Source: Promethearchaeia archaeon
GTDB lineage: Archaea > Asgardarchaeota > Lokiarchaeia > Sigyniarchaeales > SOKP01
Direction of reading: 5' to 3'
NCBI GenBank assembly: GCA_029856045.1
Contig: JAHQWG010000024.1
Span: 1-34,284 of the forward strand
Length of the DNA: 34,284 nucleotides
Shown here: in pieces, positions 1 to 34,284 of the stretch
How positions within the stretch are numbered: the first letter of the stretch is position 1
Layout of the letters: each line of letters opens with the position of its first letter
Notes under the pieces: model-generated
What the model was told of the DNA's origin: nothing
The model's database searches: none
What the model saw: only the letters and a program-made list of their open reading frames with translations
Translations under genes and position numbers: made by a program

Positions 1-1186
1 AAATATAATATTGGTTTGGTTCTTTATAATCAAGGTCGCAAGCAATAGATATATATTCAGTTATATTATCATTATTAATATCGGGAATTTCGTATATTTT
101 TACTCCGGATTTCATAAATATTCTTTTAACTGATGTATAAGGAGAAATAGTTAGTTGAGATGAATATATTGGATCAGTAATATTAGCCATATCATAACAT
201 AAAACATTATCCAACTCAAGACCTGAAGCCCCAGAAATTAATCTTAAATATCCATCATCAGCAGCAATAAGAATATCATCATAATTATCATAATTAATAT
301 CACTAATAATTTTAATATCGTCAATAGAATTAGGAACCTCTACTTCACCATACCCCATTCCTACATAAGCTGGGAGTGCTGTTTTCTGAACATCAAATGT
401 CCAGAGACTTATCCCATCTTTTGAGTCAAAAGCCCCTAATTTTCCCTCCTCCGAACCAGAAATAATGGTATCAAATCCATTACCATTTATATCTTCTAAC
501 ACTTCTAATTTCCAAATATCATTAGTAAAATCATTGTTTTTTATCCATAATTCATTTCCATCTTTTCCACTCACGACAATCAATCTGAACCATGAAGAAA
601 TTGCAATTTCAGGCACAGAATCATCATTAATATCATTAATAATTTTGATATCCCAAGTATTGGTAATAAAATCATGCGTTGCATATGTTGTAGGATCAAT
701 ACCTTCTATTGTAGGTTTAAATTTCCATATTTCTGAGCCATTGTTGGAAGCTATTGCAATTACATTCGGATATTCTTGATCATAGGTAATAAGAACAAGA
801 TCATCTGCTAAATCACCTGAAATATCCTTGATAGTTTCAAAATTAATAACACTTCCAAATGTCTTATAACTAATATTGATTAATCCATTTAAAGTGATTG
901 TTGCAATACCCCCATCTGTTCCGACGATTATAAATTTTTCTCCTCCACTAGTAAAACTAACTAATCTTGGTTGCATTGTGGCCCCTGTACCTGGTAATCC
1001 TTTACCTAATTTCCATAATATTGAATCTACACCAGAGTCTTCTGCTTGGGTTTTAATATTATTATTTAAATCTGGATTAGCATAATTCAATGGAATCATA
1101 CTTATCAAGGGCATTATTAAGATAAGAATTAAGAAACTCAGTCCTAAGATTTTCCTTGTTAATCTTTTCTTTAAAATGATTTTCAT
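1..1186 (-). CDS. Secreted or membrane-anchored beta-propeller protein with FG-GAP/PQQ-like repeats (runs off the left window edge; absent from the ORF track)
   Basis: Manual translation from ATG at 1186 gives MKIILKKRLTRKILGLSFLILILIMPLISMIPLNYANP (basic then hydrophobic N-terminus). It continues with repeated DISGDLADDL, DINDDSVPEI, DINGNGFDTI, DINYDNYDDI, DINNDNITEY loops and G-x-x-(I/L)-W motifs (NGSEIWKF, DGNELWIK, DGISLWTF). The frame stays open to the window edge. Confidence 0.8.
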   Translation of the reverse strand, partial: MKIILKKRLTRKILGLSFLILILIMPLISMIPLNYANPDLNNNIKTQAEDSGVDSILWKLGKGLPGTGATMQPRLVSFTSGGEKFIIVGTDGGIATITLNGLINISYKTFGSVINFETIKDISGDLADDLVLITYDQEYPNVIAIASNNGSEIWKFKPTIEGIDPTTYATHDFITNTWDIKIINDINDDSVPEIAISSWFRLIVVSGKDGNELWIKNNDFTNDIWKLEVLEDINGNGFDTIISGSEEGKLGAFDSKDGISLWTFDVQKTALPAYVGMGYGEVEVPNSIDDIKIISDINYDNYDDILIAADDGYLRLISGASGLELDNVLCYDMANITDPIYSSQLTISPYTSVKRIFMKSGVKIYEIPDINNDNITEYISIACDLDYKEPNQYYI

Positions 1187-1328
1187 ATATAAATCACATT
1201 TGATTTCTTTTTAAATTGCTATTTAAAGTAAATAAAGGTATAATAGTTACCTTAGAATATTATTATTCACTTCCTTTATTTAATGTTTTATGTTTTTATA
1301 AAAATTTTAATTAATAATCGGATCGGAT

Positions 1329-2078
1329 ATGAAAAAAGTAAATAATATAATTGATTTTTTAGAAAGAAATACCGATTTAGATAATCAAAATAATAATTCT
1401 TTAGATGAGTTAAATAATCAAATTCTTAAATTGGCTAAAAATCCAAGTTCCAACAATTTACAAATAATTATTTCATTAATAAAAAAAATGTCACCGGAAT
1501 TAATTGCAAAAGTTATATTAAATCTTGTTTATGCTATTGGAGAAATCGGAAAAAGTAATGAAATCCCATCCGATATAATCAAATTTTTAAATGATTTTTA
1601 TTATAAATCCGATCAATGGGTAAGAAAGGAAATAATTGAATCATTAGGTAAAATTGGAAAGAGCCAAGATTTCGATGAAAACTCGATTCAACTATTTTAC
1701 AATTCTTTAAAAGATGATTATGTTGAGTTAAGACTAAAAACATTAGAGATTTTAGCAACAAATAAGAAATATCTATCAATTAAATATGCTTACATTCTAA
1801 TATCTTTCTTAGATAATCAAAATTTTGCCATAAAAGAGAATGCATCAAAAATATTGAAGATGCTTATAAAAGAAGAGAATACTTTAGTTGAAATTTTAAC
1901 AAATTCTAAATTAAAATTAAATAAATTTCACATAAGGAATTTGGTAGTTCTTTTTTCAGATTCTATTTTCAAATTACATAAGTTAAAAGAGGCAATAGAT
2001 AATTCAAATTTAGCGGAGAAAATTAAGGAAATCTTTTTTTCAGAGATTGATACTATAATTAAAATAATAAGTAAATAA
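1329..2078 (+). CDS. HEAT/ARM-repeat alpha-solenoid protein
   Basis: HEAT-like units: LVYAIGEIG, DQWVRKEIIESLGKIG, LKDDYVELRLKTLEIL, LDNQNFAIKENASKIL. Confidence 0.75.
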   Translation: MKKVNNIIDFLERNTDLDNQNNNSLDELNNQILKLAKNPSSNNLQIIISLIKKMSPELIAKVILNLVYAIGEIGKSNEIPSDIIKFLNDFYYKSDQWVRKEIIESLGKIGKSQDFDENSIQLFYNSLKDDYVELRLKTLEILATNKKYLSIKYAYILISFLDNQNFAIKENASKILKMLIKEENTLVEILTNSKLKLNKFHIRNLVVLFSDSIFKLHKLKEAIDNSNLAEKIKEIFFSEIDTIIKIISK

Positions 2079-2088
2079 GTAATGTTTT

Positions 2089-4008
2089 TTATTTTCTTTT
2101 TTTTGTGATATCCATGGTAAAGGTTGTAATTCCTCCTTCAATTTGCGTTCCAATTAATGGATATCCTGAATTATGAATTATATGAAGCATTGGTTTATTT
2201 TGCAAAAGTATTGATCCAGAAAATGTATTATATCGCAATTCACGTGCAATAGTTGCTAAATAATTTAATAAATATTTTGAAATACCCAATCCTCGCCATT
2301 CTTTACGCACAGTAAAAGCTAATTCACTATTTGAAGGCATAAACGTCTTAAAAAATCCACCTATTCCTACAATTTTTGCATTTCCATTATTTTCATATAT
2401 AGCAACTATGATCATATCCGTCGAATAGTCAATATTGACATAAGGTTGAATTTTTTTGTGTCGAAAATCCATAATAGGCGAAAAAAATCTATAATATCGA
2501 TCTTGTTTATCTAAGGAATAGTAAAGGTCTTGTAACATTCTTTCATCAGTTGGTTTTATAGGTCGAATTTCTAATGAAACATTATTTGATAAGATTAATC
2601 TAGTCTCATACTTTTCAGGATATAAACAAATTCTCCCATCAACTGAAATTGGTAATTTTTGATCTGAATACACGTAATGCCATTTTTTTGCATGTTCTAG
2701 TAATTCTTCCCGAAAATCCGGATGTGCTATATTAATCATCTGAAGAACTCTTTCTCTTATACTTTTTCCAAATAAATATGCTATTCCCCATTCAGTTATA
2801 ACGTAATGAACATCTCCACGCGTAATTACAACTCCTGTCCCTTGTGCTAAGTAAGGCACTATTCTTGAAATAACTTTTCCATCTAGTAGAACAGCCGTTG
2901 AGGGTAAAACTATAATTGGCTTTCCTTCTTTACATCTTCCCGCTCCTCTAATAAAATCTACTTGCCCTCCTATACCACTGTAAAAATTATGTCCAAGGGA
3001 ATCTGCATTAACTTGCCCTGTTAAATCTACAGTGAGTGCTGCATTTATTGCAACTTGCTTTCTATTTTGAGCAATAATGAATGGATCATTAACATAATCA
3101 GATGGGTGAAATTCAACACTTGGGTTATCATCAACAAAATCATAAAGTCTGCGAGAACCCATCACAAAAGAAGTAATAATTTTATCTTTATGAATTGTTT
3201 TCTTTTTACAAGTCACAATACCTTTTTCAACTAAATCAACCACACCATCTGAAAAAACCTCACTATGAACACCAAGATCTTTTTTATCATCTAAATATCT
3301 CGTAAATGCATTAGGAATCTGACCAATACCCATTTGTAGAGTTGACTCATTTTCAATTAATGAAGCTACAAATTTTCCAATTTTATTTGCAACTTCATTT
3401 GGAGGTTCATAATTAAATTCAATTATATTGTGATCAGATAAAATAAATGCATCAATATCATTCATATGAATAAATGAATCACCCAATGTTCTCGGCATAT
3501 TGGGATTGATTTCGGCTACAACAAAATTAGCTTCTTCCGTAATTGGCTTCACTATATCGACATTAATCCCAAAACTACAGAATCCAAATTTATCTGGAGG
3601 ACTAATTTGGATAAGGGCAGTATCCAAATGCATATGTCCTTGCTTAAAAAGACGAGGAATCTCAGATAAAAGCATTGGAGTATAATCTGCTAATCCTTCT
3701 TGAATCGCTTTTCTAAGGCTTGCTCCAATAAAAAAAGCGTTATGTCTAAAAAGATCTTCTATTCCACTAGCGGTTTCATAATAATTAAGATCACTAAGGC
3801 TTAAAAAATGTAATATCTCAACATCTGGAAGCGTTGGTCCAAGTTCTATTAATTTTTTAATAAGATCAATGGGTTCAGAACAACCGGAGTCAATGAAGAT
3901 CCTATCTCCTGGTTTAATGAATTTTGTAATTGCCTTCTCTATTGAAACTTGCTTTTTGGAATAGTTTTTTAGCCATTCAGGATTTTTATTAATATTTTTA
4001 TTGGGCAC
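2089..4008 (-). CDS. Acetyl-CoA hydrolase/4-hydroxybutyrate CoA-transferase family protein fused to a C-terminal GNAT acetyltransferase domain
   Basis: TLQMGIGQIP, GVHSEVFSDG (catalytic Glu motif), SGIGGQVDFIRGA and VITEWGIA mark the CoA-transferase. The C-terminal IRPIKPTD...ELAFTVRKEWRGLGI...N-x-x-M is a GNAT of the Pat type. Confidence 0.9.
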   Translation of the reverse strand: MPNKNINKNPEWLKNYSKKQVSIEKAITKFIKPGDRIFIDSGCSEPIDLIKKLIELGPTLPDVEILHFLSLSDLNYYETASGIEDLFRHNAFFIGASLRKAIQEGLADYTPMLLSEIPRLFKQGHMHLDTALIQISPPDKFGFCSFGINVDIVKPITEEANFVVAEINPNMPRTLGDSFIHMNDIDAFILSDHNIIEFNYEPPNEVANKIGKFVASLIENESTLQMGIGQIPNAFTRYLDDKKDLGVHSEVFSDGVVDLVEKGIVTCKKKTIHKDKIITSFVMGSRRLYDFVDDNPSVEFHPSDYVNDPFIIAQNRKQVAINAALTVDLTGQVNADSLGHNFYSGIGGQVDFIRGAGRCKEGKPIIVLPSTAVLLDGKVISRIVPYLAQGTGVVITRGDVHYVITEWGIAYLFGKSIRERVLQMINIAHPDFREELLEHAKKWHYVYSDQKLPISVDGRICLYPEKYETRLILSNNVSLEIRPIKPTDERMLQDLYYSLDKQDRYYRFFSPIMDFRHKKIQPYVNIDYSTDMIIVAIYENNGNAKIVGIGGFFKTFMPSNSELAFTVRKEWRGLGISKYLLNYLATIARELRYNTFSGSILLQNKPMLHIIHNSGYPLIGTQIEGGITTFTMDITKKRK

Positions 4009-4098
4009 ATAATTACTAATGAAGATTCCTTCTAATATTTTATTTTATTTTTAAAAAGAGAGAGGTGATTTGATATATAACCTTTTATCCATCTCTAT

Positions 4099-6267
4099 TT
4101 ATTTTTTACTTATGCAATGTCCATTTTTAATTTTAAAATTCTCACATTTAGAACAAAATCCAAATCCATTGATTTTCTCCTTTAATCCATAATTCCAACA
4201 GAGAGGACATAAATAATAATCAAAATATTTACCATTTTTTGATGTTTTTATTCTAAATACATTAAAGCCACATTTTTGACAGTTAGCATTCTTTAGAATG
4301 GAAATAGTCCCTCTTTGAGGTAAAGCAAAAGTAGTTTTACAATCTTCTGACTTACAAGCCAAAAATCTTGTTTTCTTTTTTGTTCTTATAACAACCATCG
4401 GTGCTTTTTTGCATACCGAGCATAGAGATTTAGTTTCTTGCCGCTTCTTTTCTTGAATTGAAATTTGTGAATCTTCAAACTTTTTTAAAAAGATAGGTTT
4501 CCGCTTCCTGAATTTATCAAATAAATTTAGAAATTCTTGCCTAATTTTATCGGATATTAACTTCCAGTCAGATATTCCCTCTTTGATCTGTTCCAAATGA
4601 GTTTCTATGTGAGCAGTGAAACTGGGTTGCAAAAACTCTAACCAAATATCTTTTAGATTTTCAATTAGAGTATAACCCAATTCTGTAATGTGAGCGGATA
4701 ATTTTTTTCTTTTAATATAACCTCTATCCAGTAATAGTTTGATCATACTAGGTCTCGTACTTTTTGTACCGATTTTGTTTATTTCCATCAGCTTTATTAA
4801 GCTGTTATCTGTGTATCTTGGCAGTGGTTTTGTTTCCCTATCTTCGAGTTTAATTGATTCGATGTCTAATTCCTTTTCCTTATCAGGAAGGATTAAAGGT
4901 GGATTATATTTCTGCATTAAGAATGGAGCAATTTCATATGGTCCTTTATCTATCAATACATCATTTTTTAAAACAAAGTCTTCATTTCCGACGGAAAAGA
5001 TACACTTAGTTTTAATTGCCTTTCCCGGGCTAGAAAAAAGTGATAAATAATATCTCGCGAGTAGGTCGTATACTTTGGAATGGAGTTGGGAAGGAAAGAT
5101 TTTATCTGTTAAATCTACACTTTTTATCGTAGTGATTGGAGGGTGGTCCTGTGCATCTTTTTTACCTTGATTGGGAACAGTTCTATTTTTATTTATTAAG
5201 AATCGAGAGAAATCTCCATAATCTGTATGTGTAAGAAATTGAGTAATATTTTCTATATGGTTAAAATTTTCCTTATATTTGTCTGTATCCGTTCTTGGAT
5301 AGGTAATTAACTGATTAAGATAAAGATCTTCCATAATCTTCAATGCATGTATAGCTGTAACATTTGAATGTTTAATAATAAGTTGTAAGGCTTTAGAAGT
5401 ATTTAGAGGTGTGGGAGGATATTTCAAAATGGTTCTAGAATTTTTATTTTTTATGTATCCATTTCTTTCATTCCGAATTTTGTTAAAAACAGTTTCTGCA
5501 GTTTTCTTATCTTGAATGGGATTTTTAAGATTCGGGCAAACATATTTGAACCCATTATTCTCTACGATCGCATTAATTACCCAAAACGGTTTTGGTATAA
5601 ATTTTCTAATTTGAGTCTCTCTTAAAAATATTAGATATAAAAGACATGTTTGAACTCTTCCAATAGAAACGAATTGCACATTAGCTTTCTTTATCAAAGA
5701 CTTCAATGTTAAAGAAACTTCTCTTGTGGCTGAAAAACCGATAATTGCATCGATAATAGCCCGTGCCTCACCTGCATAAGCCCAACCCCATTTAGGTTGT
5801 ATCTGATTGTTATAAGCTCTAATAATATCCTGTTTTTGAAGCGAACTAAGCCATAATTGACTTATCTTAGTAATATTTTTAGAATTTTTTACAACTGAAT
5901 ATGCGTCAACTAAGCCTATATTACAACCCTCGACATCCGCATCGGTACCTATGATACAAGAATTAACATTCGCTTTCTTAGAGACAGATTCTAATAAACG
6001 GATGTAGTTATTTGCATATATAGAAGGGAATTTAAAAATTGAGTCGGAATTTATTAAAATATCACGGGGATCAGTCTTAGTCCAACTCTTATACTTATCG
6101 GTATTACGATATTCTTTAATATGACCGCGTAGAGGAACTACATAAATATTTTTATCTTTAATGTAATAATAGGATAATTTATTAAATAATAATTTATCAG
6201 GTATCCCTATTGCATTTGCAATAGCTTCTGCTGCCTTTCTTTTTTCACAAATTATTAATTCATTCAA
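4099..6267 (-). CDS. topA: DNA topoisomerase type IA (archaeal TopA/Topo III type) with C-terminal Zn-ribbons
   Basis: Toprim ICEK and TDADVEG, SIGRVQT, catalytic ITYPRTD, DHPPIT, IGTKSTR, and several C-terminal CxxC pairs. Confidence 0.95.
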   Translation of the reverse strand: MNELIICEKRKAAEAIANAIGIPDKLLFNKLSYYYIKDKNIYVVPLRGHIKEYRNTDKYKSWTKTDPRDILINSDSIFKFPSIYANNYIRLLESVSKKANVNSCIIGTDADVEGCNIGLVDAYSVVKNSKNITKISQLWLSSLQKQDIIRAYNNQIQPKWGWAYAGEARAIIDAIIGFSATREVSLTLKSLIKKANVQFVSIGRVQTCLLYLIFLRETQIRKFIPKPFWVINAIVENNGFKYVCPNLKNPIQDKKTAETVFNKIRNERNGYIKNKNSRTILKYPPTPLNTSKALQLIIKHSNVTAIHALKIMEDLYLNQLITYPRTDTDKYKENFNHIENITQFLTHTDYGDFSRFLINKNRTVPNQGKKDAQDHPPITTIKSVDLTDKIFPSQLHSKVYDLLARYYLSLFSSPGKAIKTKCIFSVGNEDFVLKNDVLIDKGPYEIAPFLMQKYNPPLILPDKEKELDIESIKLEDRETKPLPRYTDNSLIKLMEINKIGTKSTRPSMIKLLLDRGYIKRKKLSAHITELGYTLIENLKDIWLEFLQPSFTAHIETHLEQIKEGISDWKLISDKIRQEFLNLFDKFRKRKPIFLKKFEDSQISIQEKKRQETKSLCSVCKKAPMVVIRTKKKTRFLACKSEDCKTTFALPQRGTISILKNANCQKCGFNVFRIKTSKNGKYFDYYLCPLCWNYGLKEKINGFGFCSKCENFKIKNGHCISKK

Positions 6268-6509
6268 TATCTTTACTAGAAAAGTGAGAGAATTTGTTTT
6301 CTATAAAAAATCTTAATAATTGTATAATTTAAATAAATATATTACTAGTATGTATCTGAATTTTTAATATATTTTCCGAGAGGATGTATATAAATAAAAA
6401 TTTTTACGTTAAATCATCATAATCAACTATTAAGGATCTATAATTGTAATATTTAAGAAATATCATCATACACGTAAGATTTAAAATCTTAAGTTTATTA
6501 GTGTAAATC

Positions 6510-7808
6510 ATGGAAATTATTAGTGCTATTCTTGTTTTTATTATTTTTATTATCATTCTTATTTCATATAGTAAGGAAAAATTGGATTTTGTAAGTATTT
6601 CCTTGTTGGGAATGATCTTATGCATAGTTATTGTAAGTCTAAGCACACCAATTACATTTGAAGAATTTATGGATTATATTGAATTTAAAGCGCTTATTGT
6701 TATTTTAAGTATGCAAATAATTACTCAAATTTTACAAGAGTCGAATGTATTGGAATATGTTGCAATTAGGATGTTTCGTTTGTCAAGGGGAAATCAGCGA
6801 TTATTTTTATATATAATTTGTTTGACTGGAGCTATATTAGCTGCAGTAATTTCTGATGTTGTTGTTGCATTAATCTTAGTTCCAATAATAATAAGGATAT
6901 GTAATTTTTTAAAAATAAAAGCTGGCACTTATTTACTTGGTTTAACAATTATTATTAATATTGGAAGTATTCTTACACCATTTTCTTCTGGAGAAAATAT
7001 TATTATCGCCCAACATTTCCAACTTGATACACTTTATTTTATTACGTACTACTGGCCCATCGCATTAATATCACTTTTCCTAACAATTCTTTTTATTGAC
7101 ATCCTAATATTAAGAAAAGAACCAAAAATGGAGCCTGAGCAAAGTCAATTAATAATGGAGATCCTTGATCCATCGATGGTAATAACTAATAAGAAATTAT
7201 TCACATTCAATGGAATAGTTTTTCTATTAACAATAATATGTTTTGTTATATTTCCAGAAATATATATTATAGCATTAATTTCAGCTATGTGCATGGTTCT
7301 TGTAAATAATAAACGCGGAGATCGTCCTTTAAAAGAAATTTTAAAAGAGATCAATTGGGAAGTTATATTCTTTTTAATTGCGTTATTTGTAGTGATTGGA
7401 TGTTTGCAAATTGTTGGAATCTTTGATTTGTTTCAATTGGGCGCATTACAAGATTTTAATATATATATCGTAAGTCTAATAATTTTATTGAGTGTAAGTT
7501 TATTGTCAGGAGTTTTAGCAAACACTCCTACAATGTTAGTTTTTTTACCAATTGTTGATAGTTTGATTGGAGATTATAATTTTTCATCAGTTCCCCTAAT
7601 ATTTGCTTTATTAATTGCTGTAAATTTGGGGGGGAATATCCTGCCCCAAGGTGCTATGTGTGATGTGTTTACCCTTAAAATGGCTCAAGAAAATAAGGTA
7701 GAAAATTTCACTTTTAAAAGATTATTAAAAAATGGAGCGATTTTTGCAGGAATTCATATTTTAATTGCATCAATATACTTAATTTTTCTATGTTTATTTT
7801 ATGGATGA
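6510..7808 (+). CDS. ArsB/NhaD/SLC13 (IT superfamily) permease
   Basis: About 11-12 hydrophobic segments; NIGSILTPFSSGENIII, INWEVIFF, SGVLANTP and NLGGNILPQGA motifs. Confidence 0.88.
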   Translation: MEIISAILVFIIFIIILISYSKEKLDFVSISLLGMILCIVIVSLSTPITFEEFMDYIEFKALIVILSMQIITQILQESNVLEYVAIRMFRLSRGNQRLFLYIICLTGAILAAVISDVVVALILVPIIIRICNFLKIKAGTYLLGLTIIINIGSILTPFSSGENIIIAQHFQLDTLYFITYYWPIALISLFLTILFIDILILRKEPKMEPEQSQLIMEILDPSMVITNKKLFTFNGIVFLLTIICFVIFPEIYIIALISAMCMVLVNNKRGDRPLKEILKEINWEVIFFLIALFVVIGCLQIVGIFDLFQLGALQDFNIYIVSLIILLSVSLLSGVLANTPTMLVFLPIVDSLIGDYNFSSVPLIFALLIAVNLGGNILPQGAMCDVFTLKMAQENKVENFTFKRLLKNGAIFAGIHILIASIYLIFLCLFYG

Positions 7809-7879
7809 AATTTTTTATAAGTATAACATAACTTTTTATTATACAAAACTAAAAATTATTTAAATTAATTTTTTCAAGG

Positions 7880-8392
7880 TTGACATTTATGAATAAAATA
7901 GGGTTTTGCTCAGGAATTTTAAGTATTATTATTAGTTTTCTTCAATCTATTCCTTTAGGAATTTACTTCGCCTCTGGAATTTCTTCCTATGCATCAATTT
8001 CACTAAATTTGTTCAGTAATAACAATGTTGATTTTTTTATCTGGGGAACTATCGATCAATCAACATTAGTGGTTCACTCATGGTTAGAATCTAATTTAAT
8101 TAGTTTCTTCATGTTAAATCTTTTTATGATAATTACCGGGATTATAACTATAGTGGGAAGTACAATAGAAAAAATTTCGGGTAAGGCAATAATGTCCCTT
8201 AGTTCATTATTAATACTTATTGTAATCATTTATATCTCTATCTTTATACCGCTAAATAGTATCGAGTTAATTGGCATTTCAATAGATATAATGGGTTTAT
8301 TCACCTCTCTTGGAAATGGTTATTATATATTAATAATTAATTTTACACTCGCTTTAGTTTCTATACGCACTCATCCCCTTGAGACCGATTAA
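7880..8392 (+). CDS. Hypothetical four-TM membrane protein (paralogue of the next gene); ATG start probably at 7889
   Basis: Four hydrophobic segments; shares KxGFxxGxLSIII, WG and GxGYY motifs with 8437..8916. Confidence 0.7.
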   Translation: MTFMNKIGFCSGILSIIISFLQSIPLGIYFASGISSYASISLNLFSNNNVDFFIWGTIDQSTLVVHSWLESNLISFFMLNLFMIITGIITIVGSTIEKISGKAIMSLSSLLILIVIIYISIFIPLNSIELIGISIDIMGLFTSLGNGYYILIINFTLALVSIRTHPLETD

Positions 8393-8436
8393 ACATAAAT
8401 TAAATTAAAAATAGAATATGTTGGAGAAAATTTAAA

Positions 8437-8916
8437 ATGGGTTTAAGGAAGACTGGATTTGCAGCTGGATTCCTTTCAATAATAATAGCTTTTATTGCAG
8501 GGGTTCCATTTAGTTTTACAAATGAGACAGCTAATTCCATCTTAAATTTTTCAATTTTGATTATCAATAATGTAGAATACTTTTCTTGGGGCTATATTTC
8601 CAATAATGTTGGATATACATCACTTGGATTTAATTCAATTGAAAATTTAATAACAATATTAATTTGGCTGCTTTTTTTTTTACCTGGATTGTTTGGAATA
8701 ATGGCATCTTCCCCTAAATCAATTCCTGAATATTCGAAAAAACTATATAAATTAAATATTTTATTTATATCATTAATCTTGTTTATTTATACTTTAGATT
8801 ATATTTTTAGTTTATTTTCTAGCTTATCTTCTGCATTTTTTGGATTTGGATATTATTTATTATATATAATCCTTATTCTAAATATAATTTCGATAAAAAT
8901 TTTAAAAAAGTCATAA
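8437..8916 (+). CDS. Hypothetical four-TM membrane protein (paralogue of the previous gene)
   Basis: Same motif layout as the upstream gene; GGAG upstream of the ATG. Confidence 0.72.
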   Translation: MGLRKTGFAAGFLSIIIAFIAGVPFSFTNETANSILNFSILIINNVEYFSWGYISNNVGYTSLGFNSIENLITILIWLLFFLPGLFGIMASSPKSIPEYSKKLYKLNILFISLILFIYTLDYIFSLFSSLSSAFFGFGYYLLYIILILNIISIKILKKS

Positions 8917-8977
8917 AATAATCTTTTCTAAATTAACTCGATTCTCTTCAAAATTCTTAAAAAAAAGAAACACGTTA

Positions 8978-9340
8978 TTAGAGAGATTTATAATCTGCAA
9001 AAGCCGCACGTGCTAACCCAACATAATTATCCGAAATCTTGTAATAATTTGTATCATTTTTAGATTTTTTAATTAAAAAATTTGTATCTATTTTCTTTTT
9101 TAATGAAGTCATCATTGTACTTAATGTTACTATACCAATATAGCCAAATCTTTTCGCAAACCTAACTAATTCATTTTCTGAATGCCAATTACCGTCTAAC
9201 ATGATTTCTATGAGTCTATTTTTTCTAACATCTTTAATTCTCTGAATACGATTTAATAACATTGTATAATTAGGCTTATAATATATTTCCTCAATTTTAG
9301 ACAAATCATCTATTTTTTCCATTTTCTTCTTCAAAACCAC
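8978..9340 (-). CDS. Small basic protein, probable winged-helix DNA-binding fold
   Basis: RLIEIMLDGNWHSENELVRFAK...TLSTMMTSLKK...FLIKKSKNDTNYYKIS fits three helices plus a wing hairpin. Confidence 0.55.
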   Translation of the reverse strand: MVLKKKMEKIDDLSKIEEIYYKPNYTMLLNRIQRIKDVRKNRLIEIMLDGNWHSENELVRFAKRFGYIGIVTLSTMMTSLKKKIDTNFLIKKSKNDTNYYKISDNYVGLARAAFADYKSL

Positions 9341-9444
9341 TATTATGGAATTAAAATTAAATATAAATAAATTATAAAAAAATTAAAAATAAGATAATAT
9401 TCAGGTATTACATTTTATTTTACATAATTGGAGTGTAGAAAAAA

Positions 9445-9756
9445 GTGTCTGAGAAAGTTAATAATATAAAATCTATTATAAAATTAAGTGATTATATCAA
9501 AAACGAAGAAAATTTTAAACATTTATTTGAAATTCAACTTACTCCACCAAATTTAAAAAATTTTAGACCCAGATTTAATTTTGATAAAGGTGGAACTCTA
9601 TTAGTTGGTGATTTAGTTCTAAACCTTGAAGAAGAACAATTTTTAGAGAGTCATCCCTTTCCCGAATGGGTTGTACAATTAATATCAATAGAAAAATTTT
9701 TTTACTTCTCATTTTTTTACCGTTTTTTATTTTTACTAAACCTTAAAATTTTATAG
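9445..9756 (+). CDS. Hypothetical protein, possibly a truncated gene remnant
   Basis: GTG start with GGAG upstream. The first ~80 aa look protein-like; the last ~20 aa are Phe-rich and derive from T-rich DNA. Confidence 0.4.
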   Translation: MSEKVNNIKSIIKLSDYIKNEENFKHLFEIQLTPPNLKNFRPRFNFDKGGTLLVGDLVLNLEEEQFLESHPFPEWVVQLISIEKFFYFSFFYRFLFLLNLKIL

Positions 9757-9806
9757 AAAATTATCTTCAGTTCTTAATATCATACAACAATGGAATATTT
9801 TAAGAA

Positions 9807-11735
9807 TTGATTTATATGAAACTATTAGAACCTTTACTAATAAATAAATTAGAGATTCGAAATCGCATTATAATGCCTGCAATGGAAACAAATTTAGGCA
9901 ATAAGAAAGGAGAAATTACAGAAAAGCTTATGAAATGGTATGAATTAAGAGCGAAGGGTGGAGTTGGATTAATTATTGTAGAACCAGCTTATTTTGAGAA
10001 AAGGGGTAGTAGTACTAAATATATGCTTAGCATTTCAAGCGACAATAAGATTGAAGGTTTTACTAAATTGACAAAATTAATAAAAAAGTATGGAGCAACC
10101 GTTTTATTACAAATATATCATGCTGGAGCTCAATCTCCCTCCATGATAACAAAATGCTCGCCTGTTTCACCTTCTGGTGTTCCTTGCAAATTAACGACAG
10201 ATCAACCATTAGTGTTAAGTAAGCGAGAGATACATGAAATTATAAAGGGATTCACAGATGCTTCAGATAGAGCAAAAAAGGCATCTTTTGATGGGGTTGA
10301 AATTCATGCTGGGCATGGATACCTATTAAACCAATTCCTTTCAGAGAAAGATAACAAACGAACGGACGAATATGGTGGTAGTTTAGAAAATCGAGCAAGA
10401 GCATTAATCGAAACATTAACTGCAGTTAAAGGGAGATGTGGTAAAGATTTCATAGTGTCTTATCGTTTAAATGGTAACGATTACATAGAGAGGGGCTTGG
10501 AAGTTGAGGAAACAGCTAAAGTTGCCAAAATGTTAGAGGATACTGGAGTTGATCTTGTCCATATTTCAGCTGGTATTTTTGATTCAAAAGGATATCCAAC
10601 TGTGCCTTATATGAATTATCCAAAAGGTGTTTTTTCAGAATACGCTGCAAGAGTCAAAAAAGAATTAACAAGAACGCCTGTTGCTGCAGTTGGAAGAATA
10701 AACACTCCAGAAATTGCGGAAGAGATTTTAAAAGAAGGAAAAGCAGATTTAGTGGCAATTGGCAGGGGATTAATAGCAGATCCTTATTTTGTAGTGAAAT
10801 TAAAAGAAGGTAAAAGAAATTTAATTAGGATCTGTATGGGTTGTAATGCCTGTTTAAACCGAATATTAAGTATGAAGTCTGTTGCTTGTGCAATAAATCC
10901 TAATGTAATTGCCTCTGATGAAGATTTTAAGAATGCAAAAGGAAAGAAAAAGGTACTAATAATCGGATCTGGCCCAGGGGGGCTTGAGGCAGCTAGAGTT
11001 TCAAAGTTAAGGGGTCATTATGTATTATTAATTGATAAAGGGGATAAAATTGGAGGCACAATGCATCTTGCAAAAGTGGCTCCTATGAAGGCTGAAGTTG
11101 AAAATGCCATTGTTTTTTATAAGAATATATTAAAAGAATTAGAAGTGGAAATTCGTTTAAATACAGAATTTTCACAAGAAATAATTAGCGAATTTAAACC
11201 AGATGTTGCAATTCTAGCAACTGGATCTGTTCCTTTTATACCACCGATAAAAGGATTAAATCAAACTTCTTATTATGTGTACGATGAAGTTCTTAAAGGT
11301 AAAATACCAGATGGGGAGAAAATAGCAATTGTGGGTGGAGGAATGGTTGGTTTAGAAGTTGCAGAATATTTATCACACTTGAATAAAGCTATAACCATTA
11401 TTGAAATGTTGCAAAGAATTGGTATGAACGTCTATGCGTTTGTAGGAAAGGAAGTAATTCCAATAATCGAAGAGGATAAAAATATCAAGATTTTTGTAAA
11501 TACAAAAGTTGAGGAGATCCAAGATTACAAACTTATCGGTGTAAATAAGAATGGGACTATTATTAAGATTAAGTTTGACGATTTAATAATTGCTATGGGT
11601 GCCCAGCCAAATTGTGAAATTGAACAAGAGGTAAAAAATCTTGTGCCTGAAGTATTTTTAATTGGAGATTATAAAAAAATAAGAAAAATTTTTGATGCTG
11701 TAGAAGAAGGTTACAAAATTGCTCTTAAAATATAA
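9807..11735 (+). CDS. NADH:flavin oxidoreductase, old yellow enzyme family with Fe-S and FAD/NAD domains (2,4-dienoyl-CoA reductase/BaiCD-like); ATG start probably a few codons in
   Basis: NRIIMPAM, EIHAGHGYLLNQFLS, NKRTDEYGGSLENR, GRGLIADP, Cys cluster CMGCNAC...CAINP, Rossmann motifs GSGPGG and GGGMVG. Confidence 0.93.
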   Translation: MIYMKLLEPLLINKLEIRNRIIMPAMETNLGNKKGEITEKLMKWYELRAKGGVGLIIVEPAYFEKRGSSTKYMLSISSDNKIEGFTKLTKLIKKYGATVLLQIYHAGAQSPSMITKCSPVSPSGVPCKLTTDQPLVLSKREIHEIIKGFTDASDRAKKASFDGVEIHAGHGYLLNQFLSEKDNKRTDEYGGSLENRARALIETLTAVKGRCGKDFIVSYRLNGNDYIERGLEVEETAKVAKMLEDTGVDLVHISAGIFDSKGYPTVPYMNYPKGVFSEYAARVKKELTRTPVAAVGRINTPEIAEEILKEGKADLVAIGRGLIADPYFVVKLKEGKRNLIRICMGCNACLNRILSMKSVACAINPNVIASDEDFKNAKGKKKVLIIGSGPGGLEAARVSKLRGHYVLLIDKGDKIGGTMHLAKVAPMKAEVENAIVFYKNILKELEVEIRLNTEFSQEIISEFKPDVAILATGSVPFIPPIKGLNQTSYYVYDEVLKGKIPDGEKIAIVGGGMVGLEVAEYLSHLNKAITIIEMLQRIGMNVYAFVGKEVIPIIEEDKNIKIFVNTKVEEIQDYKLIGVNKNGTIIKIKFDDLIIAMGAQPNCEIEQEVKNLVPEVFLIGDYKKIRKIFDAVEEGYKIALKI

Positions 11736-11842
11736 AAAAAATGTTTCTTTTGATACTTATATATCCATTATCTCTAATCTTTGGTAAAAAAAAAATTAAT
11801 CAGAATTCGTTTATAGACACTTTTTATCTTGGCAGTATCATT

Positions 11843-12130
11843 TTAATTCGCATTTGACTTTTGCAAAATTTTACGGTGCTTTATTATATCAAATTTGGTT
11901 ACTGCTAAATTCCCAAAATTATATAAAAATGGATATTTTTGTGCAAATATTTTGATTAATTCAAAACCTTTTGACGTAATCGAATATAACGATTCAGTGA
12001 ATTCATCTAAATTAAATATCGAGATCAATTCGTTTTTCTTAAGAGACTTGCATCGATGATAAAATTTTAATCGATCCCCCTCGATTTTTAGCCGAAATTC
12101 TCTAAAAGAAATAGATTTTAATGAAACCAT
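11843..12130 (-). CDS. Hypothetical protein
   Basis: 95-aa ATG-initiated ORF filling the gap between genes; no motif recognised. Confidence 0.4.
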   Translation of the reverse strand: MVSLKSISFREFRLKIEGDRLKFYHRCKSLKKNELISIFNLDEFTESLYSITSKGFELIKIFAQKYPFLYNFGNLAVTKFDIIKHRKILQKSNAN

Positions 12131-12177
12131 TTAATTAGGGAAAAAAAAACCCTTATCTTCAAATATATGAAATAAAA

Positions 12178-13722
12178 TTAATCTAAAATATCCGTATAAC
12201 AATCCTCTGGATAGAAGTTATTTTCGTCCTTATCATGATTAGGATACCATATCTGAGCAAAGAATGGATTTTTTTTAGCTATTTTATCATAATTCCAAGG
12301 TGGAGGCAAACATTTTGGGCACCAATGACCAGCTTTAATTATAGTATATGGTTTTGCTTCAAATTCATGATCGAAAGCACATTTCCACTTGAGTGTGGTA
12401 TAAATATCACCGTCCCATTCTGTTGCGAGACATTTTCCTCCTCTAAATTCGGCAGCTCCTTGTAAATCTCCCAATTCAATTTGTTTTTTAGATTCATCAT
12501 AACCGTGGTCAAGTCGGAGCCATTCAAGTTCAGGTTTCATTTGAGGCATATCAACCCCCCAATCGGGGATTGACTCGTAGGTTTCATAATCTTTATAAAA
12601 AGCGGAGATTCTCATATCATTATTGTTTTCATACCAATGGAGCGTTCCATTCTTGGTAGATGCTAACTCTTTCATTCTTTTATATGTTGCTTCTTGAACC
12701 TTCTTTTGTATTTTTGGAAACTTTATGCATAATTTAGCAATTAATTTCAAATACCACGAACTACTTTTAACTAACATTTCATAATAGTCTTCCATTGAAT
12801 CTCTCCAATTATGTATGTATTCATTAAGAATATGACTGTCTTCAAAATATTGCATGTGAAAATTTCTTAATGCAAACCAATTACGCTCTGTGACTGCTTC
12901 AATACTTCCTAATCCATTTATTTCCATTGACTTATTCAGTAAATCATAATATGTACATCTACAAGCAGGCCCTCCAGCCATGTTATATACTCTACGCCAA
13001 AAATCGGAATTATCAGGAATATCCAAACAATTGATAATTCCTTGTCCTGCATCTCTCGCTGTGTTGTTTTCCATAAATGAATCGATTGGTTGATGAAACA
13101 TAATTGGATCTAGCATATTATCTGTAGTCATAATAAAAGTTTGCCGCAATGAAGCCCAATGTTTTATATTTGATTCTAAAACCGCACTTTCTCCATTAAT
13201 CTTAGTTACAGCATAGAAATCAAATATAGAAGGTTTAAGAGGATCTCCTATTCTACCCATGTGAATACTTTGAAGGCGATCACCAGTTTCAGCTACGGTT
13301 CCTATATAAATAAGTTTTATATGCTCTACGCCATTTGGCTGCGACTCAATTGCTTTGACAATATAATGGATTGCCGTGGTATTAACTGCTTTTGCCATGC
13401 TGGGGTTATGATCAGCTGCAGGTGAAATGAACGCCATTGTACAAAGACACCAATCGATTCCATTACATGCTTCTAAGACATCATCATAATTGGTTGCGTC
13501 TCCCCAGACTATTTTCAATCCTTTGCCCTCTACTATTCCATTACCAGTTATCGATTTAATTCCACACTTTCTCTCATATTTCTTAAACAATTTTTTGTTT
13601 TTCTTAGATGGGCGTTGTAAAAGAACAATATCATATTTATCTCTTTTTACCCATAAATTTTTAAAAGCCTCGAATCCCATGGAACCACTTGCTCCAGCCA
13701 AAAATATTTTCTCTCTTTTCAT
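12178..13722 (-). CDS. NAD-dependent epimerase/dehydratase (extended SDR) with C-terminal Cys/His zinc-ribbon domain
   Basis: GASGSMG Rossmann motif, catalytic YAVTK (YxxxK), C-terminal WKCAFDHEF...GHWCPKC. Confidence 0.85.
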   Translation of the reverse strand: MKREKIFLAGASGSMGFEAFKNLWVKRDKYDIVLLQRPSKKNKKLFKKYERKCGIKSITGNGIVEGKGLKIVWGDATNYDDVLEACNGIDWCLCTMAFISPAADHNPSMAKAVNTTAIHYIVKAIESQPNGVEHIKLIYIGTVAETGDRLQSIHMGRIGDPLKPSIFDFYAVTKINGESAVLESNIKHWASLRQTFIMTTDNMLDPIMFHQPIDSFMENNTARDAGQGIINCLDIPDNSDFWRRVYNMAGGPACRCTYYDLLNKSMEINGLGSIEAVTERNWFALRNFHMQYFEDSHILNEYIHNWRDSMEDYYEMLVKSSSWYLKLIAKLCIKFPKIQKKVQEATYKRMKELASTKNGTLHWYENNNDMRISAFYKDYETYESIPDWGVDMPQMKPELEWLRLDHGYDESKKQIELGDLQGAAEFRGGKCLATEWDGDIYTTLKWKCAFDHEFEAKPYTIIKAGHWCPKCLPPPWNYDKIAKKNPFFAQIWYPNHDKDENNFYPEDCYTDILD

Positions 13723-13883
13723 TTTTGATTATACAAGTATTTTTTCTTTATTTTAATCTATTTCGAAGAATTATTATATTTGTTATTCCAATGAATTTGG
13801 GAAAAATATAATTGGGTTAATAGCAGCAAGGAAAATTTTTTAATAATTTCTTATTTTTATAGGTATATTTTTTTGTATATCAA

Positions 13884-14183
13884 TTAAGTTTTCCAATTTT
13901 CCTTCTCCAAATTTAGAAAATTTTGAAGTTCTTCTTGAGTCATTACCGTTAATTCGGTATCTAATTCCACACCAAACTTTTCAATAGAATTTTTTACACT
14001 GTTAATAAGAGAATCTTTGATTGGGATATTTGGGAAGGGTAATGCAAAAATGACTTTAACCTTACTTTCATTTATTTCGATCTTTTTAATCATCCCGAGA
14101 TCAATCAAAGAGCAATCAATAAACGGATGCTTTACTTGTGCTATTTCCTTATGAATTTGTTCTTCTGAGAAATTTTCAGGCAT
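13884..14183 (-). CDS. DUF59 (FeS_assembly_P; SufT/MIP18-like) domain protein
   Basis: VKHPFIDCSLIDLGMIKKIEI...VKVIFALP matches the V-x-DPE-x-x-x-(S/N)-I-V-D-L-G pattern. Confidence 0.75.
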   Translation of the reverse strand: MPENFSEEQIHKEIAQVKHPFIDCSLIDLGMIKKIEINESKVKVIFALPFPNIPIKDSLINSVKNSIEKFGVELDTELTVMTQEELQNFLNLEKENWKT

Positions 14184-14234
14184 TATTTGTTTTTTTTTAT
14201 TAATTTTGGAATAAAAATTTAATTAATTTTCATT

Positions 14235-15353
14235 TTATAATAGATTTTCAGGTATTTCATCATTATAATATTGCTCCCGTGTAACCCAATTTTCTGAAAA
14301 TTCCGGAATCATTCCCAATATTGATCCACCAATCCAAACCGAAAACATGCGTTCCTTAGGAGCAATTATTTTAACAATTTGTATTTTCTTTTTCTTTTTA
14401 GCTAAAGATAATTCTAATTCTTTATAGAGTCTAGATTTAAAATTAGGAAACATTGATGAACCCCCGGAAAGAAAAATATTGCCTAGTAATTTTGGTCTAA
14501 TATCTACATCACACTCTTCTATGCATTCTAAAATTGCTTCATGTAATGGAGTAATTTCTAAATTAAAAAGTGAAGGATTAAAGATTAATTCAGGGATTAA
14601 AAATCTAAGCTTATCTATTTCTAAAATTTCACCATCTGGTAAAGAAAAAGGTTTTTTATATTCTTCAAACCGTGTCGTATCTTCTTTAAAATCCAATGAA
14701 ACAAAACACGCTTTTTCTTTTATAACTCTTATAATTTGTTTCTTAACAGACGAATCTGCAGTAAATCCTGCTTGTTTTAATTGATGTTCCATAAATTCAG
14801 TAATCAAGTTACCCCCAAGATCTAATATCTTAATAGCATGGGATAACTGAAAACCTTCATAAACTGGAACAATTCTAGTGCTACTATCTCCAATTTCAAT
14901 AATTAAACCTGTTTGAAACCCACCCGAATAAAGTGTTAGAAGTGAATCCAAAACTGGATAAAAACTAGCACAATTAAATTTCTCTAAAAAAATATCAAAT
15001 AATTTTCTTTTATCTTGTTTTGGACTTAAAGGATGAACAGCATATAATACATTAGATACAATTGGATCAACACGTAGATTATAAAATATATACTCAAGAA
15101 TTTTTTCATAATAATTCCAATCATGAATTCTACCATTTTGTATCGGATGAAAAAGCTTATATAATCCCATTGCATCTTGGATTTCATTACCTATGCAAAT
15201 GTCACTAATTTTTTCTCCATATGTGATATCTACATTTTGATATTTTGGTACTCCAACTAAAGTAAAAAAAACACTATTTGGATGGTCTTCACCGGCAAAA
15301 CCAATTTTTGTTGAAAATTGTCCTATGTCCATGATTATTGTTACGTTTCCCAT
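14235..15353 (-). CDS. Actin-family protein (divergent Asgard actin-related protein)
   Basis: Colinear with eukaryotic actin: DIGQFSTKIGFAGEDHP, EIGDSSTRIVPVYEGF, IKEKACFVSLDF, LPDGE, RFLIPELIFNPS, CDVDIRPKLLGNIFLSGGSSMFP, IIAPKERMFSVWIGGSIL. Confidence 0.95.
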   Translation of the reverse strand: MGNVTIIMDIGQFSTKIGFAGEDHPNSVFFTLVGVPKYQNVDITYGEKISDICIGNEIQDAMGLYKLFHPIQNGRIHDWNYYEKILEYIFYNLRVDPIVSNVLYAVHPLSPKQDKRKLFDIFLEKFNCASFYPVLDSLLTLYSGGFQTGLIIEIGDSSTRIVPVYEGFQLSHAIKILDLGGNLITEFMEHQLKQAGFTADSSVKKQIIRVIKEKACFVSLDFKEDTTRFEEYKKPFSLPDGEILEIDKLRFLIPELIFNPSLFNLEITPLHEAILECIEECDVDIRPKLLGNIFLSGGSSMFPNFKSRLYKELELSLAKKKKKIQIVKIIAPKERMFSVWIGGSILGMIPEFSENWVTREQYYNDEIPENLL

Positions 15354-15416
15354 TATTGAGACTTACTCTTTTAATTATTTAAACTAATTGAAGCATAAAT
15401 CAAATTTGTCCTTTTT

Positions 15417-16163
15417 TTAAACTAATAATATCCTTAATGGTACATATGTAGTTTCGGGAATATAAGCCTCTCCATATCTAGAATTTATTTCATTGCCTCT
15501 TAATATAGCGGTGTCCTCTGCCCAATCTAGAACGCGTGATAATACTTCTTTTTGTGAGGCATACACTTGATTAAATATTTCTTTTTTCTTTTCCCAATAT
15601 TCTTCAATATCTACGATAATAAAGACTGAACTTTCAATATATTGAAACTTGCAAGAAGGACTCTCATAATAATAAACACCATATGGTATCCAAGATCGTT
15701 CATGTCCTCCATAAGCTTTGCCAGTACAACAGTGATATATTGCCTCTCGAGAAATAAAGGATAAATTTCGGTGCACTCGATGAAAATCAGTGTGATGAGG
15801 TATTAGGATTAAATGTGGTTTATAATCTCGAACCATATTTGTAATACGAGATATTTTCGAACGACTTATTTCTAAAGAAGTATATTCTAACTCTATAAAT
15901 TTACATCTTAAAATTTCTGATAATTTTTTTAATTCATTTTTTCTTTGAGTTAAAATAGTATCTTCTTGTTCATTCTTAGCATAACCCCCTAAACCAGAAG
16001 TAGCAACAACAACACAAATTTCCGCGCCCATTTCCAAGTATTTTAGGAGTGTTCCACCGCAACTTACTATTTCATCATCCGGGTGTCCTGCAAAAACCAT
16101 AATTCTTTTGGGAACAACTATAGGAACATCTTCTTCACATATAATAAAACGCTTTTCTGGCAT
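15417..16163 (-). CDS. PIG-L/LmbE-family metal-dependent deacetylase
   Basis: GHPDDE metal motif, CGGTL, R-x-x-E, and HTDFHRVH as a variant of the HxDH motif. Confidence 0.88.
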   Translation of the reverse strand: MPEKRFIICEEDVPIVVPKRIMVFAGHPDDEIVSCGGTLLKYLEMGAEICVVVATSGLGGYAKNEQEDTILTQRKNELKKLSEILRCKFIELEYTSLEISRSKISRITNMVRDYKPHLILIPHHTDFHRVHRNLSFISREAIYHCCTGKAYGGHERSWIPYGVYYYESPSCKFQYIESSVFIIVDIEEYWEKKKEIFNQVYASQKEVLSRVLDWAEDTAILRGNEINSRYGEAYIPETTYVPLRILLV

Positions 16164-16332
16164 ATGATATAGCTTTTTTGCCGTAATATTAAAAATTTAT
16201 TAAAAAAAATCCTCTCAGATTAATAATTAAAAACTTAAATAGAACAAATTTTTTAAAATCCAACAACTACTTCAATTTAAGTTAAAGTATCTATGATTAG
16301 TCTGTATTAATATAAAATTAAATAATAGGTAT

Positions 16333-17025
16333 TTAATCTCCGCGCATAATTTTTTTTAAACGATTTAATTCATCTAACATTTCATCTCTTAAAGTACTTA
16401 AACTTCCTCCTGCTTGAGATGCAACCGTTGGACTAGGTGTAGTTGGAGGTGTTCCAAGAGATGGTGCTGCAGGGGGTCCAGAACGCTTTGCAAATGAGGG
16501 AGTCGAAACTACTGGACCAGCCTTAGAAGGTGGTCCTGCTTTTCCTGGAGCTGGTGGTAATTTTGGTGGGGGAGGTAAATTTTTTGAAGGTGGTCCAGCA
16601 TTTATAGGTGGTCCAGCATTCGTAGGTGGTCCAGCCTTCGTAGGTGGTCCTGATGGGGGTCCTTTTTTAACTGGAGGTCCTGGTCTTTTAGGCGGTCCTG
16701 ATATCGGTGCAGATGGTGTTGCTGCAGCTGATGGAACGGCAGTAGTTTTTCCGCCAGCTCCACCTAATAAAGCGAATAAAGTACTTGCGGCTTGAGTTTT
16801 TGCAGTACCACCAGCTTCTACTTCCGGAGTTAGCTTTACTGAAGAAGAACTAACTGTTTTTCCTTTTACGACTTTAACTCCTTTAATATCATTCTCTGCT
16901 TTTTTCAAGGATTTACCAAAGTCATTTATTGTATCAACTGTATCCTGTAAAACTTCAGATAAATCACCTAAACTTTTACGAAGATATTTAATAACCCGTG
17001 TAACTGTTTTTTCATCAGAAGGCAA
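16333..17025 (-). CDS. Proline-rich protein with helical N- and C-termini carrying LKK (WH2/beta-thymosin-like) motifs
   Basis: TTG start. N-terminal helix ending INDFGKSLKKAE, central GPP/PPPP low-complexity region, C-terminal LRDEMLDELNRLKKIM. Function is inferred only. Confidence 0.75.
   Translation of the reverse strand: MPSDEKTVTRVIKYLRKSLGDLSEVLQDTVDTINDFGKSLKKAENDIKGVKVVKGKTVSSSSVKLTPEVEAGGTAKTQAASTLFALLGGAGGKTTAVPSAAATPSAPISGPPKRPGPPVKKGPPSGPPTKAGPPTNAGPPINAGPPSKNLPPPPKLPPAPGKAGPPSKAGPVVSTPSFAKRSGPPAAPSLGTPPTTPSPTVASQAGGSLSTLRDEMLDELNRLKKIMRGD
16589..16650. repeat. Intragenic 18-bp tandem repeat (three full copies plus a partial) encoding (T/I)(K/N)AGPP
   Basis: ggtggtccagcatttata / ggtggtccagcattcgta / ggtggtccagccttcgta / ggtggtcc. 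Confidence 0.9.
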
Positions 17026-17295
17026 ATATAATCACTCAAATTATAAAATTATGATCATTTAATTTAATATTATATATGAAATGAAATTTTTTAAATTTAT
17101 ATGCTAATTATATTTTTTCGGCTTAAAAAATTAATTAAATGTATAAAATATCACAATATTATAAGAATCTCATTTTAAAAACTTATAAGGTTTTATTAAA
17201 ACTAATTCTCTGATTTTTAATTTTAATTTAATTAAATTATTTAAATTACGAAATAATGACACTTTAGGAAAATTAAAAAAAGAAAAATGATGGAA

Positions 17296-17571
17296 TTACG
17301 CCGACTGAAGCTGAAAGAGTATTGAAGCGTGAGGTATGAAAAATTTATCTTTAGATTTAATTACAACTGTGTGGAAATACTCGGCTAAACCTAAAAACCC
17401 TCTTATAACAGATTCATCTTCTTCAAAGGTAAATCTTACACTCGCTATCGCTGATTTTCCAGAAAAACTAACGTCTTCATAAACCCGCTCATCTATTAAT
17501 GGAATCTTGAGTTCGTTTACAATTTCATAAACACGTTTGATAAATAATTCTTTTTTAGGCAAGATTTTCAC
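17296..17571 (-). CDS. Small hypothetical protein, possible Sm/Hfq-like beta-barrel
   Basis: Isolated 91-aa ORF in very AT-rich surroundings; N-terminal helix followed by a beta-strand pattern. Confidence 0.65.
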   Translation of the reverse strand: MKILPKKELFIKRVYEIVNELKIPLIDERVYEDVSFSGKSAIASVRFTFEEDESVIRGFLGLAEYFHTVVIKSKDKFFIPHASILFQLQSA

Positions 17572-17803
17572 TGTAAATTTTAAATCTTAATTTTATAATT
17601 AATTTAAATTGATTATAATATAAATTATTTTATATTTATTATATTTATACGTTTTCCATTTTTAAGTTATGTCAATTTAAAAAAAAATATTGAAATTAAT
17701 TTGATTTAAATTTGGATTTCTCAAGAGCATAAAAAAGAAAAATTTTTTCAAACCTTTTAAATGTCAATTAATCAAGTGGATTTCAAAAAGAAATCAGGAA
17801 ATC

Positions 17804-18805
17804 TTATTCTTTTAAACCGTTTGCAACTTTTATTAAAAAATCACTTATAATCGTTGCTTGACCCATAAAACTATGAGAATTAAGATACTTTCTTTCTGGC
17901 TTCTCTAAAAACAGAACATTTTCATTTGGCAATTTTAAGGCTTCTTTTATTTTTAAGGCCTCTTCAAAATCAATTTGTATGTCTTTTTTACAATGTACAA
18001 GATATACTCTATCTTTATCGGGAATGGGGGTTTTTCTATCAAAAAAATATCTTGGAGACATTTCTCTATTAATTTCTTCTAGTGGTACTGTTAGATTTTT
18101 CGTAATTTTTCTTTTTATTATTTTAATAAAGATGCCAGTGACTGTGTATATTTTTCTTTTATATTTATTAAAAAGCTCTAATAAATCATAAGATGCTGCT
18201 AATCCTACAATTTTTTTAAGTCTTTTATCTTGATATCCTTGGGATAAAGCCGCAATTGCGCCCATTGAATGTCCCATCATAATTAATCGGTTCCCATCAA
18301 CCTCATCCAAATTCTCTAAAAAATTAATTGCATTTTTAACATCAGACATGATACCTACAAAATCATTCGAATTAAATTTCTTTTTTTTTGATTCACCGTG
18401 TCCTCTTGCGTCATAACATAAAACTGTAAACCCATTTAAGGCTAGTGGTATAATAAAATGAAAATATCTTTCTTTTTTTGATGCATACCCGTGATGAAAT
18501 AAAATTCCAATTTGTTTTTCTTTTGGATCACTTTTTTTATCTCTTATAACTAATCCTTTGAGATATTTACCTGGGATTTTGGATGGAATTTCAACTTTTT
18601 GAATATTTACTAAAGAAGTCGAGATCCATTTATGGTATGGCCAAAATAGATATTGGGAATATACAAATAGTAAAGATAGAGTATTGATAATTAGTACTGC
18701 TAAGGATATAAAACCAAAAATGATATTGATTAAAAATAAAAGGTAAGTAGCATAGATTGAGACCGTTAGAATAAGAGATAATAATATTATTCGAAATTCA
18801 ATCAT
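17804..18805 (-). CDS. Membrane-anchored alpha/beta hydrolase
   Basis: Two N-terminal TM segments, HHGY oxyanion region, YDARGHGES, nucleophile GHSMG, C-terminal SHSF His. Confidence 0.9.
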   Translation of the reverse strand: MIEFRIILLSLILTVSIYATYLLFLINIIFGFISLAVLIINTLSLLFVYSQYLFWPYHKWISTSLVNIQKVEIPSKIPGKYLKGLVIRDKKSDPKEKQIGILFHHGYASKKERYFHFIIPLALNGFTVLCYDARGHGESKKKKFNSNDFVGIMSDVKNAINFLENLDEVDGNRLIMMGHSMGAIAALSQGYQDKRLKKIVGLAASYDLLELFNKYKRKIYTVTGIFIKIIKRKITKNLTVPLEEINREMSPRYFFDRKTPIPDKDRVYLVHCKKDIQIDFEEALKIKEALKLPNENVLFLEKPERKYLNSHSFMGQATIISDFLIKVANGLKE

Positions 18806-18940
18806 AATATGAAATTTATAATAAATATCTCTTAAAAGTATTGATTTATATTATAAAAATTAAAATTTATTTTAAATTCCGAGTGATTATTGGGAAATAA
18901 GGATAGTATACTTGACAAATGAAATTATGATAGTTTTCTA

Positions 18941-19435
18941 TTATGTTTCATGATTCCTTAGAATAGATTCTATTTCTTCAACTATTTGTTTATCTTTAAT
19001 AACATTTTTAAATAAACAAATAAGGGTTTTAAGTCCTATTGCATAAGTTTGGGGGCAATATGATGCCCAAGAATTATAAATTTGCTGGATATCTTTAGTG
19101 ATTAGCTTTTTCTTCAAAATATCAGACAGTATTTTTGTTTCACCATAAAAATCTTTAATCTTTTTGGAACATTCTCTAGGTAAAAGATTAAATTTTGGAG
19201 TTAAATCTGTAAATTCTTTATCAGAATAAAAATTGCTAAAAATTTCTAAATTATCTAATATTGGTTGTAATTGACGTTCATTATTGGCAGAAGGTAATGC
19301 GGCAATATTATTATTCAATCGCATCATTTCTCTCATATGCTTATCTATATCAATACTGATTGATTCAGCAACACTCCTTTTTCTTGCCCGTTTTTTTAAA
19401 GCTTCTGCTATAAAATCTGCAAAAAATTTTTTCAT
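18941..19435 (-). CDS. Hypothetical all-helical protein
   Basis: 164-aa ATG ORF occupying its own space; no motif recognised. Confidence 0.6.
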   Translation of the reverse strand: MKKFFADFIAEALKKRARKRSVAESISIDIDKHMREMMRLNNNIAALPSANNERQLQPILDNLEIFSNFYSDKEFTDLTPKFNLLPRECSKKIKDFYGETKILSDILKKKLITKDIQQIYNSWASYCPQTYAIGLKTLICLFKNVIKDKQIVEEIESILRNHET

Positions 19436-19551
19436 AATATTATTTTAATTAGAAAAATTTTTAAAAGTTATTTTTTAAATTTCTTATTTGCTAATTACTA
19501 TAAAATTGATAATAGCATTTTTTAGAACGAATACAAATTTATTATAAGAGA

Positions 19552-20112
19552 TTGTGGAAGAATATGAAAAAAATTTCAAAAATTTTAATAACTGGTCCCC
19601 CTAGATGTGGTAAAACAACATTGGTCTCCCGAATTTCCACTGAACTTAAGAAATTGAACAATGAAATTTTCGGGTTCATTACTGAAGAGGTTAAGAAAGG
19701 TCAAAAGCGAATAGGATTTAGAGCAATTGATATTAATTTAAAAAATGAATGTTGGCTATCTCGTAAAACAAATAAAAAAACTCAATATATGGTGGGCAGC
19801 TACAATGTATTTATTGATGAGTTTGAACAATTTCTTGAAAAATGCTTTGAGAACTTTTCAATTGACAATTCTAATAATCTAATAATAATAGATGAGATAG
19901 GAAAAATGGAATTATTTTCGCACAAATTCGTTTCTTTGATTTCTGAAATGTTCAAATCAAAAAGTTCTATATTAGCAACAATAGGTCAAAAATTAAGGCA
20001 TCCAGTTAAAGATATGTTGCTCCAAATGAAAAATATTAAAATATATAATTTAACTCGAAATAATTTTGATGAAATTAAATCCAACCTTATTCAAATGCTT
20101 TTAGAACAATAA
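19552..20112 (+). CDS. Nucleoside-triphosphatase, THEP1/NTPase_1 family; ATG start probably at 19564
   Basis: ITGPPRCGKTT Walker A, GFITEEV...RIGF, VGSYNV, IIIDEIGKMELFS. Confidence 0.93.
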   Translation: MWKNMKKISKILITGPPRCGKTTLVSRISTELKKLNNEIFGFITEEVKKGQKRIGFRAIDINLKNECWLSRKTNKKTQYMVGSYNVFIDEFEQFLEKCFENFSIDNSNNLIIIDEIGKMELFSHKFVSLISEMFKSKSSILATIGQKLRHPVKDMLLQMKNIKIYNLTRNNFDEIKSNLIQMLLEQ

Positions 20113-20151
20113 AAAAATAGAGAAAAAAACAAGTTTTAAAAAAAAAGAATT

Positions 20152-20883
20152 TTAAGGCATAGAAATAGTGTTATTAGTTTCATCGAGATTGATAATACCT
20201 TTTACAGCTAGTTGTTTAATCGTCCGAACAGCCATGATTGGAGGTATATCAAGTTTTTTTTTCAAATCATCAAGCTTACAACTACCCTTTTGCATAATAG
20301 TTGTGATAATCTCAACTTCAGGAATCTCTTCATCTGAATATTCCATTAGAAATGACACAAAGAAATTATTGCTTTTTAGTTGGCTTAATTTATTATCTAA
20401 CTCTTCCAATTTTTCTTTTGAAAAAGTAGTTTTTAGTTCATTCTCCCTACGTTCATTGTCAAGTGTTATTTGATCTAACTCAGTTTTTTCAGATTCTTTT
20501 GTAGTAATTTTTTCATTTAAAGAATCTAGTTTTGAAATAAGATTTTCTAATTCAAACTGTGGTTTTTTCAACTCATCGGTTGCTGTTTCAAGATTTTTAT
20601 TTAAATCTGTGTTTTTTGTGGATAATTCTTCTCTTTTTGCTTTTTGTTCTAGGATTTTTTTATCTAATTCTTCAGATTTGATCTTTAATTCAGTTGTTTC
20701 AGAATTTTGTTGGTGTATTGTATCTTCTAATTTTTTAATTTCTTTTTGTTCAGATTGCATATTTTTCCAAGTCAAACTCAAATGCTGGATAATTTCTTCA
20801 TTATTTTTCTGTAAAGATTTCTTATATGTATCAAATGCACCTTCAAATTGTTCTATTAACGCCAAAATTTCTTTTGAGTTCAT
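20152..20883 (-). CDS. Long coiled-coil protein with C-terminal winged-helix domain
   Basis: About 170 aa of heptad-rich E/K/L sequence followed by EIITTIMQKGSCKLDDLKKKLDIPPIMAVRTIKQLAVKGIINLDETNNTIS. Confidence 0.75.
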   Translation of the reverse strand: MNSKEILALIEQFEGAFDTYKKSLQKNNEEIIQHLSLTWKNMQSEQKEIKKLEDTIHQQNSETTELKIKSEELDKKILEQKAKREELSTKNTDLNKNLETATDELKKPQFELENLISKLDSLNEKITTKESEKTELDQITLDNERRENELKTTFSKEKLEELDNKLSQLKSNNFFVSFLMEYSDEEIPEVEIITTIMQKGSCKLDDLKKKLDIPPIMAVRTIKQLAVKGIINLDETNNTISMP

Positions 20884-21659
20884 TAAAAACCAACCTCTTC
20901 TTTTAAGATAACTGTTCCAGCAGTCTCATCATATTTAATTGGTCCATTTAGCTCAACCATTTTTCTAAGAACTTTTATAATTTGTTCTTCTTTCATATCT
21001 ACAGCTGCGCTTATTTTTTTTATTTCTAGAGATGTACCTTTTTGTAGAGTTTTAATAACTTGCATTTGTGAAGAGTGGATATAATCTTTCTTTATTAATA
21101 ATTTCATAGCTTCCACTCTATTTCCAAAGGACTCAACAATTTTACTTTTTTTTTCAAAATCATTGCCAAGTTGAAGTTGAATTTCTATTAATTTAGCTTC
21201 AAAAACTTCCTTTAATTTTGTTAATTCCCGAATTTTAGTTTCCAAATCTTTTAAACGCTCACTTCGATTTTCAAATTCTTTTTTTGTTGTGTTTATTTTT
21301 TCTAAAGTCTCTGTCAGCTCATTTCGTATAGATTGAATTATATCCAATAATTTTTGACGTTCTATAGTTAATTCATTAATTTCCTCCTCTAAATTTGAAA
21401 TATTTCGATTATTTTGAGAAATTTTGTTTTTTAATGAATTGATATTATCTGTATTGGATTCTATTGTTTTTAAATTAGAATTTTTTTCTTCTTCAAATTT
21501 TTCAATTAATTCTAAGATCTTTTTAGTGTGTTCTATTAATTTAGGCATTGAATCTTTATTCAATCCGTTAATTCCTTCAATTATTGATGAAATTTTCTTT
21601 AAAGAAGTTTTTACTTCAGTTATATAACTCATAATATAACTCATATAATCTACTTGCAA
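20883..21659 (-). CDS. Long coiled-coil protein with C-terminal winged-helix domain (paralogue of the downstream gene); ATG start probably at 21644 or 21632
   Basis: Heptad-rich body then QVIKTLQKGTSLEIKKISAAVDMKEEQIIKVLRKMVELNGPIKYDETAGTVIL. The stop overlaps the next start (TAATG). Confidence 0.75.
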   Translation of the reverse strand: MQVDYMSYIMSYITEVKTSLKKISSIIEGINGLNKDSMPKLIEHTKKILELIEKFEEEKNSNLKTIESNTDNINSLKNKISQNNRNISNLEEEINELTIERQKLLDIIQSIRNELTETLEKINTTKKEFENRSERLKDLETKIRELTKLKEVFEAKLIEIQLQLGNDFEKKSKIVESFGNRVEAMKLLIKKDYIHSSQMQVIKTLQKGTSLEIKKISAAVDMKEEQIIKVLRKMVELNGPIKYDETAGTVILKEEVGF

Positions 21660-21764
21660 TATTTAATTCTTTCTAAAAGATTTAAAACTATATAAAATCG
21701 CAATTTGATAAAAATTAAAAAAAAAATAGAAATAAGGTTTATTTTATGTTTTCTTATTGAACTC

Positions 21765-23891
21765 CTAGAATATTATTAATCCTGCTCCAGCATTGAACAT
21801 CATGAGTAAGCCCAGAAAAATTGATGCTGTTAGAGACATTACTACCAATAAAGTATTAATTGAAGGGCCCGCTGTGTCTTTAAATGGGTCACCAACAGTA
21901 TCTCCGGTAATTGACGCCTTATGAACATCTGTTCCTTTACCACCCAAATTCCCATCTTCAATCCACTTTTTAGCATTATCCCAAGCACCTCCAGCATTAG
22001 ACATCATAATTGCAAAGACAAATCCACTTAGAATAGCCCCCGCTAAGAAAGCCCCAAGTGCCGCAACACCAAACAAAATTCCGACAGTTAATGGTATTGC
22101 AATTGAAATAATACTTGGAAAAACAAGTTCTTTCAATGAACCTTTTGTTGCAATATCAATGCATTTATTAAAATCTGCGGCTTCTTCTCCTTTTAAAATC
22201 TTTGGATTAGATTCAAATTGCCTTCTAATTTCATCAACCATTTTAGCAGCATTTCTCTGAACAGCAAGAATCAATAGAGCAGAGAATAATGCTGGAACAA
22301 CAACTCCAATAAAAGCGCCTATTAATACATTTATTTTAAGTAAGTCCATTGCTTGGATAGTTCCTGCTTGTATATTATTTGCTTCTGTTGTAAATGAAAA
22401 CATTAATGCAAGTACTGTTAAATTTGCGGCTCCAATTGCAAACCCTTTAGTAATTGCTTTGGCTGTATTTCCAGCAGAATCCAAACGATCTGCTGTACGT
22501 ATTACCTCATCACCTAAATCTCCTTGTTCTGCTATAGCACGTGCATTATCTACAATAGGGCCATAAGCATCGTTAGATACAATTGTTCCTACAATAGCAA
22601 GCATTCCGACTGCAGCCATTGCTACTCCAAAAACTCCACCTAATAAAAAAGCAACAGCCATTGCAACAATTACTCCTAAAGCAGCAGGTACTACACTCAT
22701 GAGCCCGTAGGAGAACCCACTAAGAATGACAACAGCATGACCTTCTTTAGCAGCTTCTGCAATTGATCTTGTTGGTTTTTTATCATCTCTTGTGAAATAA
22801 TCACTCGTAAAACCAATTATTATTCCAGAAAAGAGTCCAATTACAGCTGCACCCCAATTTCTCCACAACATAATTATTTCACTACTTGTTAATCCTATTG
22901 TCATAATTAAAGTAAATAATGCAGCCAATCCAGCAAAAATCAATGTTGATAAATAGGTACCACTGTTTAAAGCTTTACCAGGTTCATCGGATCCTTTTAA
23001 TTTTATTATATATATTCCTATTAGAGATGCAATTAAACCTACACCGCATAAAACCACCGGAAATACAACATAGATAAATCGAGATTCTGTTGTTAAAGTA
23101 ACATCAACAATCATAGCTAAAGATGCAGCTAACATCATTGCAGCAATAATTGAAGCAACATAGGAGTCAAAAAGGTCACTACCCATTCCTGCAATATCTC
23201 CAACATTGTCTCCCACATTATCAGCGATTGTAGCTGGATTTCGGGGATCATCTTCCGGAAGATCATATTCAGCTTTGCCTACTAAATCAGCGCCTACATC
23301 AGCCGTTTTTGTATAGATTCCTCCTCCACATTTCATAAATAATGCAACGCTACTTGCACCAAAACTAAATCCTAAGACAATGCTAGGATCAGGAATAATC
23401 ATATACCAAATAGACAAACCGATTAAAGCAACACCCACCACTGCAAGCCCCATAACTGCTCCACCAAAGAAGGCAATATTAAATCCTTCTTTAGTTCCCT
23501 TGGTACATCCTTGAGCTGCTCGAGTATTTGCTTTCACACCTACATACATTCCTAACCAGCCTGCGAACATTGAACCAACAGCTCCAGTTGTATAAGCAAT
23601 CACTTGTTCCCAATTTAACGCACCAGAAACAGCTCTTGTATATGTATCACTAGTTTCGAATGGAGAAGGCAAAAATAATAAGGCAATTGCAAGACAAGCC
23701 ACAAAAATACCTAATATTTTGTATTGAACTTTTAGATAAGTTGTTGCTCCGGACTCGATGTATCCTGCAACTTCTATCATTTTTTCATTGCCAGGATCCT
23801 CTTTTAATACCAAATATCTAAAATATAGTGCCATTGCTATAGAAATAATCCCTGCAATTAAAGCAACAAATATAGTTAATGGTACTGCCAT
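21765..23891 (-). CDS. hppA: Membrane-bound H+-translocating pyrophosphatase, K+-independent type
   Basis: GGGIYTKTADVGADLVGKAE, EDDPRNPATIADNVGDNVGD, DAYGPIVDNA, GNTAKAITKG, GGAWDNAKK, GDTVGDPFKDTAGP. Confidence 0.97.
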   Translation of the reverse strand: MAVPLTIFVALIAGIISIAMALYFRYLVLKEDPGNEKMIEVAGYIESGATTYLKVQYKILGIFVACLAIALLFLPSPFETSDTYTRAVSGALNWEQVIAYTTGAVGSMFAGWLGMYVGVKANTRAAQGCTKGTKEGFNIAFFGGAVMGLAVVGVALIGLSIWYMIIPDPSIVLGFSFGASSVALFMKCGGGIYTKTADVGADLVGKAEYDLPEDDPRNPATIADNVGDNVGDIAGMGSDLFDSYVASIIAAMMLAASLAMIVDVTLTTESRFIYVVFPVVLCGVGLIASLIGIYIIKLKGSDEPGKALNSGTYLSTLIFAGLAALFTLIMTIGLTSSEIIMLWRNWGAAVIGLFSGIIIGFTSDYFTRDDKKPTRSIAEAAKEGHAVVILSGFSYGLMSVVPAALGVIVAMAVAFLLGGVFGVAMAAVGMLAIVGTIVSNDAYGPIVDNARAIAEQGDLGDEVIRTADRLDSAGNTAKAITKGFAIGAANLTVLALMFSFTTEANNIQAGTIQAMDLLKINVLIGAFIGVVVPALFSALLILAVQRNAAKMVDEIRRQFESNPKILKGEEAADFNKCIDIATKGSLKELVFPSIISIAIPLTVGILFGVAALGAFLAGAILSGFVFAIMMSNAGGAWDNAKKWIEDGNLGGKGTDVHKASITGDTVGDPFKDTAGPSINTLLVVMSLTASIFLGLLMMFNAGAGLIIF

Positions 23892-24044
23892 ATTTTTTCA
23901 CGTTTCGATAATTTCTTAATTTTTTAATTAAATTTTATTTAAATTAATTCAGTTTAATAACAAATTAACTTTAAATCTTATTATTTAAAACAATTTAATT
24001 CGATTTCAGAACTCGTTATTTAAAATATTGTATTATCGTCAGAT

Positions 24045-24243
24045 TATTATTTCCTATAAATCGAAATGGATATTCTACTATTCGTAAATTAGAAGAGAGT
24101 ATTATAGTAATATTATGTTTTTTCTAAAATCGAAAAATGTATTATGTTATTCCAGAAATCGAAAGATCCTATAGTGGAATATCTAAATGTTACCCTTTTC
24201 TATTTTCTGAAAATTATATTACATCTTTCGATTTTTAGAAATA
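24045..24243. repeat. Intergenic array of degenerate ~30-bp units (core TTC-nnn-AAATCGAAA), direct and inverted; includes copy A (24178-24243) of a 66-bp repeat
   Basis: Units near 24051 (ttcctataaatcgaaa), 24122 (ttctaaaatcgaaa) and 24150 (ttccagaaatcgaaa), with an inverted unit at ~24226-24240 (tttcgatttttagaa). Confidence 0.7.
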
Positions 24244-24643
24244 TATATTCCCATTATAAAATGTTAAAATAAGAAAAGACTCAAGGAAATAATTAAGAAA
24301 CTTAGAATTATTCCAAAAATTTAAGATAATATAAAATATATTTTAAATAATACAAAATTGGAGTTTATTTGTTCCATAATAATTCAAGCAAGAGATTTTT
24401 TTTTTATCAGGACCATTAAAAGAAGCAATTTCTTCAAAAATAATTTTATTAAAAATCATGATCATATTTTCATTAAGGAAACGTATGATTATGCTTGTAT
24501 TATTGTTAATACAAATGGAAAGAACTTTAAGAGAGCAGTTTTTTTAAATTTTTACAAAATCCCAATTTTTTATTGAAAAAAAAAAGAAATAATTTTTAAA
24601 TTTCATCTTAATTTTTAGTAGAGAAGTATAAAAACTATTTATT

Positions 24644-25009
24644 TCAATCAATGCCCATTCTTTTTGTAATCTTCACTATTAAGAAAATTACAAGAGCTAC
24701 GATAAGAAATGTTATCAAAGTCCCAATGAAATGCCCAATTCTAAAAGGTCCAACAACAAGAGATTCCCATTCGACGCCAGGCAAGAAAACAGAGACTATC
24801 GGCATAATTAAATCGTCAACAAGTGCTTGAATTACTAAACCAATATATATCCCCATAATAAAGGCAACTGCAAGTCCAAGAACCTTATATTTTGTAAGAA
24901 AAGCCTTGAATTCTTCCAACAAATTTTTCGGTGGGGGTGGAGGGGGTGGGGGGGTGAGTAACTCTCTAATTTGTTTCAATTCATCTAACATTTTATCTTC
25001 TTTAGACAT
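24644..25009 (-). CDS. mscL: Large-conductance mechanosensitive channel (MscL family) with an N-terminal helix plus Pro8 extension
   Basis: LLEEFKAFL...VLGLAVAFIMG...LVDDLIMPIV...IGHFIGTLITFLIVALVIFLIVK is the MscL S1-TM1-TM2 core. Confidence 0.9.
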   Translation of the reverse strand: MSKEDKMLDELKQIRELLTPPPPPPPPKNLLEEFKAFLTKYKVLGLAVAFIMGIYIGLVIQALVDDLIMPIVSVFLPGVEWESLVVGPFRIGHFIGTLITFLIVALVIFLIVKITKRMGID

Positions 25010-25249
25010 TTAACTCACGTTTTAATAATTATTCTACTTATTTATTTTAAAATTTGTAATTTAATTGTAAAATTCATGTTTTTTTCCCAATATTTATATC
25101 TTATTGTAAAAATTTTAAAGCAATTTAAAAAATGTAATAAACGTAATTTTATGGAAGAAATCAATTTTGTTAATTTAAGAATAATTAAAACGCATCAAAA
25201 ATAAATTCTCAAAAAAGTAAACTGAATAAATTTTTATTTTTTGGTAATG

Positions 25250-25684
25250 TTAATTTCTTCTATTTTTTATTTTTATATTCATCAATATACCTGTTCCGCT
25301 AATAAAAAAAGTGCAGCTTAAATAAACTCCTAAAAATAACATTATTTGAGACATATACCAATGAGTAAAAGATAAATTTTGAAATGCAAAAGAAAATAAA
25401 AAATAATCGATAAAATTTGCAATAACTTCACAAAACCCAATTTCAATTAAAATAATGCCTTTCTGTCTTTGGGTCAAAATATCATAGATCATCAAATTAA
25501 CTCCTAGAATATATAAACTTATAATAATAAGTGTGAAAAGACAAAGCGGGGCAATAAAGGATTCAGGTCCAAAAATATTTGGTGGTTGGATTTGAGTAAA
25601 CATGAATAGATATAATAAAAACCAGCCAAAAGTTAGCAACAATCCAATTATTATTATATATATTCCCTTTTTCTTATTTTCCAT
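25250..25684 (-). CDS. Hypothetical four-TM membrane protein
   Basis: Four hydrophobic segments with a weak internal duplication (KKKGIYIIIIG / RQKGIILIEIG). Confidence 0.65.
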   Translation of the reverse strand: MENKKKGIYIIIIGLLLTFGWFLLYLFMFTQIQPPNIFGPESFIAPLCLFTLIIISLYILGVNLMIYDILTQRQKGIILIEIGFCEVIANFIDYFLFSFAFQNLSFTHWYMSQIMLFLGVYLSCTFFISGTGILMNIKIKNRRN

Positions 25685-25910
25685 CTGTTTTTTCCATTTC
25701 CTTGTGTTTTTTGTTGTATTTAAAGTCTCCCTATTAAATTAAAGACATTTACATGGGAAAAAAGTATCATAGTATGTAAATTTTTATAGATAGACATGAT
25801 ATTTTCGAATAACATTATATTTTAATATGACTCTTTTCAAGTTTTCGAACTTTATGTTATGTCCTACTATTTATCGAAATAGATAATATTGTGACAGTAT
25901 TTCCTAATGA

Positions 25911-25976
25911 AATATCCAAATATTACCCTTTTCTATTTTCCGAAAATTATATTATATCATTCGATTTATAGAAATA
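25911..25976. repeat. Copy B of the 66-bp intergenic repeat (same orientation as 24178-24243)
   Basis: Manual ungapped alignment gives 60/66 identical bases. Confidence 0.88.
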
Positions 25977-26144
25977 GATCATCTTGGCGTATTACATTTT
26001 GATTGAATTTTAGTGTAATATGTAAATGTATATAAAAGTTCGTGAAACAGCTCTTTCACGAAGAAACATATACTTCTACAGAACATCCTGGTATTATTTG
26101 AATCAAGATCTATATTTGATATATCGGATTCACTATTTTTCTTA

Positions 26145-26804
26145 TTAAATAATATTATAAGATGTTATCCAAAAATAAGTTAATAATTTTACATTAAGAT
26201 TTTTTATATTATCTCCAAGAATTGGAGCAAATTCATTTTTTTTAGGGAAATTTTTTACAATTTCATATTTTCTTCCATCTTCTAAAGTCCTTATTTGATA
26301 TGTATTCCCTTCATTATCTATTCTTGATATAGGAGTACTACTATTTTTGGTATATAGGTTATCAATAAAAACCACTAAGGCATCTGATTGAAGTTTAGAG
26401 TGAAAAATATTAAGAAATGTTTTTAACTTAGATTTCAAAATATGCGACCACCAGAAACCACTAAAACCAGCGGAAAATTTCCCCTTAATTTTATTTATAG
26501 AGAGCGAATCATCCTGAATAAAGGTAACATTATTTGAAGTATATTTTTTATTTCTTGCGATTTGAAGAACTTCTTGGTTAATATCAGTTGCAGTAACTAA
26601 ATTTGCAACAGAAGCAATAGTTTCAGTCCAGTAGCCAGTTCCACATGCAATTTCAAGAACATTGTGTCCTTTAAATAATTTTTTAAGAATAGAATGAATT
26701 GAAGCAATATCTTTTTGTCGTTCAGGTCGTTGATAAGTTTTCTCATATTCAATTGCTCGATCTGCATAATATTGGATGAGTTTCTTATCTCGATTTTTTT
26801 TCAT
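26145..26804 (-). CDS. Class I SAM-dependent methyltransferase
   Basis: VLEIACGTGYWT motif I, acidic TDIN, GFWWSHI. Confidence 0.92.
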   Translation of the reverse strand: MKKNRDKKLIQYYADRAIEYEKTYQRPERQKDIASIHSILKKLFKGHNVLEIACGTGYWTETIASVANLVTATDINQEVLQIARNKKYTSNNVTFIQDDSLSINKIKGKFSAGFSGFWWSHILKSKLKTFLNIFHSKLQSDALVVFIDNLYTKNSSTPISRIDNEGNTYQIRTLEDGRKYEIVKNFPKKNEFAPILGDNIKNLNVKLLTYFWITSYNII

Positions 26805-26831
26805 GAATCTTTCCTTAAATGATTTAATTTA

Positions 26832-28256
26832 TTACAAATATTTAGAGACAATTTTATTCAATTCATTTGCAAGAGATTCGTTAATTGGTTTTATGGGGGT
26901 TTTATTTGATAATTTATCAGCTTCTTCATGCGCTCTTTTTCTTGCGGATTTTGAACCCAATTTTTTCCATGAATCGCGTGTCTTTCTATCAATTATTGAA
27001 CTTGGAAAAAATAATTCTTTTCTAAAAAGTTTTAAAGTAGATGGGTGAGATAAAAATTCTTCTTTCTCTCCATAATCTTTTAGAATTTCTAAAGCAAATG
27101 GAGACCCATAATCCTCAATACCTTGAAGGAATCTTTTAACCATTCCAATAATTTCATTATCAATTAAAAGTTTTTCAATACTTTGTGTAGATTCAAAATC
27201 AAGCATTCCGGGACCTGAAATCATATTAATTCCAGCTAATCCGGCTAGAAGTGCCCCCATTCCTGCTTCAAAACCAGCTTGAGCATCTGGAACTTTTGCA
27301 TCACTTAGACTCATATAAGCGTGTGTTGGCATTTTTAAAAATTTGCCCATTTCTGTGTCAGCAATGTTTATCATCATTGTCTCTATAGCTCCCATCGGTG
27401 TTGTGCCATGTTTCATATCCATTACTGCTGGTGATCCACCCCATATTAATGGTGCTCCACGTTTTGTTAATTGAGCAATTACAACCCCAACAAGGGTTTC
27501 GGCACAATGTTGAGTAATTGATCCCAACAATGTAATTGGAGCACTTGCACCAGCCAATGGCATTGAAACAAACTCAGATGGAACCATACTTTTAGCAGCA
27601 TCAATAACTGATTGAGTAGTAAGATCTGACCACTTTAAAGGTGGGCTGGGGCAAGCGTCAAAGATTGCGAATGGTTTTCTCGCTAGATCATCTTCAGATA
27701 ATCGGCAAGCTAAAAGAATTTCCCGCATAATTGAAAAACTTTCTTTACGAAATGTTCCGGTTACTACAGGTTTATAACAATTAGAAAGAGCAATAAAAAG
27801 TCGATGCCAATCTTGCGCTTCTTTAGGCACATCTTGATAGATTAACGCAGTGCTTTGAGCTTCAATATATTTTAATTGTTCAACGATTTTTGAAAATTTA
27901 ATGAAATCATTCGAAATAGCTTCTCTAATTTCGCCTGTATTCTCATCCAAGATGAAAATTGCAGCGGATCCAGGATCAAAATGAACTTGGTCATCTTTCA
28001 ATGAAATATGTTCCTTACCCTCTCGGTCAAATAAGGTTATTTCATTTGGAACCGATTCTAAACATTTATCAACTAAGTCACGTGGGATGTAGAAGCGTTG
28101 TTCCTTATAGTTAAGCCCTTGTTGCGAAAATAAATCTATAGCTTCTTGATTTTCTATGAAAACTCCTTGAGTTTCTAAAATATCTTTTGCTTCCTCAAAA
28201 ATTAATTTCTTGTGCTCATTATCTAATAACTGAACTTTTGGTTTAATAATTGGCAT
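26832..28256 (-). CDS. Trimethylamine methyltransferase (MttB) superfamily protein, non-pyrrolysine (MtgB-like)
   Basis: SPPLKW, MPLAGASAPITLLG, DMKHGTTPMGAIE, LSDAKVPDAQAGFE (Leu at the Pyl-equivalent site), IDNEI; no internal stop codon. Confidence 0.92.
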   Translation of the reverse strand: MPIIKPKVQLLDNEHKKLIFEEAKDILETQGVFIENQEAIDLFSQQGLNYKEQRFYIPRDLVDKCLESVPNEITLFDREGKEHISLKDDQVHFDPGSAAIFILDENTGEIREAISNDFIKFSKIVEQLKYIEAQSTALIYQDVPKEAQDWHRLFIALSNCYKPVVTGTFRKESFSIMREILLACRLSEDDLARKPFAIFDACPSPPLKWSDLTTQSVIDAAKSMVPSEFVSMPLAGASAPITLLGSITQHCAETLVGVVIAQLTKRGAPLIWGGSPAVMDMKHGTTPMGAIETMMINIADTEMGKFLKMPTHAYMSLSDAKVPDAQAGFEAGMGALLAGLAGINMISGPGMLDFESTQSIEKLLIDNEIIGMVKRFLQGIEDYGSPFALEILKDYGEKEEFLSHPSTLKLFRKELFFPSSIIDRKTRDSWKKLGSKSARKRAHEEADKLSNKTPIKPINESLANELNKIVSKYL

Positions 28257-28285
28257 ACTAAATTTTTTTCGATTAAATCATATAT

Positions 28286-29167
28286 TTATAATGAATCAAT
28301 AATTTTACATATTTCCATAATTGTTTGAGGCGATGTTCCACAACATCCGCCAACAATTTTTGCTCCCAAATTAATCATATCATGAATATCTCTTGCATAA
28401 TCTTTTGTTGGATATTCATAAAACGGTTTACCATTTTTATCAATTTTTGGTTGTCCTGCATTTGGTTTAGCTGAAAGTGGCTTATTAGTTAATTTAATAC
28501 TCTCTTCTATTAATCCAATCATATCGTTAGATCCAATAGTACAATTTGCTCCAATTACATCTACTTTTTCCCGTTCCAATATTTGAATACATTTTTCAAG
28601 AGAATCACCCATTATCGTAAAATAACCCCTTGGAGTTTTATTATATGTCATTGAAGCTATAATCGGTTTTTCAGAATTTTTTTTAACTGCTCGAATTGCT
28701 GCTTGCATTTCTTCAATATCTGAAATTGTTTCAATATGCCAGAGATCAACTCCATTTTCTAGAATTTTTACTTGATTAGCAAAACTGGACTGCCATTGTT
28801 CTGAAGTGGTATTTCCTACAGGTGGCCTAAATTCACCACTTGGTCCAATATCGCCCACAATTAAACAGGTAGGAGGACATGCCTTTTTTATATTTTCAAG
28901 TGCTTTTTCATTAATTTCTTTAATTCGATCTTCAAGTTTATATTTTTTTAAATTTAATGAAGATGACCCAAAAGTGCATGTTTGGCACATATCTGAGCCG
29001 ACATCATAGTATGATTTATGTATCTCAGAAATAATATCAGGTTTCTCAATATTCAATAGATCAGGAATCTTACCAGGTTCGATTCCTCGTTTAAATATTT
29101 CTGTACCCATAGCTCCATCAAATAAAATTATCTTCGAATCATTTTTTAACCAATCATGGAATAACAT
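28286..29167 (-). CDS. Stand-alone homocysteine S-methyltransferase domain (MetH N-terminal/BHMT-type Zn barrel)
   Basis: FDGAMGTE, IHKSYYDVGSD, GDIGPSG, IETISD, Zn ligands GANC and GGCCGTSP, KPNAGQP. Confidence 0.93.
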   Translation of the reverse strand: MLFHDWLKNDSKIILFDGAMGTEIFKRGIEPGKIPDLLNIEKPDIISEIHKSYYDVGSDMCQTCTFGSSSLNLKKYKLEDRIKEINEKALENIKKACPPTCLIVGDIGPSGEFRPPVGNTTSEQWQSSFANQVKILENGVDLWHIETISDIEEMQAAIRAVKKNSEKPIIASMTYNKTPRGYFTIMGDSLEKCIQILEREKVDVIGANCTIGSNDMIGLIEESIKLTNKPLSAKPNAGQPKIDKNGKPFYEYPTKDYARDIHDMINLGAKIVGGCCGTSPQTIMEICKIIDSL

Positions 29168-29179
29168 TTTAACAATATT

Positions 29180-29184
29180 CCTCC
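29180..29184 (-). promoter_or_regulatory. Shine-Dalgarno-like GGAGG upstream of the homocysteine methyltransferase gene
   Basis: cctcc on the + strand in the 29-bp gap; similar AGGAG at 29855-29859 and 33016-33020. Confidence 0.5.
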
Positions 29185-29196
29185 AAATTTTAAATT

Positions 29197-29844
29197 TTAT
29201 ATATGCAGGAGAGATTTAGCTAATTCAACTGCTTCTACAGCATTTCCAGCATAACCATCTGCACCGCATTCTTCAACCCATTTACTTGTAACCGGAGCAC
29301 CACCAAGTATTACCTTAAATTTATTGCTAATTCCCTTTTTTTTCAAGATTTCTACAACTTTTTTCTGTCCTAACATAGTAGTTGTTAAAAGTGCTGATAC
29401 TCCTATAATATCAACATTTTTTTCAATTGCTTCATCAATAATCTTTTCAGCGGGAACATCGGCACCCAAATCATAAACCTCAAAACCATACGCTCTTAAC
29501 ATTGTTGCAACAATTGTTTTCCCGATTGAGTGAATATCACCTTCAATAGTTGCTATTACAACTTTTCCTAATGTTTTTCTTTCTATACCGCCCTGTAGAT
29601 GAGGTATGAGAAGATCCAAGCAATCTTGCATGATTTTTGCCCCTCTCATCAACTCTGGAAGGAAAAATTCACCCGCATCCCATAATTCTCCTACGCGCCG
29701 AATTCCTGCTCCAAACCCTTCTTCAATAACATTAAGTATATTTAAATTTTCATCAATTGCTTTATTGGCTAATTCTGTGGCTTTATCTTCATTTAAATTA
29801 ACGATTGCATCAGAAATTTCTCCATATAAGTTTTCTTGAGACAT
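29197..29844 (-). CDS. Methyltransferase cognate corrinoid protein (MttC/MtbC family)
   Basis: Cap domain VGELWDAGEFFLPEL, B12 motif GDIHSIGK (DxHxxG), SALLTTT, GGAP, GADGY. Confidence 0.95.
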   Translation of the reverse strand: MSQENLYGEISDAIVNLNEDKATELANKAIDENLNILNVIEEGFGAGIRRVGELWDAGEFFLPELMRGAKIMQDCLDLLIPHLQGGIERKTLGKVVIATIEGDIHSIGKTIVATMLRAYGFEVYDLGADVPAEKIIDEAIEKNVDIIGVSALLTTTMLGQKKVVEILKKKGISNKFKVILGGAPVTSKWVEECGADGYAGNAVEAVELAKSLLHI

Positions 29845-29986
29845 ATTATTCTCTCTCCTATTCTAAAAAATTATCCAAATATATTAAAACAAATAAACTA
29901 ATGTATTATAGATTTTCTATTATTTGTTATTTAAATCTTACAAAAATAAAGATTACTTAGATAAATTGAAAAAATCTTTGATTATT

Positions 29987-31426
29987 TCAAGCCGATGATG
30001 TAAGATTTCGTTGTGCTTTCTTAACTATTTCTTCCAGTTCTTTAGTCACATCATCTGCAAGTCGTTCGGGTTTATGGGTTGCCAAGATCTCCTCTTTGCG
30101 TTTTCGGCAGCGTTTTTCCATACTAGAAGCCCCTTTATTAATCCAAGTATCATAATACTCCCTGTCTAAGAGAGTCGGGAACCATAATTCATTTCTGAAA
30201 TGTTCAACTGTATGTTGTTTATCAAGAAAAGAACCTTTGGGACCAACCTTTTCAATAATATCAATAGCGAATGTCTTTTCTTCAAAGTTTATTTGTCTGT
30301 TGATGCTTTCTACATATGAGATGATTTCAGATTGCATTACAAGAAAATCTAAAGAACTTGCCTGATCTACACCACAGATTCCCATATGACCAAAAATATC
30401 AGCTCCAGCTGCAGTTCCTAATGCCAGAGTTAAACCACACTCGAGACCAGCTTGGGCATCTGGTCGTTTAGAATCAGTTAGCCCTACATTAATATAGACA
30501 GGCAAATTATAATACTTACCCATCTGAGTCATTGCAACACTGAATATAGCCTGTTCAGGACCGCTGAAAATTAATTGCGTGGTTTTCATATCAAAAGCAT
30601 GGCATATCCCACCGTAGCATACCGGTATTCCTTCGCGTATGAGTTGAGTAATACATATTCCAGCTAAAATTTCAGCGTTTTCCTGAGCTAATGTTCCTGC
30701 AATTGTAGCAGGCGCAGATAATCCCATTTGAGCCATAGGCCCAATTGAAACCGGCATATTAAGTTGAGCAGTTTCAAATAGTAGGTCAACTCCGTTAAAT
30801 GGAAAGGACAGAGGACTTACCGGTTCAAGTAGGGGATGAAACATTGGTAATTTCTGGGCTTTTTTCTCATCTCCTCTAAGGGCGATAATAATATCTACTA
30901 TAAATTTTGCTGAAGCTCTATCATGGAACCAGAATATAATCGGTTTAGTAGTATTTTTTATAGTTTCAAACGCCACTGCTACACATCGCCATGCCACTGG
31001 AAGTTCATGTGGGTCTGCCATGGCTCCTGGTATGGTAATTTTTTCCAAAGCATCGGCAAATTTAACAGCAGTCGCGACATCATTAAGAGATGAATATCTC
31101 CGTTTATTATCAATATTATCAATCCATAGTGCTTGACCGCCTGAAGTGTTGTAATTACGTTTCCCAAGACCAAACTCAGCCTTTTTCGAAAGATCTCGTC
31201 CATAAAGAGTGAAATTTTTTCCCGCTTTTGAAAGCAGCTCCATTACTAAATCAGCTGAAATTCTTACTCGTTTATCTTTCATATCCACATTCGCCCCTCT
31301 CTCGGCGAAACGTGATAAAAGCTCATCATGCGGGATAATTACACCAATCCTCTCAAGTATTATAAGAGATTTTTGGTGTATTATATTAATCTGCTGTTCT
31401 GTAAGCACTTTTGCGATCATTGACAA
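29987..31426 (-). CDS. Second MttB-superfamily methyltransferase, non-pyrrolysine; ATG start probably at 31420
   Basis: PVSPL, QMGLSAPATIAGTLAQENAEILAG, DMKT...SGPE, GLTDSKRPDAQAGLE (Leu at the Pyl site), KVGPKGSFL. Confidence 0.92.
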   Translation of the reverse strand: MSMIAKVLTEQQINIIHQKSLIILERIGVIIPHDELLSRFAERGANVDMKDKRVRISADLVMELLSKAGKNFTLYGRDLSKKAEFGLGKRNYNTSGGQALWIDNIDNKRRYSSLNDVATAVKFADALEKITIPGAMADPHELPVAWRCVAVAFETIKNTTKPIIFWFHDRASAKFIVDIIIALRGDEKKAQKLPMFHPLLEPVSPLSFPFNGVDLLFETAQLNMPVSIGPMAQMGLSAPATIAGTLAQENAEILAGICITQLIREGIPVCYGGICHAFDMKTTQLIFSGPEQAIFSVAMTQMGKYYNLPVYINVGLTDSKRPDAQAGLECGLTLALGTAAGADIFGHMGICGVDQASSLDFLVMQSEIISYVESINRQINFEEKTFAIDIIEKVGPKGSFLDKQHTVEHFRNELWFPTLLDREYYDTWINKGASSMEKRCRKRKEEILATHKPERLADDVTKELEEIVKKAQRNLTSSA

Positions 31427-31445
31427 TTGAACAATTATACTTAAC

Positions 31446-31463
31446 TTTATATAAAACTTTTTA
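31446..31463 (-). promoter_or_regulatory. Putative archaeal BRE/TATA promoter for the second mttB-family gene (leaderless or short leader)
   Basis: The minus strand reads AAAAAG-T-TTTATATAAA, with the TATA element about 26-35 nt upstream of the ATG at 31420. The AT-rich background weakens the call. Confidence 0.4.
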
Positions 31464-31562
31464 TGGAAATTTTATTAGGCTTCGTGTTTGGAATATTTTG
31501 AGATATAGATTAAGTTTATTTTAAAAAAAAAAAAAAATTTGAGATAAAATAAACTTTTGTAA

Positions 31563-33005
31563 TTAAAAGCCGAATTCCTTCAATTGCTTTCTAATTTCTA
31601 ATGTTTTTTCAGGTGTTAGAGGGTATTTTTGCCAAAATATAATTGTACAAATTAATAAAATAATGGCTGGAATTACACTCATATGAAAACGAATCCCCAA
31701 TTGTGCTGGAGCTGATTGACTAGTTGCTCCTTCTACAAATCCAGTGAGTATATGAATAAATGTAAATATTGCGATTTGAGCTCCTCGAGAAAGCCGTGAT
31801 AGGAAAGCTACAACACCTACAGTTGCACCCCTTACATCTGAACGAGTTAATACCACTCTTTCATCAAGCACGTCCGAAAAATAGATTGTTGTTAGAACCC
31901 AGAGGTTTCCCATTGTGAAACCCAAAATAAACATGTAAATCATCGAATCAATTACACCTATATAAAAAGTGGTTAAAAAACACCCTATAACTAGCAATAC
32001 CCCCCCAATCACTGCAGTTTGCTTATTATTGTTATTTTTTTTAGCAAACCAAGTCCAGAACGGAACCGATACCAGCGCTCCAGTAAGAAAAGATGCGAAT
32101 AGAAGGATCATATCAAGTTCTGTAGGTAAGTCACTCACCAAAACAAAATTCGCTGCATATGGAATAGAAGCTGTCATAGAACCGGTGACTATCATAAATC
32201 CAAAGAAGATTATGACATAATATACAAAACTTTTTTGTTTTAAGGTGGACTTCAATGCTTCTATGAAACTTTGACGTTTTTTCTCGCTTATATAATAGCG
32301 GTCAATGAGTTCTTTGTTCTCTTTCATTCCAAATAGGCATAATATTGAAACGGGTGCAATCGTACCAATAATAATCCAAACCATTGAGATATAAGCGACT
32401 TGGTTGTTTATACCTCCAAAAAGACCAAGTAATATTGGTGGGACGATATTAGCGACCGGTAATGCCATCATAGAAAGAGGAGTTCCCCAGCCTCTTGCCT
32501 TTCTACGTGCTGGACCAGTTCGAAATTTGTCAGGAAAAAGAGCATCAGCATTTACAAAACAAAGTGTTGTTAAAGAATCAAATAAGCAGGTTGTAAATAT
32601 GATCCACCCAAAAAATGGCATTGGATTCGTTGCAGCATCGCCAGCTGGTGGCATAAATACAAGGGCTAAAACAAAATTGGCGGGTAAGATGCCTATAATT
32701 ATCCAAATAAATCTTTTACCATACTTTCTTGTGAATTTCGTAATGCGATCAGTGAGGTGTCCTATAAGTGGATCATTAACAGCATCCCATAATGTAAAGA
32801 TGAGCATAGCCAAAAAGATTAATAACGTGTCTAAACCAACCACGACTTCATAAAAGAAAAAAATGTAGGCATTAAAAACTCCATATGCTAACCCGTTCCA
32901 AAAACCAGCACTGCCATAAGAAATCGTATTGAGAGTTGATGGTATTTTATAGGCTCCTTCATCAGTGGATTTCTCCTTATCTTTATTTTTTTTTACTTCA
33001 TTCAT
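31563..33005 (-). CDS. MFS transporter, glycoside-pentoside-hexuronide (MelB/MFS_2) family
   Basis: WDAVNDPLIGHLTDR, YGKR, about 12 TM segments, FSDVLDE, C-terminal YPLT. Confidence 0.9.
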   Translation of the reverse strand: MNEVKKNKDKEKSTDEGAYKIPSTLNTISYGSAGFWNGLAYGVFNAYIFFFYEVVVGLDTLLIFLAMLIFTLWDAVNDPLIGHLTDRITKFTRKYGKRFIWIIIGILPANFVLALVFMPPAGDAATNPMPFFGWIIFTTCLFDSLTTLCFVNADALFPDKFRTGPARRKARGWGTPLSMMALPVANIVPPILLGLFGGINNQVAYISMVWIIIGTIAPVSILCLFGMKENKELIDRYYISEKKRQSFIEALKSTLKQKSFVYYVIIFFGFMIVTGSMTASIPYAANFVLVSDLPTELDMILLFASFLTGALVSVPFWTWFAKKNNNNKQTAVIGGVLLVIGCFLTTFYIGVIDSMIYMFILGFTMGNLWVLTTIYFSDVLDERVVLTRSDVRGATVGVVAFLSRLSRGAQIAIFTFIHILTGFVEGATSQSAPAQLGIRFHMSVIPAIILLICTIIFWQKYPLTPEKTLEIRKQLKEFGF

Positions 33006-33222
33006 TTATAAAAGACTCCTTTCTTTTTTAAAAAATTTTAAATAGAATTCAAATATATTTGATTGATCTTTTATTTAAAGCTTTCTTGCTTAGAAAATTT
33101 GGAAATTATAATATTTTGCAAAAATAGTGCATTAAAAATATACAATTATTGAACTCATAACACCAATTAGAATTAGACTAGTTATTTTTTTTTCTTTTTT
33201 TTTCCGTTTTTTAAGTAGTTCC

Positions 33223-34281
33223 TTATCTATCTTGTTTTTCTAACCTTTCTAATGTTTCTTTAATTTTTTTCAATTCAACTTTTAAATCTTCGCCTTGTTT
33301 ATTTTCTCCTTTTCTCCTACTTTTTAATTCTTCTTCATCAATTTTTTTTAAAAGAATATTATTTTTCAGTTCTTCTGAAATTATTTTTTTAATTTCCTTT
33401 AAAAATTGATTGCGGGGAAGCCCATTTATTTCCATTATTCTTTCCCTTACTGCAGATCTAATAAATTCTGATTTCGACTGATTAGTTTTTTTGGCAAATA
33501 TTTCAATTTCTTTTAATTCATTTTCATTTACCAGAAATTTGACTTGATATATTCTTTTTAACGTTTCTTCGACTTTTTTTAATTCTTCTCTACGTTTTCT
33601 TCTCTCTTCTTCTCTCGCTTTTAACGCTTCTTCGGGGGGTTCTTTAAAATATTTACCATTTTTATGAGATGGTATAAAATCTTCTTTATATTCTCTTATT
33701 ATCGCTTTTCTAAGACTACTTGATATTCTTTTATTATAAATTGATTTCCGAATAATAATTTGATGAATCAACTTACCAATTGCTTTTTCTAAATTGCTAT
33801 TATCATTTATTGAAGTTTCAATGTAATCAACTAATCCCTCTTTTTTAACAAATTCACGATATTTTTTTCTATCAATGGTTTTAAGGTTTTCAATTAAATC
33901 AAATTTATTTCCAATTAATAGGAGTGGCCATCTATTTAAATTAATGTTATTCCAAATTTTTTTAAGACATTTAGAGTGGTATTCAAAAGTTTCTGGATTA
34001 GATAGGTCGAAGACAAATAAAACAGCTGAGGTTCCGCTGTAATATTGTTCATGGAGCTTTTCAAATTTTTTATCATCAATAAAATCCCAAATTTGAAGAT
34101 TATAATTATTTTCATCAACCAATACTGATTTTTGAAAAAAATTTACACCAATTTTTAATTTCCAATCTTCTTTTTCTTCGAATAGTTTTTTAGCATATTG
34201 TTCCATTATATTAGTTTTCCCAACCCCTGACTTTCCAAGAACTATAATTTTAAATTCATCTTTAAATTCTTCTTTACTCAT
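33223..34281 (-). CDS. Rab-like small GTPase domain fused to coiled-coil and ribbon-helix-helix (CopG/MetJ/Arc-like) segments
   Basis: FKIIVLGKSGVGKT (G1), IGVNF, LQIWD, YYSG, VFDLS, GNKFDL (G4), ETS (G5). Residues ~244-283 (IYQVKFLVNENELKEIEIFAKKTNQSKSEFIRSAVRERIM) fit an RHH. Confidence 0.85.
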   Translation of the reverse strand: MSKEEFKDEFKIIVLGKSGVGKTNIMEQYAKKLFEEKEDWKLKIGVNFFQKSVLVDENNYNLQIWDFIDDKKFEKLHEQYYSGTSAVLFVFDLSNPETFEYHSKCLKKIWNNINLNRWPLLLIGNKFDLIENLKTIDRKKYREFVKKEGLVDYIETSINDNSNLEKAIGKLIHQIIIRKSIYNKRISSSLRKAIIREYKEDFIPSHKNGKYFKEPPEEALKAREEERRKRREELKKVEETLKRIYQVKFLVNENELKEIEIFAKKTNQSKSEFIRSAVRERIMEINGLPRNQFLKEIKKIISEELKNNILLKKIDEEELKSRRKGENKQGEDLKVELKKIKETLERLEKQDR

Positions 34282-34284
34282 GAT

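Follow-up and report, generated by a model that had tools for sequence, protein, structure and literature searches.

PRO, a proline-rich protein encoded in the window (the whole analysed stretch, 34,284 nucleotides of contig JAHQWG010000024.1 from a Promethearchaeia archaeon), belongs to a pan-Asgard protein family that occurs in two forms and is reported here as new. Its soluble form is paired with a nearby gene, w16, across at least eight families, which is likewise reported here as new. PRO is a real, conserved protein, with 157 relatives in the databases, every one of them named hypothetical, and matches in 35 of the 41 genomes of its order. With a probability of roughly 0.55, we read PRO as the soluble form of a modular cytoplasmic tether, shared across the Asgard archaea, that offers a docking helix to a conserved partner. 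In such a tether, the N-terminal module would position or oligomerise the protein, through w16 in the soluble form or through the membrane in the anchored form, the PPII-rich spacer would serve as an extended flexible arm, and the terminal helix would dock zipper- or groove-style on a cytoplasmic partner that is conserved and shared by all PRO lineages. The family is unusual in being Asgard-wide, in having both soluble and membrane-anchored forms, and in the coupling of the soluble form to w16, a protein without a solved-fold match; naming the partner of PRO, whichever it is, would bring a further component into Asgard cell biology.

The first-pass annotation of this DNA had suggested that PRO could be a primordial WH2-bearing partner of the actin-related protein encoded two genes downstream. 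Its description of the layout was accurate: the three ORFs for PRO, a PIG-L deacetylase and an actin paralogue all lie on the minus strand, the PIG-L gene does intervene between the other two, and the succession of helix, Pro-rich tract and helix is kept among the relatives of PRO (Table 1).

Table 1. Genes of the PRO locus and sequence elements within PRO, in window coordinates
Feature	Position	Strand	Description
Actin-family gene	14235..15353	(-)	372 aa; divergent actin paralogue, distinct from canonical Lokiactin; Pfam Actin 296 bits
PIG-L family deacetylase gene	15417..16163	(-)	Between PRO and the actin paralogue; Pfam PF02585, 72 bits, E 7e-20
PRO	16333..17025	(-)	230-aa proline-rich protein; ORF plus TTG start; soluble form (type A) of the unnamed pan-Asgard family
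C-terminal helix of PRO, residues 209-229	16339..16401	(-)	LSTLRDEMLDELNRLKKIMRG; family signature; 16 invariant positions within the order
Proline-rich spacer of PRO, residues ~98-205	16411..16734	(-)	GPPxAP-type repeats; length and sequence vary among orthologues
LPP(A/P)PKLPP motif within the PRO spacer, residues 150-158	16552..16578	(-)	Mean conservation 0.91
Short hydrophobic motif AKTxAASTLFxLLSG of PRO, residues 76-89	16759..16800	(-)	Mean conservation 0.83
N-terminal heptad coiled-coil region of PRO, residues 8-52	16870..17004	(-)	Contains genus-specific SLKKAE; matches designed coiled coils
w16	17296..17571	(-)	91-aa small alpha/beta protein, Asgard-only; conserved neighbour of type A PRO

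A family with soluble and membrane-anchored forms

The TTG start of PRO is the first start codon downstream of an in-frame TGA, and a GAGTGA Shine-Dalgarno-like site precedes it. Among the roughly 3000 ORFs of the genome, PRO has the highest proline fraction (16.5% versus a proteome mean of 3.6%), and proline makes up 42% of its richest 60-aa window. Neither Pfam nor NCBIfam assigned a family to PRO, and ESM Atlas feature searches with it returned no usable named match. A profile of the PRO family matched 160 of the 301 genomes of the phylum, with members in most of the sampled Asgard classes, and no source outside Asgard turned up. Type A PRO is soluble with a coiled-coil N-terminus, whereas type B combines an N-terminal transmembrane helix with a coiled coil. 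Transmembrane segments were confined to type B, in which the best 19-residue Kyte-Doolittle mean was 1.8-3.5 and basic residues followed, against at most 1.06 in type A. The neighbours of type B PRO are housekeeping genes, namely those for RpiA, a PIN-KH ATPase and a tRNA intron endonuclease. In its layout, type B resembles ZipA and TonB, which are anchored proteins with a proline-rich spacer and a terminal folded binding domain: a transmembrane helix, a coiled coil and an extended Pro-rich spacer lead to a putative terminal binding element, which would provide reach from anchor to partner. However, there is no homology to these proteins, and PRO ends in a single helix instead of a folded domain. 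Among proteins of 404-2000 aa, no longer fused version of the Pro-rich plus helix module was found, which is weak evidence. In one Odin-type relative of PRO, the Pfam profile of the WASH complex subunit CCDC53 gave a sub-threshold match (E 0.012; 16.5 bits versus a cut-off of 24.6), which is explainable by composition.

The N-terminal region of PRO scores as a heptad coiled coil, and a family profile over it matched designed single-chain antiparallel coiled coils in the PDB (8qae, E 2.9e-5). A thymosin-like LKK had been proposed here (INDFGKSLKKAE), and this proposal did not hold up: SLKKAE is restricted to the genus, lies within the heptad coiled coil and is lost in other members, which have SLxKAxKDLK instead (alignment A1), leaving no conserved beta-thymosin actin-binding core. 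In the short hydrophobic motif, A79, A80, L83 and L87 are invariant in the same alignment. The spacer that follows differs in repeat number between orthologues, and part of its Pro tract is encoded at 16588-16650 by 3.5 tandem copies of an 18-bp DNA unit. In the LPP(A/P)PKLPP motif of the spacer, the order-level alignment shows little or no variation at L150, P151, P154 and P157. The expectation that the termini would be conserved and the Pro tract variable was borne out, with 0.93 for the C-terminal helix against 0.55 for the Pro tract (mean share of alignment rows with the commonest residue). The N-terminal LKK is not kept.

w16, the neighbour of the soluble form

The w16 gene adjoins PRO in families f1, f5, f6, f7, f16, f23 and f25, and it lies about 3 kb away at one of the five f2 loci examined. 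It stands beside PRO at 13 of the 14 f1 loci. In other classes, where 11 type A loci of five families were read, the two genes are within 1.7 kb of each other at 10. The phyletic spread of w16 coincides with the type A lineages only: it is present in f1 (62/68), f16 (16/19), f7 (4/4), f23 (6/6) and f25 (3/3), and it was found in none of the type B lineages f9 (0/28), f31 (0/11), f17 (0/3) and f20 (0/5). On the other side, in one f11 genus, w16 lies next to the gene for a 525-aa coiled-coil protein instead of a PRO gene. From the gene linkage and the co-occurrence, we infer that w16 and PRO interact.

Relatives of w16 number 388, at 75-99% identity, and a w16 profile run against 1.84 billion proteins retrieved only 27 clusters, all of at most 115 aa. 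The AF2 model of w16 was confident when built from the alignment (pLDDT 91.3) and poor when built from the single sequence (pLDDT 59.6). The model had no match among solved folds (Foldseek against the PDB, best E 0.1; VIA-align wide, best Z 4.4), and nothing in these comparisons pointed toward profilin, gelsolin/ADF, roadblock or MIT folds. NCBIfam gave no w16 match, the ESM Atlas matches consisted of sub-domains within large DUF proteins, and the feature search yielded no usable named match. The lack of a solved-fold match shows neither a novel fold nor a function.

The C-terminal helix and its possible partners

The C-terminal helix of PRO ranks among the best conserved short helices of these proteomes, invariant in Lokiarchaeia and still recognisable across the whole phylum. 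Across classes it follows the consensus L[RKQ]x[EAQ]M[LM]xE[LIM]x[RK][LI]Kx[ILFYM][MFI], in which L, M, E and K do not vary, and it always lies 2-8 residues from the C-terminus. All 20 PRO loci that we read outside the order end in this signature helix, type A and type B both carry it, and phylum-wide profile matches from other classes extend to the last PRO positions. The reference PRO of the window is built in the same way, with a Pro-rich tract and then the signature helix a few residues from its end. From this position and conservation, we infer a putative docking role for the helix.

A second LKK lies at this end of PRO. Across classes, its second Lys varies (K, A, E, T, R, S or G), [LI]-K is conserved, and the fourth position of the motif is I, L, F, Y or M, never T or V. 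No Gly or Pro stands between the helix and the LKK, and the hydrophobic spacing continues through it. Against the PDB, the C-terminal profile matched solely GCN4-type zippers, weakly and not significantly (E at least 0.16), with no WH2, thymosin, MIM or MIT chains among the matches. Judged by this sequence pattern and the weak GCN4-like matches, the PRO C-terminus reads as one continuous zipper-like heptad helix.

A helix of this kind could pack on the N-terminal coiled coil, either within its own PRO molecule or in a neighbouring one, which would give closed monomers or head-to-tail networks joined through the Pro-rich spacers. Both termini look heptad-like, one matching designed antiparallel coiled coils and the other, weakly, GCN4, and a coiled coil lies near the N-terminus in type A and type B alike. 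However, we regard self-association as unlikely: the conservation of the C-terminal helix is far above that of either N-terminal module type, its PDB matches fall short of significance, and the helix is near-identical in the two types despite their unrelated N-terminal domains, which argues for an external common partner. We retain the tether with a docking helix as the preferred reading of PRO.

A different external partner is proposed if PRO is an ESCRT-linked adaptor, in which the helix would be a MIM1-type ligand of the Asgard Vps4 MIT, perhaps aided by the MIM2-core-like APKLP, comparable to the tails of IST1 and ESCRT-III. This was appealing by eye and with a hand-made pattern. The helix lies at the extreme C-terminus behind a flexible Pro-rich linker, APKLP fits the MIM2 core regular expression (PMC8970359), and the pattern hydrophobic-x-x-E-hydrophobic-x-[KR]-L-K-[KE], common to PRO and one ESCRT-III tail of the same genome, occurs in only 4 of 3006 ORFs, C-terminally in three of the four. 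This count is circular because the pattern was written after PRO was seen. A non-circular weight matrix from 19 Asgard ESCRT-III tails speaks against the adaptor: PRO ranks 788th among the 3006 ORFs and scores 5.3, against 17-26 for the top hits. The PDB matches without MIM or MIT chains also count against it, as does the lack of general linkage to ESCRT genes, which lie 10 kb from PRO in one genome and far from it in four others. We consider such an adaptor very improbable.

The helix motif recurs only once elsewhere in the genome, on contig C44, in a Sec23/24-like protein of 555 aa. We attribute this link to chance: the motif is missing in the orthologues of that protein, even at 61% identity, and the protein occurs in one of 15 f1 genomes, where PRO is common.

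The actin reading and gene order at the locus

The Asgard actin regulators described so far comprise profilins and proteins of the gelsolin/cofilin type; to our knowledge, none has been identified as a proline-rich partner, a nucleation-promoting factor or an elongation factor. The WH2 motif proposed for PRO by the first-pass annotation could not be recovered. Pfam WH2 (PF02205) and thymosin profiles gave no match to PRO at E<=0.01, to nine relatives at E<=1 or to ten C-terminal 40-mers at E<=10, searches in which the HMMER filters may discard very weak WH2 matches, and LKK(T/V) is not kept among orthologues. Both LKK tripeptides that had been named are present in PRO. In this Lys/Leu-rich proteome, LKK occurs 1354 times, is expected 0.32 times per 230 aa and is found at least once in a third of the proteins, so that it is uninformative here. 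By its sequence, PRO cannot be recognised as a member of the WH2 or beta-thymosin proteins. It resembles WASP, WIP and thymosin beta-4 in having an amphipathic helix near L-K-K plus proline-rich sequence, but its C-terminal LKK sits inside an apparently continuous heptad helix, without a Gly-containing linker, and the second Lys varies. WH2-like LKKT-type motifs that contact actin are present in Asgard two-domain gelsolins (PMC9433394).

In a weakened form of that proposal, PRO might be linked to actin as a scaffold whose coiled coil oligomerises, whose Pro arm recruits profilin or profilin-actin and whose helix binds the hydrophobic groove of Lokiactin or of the adjacent paralogue. Extended further, PRO would be a primordial actin-assembly or actin-sequestering device on a w16-bound or membrane platform, capturing profilin-actin with the Pro arm and placing its helix in the Lokiactin groove; if true, an Ena/VASP-, WIP- or arcadin-2-like activity would have existed in the Asgard ancestor of eukaryotes. 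Both versions seem doubtful to us, the second no less than the first. In their favour, the architecture of PRO parallels that of Ena/VASP and WIP, the family is Asgard-restricted like Lokiactin and profilin, and a near-invariant helix fits a very conserved partner. PRO and Ena/VASP share an oligomerising-type coiled coil, a central Pro tract and, behind a Gly-rich segment, a Glu/Met/Leu/basic helix; this part may resemble the VASP F-actin-binding segment. However, the coiled coil of PRO is N-terminal and not C-terminal, its repeats are GPPxAP and not GPPPPP, and neither PRO nor nine relatives gave a Pfam EVH1 or VASP_tetra match, the Pro-rich middle alone being shared.

An archaeal precedent exists in arcadin-2 of Pyrobaculum, a crenactin regulator of about 200 aa whose activity resides in a conserved groove-binding helix, the last 17 residues, and whose gene lies beside an actin-family gene (PMC5173319). 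PRO appears similar to arcadin-2, and to ParR with ParM, in ending in a conserved helix of about 17-20 residues and in lying two genes from an actin paralogue in one family, a likeness drawn by analogy. It differs in its long Pro-rich spacer, in its coiled-coil or transmembrane N-terminus and in an actin linkage that is not kept past one family. Whether the coupling of polyproline to profilin is older than eukaryotes is still debated (PMC8410842), and a report cited in a passage of the same paper has Loki and Odin profilins as non-binders of VASP polyproline, which counts against a profilin-recruiting arm. In its main text, a Lokiactin co-immunoprecipitation study in L. ossiferum (bioRxiv 10.1101/2025.11.30.690169) mentions gelsolins, profilin and an Arf GTPase but nothing resembling PRO. 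The absence of WH2 and thymosin matches at all thresholds tried, the unconserved N-terminal LKK and the identity of the conserved neighbour, w16, which matches neither profilin nor gelsolin folds, weigh on the same side. The PRO family is a concrete, testable candidate for an Asgard proline-rich actin partner, although the present evidence does not favour actin.

The neighbouring actin gene matches PF00022 over its full length (residues 5-363), scores about 299 bits to eukaryotic actins and is 43% identical to the Lokiactin of the same genome (contig C27), which makes it a divergent paralogue. For comparison, the C27 Lokiactin, encoded at about 401059-402201 of that contig, reaches 630 bits against a solved chain deposited as 'HC1 actin' and 540 against eukaryotic actin; the genome has three actin genes. 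Orthologues of the paralogue were found only within the order. That the linkage of PRO to actin is conserved was true in part. Within the GTDB family of this genome, 14 loci were examined and each keeps the order PRO, PIG-L, actin paralogue; in the genomes L033 and L041 of this family, where PIG-L is absent at this position, PRO is still beside the actin gene, which speaks for an actin-linked role. However, genomes of the sister family keep both genes 44-100 kb apart, and other classes keep PRO and have no paralogue. The adjacency belongs to a syntenic block of eight genes that does not extend beyond one GTDB family, and it is not actin-specific, because a topoisomerase and other unrelated genes belong to the same block. 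The adjacency reflects family-level synteny, not a conserved functional pairing. As guides, the N-terminal "thymosin" motif and the actin gene next to PRO serve poorly, and the C-terminal helix and w16 are the parts to follow.

A 120-aa gene at 8978-9340, which flanks the actin paralogue in relatives, was considered as a profilin and set aside, having neither a PDB profilin match nor a Pfam match. No RNA run is listed among the public runs carrying this stretch of DNA, which are marine-sediment and salt-marsh metagenomes.

The proline-rich protein and its terminal helices

The window is contig C23 of an assembly of 3.34 Mb in 55 contigs (~30% G+C; completeness 100 by marker-gene count), and the database relatives are labeled Promethearchaeota or Lokiarchaeota. 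The three minus-strand genes described in the first-pass annotation, encoding a proline-rich protein (PRO), a PIG-L deacetylase and an actin-family protein, are all present, so the observation itself is real. PRO tops the ~3000 ORFs of the genome in proline content; its TTG start lies three codons past an in-frame TGA and is preceded by a GAGTGA site.

PRO had been proposed to carry WH2/beta-thymosin-like motifs. The N-terminal INDFGKSLKKAE, taken as thymosin-like, was confined to the source genus, with SLxKAxKDLK in other PRO members, and in the PDB the whole N-terminal region matched antiparallel coiled coils of designed proteins (E 2.9e-5), so it is a heptad coiled-coil sequence and not a thymosin core. 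The source proteome contains 1354 LKK tripeptides (0.32 expected per PRO-sized protein). The C-terminal helix is conserved far above chance. Across classes, the invariant L, M, E and K of this helix are spaced like one face of a continuous helix, while the second Lys of its LKK is variable. Pfam WH2 gave no match to ten diverse PRO C-terminal 40-mers even at E<=10, and a profile of the helix across classes (A3) recovered from the PDB weak matches to GCN4-type zippers alone, with no WH2, thymosin or MIM chain among them. Judged from sequence, the WH2/thymosin identification is not supported.

It was tempting to read the helix instead as an ESCRT-III-tail-like MIM1 motif, given that the ESCRT-III tails of the source genome finish in similar K/E/L helices and that a pattern shared with PRO is rare in the proteome. 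However, that pattern was drawn up with PRO in view, and a matrix made solely from the ESCRT-III tails found in other genomes (19 in all) ranked PRO 788th of 3006, a negative result for MIM1. At one locus (L051) of a closed f23 genome, G075, PRO and a homologue of its neighbor w16 lie ~10 kb from the genome's two ESCRT-III genes, a proximity that is probably coincidental since it was not seen in four other genomes. A second copy of the helix motif in the source genome occurs in a Sec23/24-like protein of patchy distribution (families f11, f16, f20 and f23, and 1 of 15 sampled genomes of the source organism's own family); this link was rejected, as the motif is not conserved in orthologues of that protein.

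Coordinates and composition of the features discussed (window positions unless a contig or protein is named; A1, order-level PRO alignment)
Feature	Position	Strand	Description
PRO	16333-17025	-	230 aa
PIG-L deacetylase	15417-16163	-	
Actin-family gene	14235-15353	-	
w16	17296-17571	-	91 aa; GTG start codon
Tandem repeat	16588-16650		18 bp, 3.5 copies; codes for (N/K)AGPPT units of the Pro tract
Insertion-like segment	9807-14183		~4.4 kb
A1 element 1	PRO residues 8-52		helical N-terminus
A1 element 2			short motif AKTxAASTLFxLLSG
A1 element 3			GPPxAP-type repeats, number varies
A1 element 4			conserved motif LPP(A/P)PKLPP
A1 element 5			invariant C-terminus L(S/G)SLRDEMLxELxRLKKIMRG
Sec23/24-like protein	C44:3362-5029 (locus L064:3365-5029)	-	555 aa; zinc finger, trunk/vWA domain, beta-sandwich
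Four Pro-rich-linker proteins of the source genome	C27:290578-291996; C47:11114-13105; C36:249479-251644; C27:57389-58258		Ras/Rab-like GTPase with PEPEP-type linker and C-terminal zinc ribbon; GTPase-containing protein with PKPAIPKPP repeats and coiled-coil tail; vWA protein; coiled-coil zinc-ribbon protein

Linkage to the actin paralogue

The source genome has three actin genes. Its canonical Lokiactin, on contig C27, scored 630 bits against a solved chain with the deposited name 'HC1 actin' and ~540 bits against eukaryotic actins, whereas the window gene scored ~299 bits against eukaryotic actins and shares 43% identity with the C27 protein, which marks it by sequence as a divergent paralogue. 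Within the GTDB family of the source genome, 14 loci of other members repeated the order w16, PRO, PIG-L, actin paralogue, 120-aa gene, and the PRO-actin order was kept in two genomes without PIG-L; because a topoisomerase and other unrelated genes belong to the same block, this is general synteny. A distance of 44-100 kb separates PRO from the orthologous paralogue (48-56% identity) in three genomes of the sister family, and closed genomes of 1.42 Mb (f7) and 3.6 Mb (f23) contain PRO with actin of the canonical type only. PRO is therefore not tied to the paralogue, and the suggested pairing with a cognate actin is not supported.

Two sources (PMC9433394; bioRxiv 10.1101/2025.11.30.690169) describe WH2-like motifs in Asgard archaea solely within two-domain gelsolins, and a third (PMC8410842) presents polyproline motifs as widespread and without a defined partner protein, and cites Loki and Odin profilins as reported not to bind VASP polyproline. 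For an actin reading of PRO, the nearest functional precedent comes from arcadin-2, which binds the crenactin groove through its last 17 residues (PMC5173319). We estimate that a role for PRO with actin or profilin is rather improbable.

Four genes separate a 103-aa gene from the actin paralogue in the window. One is a 95-aa ORF, and the others encode an OYE-type flavin oxidoreductase, an SDR-like protein of 514 aa bearing a treble-clef tail, and a FeS_assembly_P protein (Pfam). Two congeneric genomes lack counterparts at that position, where the gap is 0.35-0.96 kb, and the segment looks like a strain-specific insertion.

Modular architecture across Asgard archaea

Protein searches returned 157 PRO relatives, every one named "hypothetical", and NCBIfam has no model for PRO or w16. 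PRO was matched in 35 of the 41 genomes of the order, whose alignment (A1) contains five conserved elements, and of 301 genomes drawn from the whole phylum, 160 matched the A1 profile. As the first-pass annotation predicted, the C-terminus is conserved while the proline region varies (0.93 for the terminal helix vs 0.55 for the Pro tract). Congeneric orthologues measure 214-226 aa vs 230 aa in the window, as would fit repeat units having been gained or lost.

We fetched 20 PRO loci from other classes, and the signature helix ends the protein in all of them. Two forms were found: type A (~200-250 aa) has a soluble coiled-coil N-terminus, and type B (~270-340 aa) has a strong transmembrane segment at its start with basic residues after it, so that its C-terminus is predicted to be cytoplasmic, and continues with a SHOCT-like coiled coil, the Pro tract and the helix. 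Fused forms of greater length were not found among proteins of 404-2000 aa. The Pro tract and terminal helix are the constant part of the family, and the N-terminal module is exchangeable. Long Pro-rich linkers were also noted in four other proteins of the source genome, whose organism may use such spacers repeatedly.

The neighboring gene w16

ORF clustering revealed one recurrent neighbor of type A PRO, a 90-100-aa homologue of w16. It adjoins PRO in 13 of 14 loci of the source family (f1) and, among the type A loci of other classes, is no more than 1.7 kb away in 10 of 11. It is present in type A lineages, and searches of type B genomes found it in 0/28 (f9), 0/11 (f31), 0/3 (f17) and 0/5 (f20), the neighbors of type B PRO being housekeeping genes. 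The conserved neighbor of PRO is w16, not actin. The best-supported reading is that PRO is a modular tether presenting a conserved putative docking helix and that its soluble forms have w16 for a genomic partner; there w16 would act with the soluble N-terminal module and substitute for the membrane anchor.

w16 is confined to Asgard archaea (a set of 1.84 billion proteins yielded 27 clusters, longest <=115 aa) and strongly conserved, with 75-99% identity over 388 matches. A confident alignment-based AF2 model (pLDDT 91.3) predicts an N-terminal helix and a beta-alpha-beta-beta-beta unit, for which comparison with solved folds gave nothing convincing (Foldseek best E 0.1; VIA-align best Z 4.4). 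In three genomes of one f11 genus (L123-L125), for which the A1 search of the phylum listed no PRO match, w16 homologues adjoin, instead of a PRO gene, one for a proline-poor coiled-coil protein of ~525 aa whose C-terminus is winged-helix-like. In the source genus w16 and PRO share a strand, and in other f1 genera w16 is divergent from PRO, implying a local inversion, and several relatives carry a stop codon (one TAA or one TGA) near the 5' end, inside the w16 profile match.

What the first reader, a model, noticed from the sequence alone, without database searches (positions are those of the whole stretch)
33223..34281. Rab-like GTPase with degenerate switches fused to a ribbon-helix-helix DNA-binding domain
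Seen: G1, G4 and G5 are intact, but the switch I Thr is replaced (KLKIG vs xxTIG) and G3 DxxG reads DFID. A charged helix follows, then an RHH pattern (beta-strand YQVKFLV, helix, S-K-S-E-F-I-R-x-A-V; about 33433-33552), then a terminal coiled coil. Established: RHH domains are dimeric transcription regulators, and Asgard archaea have expanded small GTPase families. Inference: a one-component guanine-nucleotide-binding (pseudo)GTPase transcription factor. It lies directly upstream of, and co-oriented with, the MFS/methyltransferase cluster.
Basis: partly seen in the sequence, partly recalled or inferred. Interest (0 to 1): 0.74.

Follow-up and report, generated by a model that had tools for sequence, protein, structure and literature searches.

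The report
Switch-less Rab-like GTPase–RHH self-repressor
A Loki-type Asgard archaeon makes one protein that joins a Rab-like GTP-binding domain, stripped of its on/off switch residues, to a small ribbon-helix-helix DNA-binding domain whose only convincing target in the genome is a promoter about 1 kb upstream of its own gene, so it looks like a self-controlling regulator and not a regulator of the transporter genes beside it.

Summary
Window 33223-34281 (-) encodes a 352-aa protein with a Rab-like domain (Pfam Ras, E=1.5e-32; TM 0.88 to Rab11a). G1 and G4 are intact, but K43 replaces the switch I Thr and DFIDD replaces DTAGQ. A charged linker, an RHH (RHH_1 21.8 bits, cutoff 20.5) and a helical tail follow.

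The fusion is not an assembly artefact. About 25 species genomes carry it and independent metagenome contigs span it.

The reading as a regulator of the MFS/methyltransferase cluster is not supported. The window holds no operator-like site, and those neighbours are not conserved in the family.

In other members, two ATGTAC-N7-GTACAT boxes flank the TATA box of the gene's own promoter. A matrix built from those boxes puts its two best hits in this 3.34-Mb genome on contig C8. C8 adjoins the window's end across a 145-nt gap. The hits flank a TATA element upstream of a nonsense-mutated SDR gene that precedes the fusion gene.

Boxes accompany the QVKFLV-type strand whether the N-terminal part is Rab-like, leucine-rich-repeat or absent. 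The module is confined to one Asgard family, and one sibling species has deleted the gene.

This scan found the family before on other DNA. No paper found describes it. What the GTPase domain senses is unknown.

The parts
33223..34281 (-). Complete ORF of 352 aa plus stop: the Rab-like pseudoGTPase–RHH fusion protein (P0001)
   Evidence: There are 39 homologs. Independent contigs span it.
33757..34257 (-). Rab-like small GTPase domain, aa 9-175
   Evidence: Pfam Ras 1.5e-32, TIGR00231 2.2e-18. Rab7 and Rab11 are the top PDB sequence hits. Foldseek TM 0.88 to Rab11a.
34213..34236 (-). G1 P-loop GKSGVGKT (aa 16-23), intact
   Evidence: G16, G21 and K22 are invariant in the family.
34153..34155 (-). 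K43, at the position of the switch I (G2) threonine
   Evidence: Alignment to Rab7. No close family member has Thr here.
34072..34086 (-). Degenerate G3/switch II: D66-F-I-D-D70 in place of DTAGQ. The Walker B Asp is kept. The Gly and the catalytic Gln are lost.
   Evidence: Unique among the Ras-like GTPases found in this genome.
33898..33909 (-). G4 NKFD (aa 125-128), intact guanine-specificity motif
   Evidence: N125 and D128 are at least 90% conserved.
33805..33819 (-). G5-like ETSIN (aa 155-159). E155 and S157 are invariant. SAK reads SIN.
33553..33756 (-). Linker, aa 176-243. It contains an insertion of about 65 aa found only in the ~317- and ~350-aa forms, including the charged helix 217-244. 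Confidence in the model is low here.
   Evidence: Highest dN/dS of the gene's parts, 0.68.
33427..33552 (-). Ribbon-helix-helix domain, aa 244-285: strand Y245-QVKFLV-251, helix A 253-265, turn T-N-Q-S-K-S, helix B 270-285
   Evidence: RHH_1 21.8 bits against cutoff 20.5. NikA-like in 35/39 and DUF6290 in 33/39 members. Helices modelled. Invariant Q246-V251, S271, F273-R275.
33226..33426 (-). Helical tail, aa 286-352. It has a lineage-specific insertion and ends in the family-conserved amphipathic helix (aa 329-351, nt 33229-33297; E336, L337, I340, L344 invariant). Candidate oligomerisation helix.
   Evidence: The oligomerisation role is inferred, not tested.
33006..33222 (.). Intergenic spacer to the MFS gene. 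It belongs to the finding only as a negative: it contains no GTAC and no operator-like site.

Best explanation
The gene encodes a sequence-specific DNA-binding protein that mainly controls its own transcription.

Proposed mechanism (inferred from anatomy and comparison):
- The C-terminal RHH forms dimers. The paired strands (Q246-x-K248 facing out) read the palindromic core GTAC.
- Two dimers sit one helical turn apart on each ATGTAC-N7-GTACAT box.
- The conserved C-terminal amphipathic helix probably joins the dimers, as the tail of Mnt does.
- Two boxes flank the TATA element, so the bound protein would block TBP/TFB/RNA polymerase. This is the usual mode of archaeal repressors.

In this genus the operator-promoter lies about 0.95 kb upstream of the gene, on the adjoining contig C8. 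A nonsense-mutated short-chain dehydrogenase gene lies between the two, so the fusion gene is most likely the second cistron of an operator-controlled transcript.

The N-terminal Rab-like domain keeps the nucleotide pocket (G1, Walker B Asp, G4, G5 Ser). It has lost the two gamma-phosphate sensors and the catalytic Gln. It therefore cannot work as a canonical GTP/GDP switch. It probably acts as an input or interaction module that binds a nucleotide constitutively or binds a partner protein, and so tunes DNA binding.

Shown here: the domain make-up, the degenerate motifs, the conservation, the boxes, their near-uniqueness, their association with the strand type, and the contig adjacency. Inferred: binding itself, repression, co-transcription, and any role of nucleotide.
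For: Domains and motifs.

Operators:
- All 23 short-form and ~317-aa fusion genes in the species-genome loci with intact upstream DNA have two GTAC-N7-GTAC boxes at about -108 and -56 (first seen).
- In all 23 the boxes are 49-54 bp apart and TTTATAAA lies just after box 1.
- A matrix built only from those other genomes gives its two best hits in all of G000 at C8:813 (24.2 bits) and C8:844 (20.5 bits). They are 31 bp apart (start to start), flank TTTATATAA, and lie 53 nt upstream of the SDR start codon. The next best hit scores 16.0.
- Eight Markov-simulated genomes gave no hit of 20 bits or more; the maximum was 17.8.
- The same arrangement occurs in the sibling genome G177.

Adjacency: C8 and C23 align to the G177 contig at 1669-5144 and 5290-8584. 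A 1068-nt metagenome contig carrying G000's 21-nt indel bridges the gap.

Strand and box go together: of 24 paralog loci, 7 have boxes, and all 7 are LRR-fused or QVKFLV-type. Four of them matched my strand pattern as QVKFLV or QVKFVV; three LRR forms did not match the pattern. None of the 15 standalone FIKVMV-type paralogs has a box.

The pattern TGTAC-N7-GTACA occurs only 2-4 times in each of 5 other members' genomes, and the own-promoter boxes are among these sites.

RHH and tail are under purifying selection, dN/dS 0.26.
Against: - There is no experiment and no RNA data. No RNA run is listed.
- The RHH dimer could not be modelled. In monomer models the strand is disordered, and the tail-only model has pLDDT 59.
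- In this genome the operator is not next to the gene. About 0.95 kb and an SDR pseudogene intervene. The AT-rich spacer of about 60 nt before the gene could hold a promoter of its own.
- The gene is dispensable. Sibling G144 has deleted the operator, the SDR gene and about 80% of the gene. Two further same-genus genomes show no copy.
- dN/dS for the whole gene is 0.48, against 0.17-0.28 for the neighbours. Selection may be relaxed.
- The Rab-like domain is replaced by LRRs, or is absent, at the same locus elsewhere. It is therefore not needed for the RHH-operator unit, and nothing shows that it binds nucleotide.
Confidence: 0.62

Rival explanations
1. This is a one-component guanine-nucleotide-sensing transcription factor that controls the adjacent, co-oriented MFS transporter, MttB, corrinoid protein and methyltransferase cluster. 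GTP or GDP occupancy would set DNA binding at 33006-33222.
For: The gene is co-oriented with, and 217 nt upstream of, the MFS gene. The downstream genes form a coherent methyl-transfer cluster. G1, G4 and the G5 Ser are conserved, so nucleotide binding is plausible. The same order (fusion gene, then MFS) is kept in G177, and in G144 the remnant sits beside MFS.
Against: There is no GTAC and no operator-like site in the spacer. The best matrix score in the whole 34-kb window is 5.1 bits. In 22 other loci the neighbours are different (PFL, CheR, HAD and others), so the MFS link is specific to this one genus. G144 keeps the MFS cluster after deleting the regulator.
Confidence: 0.08
2. The protein is an RHH self-repressor whose N-terminal domain is only a protein-interaction or oligomerisation module. 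It would be a true pseudoGTPase that binds no nucleotide, and the signal would come from a partner protein, as for the LRR-RHH paralogs.
For: The N-terminal domain is swapped for LRRs, a classic protein-binding fold, or is missing, at the same chromosomal slot with the same boxes. The switch I Thr, G3 Gly and catalytic Gln are lost family-wide. A few members also lack the P-loop Ser/Thr: GKY, GKK and GKR in P0004, P0045 and P0049.
Against: The P-loop Gly and Lys, Walker B Asp, NKxD and the G5 Ser are invariant or at least 90% conserved. That is hard to explain if the pocket is empty.
Confidence: 0.2
3. In this genus the locus is decaying. The fusion gene would be a recently relaxed or non-functional relic, stranded behind a pseudogene after relocation.
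For: The SDR gene between operator and fusion gene has independent in-frame TAA codons in G000 (codon 49) and G177 (codon 209). G144 deleted most of the locus. G125 and G320 show no copy. dN/dS is 0.48 overall and 0.68 in the linker. The near-invariant Trp of helix B is Arg here.
Against: The 352-codon frame is intact in G000, in G177 and in metagenome contigs from several studies. RHH plus tail has dN/dS 0.26. The operator pair is conserved and is still the best match in the genome. Trp-to-Arg also occurs in other members.
Confidence: 0.07
4. It is an antitoxin-like or partition-like element. The RHH would act as the DNA-binding half of a toxin-antitoxin pair, or as a centromere-binding protein, with the NTPase as its partner activity. 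The boxes would then be a centromere-like site.
For: The RHH region gives weak hits to DUF6290, the RelB antitoxin model and NikA-like. There is a single box cluster per genome, next to the gene, as in type Ib par operons. In this genus the locus lies beside Orc1/Cdc6 and a tyrosine recombinase.
Against: No toxin-like small gene is conserved beside it. The NTPase is Ras-like with degraded catalytic residues, unlike ParA/ParF motors. The ancestral locus is chromosomal and syntenic, between metabolic genes. The boxes bracket a TATA box at a fixed distance from the start codon.
Confidence: 0.03

Closest known systems
Arc, Mnt (phage P22) and CopG (pMV158) ribbon-helix-helix autorepressors
   Same: RHH fold signature. 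Palindromic sub-sites about one helical turn apart, each presumably bound by one dimer. The operator overlaps the gene's own promoter. A C-terminal helix could join dimers, as in Mnt. The comparison rests on textbook knowledge of these repressors, together.
   Different: Those are proteins of roughly 45-85 aa with the RHH at the N-terminus and no accessory enzyme-fold domain. Here the RHH lies behind a 175-aa Rab-like domain and a long linker. The promoter is archaeal (TATA box), and there are two boxes on either side of the TATA.
RHH regulators with a ligand-binding accessory domain (NikR with a nickel-binding C-domain; MetJ with the SAM co-repressor)
   Same: The logic of an RHH DNA reader whose affinity is set by a small-molecule-binding part of the same protein (from general knowledge).
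   Different: The accessory domain here is a Ras-superfamily P-loop fold placed N-terminal to the RHH. No ligand has been shown, and the domain can be exchanged for LRRs.
aCcr1 / CdrS, small archaeal RHH cell-cycle repressors (PMC9976878, PMC7439475)
   Same: Archaeal RHH proteins that bind short GTA/TAC-containing palindromes around or just downstream of the TATA box and repress. aCcr1 is the best NCBIfam RHH match.
   Different: The aCcr1 model scores 22.8 bits against a cutoff of 60, so this is not a member. aCcr1 is a single-domain protein of about 58 aa with many genomic targets. Here the target appears to be essentially the gene's own promoter.
Eukaryotic pseudoGTPases and atypical small GTPases (RGK family, Rnd, RhoH)
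   Same: A Ras-like fold that retains the nucleotide pocket but has non-canonical G2/G3 and no catalytic Gln, so no classical GTP/GDP cycle is expected (general knowledge).
   Different: Those act through membrane or protein partners and are not fused to DNA-binding domains. Nucleotide binding by this protein is untested. There is no C-terminal prenylation Cys.
ROCO proteins (LRR-Roc-COR)
   Same: The family uses the same two module types, a Roc/Ras-like domain (Pfam Roc 6e-20) or leucine-rich repeats, as N-terminal parts.
   Different: The two modules are alternatives here and are not in one chain. There is no COR domain, and the output is an RHH domain, not a kinase.

Membership tests
Ras-superfamily small GTPase (Pfam PF00071 / TIGR00231) | Profile score above the curated cutoff, and the Ras/Rab fold | tested here: met
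   Ras 112.8 bits against 21.6; TIGR00231 66.6 against 42.5. Foldseek TM 0.88 to Rab11a.
Ras-superfamily small GTPase (Pfam PF00071 / TIGR00231) | G1 GxxxxGK[ST] and G4 NKxD | tested here: met
   GKSGVGKT and NKFD
Ras-superfamily small GTPase (Pfam PF00071 / TIGR00231) | G2 switch I Thr and G3 DxxG (gamma-phosphate sensors), plus the catalytic Gln | tested here: not met
   K43 in place of Thr; DFIDD in place of DTAGQ. This holds family-wide.
Ras-superfamily small GTPase (Pfam PF00071 / TIGR00231) | Binds and hydrolyses GTP | not testable with these tools
   Needs biochemistry
Rab family proper | C-terminal prenylatable Cys motif on a flexible tail | tested here: not met
   The protein ends ...LERLEKQDR. 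There is no Cys in the last 200 residues.
Ribbon-helix-helix (MetJ/Arc/CopG) superfamily | Profile match above the cutoff over strand, helix A and helix B | tested here: met
   RHH_1 21.8 bits against cutoff 20.5, aa 251-282. The margin is small. Support comes from NikA-like in 35/39 and DUF6290 in 33/39 members.
Ribbon-helix-helix (MetJ/Arc/CopG) superfamily | N-terminal strand with alternating polar and hydrophobic residues, then two helices joined by a G/N-x-S/T turn | tested here: met
   Y-Q-V-K-F-L-V, helix 253-265, T-N-Q-S-K-S, helix 270-285
Ribbon-helix-helix (MetJ/Arc/CopG) superfamily | Intertwined dimer with a two-stranded antiparallel sheet | tested here: inconclusive
   Only monomer prediction is on hand. 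The strand is unstructured in both models and the tail-only model has pLDDT 59. The tail profile found no RHH among PDB sequences.
Ribbon-helix-helix (MetJ/Arc/CopG) superfamily | Sequence-specific binding to repeated sub-sites | not testable with these tools
   Indirect only: conserved GTAC-N7-GTAC boxes that go with the QVK strand type.
aCcr1 cell-cycle regulator family (NF053762) | Score above the equivalog cutoff | tested here: not met
   22.8 bits against 60
Type II antitoxin (RelB / DUF6290-type RHH) | Adjacent cognate toxin gene in an operon | tested here: not met
   Neighbours are PFL, CheR, a steroid dehydrogenase-like protein and HAD in the family, and SDR and MFS here. RelB scores 15 bits against 50.

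The most novel reading that the evidence does not exclude
In close archaeal relatives of eukaryotes, a Rab-type domain has been rewired from a membrane-traffic-style switch into the sensing half of a transcription factor. Constitutive GTP or GDP occupancy, or capture by a GTPase regulator such as a longin or roadblock partner, would directly set how tightly the RHH part holds a promoter. That would be the first direct link between a Ras-superfamily fold and DNA. The in-place exchange of Rab-like and LRR inputs would then show how modular signalling proteins of the ROCO kind were assembled.
Probability: 0.2. Interest if true: 0.8.

Novelty: new variant of a known kind. Interest (0 to 1): 0.6.

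Why it matters
Asgard archaea carry dozens of Ras/Rab/Arf/Rag-like GTPases, and their functions are almost entirely unknown. This family offers one with a concrete, cheap read-out: a defined 19-bp palindrome pair and a soluble protein of 255-352 aa.

If the Rab-like domain modulates DNA binding, it would be a kind of one-component regulator not described in the literature searched. It would also give a handle on what these GTPase folds sense in the closest prokaryotic relatives of eukaryotes.

If it does not, the family still documents a pseudoGTPase of prokaryotic origin, and an in-place swap of the domain attached to a fixed DNA-binding module.

For annotation, public records call these proteins only 'GTP-binding protein' or 'Rab family GTPase' and miss the DNA-binding half.

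Tried and rejected
I used the genome search, the search for related loci and the fetch from genomes instead.
- The protein atlas was closed or did not hold the sequences.
- Assembly chimera: rejected.
- Operator at the MFS promoter 33006-33222, or anywhere in the window: none found.
- Conserved functional neighbourhood: synteny is strong among the short forms, but the genes are unrelated metabolic genes, and the synteny is not shared by this genus.
- Tail profile against PDB sequences: only spurious weak hits and no RHH.
- Tail-only AlphaFold2 model: pLDDT 59 and the strand not formed, so it was not passed to a fold search.
- RNA evidence: no RNA holder is listed among the 22 runs.
- Raw reads: only Logan contigs were available, so there is no read-level check of the TAA codons in the SDR gene.
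- Wide Asgard distribution, as suggested by MAG labels (Hod-, Hermod-, Thor-, Odinarchaeota): not borne out. The module was in 59/134 genomes of one GTDB family and 1/1 of a second family of the same order, and in none of the 264 genomes searched from other families of the phylum.
- aCcr1 membership: below the cutoff.
- Literature searches on Asgard with small GTPase and RHH or DNA-binding fusion, and on pseudoGTPase with archaea, found no description of this architecture.
- The sigma-70 promoter scanner was not used, because the organism is archaeal.
Full report
**The observation**

The window is a whole contig, G000:C23. On its minus strand, 33223-34281 is an open frame of 352 codons that starts 3 nt from the contig end. 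Pfam finds Ras (E=1.5e-32, aa 11-175), Roc and Arf. It also finds RHH_1 at aa 251-282 with 21.8 bits, just above the gathering cutoff of 20.5. Weaker hits to the RHH-type families NikA-like, DUF6290 and PSK_trans_fac fall on the same stretch. NCBIfam adds small_GTP, plus sub-threshold hits to the aCcr1 and RelB RHH models.

The closest solved sequences are Rab7 and Rab11 (E of about 1e-24 to 1e-26). The printed alignment shows:
- G1 is intact.
- K43 stands where the switch I Thr should be.
- D66-F-I-D-D70 stands where DTAGQ should be.
- NKFD is intact.
- ETSIN stands for ETSAK.

AlphaFold2 with a 39-sequence alignment gives a confident GTPase domain, a long charged helix, the two RHH helices (253-265 and 270-285) and two tail helices. 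Foldseek places the domain with Rab11, Rab1 and Ypt7 at TM up to 0.88.

**The fusion is real and conserved**

Homologs fall into three length classes of about 255, 317 and 350 aa. Across them the strand QVKFLV and the helix B motif S-x-F-I-R are invariant, and a C-terminal helix (ELKKIRELLERLE) is conserved. Every close member lacks the G2 Thr and the G3 Gly, while the P-loop, Walker B Asp, NKxD and G5 Ser are kept.

Of 33 P-loop/NKxD GTPases I could pick out in this genome, 26 have canonical DxxG, and those 26 have a switch I Thr. The window's protein is the only clearly Ras-like one without them.

Logan contigs from independent metagenome runs (marine sediment and salt marsh; 13 studies hold the stretch) were laid on the sibling contig. 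One 1070-nt contig covers GTPase, linker and RHH in a single piece. A chimeric join is excluded.

**Distribution**

A profile of the RHH-plus-tail module (A2) found it in 59 of 134 genomes of the window's GTDB family and in the one genome of a second family of the same order. It found none in the 264 genomes searched from other families of the phylum. An exhaustive HMMER pass over 1.84 billion representative proteins gave only 70 clusters at E ≤ 1e-3 and 26 at E ≤ 1e-10. The module is narrow. The 'Hod/Hermod/Thor/Odin' labels on some MAG records should not be read as wide Asgard occurrence.

**Operators**

In the short and ~317-aa forms, the 220 nt before the start codon hold two boxes, ATGTAC-N7-GTACAT, at about -108 and -56. 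This was seen in 23 of 23 such loci from the species-genome collection that have intact upstream DNA (first seen). In all 23 the boxes are 49-54 bp apart (about five helical turns), and TTTATAAA lies directly after box 1. The two GTAC cores within a box are 11 bp apart.

Earlier notes of this scan on other genomes had pointed to such boxes. I treated them as a lead and re-derived the boxes from the sequences myself.

Three tests support a link between the boxes and the RHH:
1. The pattern TGTAC-N7-GTACA occurs only 2-4 times in each of five other members' genomes, and the gene's own promoter boxes are among these sites.
2. Of 24 paralog loci, 7 have boxes, and all 7 are LRR-fused or QVKFLV-type. 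Four matched my strand pattern as QVKFLV or QVKFVV. None of the 15 standalone paralogs whose strand reads FIKVMV or similar has a box.
3. A matrix built only from other genomes, scanned over all 3.34 Mb of G000, gives its two best hits next to each other at C8:813 (24.2 bits) and C8:844 (20.5 bits). The third best hit scores 16.0, inside a coding region. Eight first-order Markov genomes gave no hit of 20 bits or more.

**Where the operator sits in this genome**

C8 begins inside a short-chain dehydrogenase (SDR) gene. In the same-genus genome G177, that gene lies directly upstream of the fusion gene. The reverse complements of C8 and C23 align to the G177 contig at 1669-5144 and 5290-8584. The two contigs are therefore neighbours across a gap of 145 nt. 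A 1068-nt metagenome contig carrying G000's 21-nt indel bridges the gap.

The two boxes flank TTTATATAA, are 31 bp apart start to start (about three turns), and lie 53 nt upstream of the SDR start codon. G177 has the same arrangement.

The SDR frame carries an in-frame TAA at codon 49 in G000 and at codon 209 in G177. Both correspond to GAA in the other genome, so the two nonsense changes are independent.

The order is therefore: Orc1/Cdc6, tyrosine recombinase, boxes and TATA, SDR pseudogene, about 60 nt, fusion gene, 217 nt, MFS and the MttB/corrinoid cluster. The most economical reading is that the fusion gene is transcribed from the operator-controlled promoter through the decaying SDR gene. 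A promoter of its own in the AT-rich spacer cannot be excluded.

**The MFS link**

The window contains no operator-like site. The best score is 5.1 bits, and there is no GTAC in 33006-33222. In 22 other loci the flanking genes are a pyruvate-formate-lyase-like enzyme, an AMP-binding enzyme, a beta-eliminating lyase, CheR, a steroid dehydrogenase-like protein, HAD and an acyltransferase. None of these is near the window's gene. The co-orientation with MFS is a feature of this genus only. G144 keeps the MFS cluster without the regulator.

**State of the gene in this genus**

G144 (10 contigs) retains only the last 70 codons next to MFS. The boxes, the SDR gene and the 5' 80% of the gene are gone. 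Two more same-genus genomes, 94% and 69% complete, show no copy.

Between G000 and G177, dN/dS is 0.48 for the gene: 0.52 for the GTPase domain, 0.68 for the linker and 0.26 for RHH plus tail. The neighbours give 0.27 (MFS), 0.28 (SDR) and 0.17 (recombinase). The divergence is small, so the figures are noisy. They indicate constraint, strongest on the DNA-binding part, perhaps relaxed elsewhere.

**The N-terminal domain is exchangeable**

Proteins of 417-450 aa with leucine-rich repeats in front of the same RHH and tail, and a 130-aa form with no N-terminal domain, sit in the same chromosomal slot (PFL upstream; CheR, steroid dehydrogenase-like and HAD downstream), with boxes of the same kind. 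The constant unit is therefore RHH, tail and operator. The Rab-like domain is one of several inputs. This fits a role as a sensing or partner-binding module, and it argues against the Rab-like domain being needed for DNA binding itself.

**Mechanism proposed**

RHH dimers would read the GTAC cores through Q246 and K248, with two dimers per box on one face of the helix. The terminal amphipathic helix would join dimers. The two boxes bracket the TATA element, so the bound protein would block pre-initiation complex formation and the protein would repress its own synthesis.

The Rab-like domain keeps a nucleotide pocket but lacks the loaded-spring residues and the catalytic Gln. It is not a canonical switch. 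It may hold nucleotide constitutively or bind a partner. Everything from 'binds' onward is inference.

**Comparison and novelty**

In what it works like, the protein is closest to Arc, Mnt and CopG-type autorepressors and to RHH regulators with accessory domains (NikR, MetJ). Among archaeal RHH proteins it is closest to aCcr1 and CdrS, which bind short palindromes around the TATA-to-start region. It is not a member of aCcr1: 22.8 bits against a cutoff of 60.

As a GTPase it belongs to the Ras superfamily by profile and fold but fails the G2 and G3 tests. In that it resembles eukaryotic RGK and Rnd-type atypical GTPases.

Four literature searches found no description of a small-GTPase-RHH fusion. 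Public names for these proteins mention only the GTPase.

I rate it a new variant of a known kind: an RHH autorepressor with an unprecedented input domain. This scan has already met the same family on other DNA. What this window adds:
- the long-linker form;
- the relocated locus;
- the operator displaced behind a pseudogene on the neighbouring contig;
- the loss of the gene in a sibling species;
- the negative result for the MFS link.

**Limits**

There are no RNA data, no raw reads and no multimer modelling. The look-up of encoding contigs and the protein atlas were closed.

Noticed in passing
G000:C8:1-762 (minus strand; adjoins window end 34284 across ~145 nt) and L043:4404-5240: The short-chain dehydrogenase gene between the operator and the fusion gene has an in-frame TAA at codon 49 in G000 and a different in-frame TAA at codon 209 in G177. 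Each corresponds to GAA in the other genome, so these are independent nonsense changes. Even so, dN/dS is only 0.28.
   Followed up: partly
L041 (G144:C1:143000-152000), about 2620-3330: A same-genus genome has deleted the operator, the SDR gene and the 5' 80% of the fusion gene. A 70-codon tail remnant is left between the MFS gene and the tyrosine recombinase gene.
   Followed up: partly
G000:C8:1106-3238; L040:1-1947; L041:3331-6616: The locus in this genus abuts a tyrosine recombinase (Phage_integrase) and an Orc1/Cdc6 gene, followed in G144 by a Gtr1/RagA-like GTPase. This could be a replication-origin neighbourhood or the edge of an integrated element. I did not resolve which.
   Followed up: no
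L050, L054, L061, L070, L076 (about 5000-6280) and L073:5869-6258: Leucine-rich-repeat-RHH proteins (417-450 aa) and a 130-aa RHH-only form occupy the same chromosomal slot as the GTPase-RHH gene in other genomes, with the same kind of GTAC-N7-GTAC boxes. The N-terminal domain appears to have been swapped in place.
   Followed up: partly
P0049 (276 aa, from a 1320-nt ENA contig): This protein has a canonical Rab-like N-terminal half (TIGVDF, WDVAGEERF). From about the G4 motif onward it is near-identical to the switch-less family. It is either an assembly chimera or a natural recombinant.
   Followed up: no
window 26145-33005 (minus strand): MFS_2 transporter, two uninterrupted MttB-family methyltransferase ORFs (479 and 474 aa, no in-frame stop), a B12-binding corrinoid protein, a homocysteine-S-methyltransferase-type protein and a SAM methyltransferase. 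This looks like a non-pyrrolysine methylamine or betaine demethylation cluster.
   Followed up: partly
whole genome G000: The palindrome GTAC occurs 3216 times in 3.34 Mb at 29.4% GC. That is roughly 2.8-fold fewer than base composition predicts (my arithmetic). This helps make the operator boxes stand out.
   Followed up: no
G000:C14:22146-22168: The third-best operator-matrix hit in the genome (16.0 bits, GGGTACAGATTGGGTACATG) lies inside the 3' part of a 291-aa ORF (C14:21396-22271). It is probably chance, and I did not examine it further.
   Followed up: no
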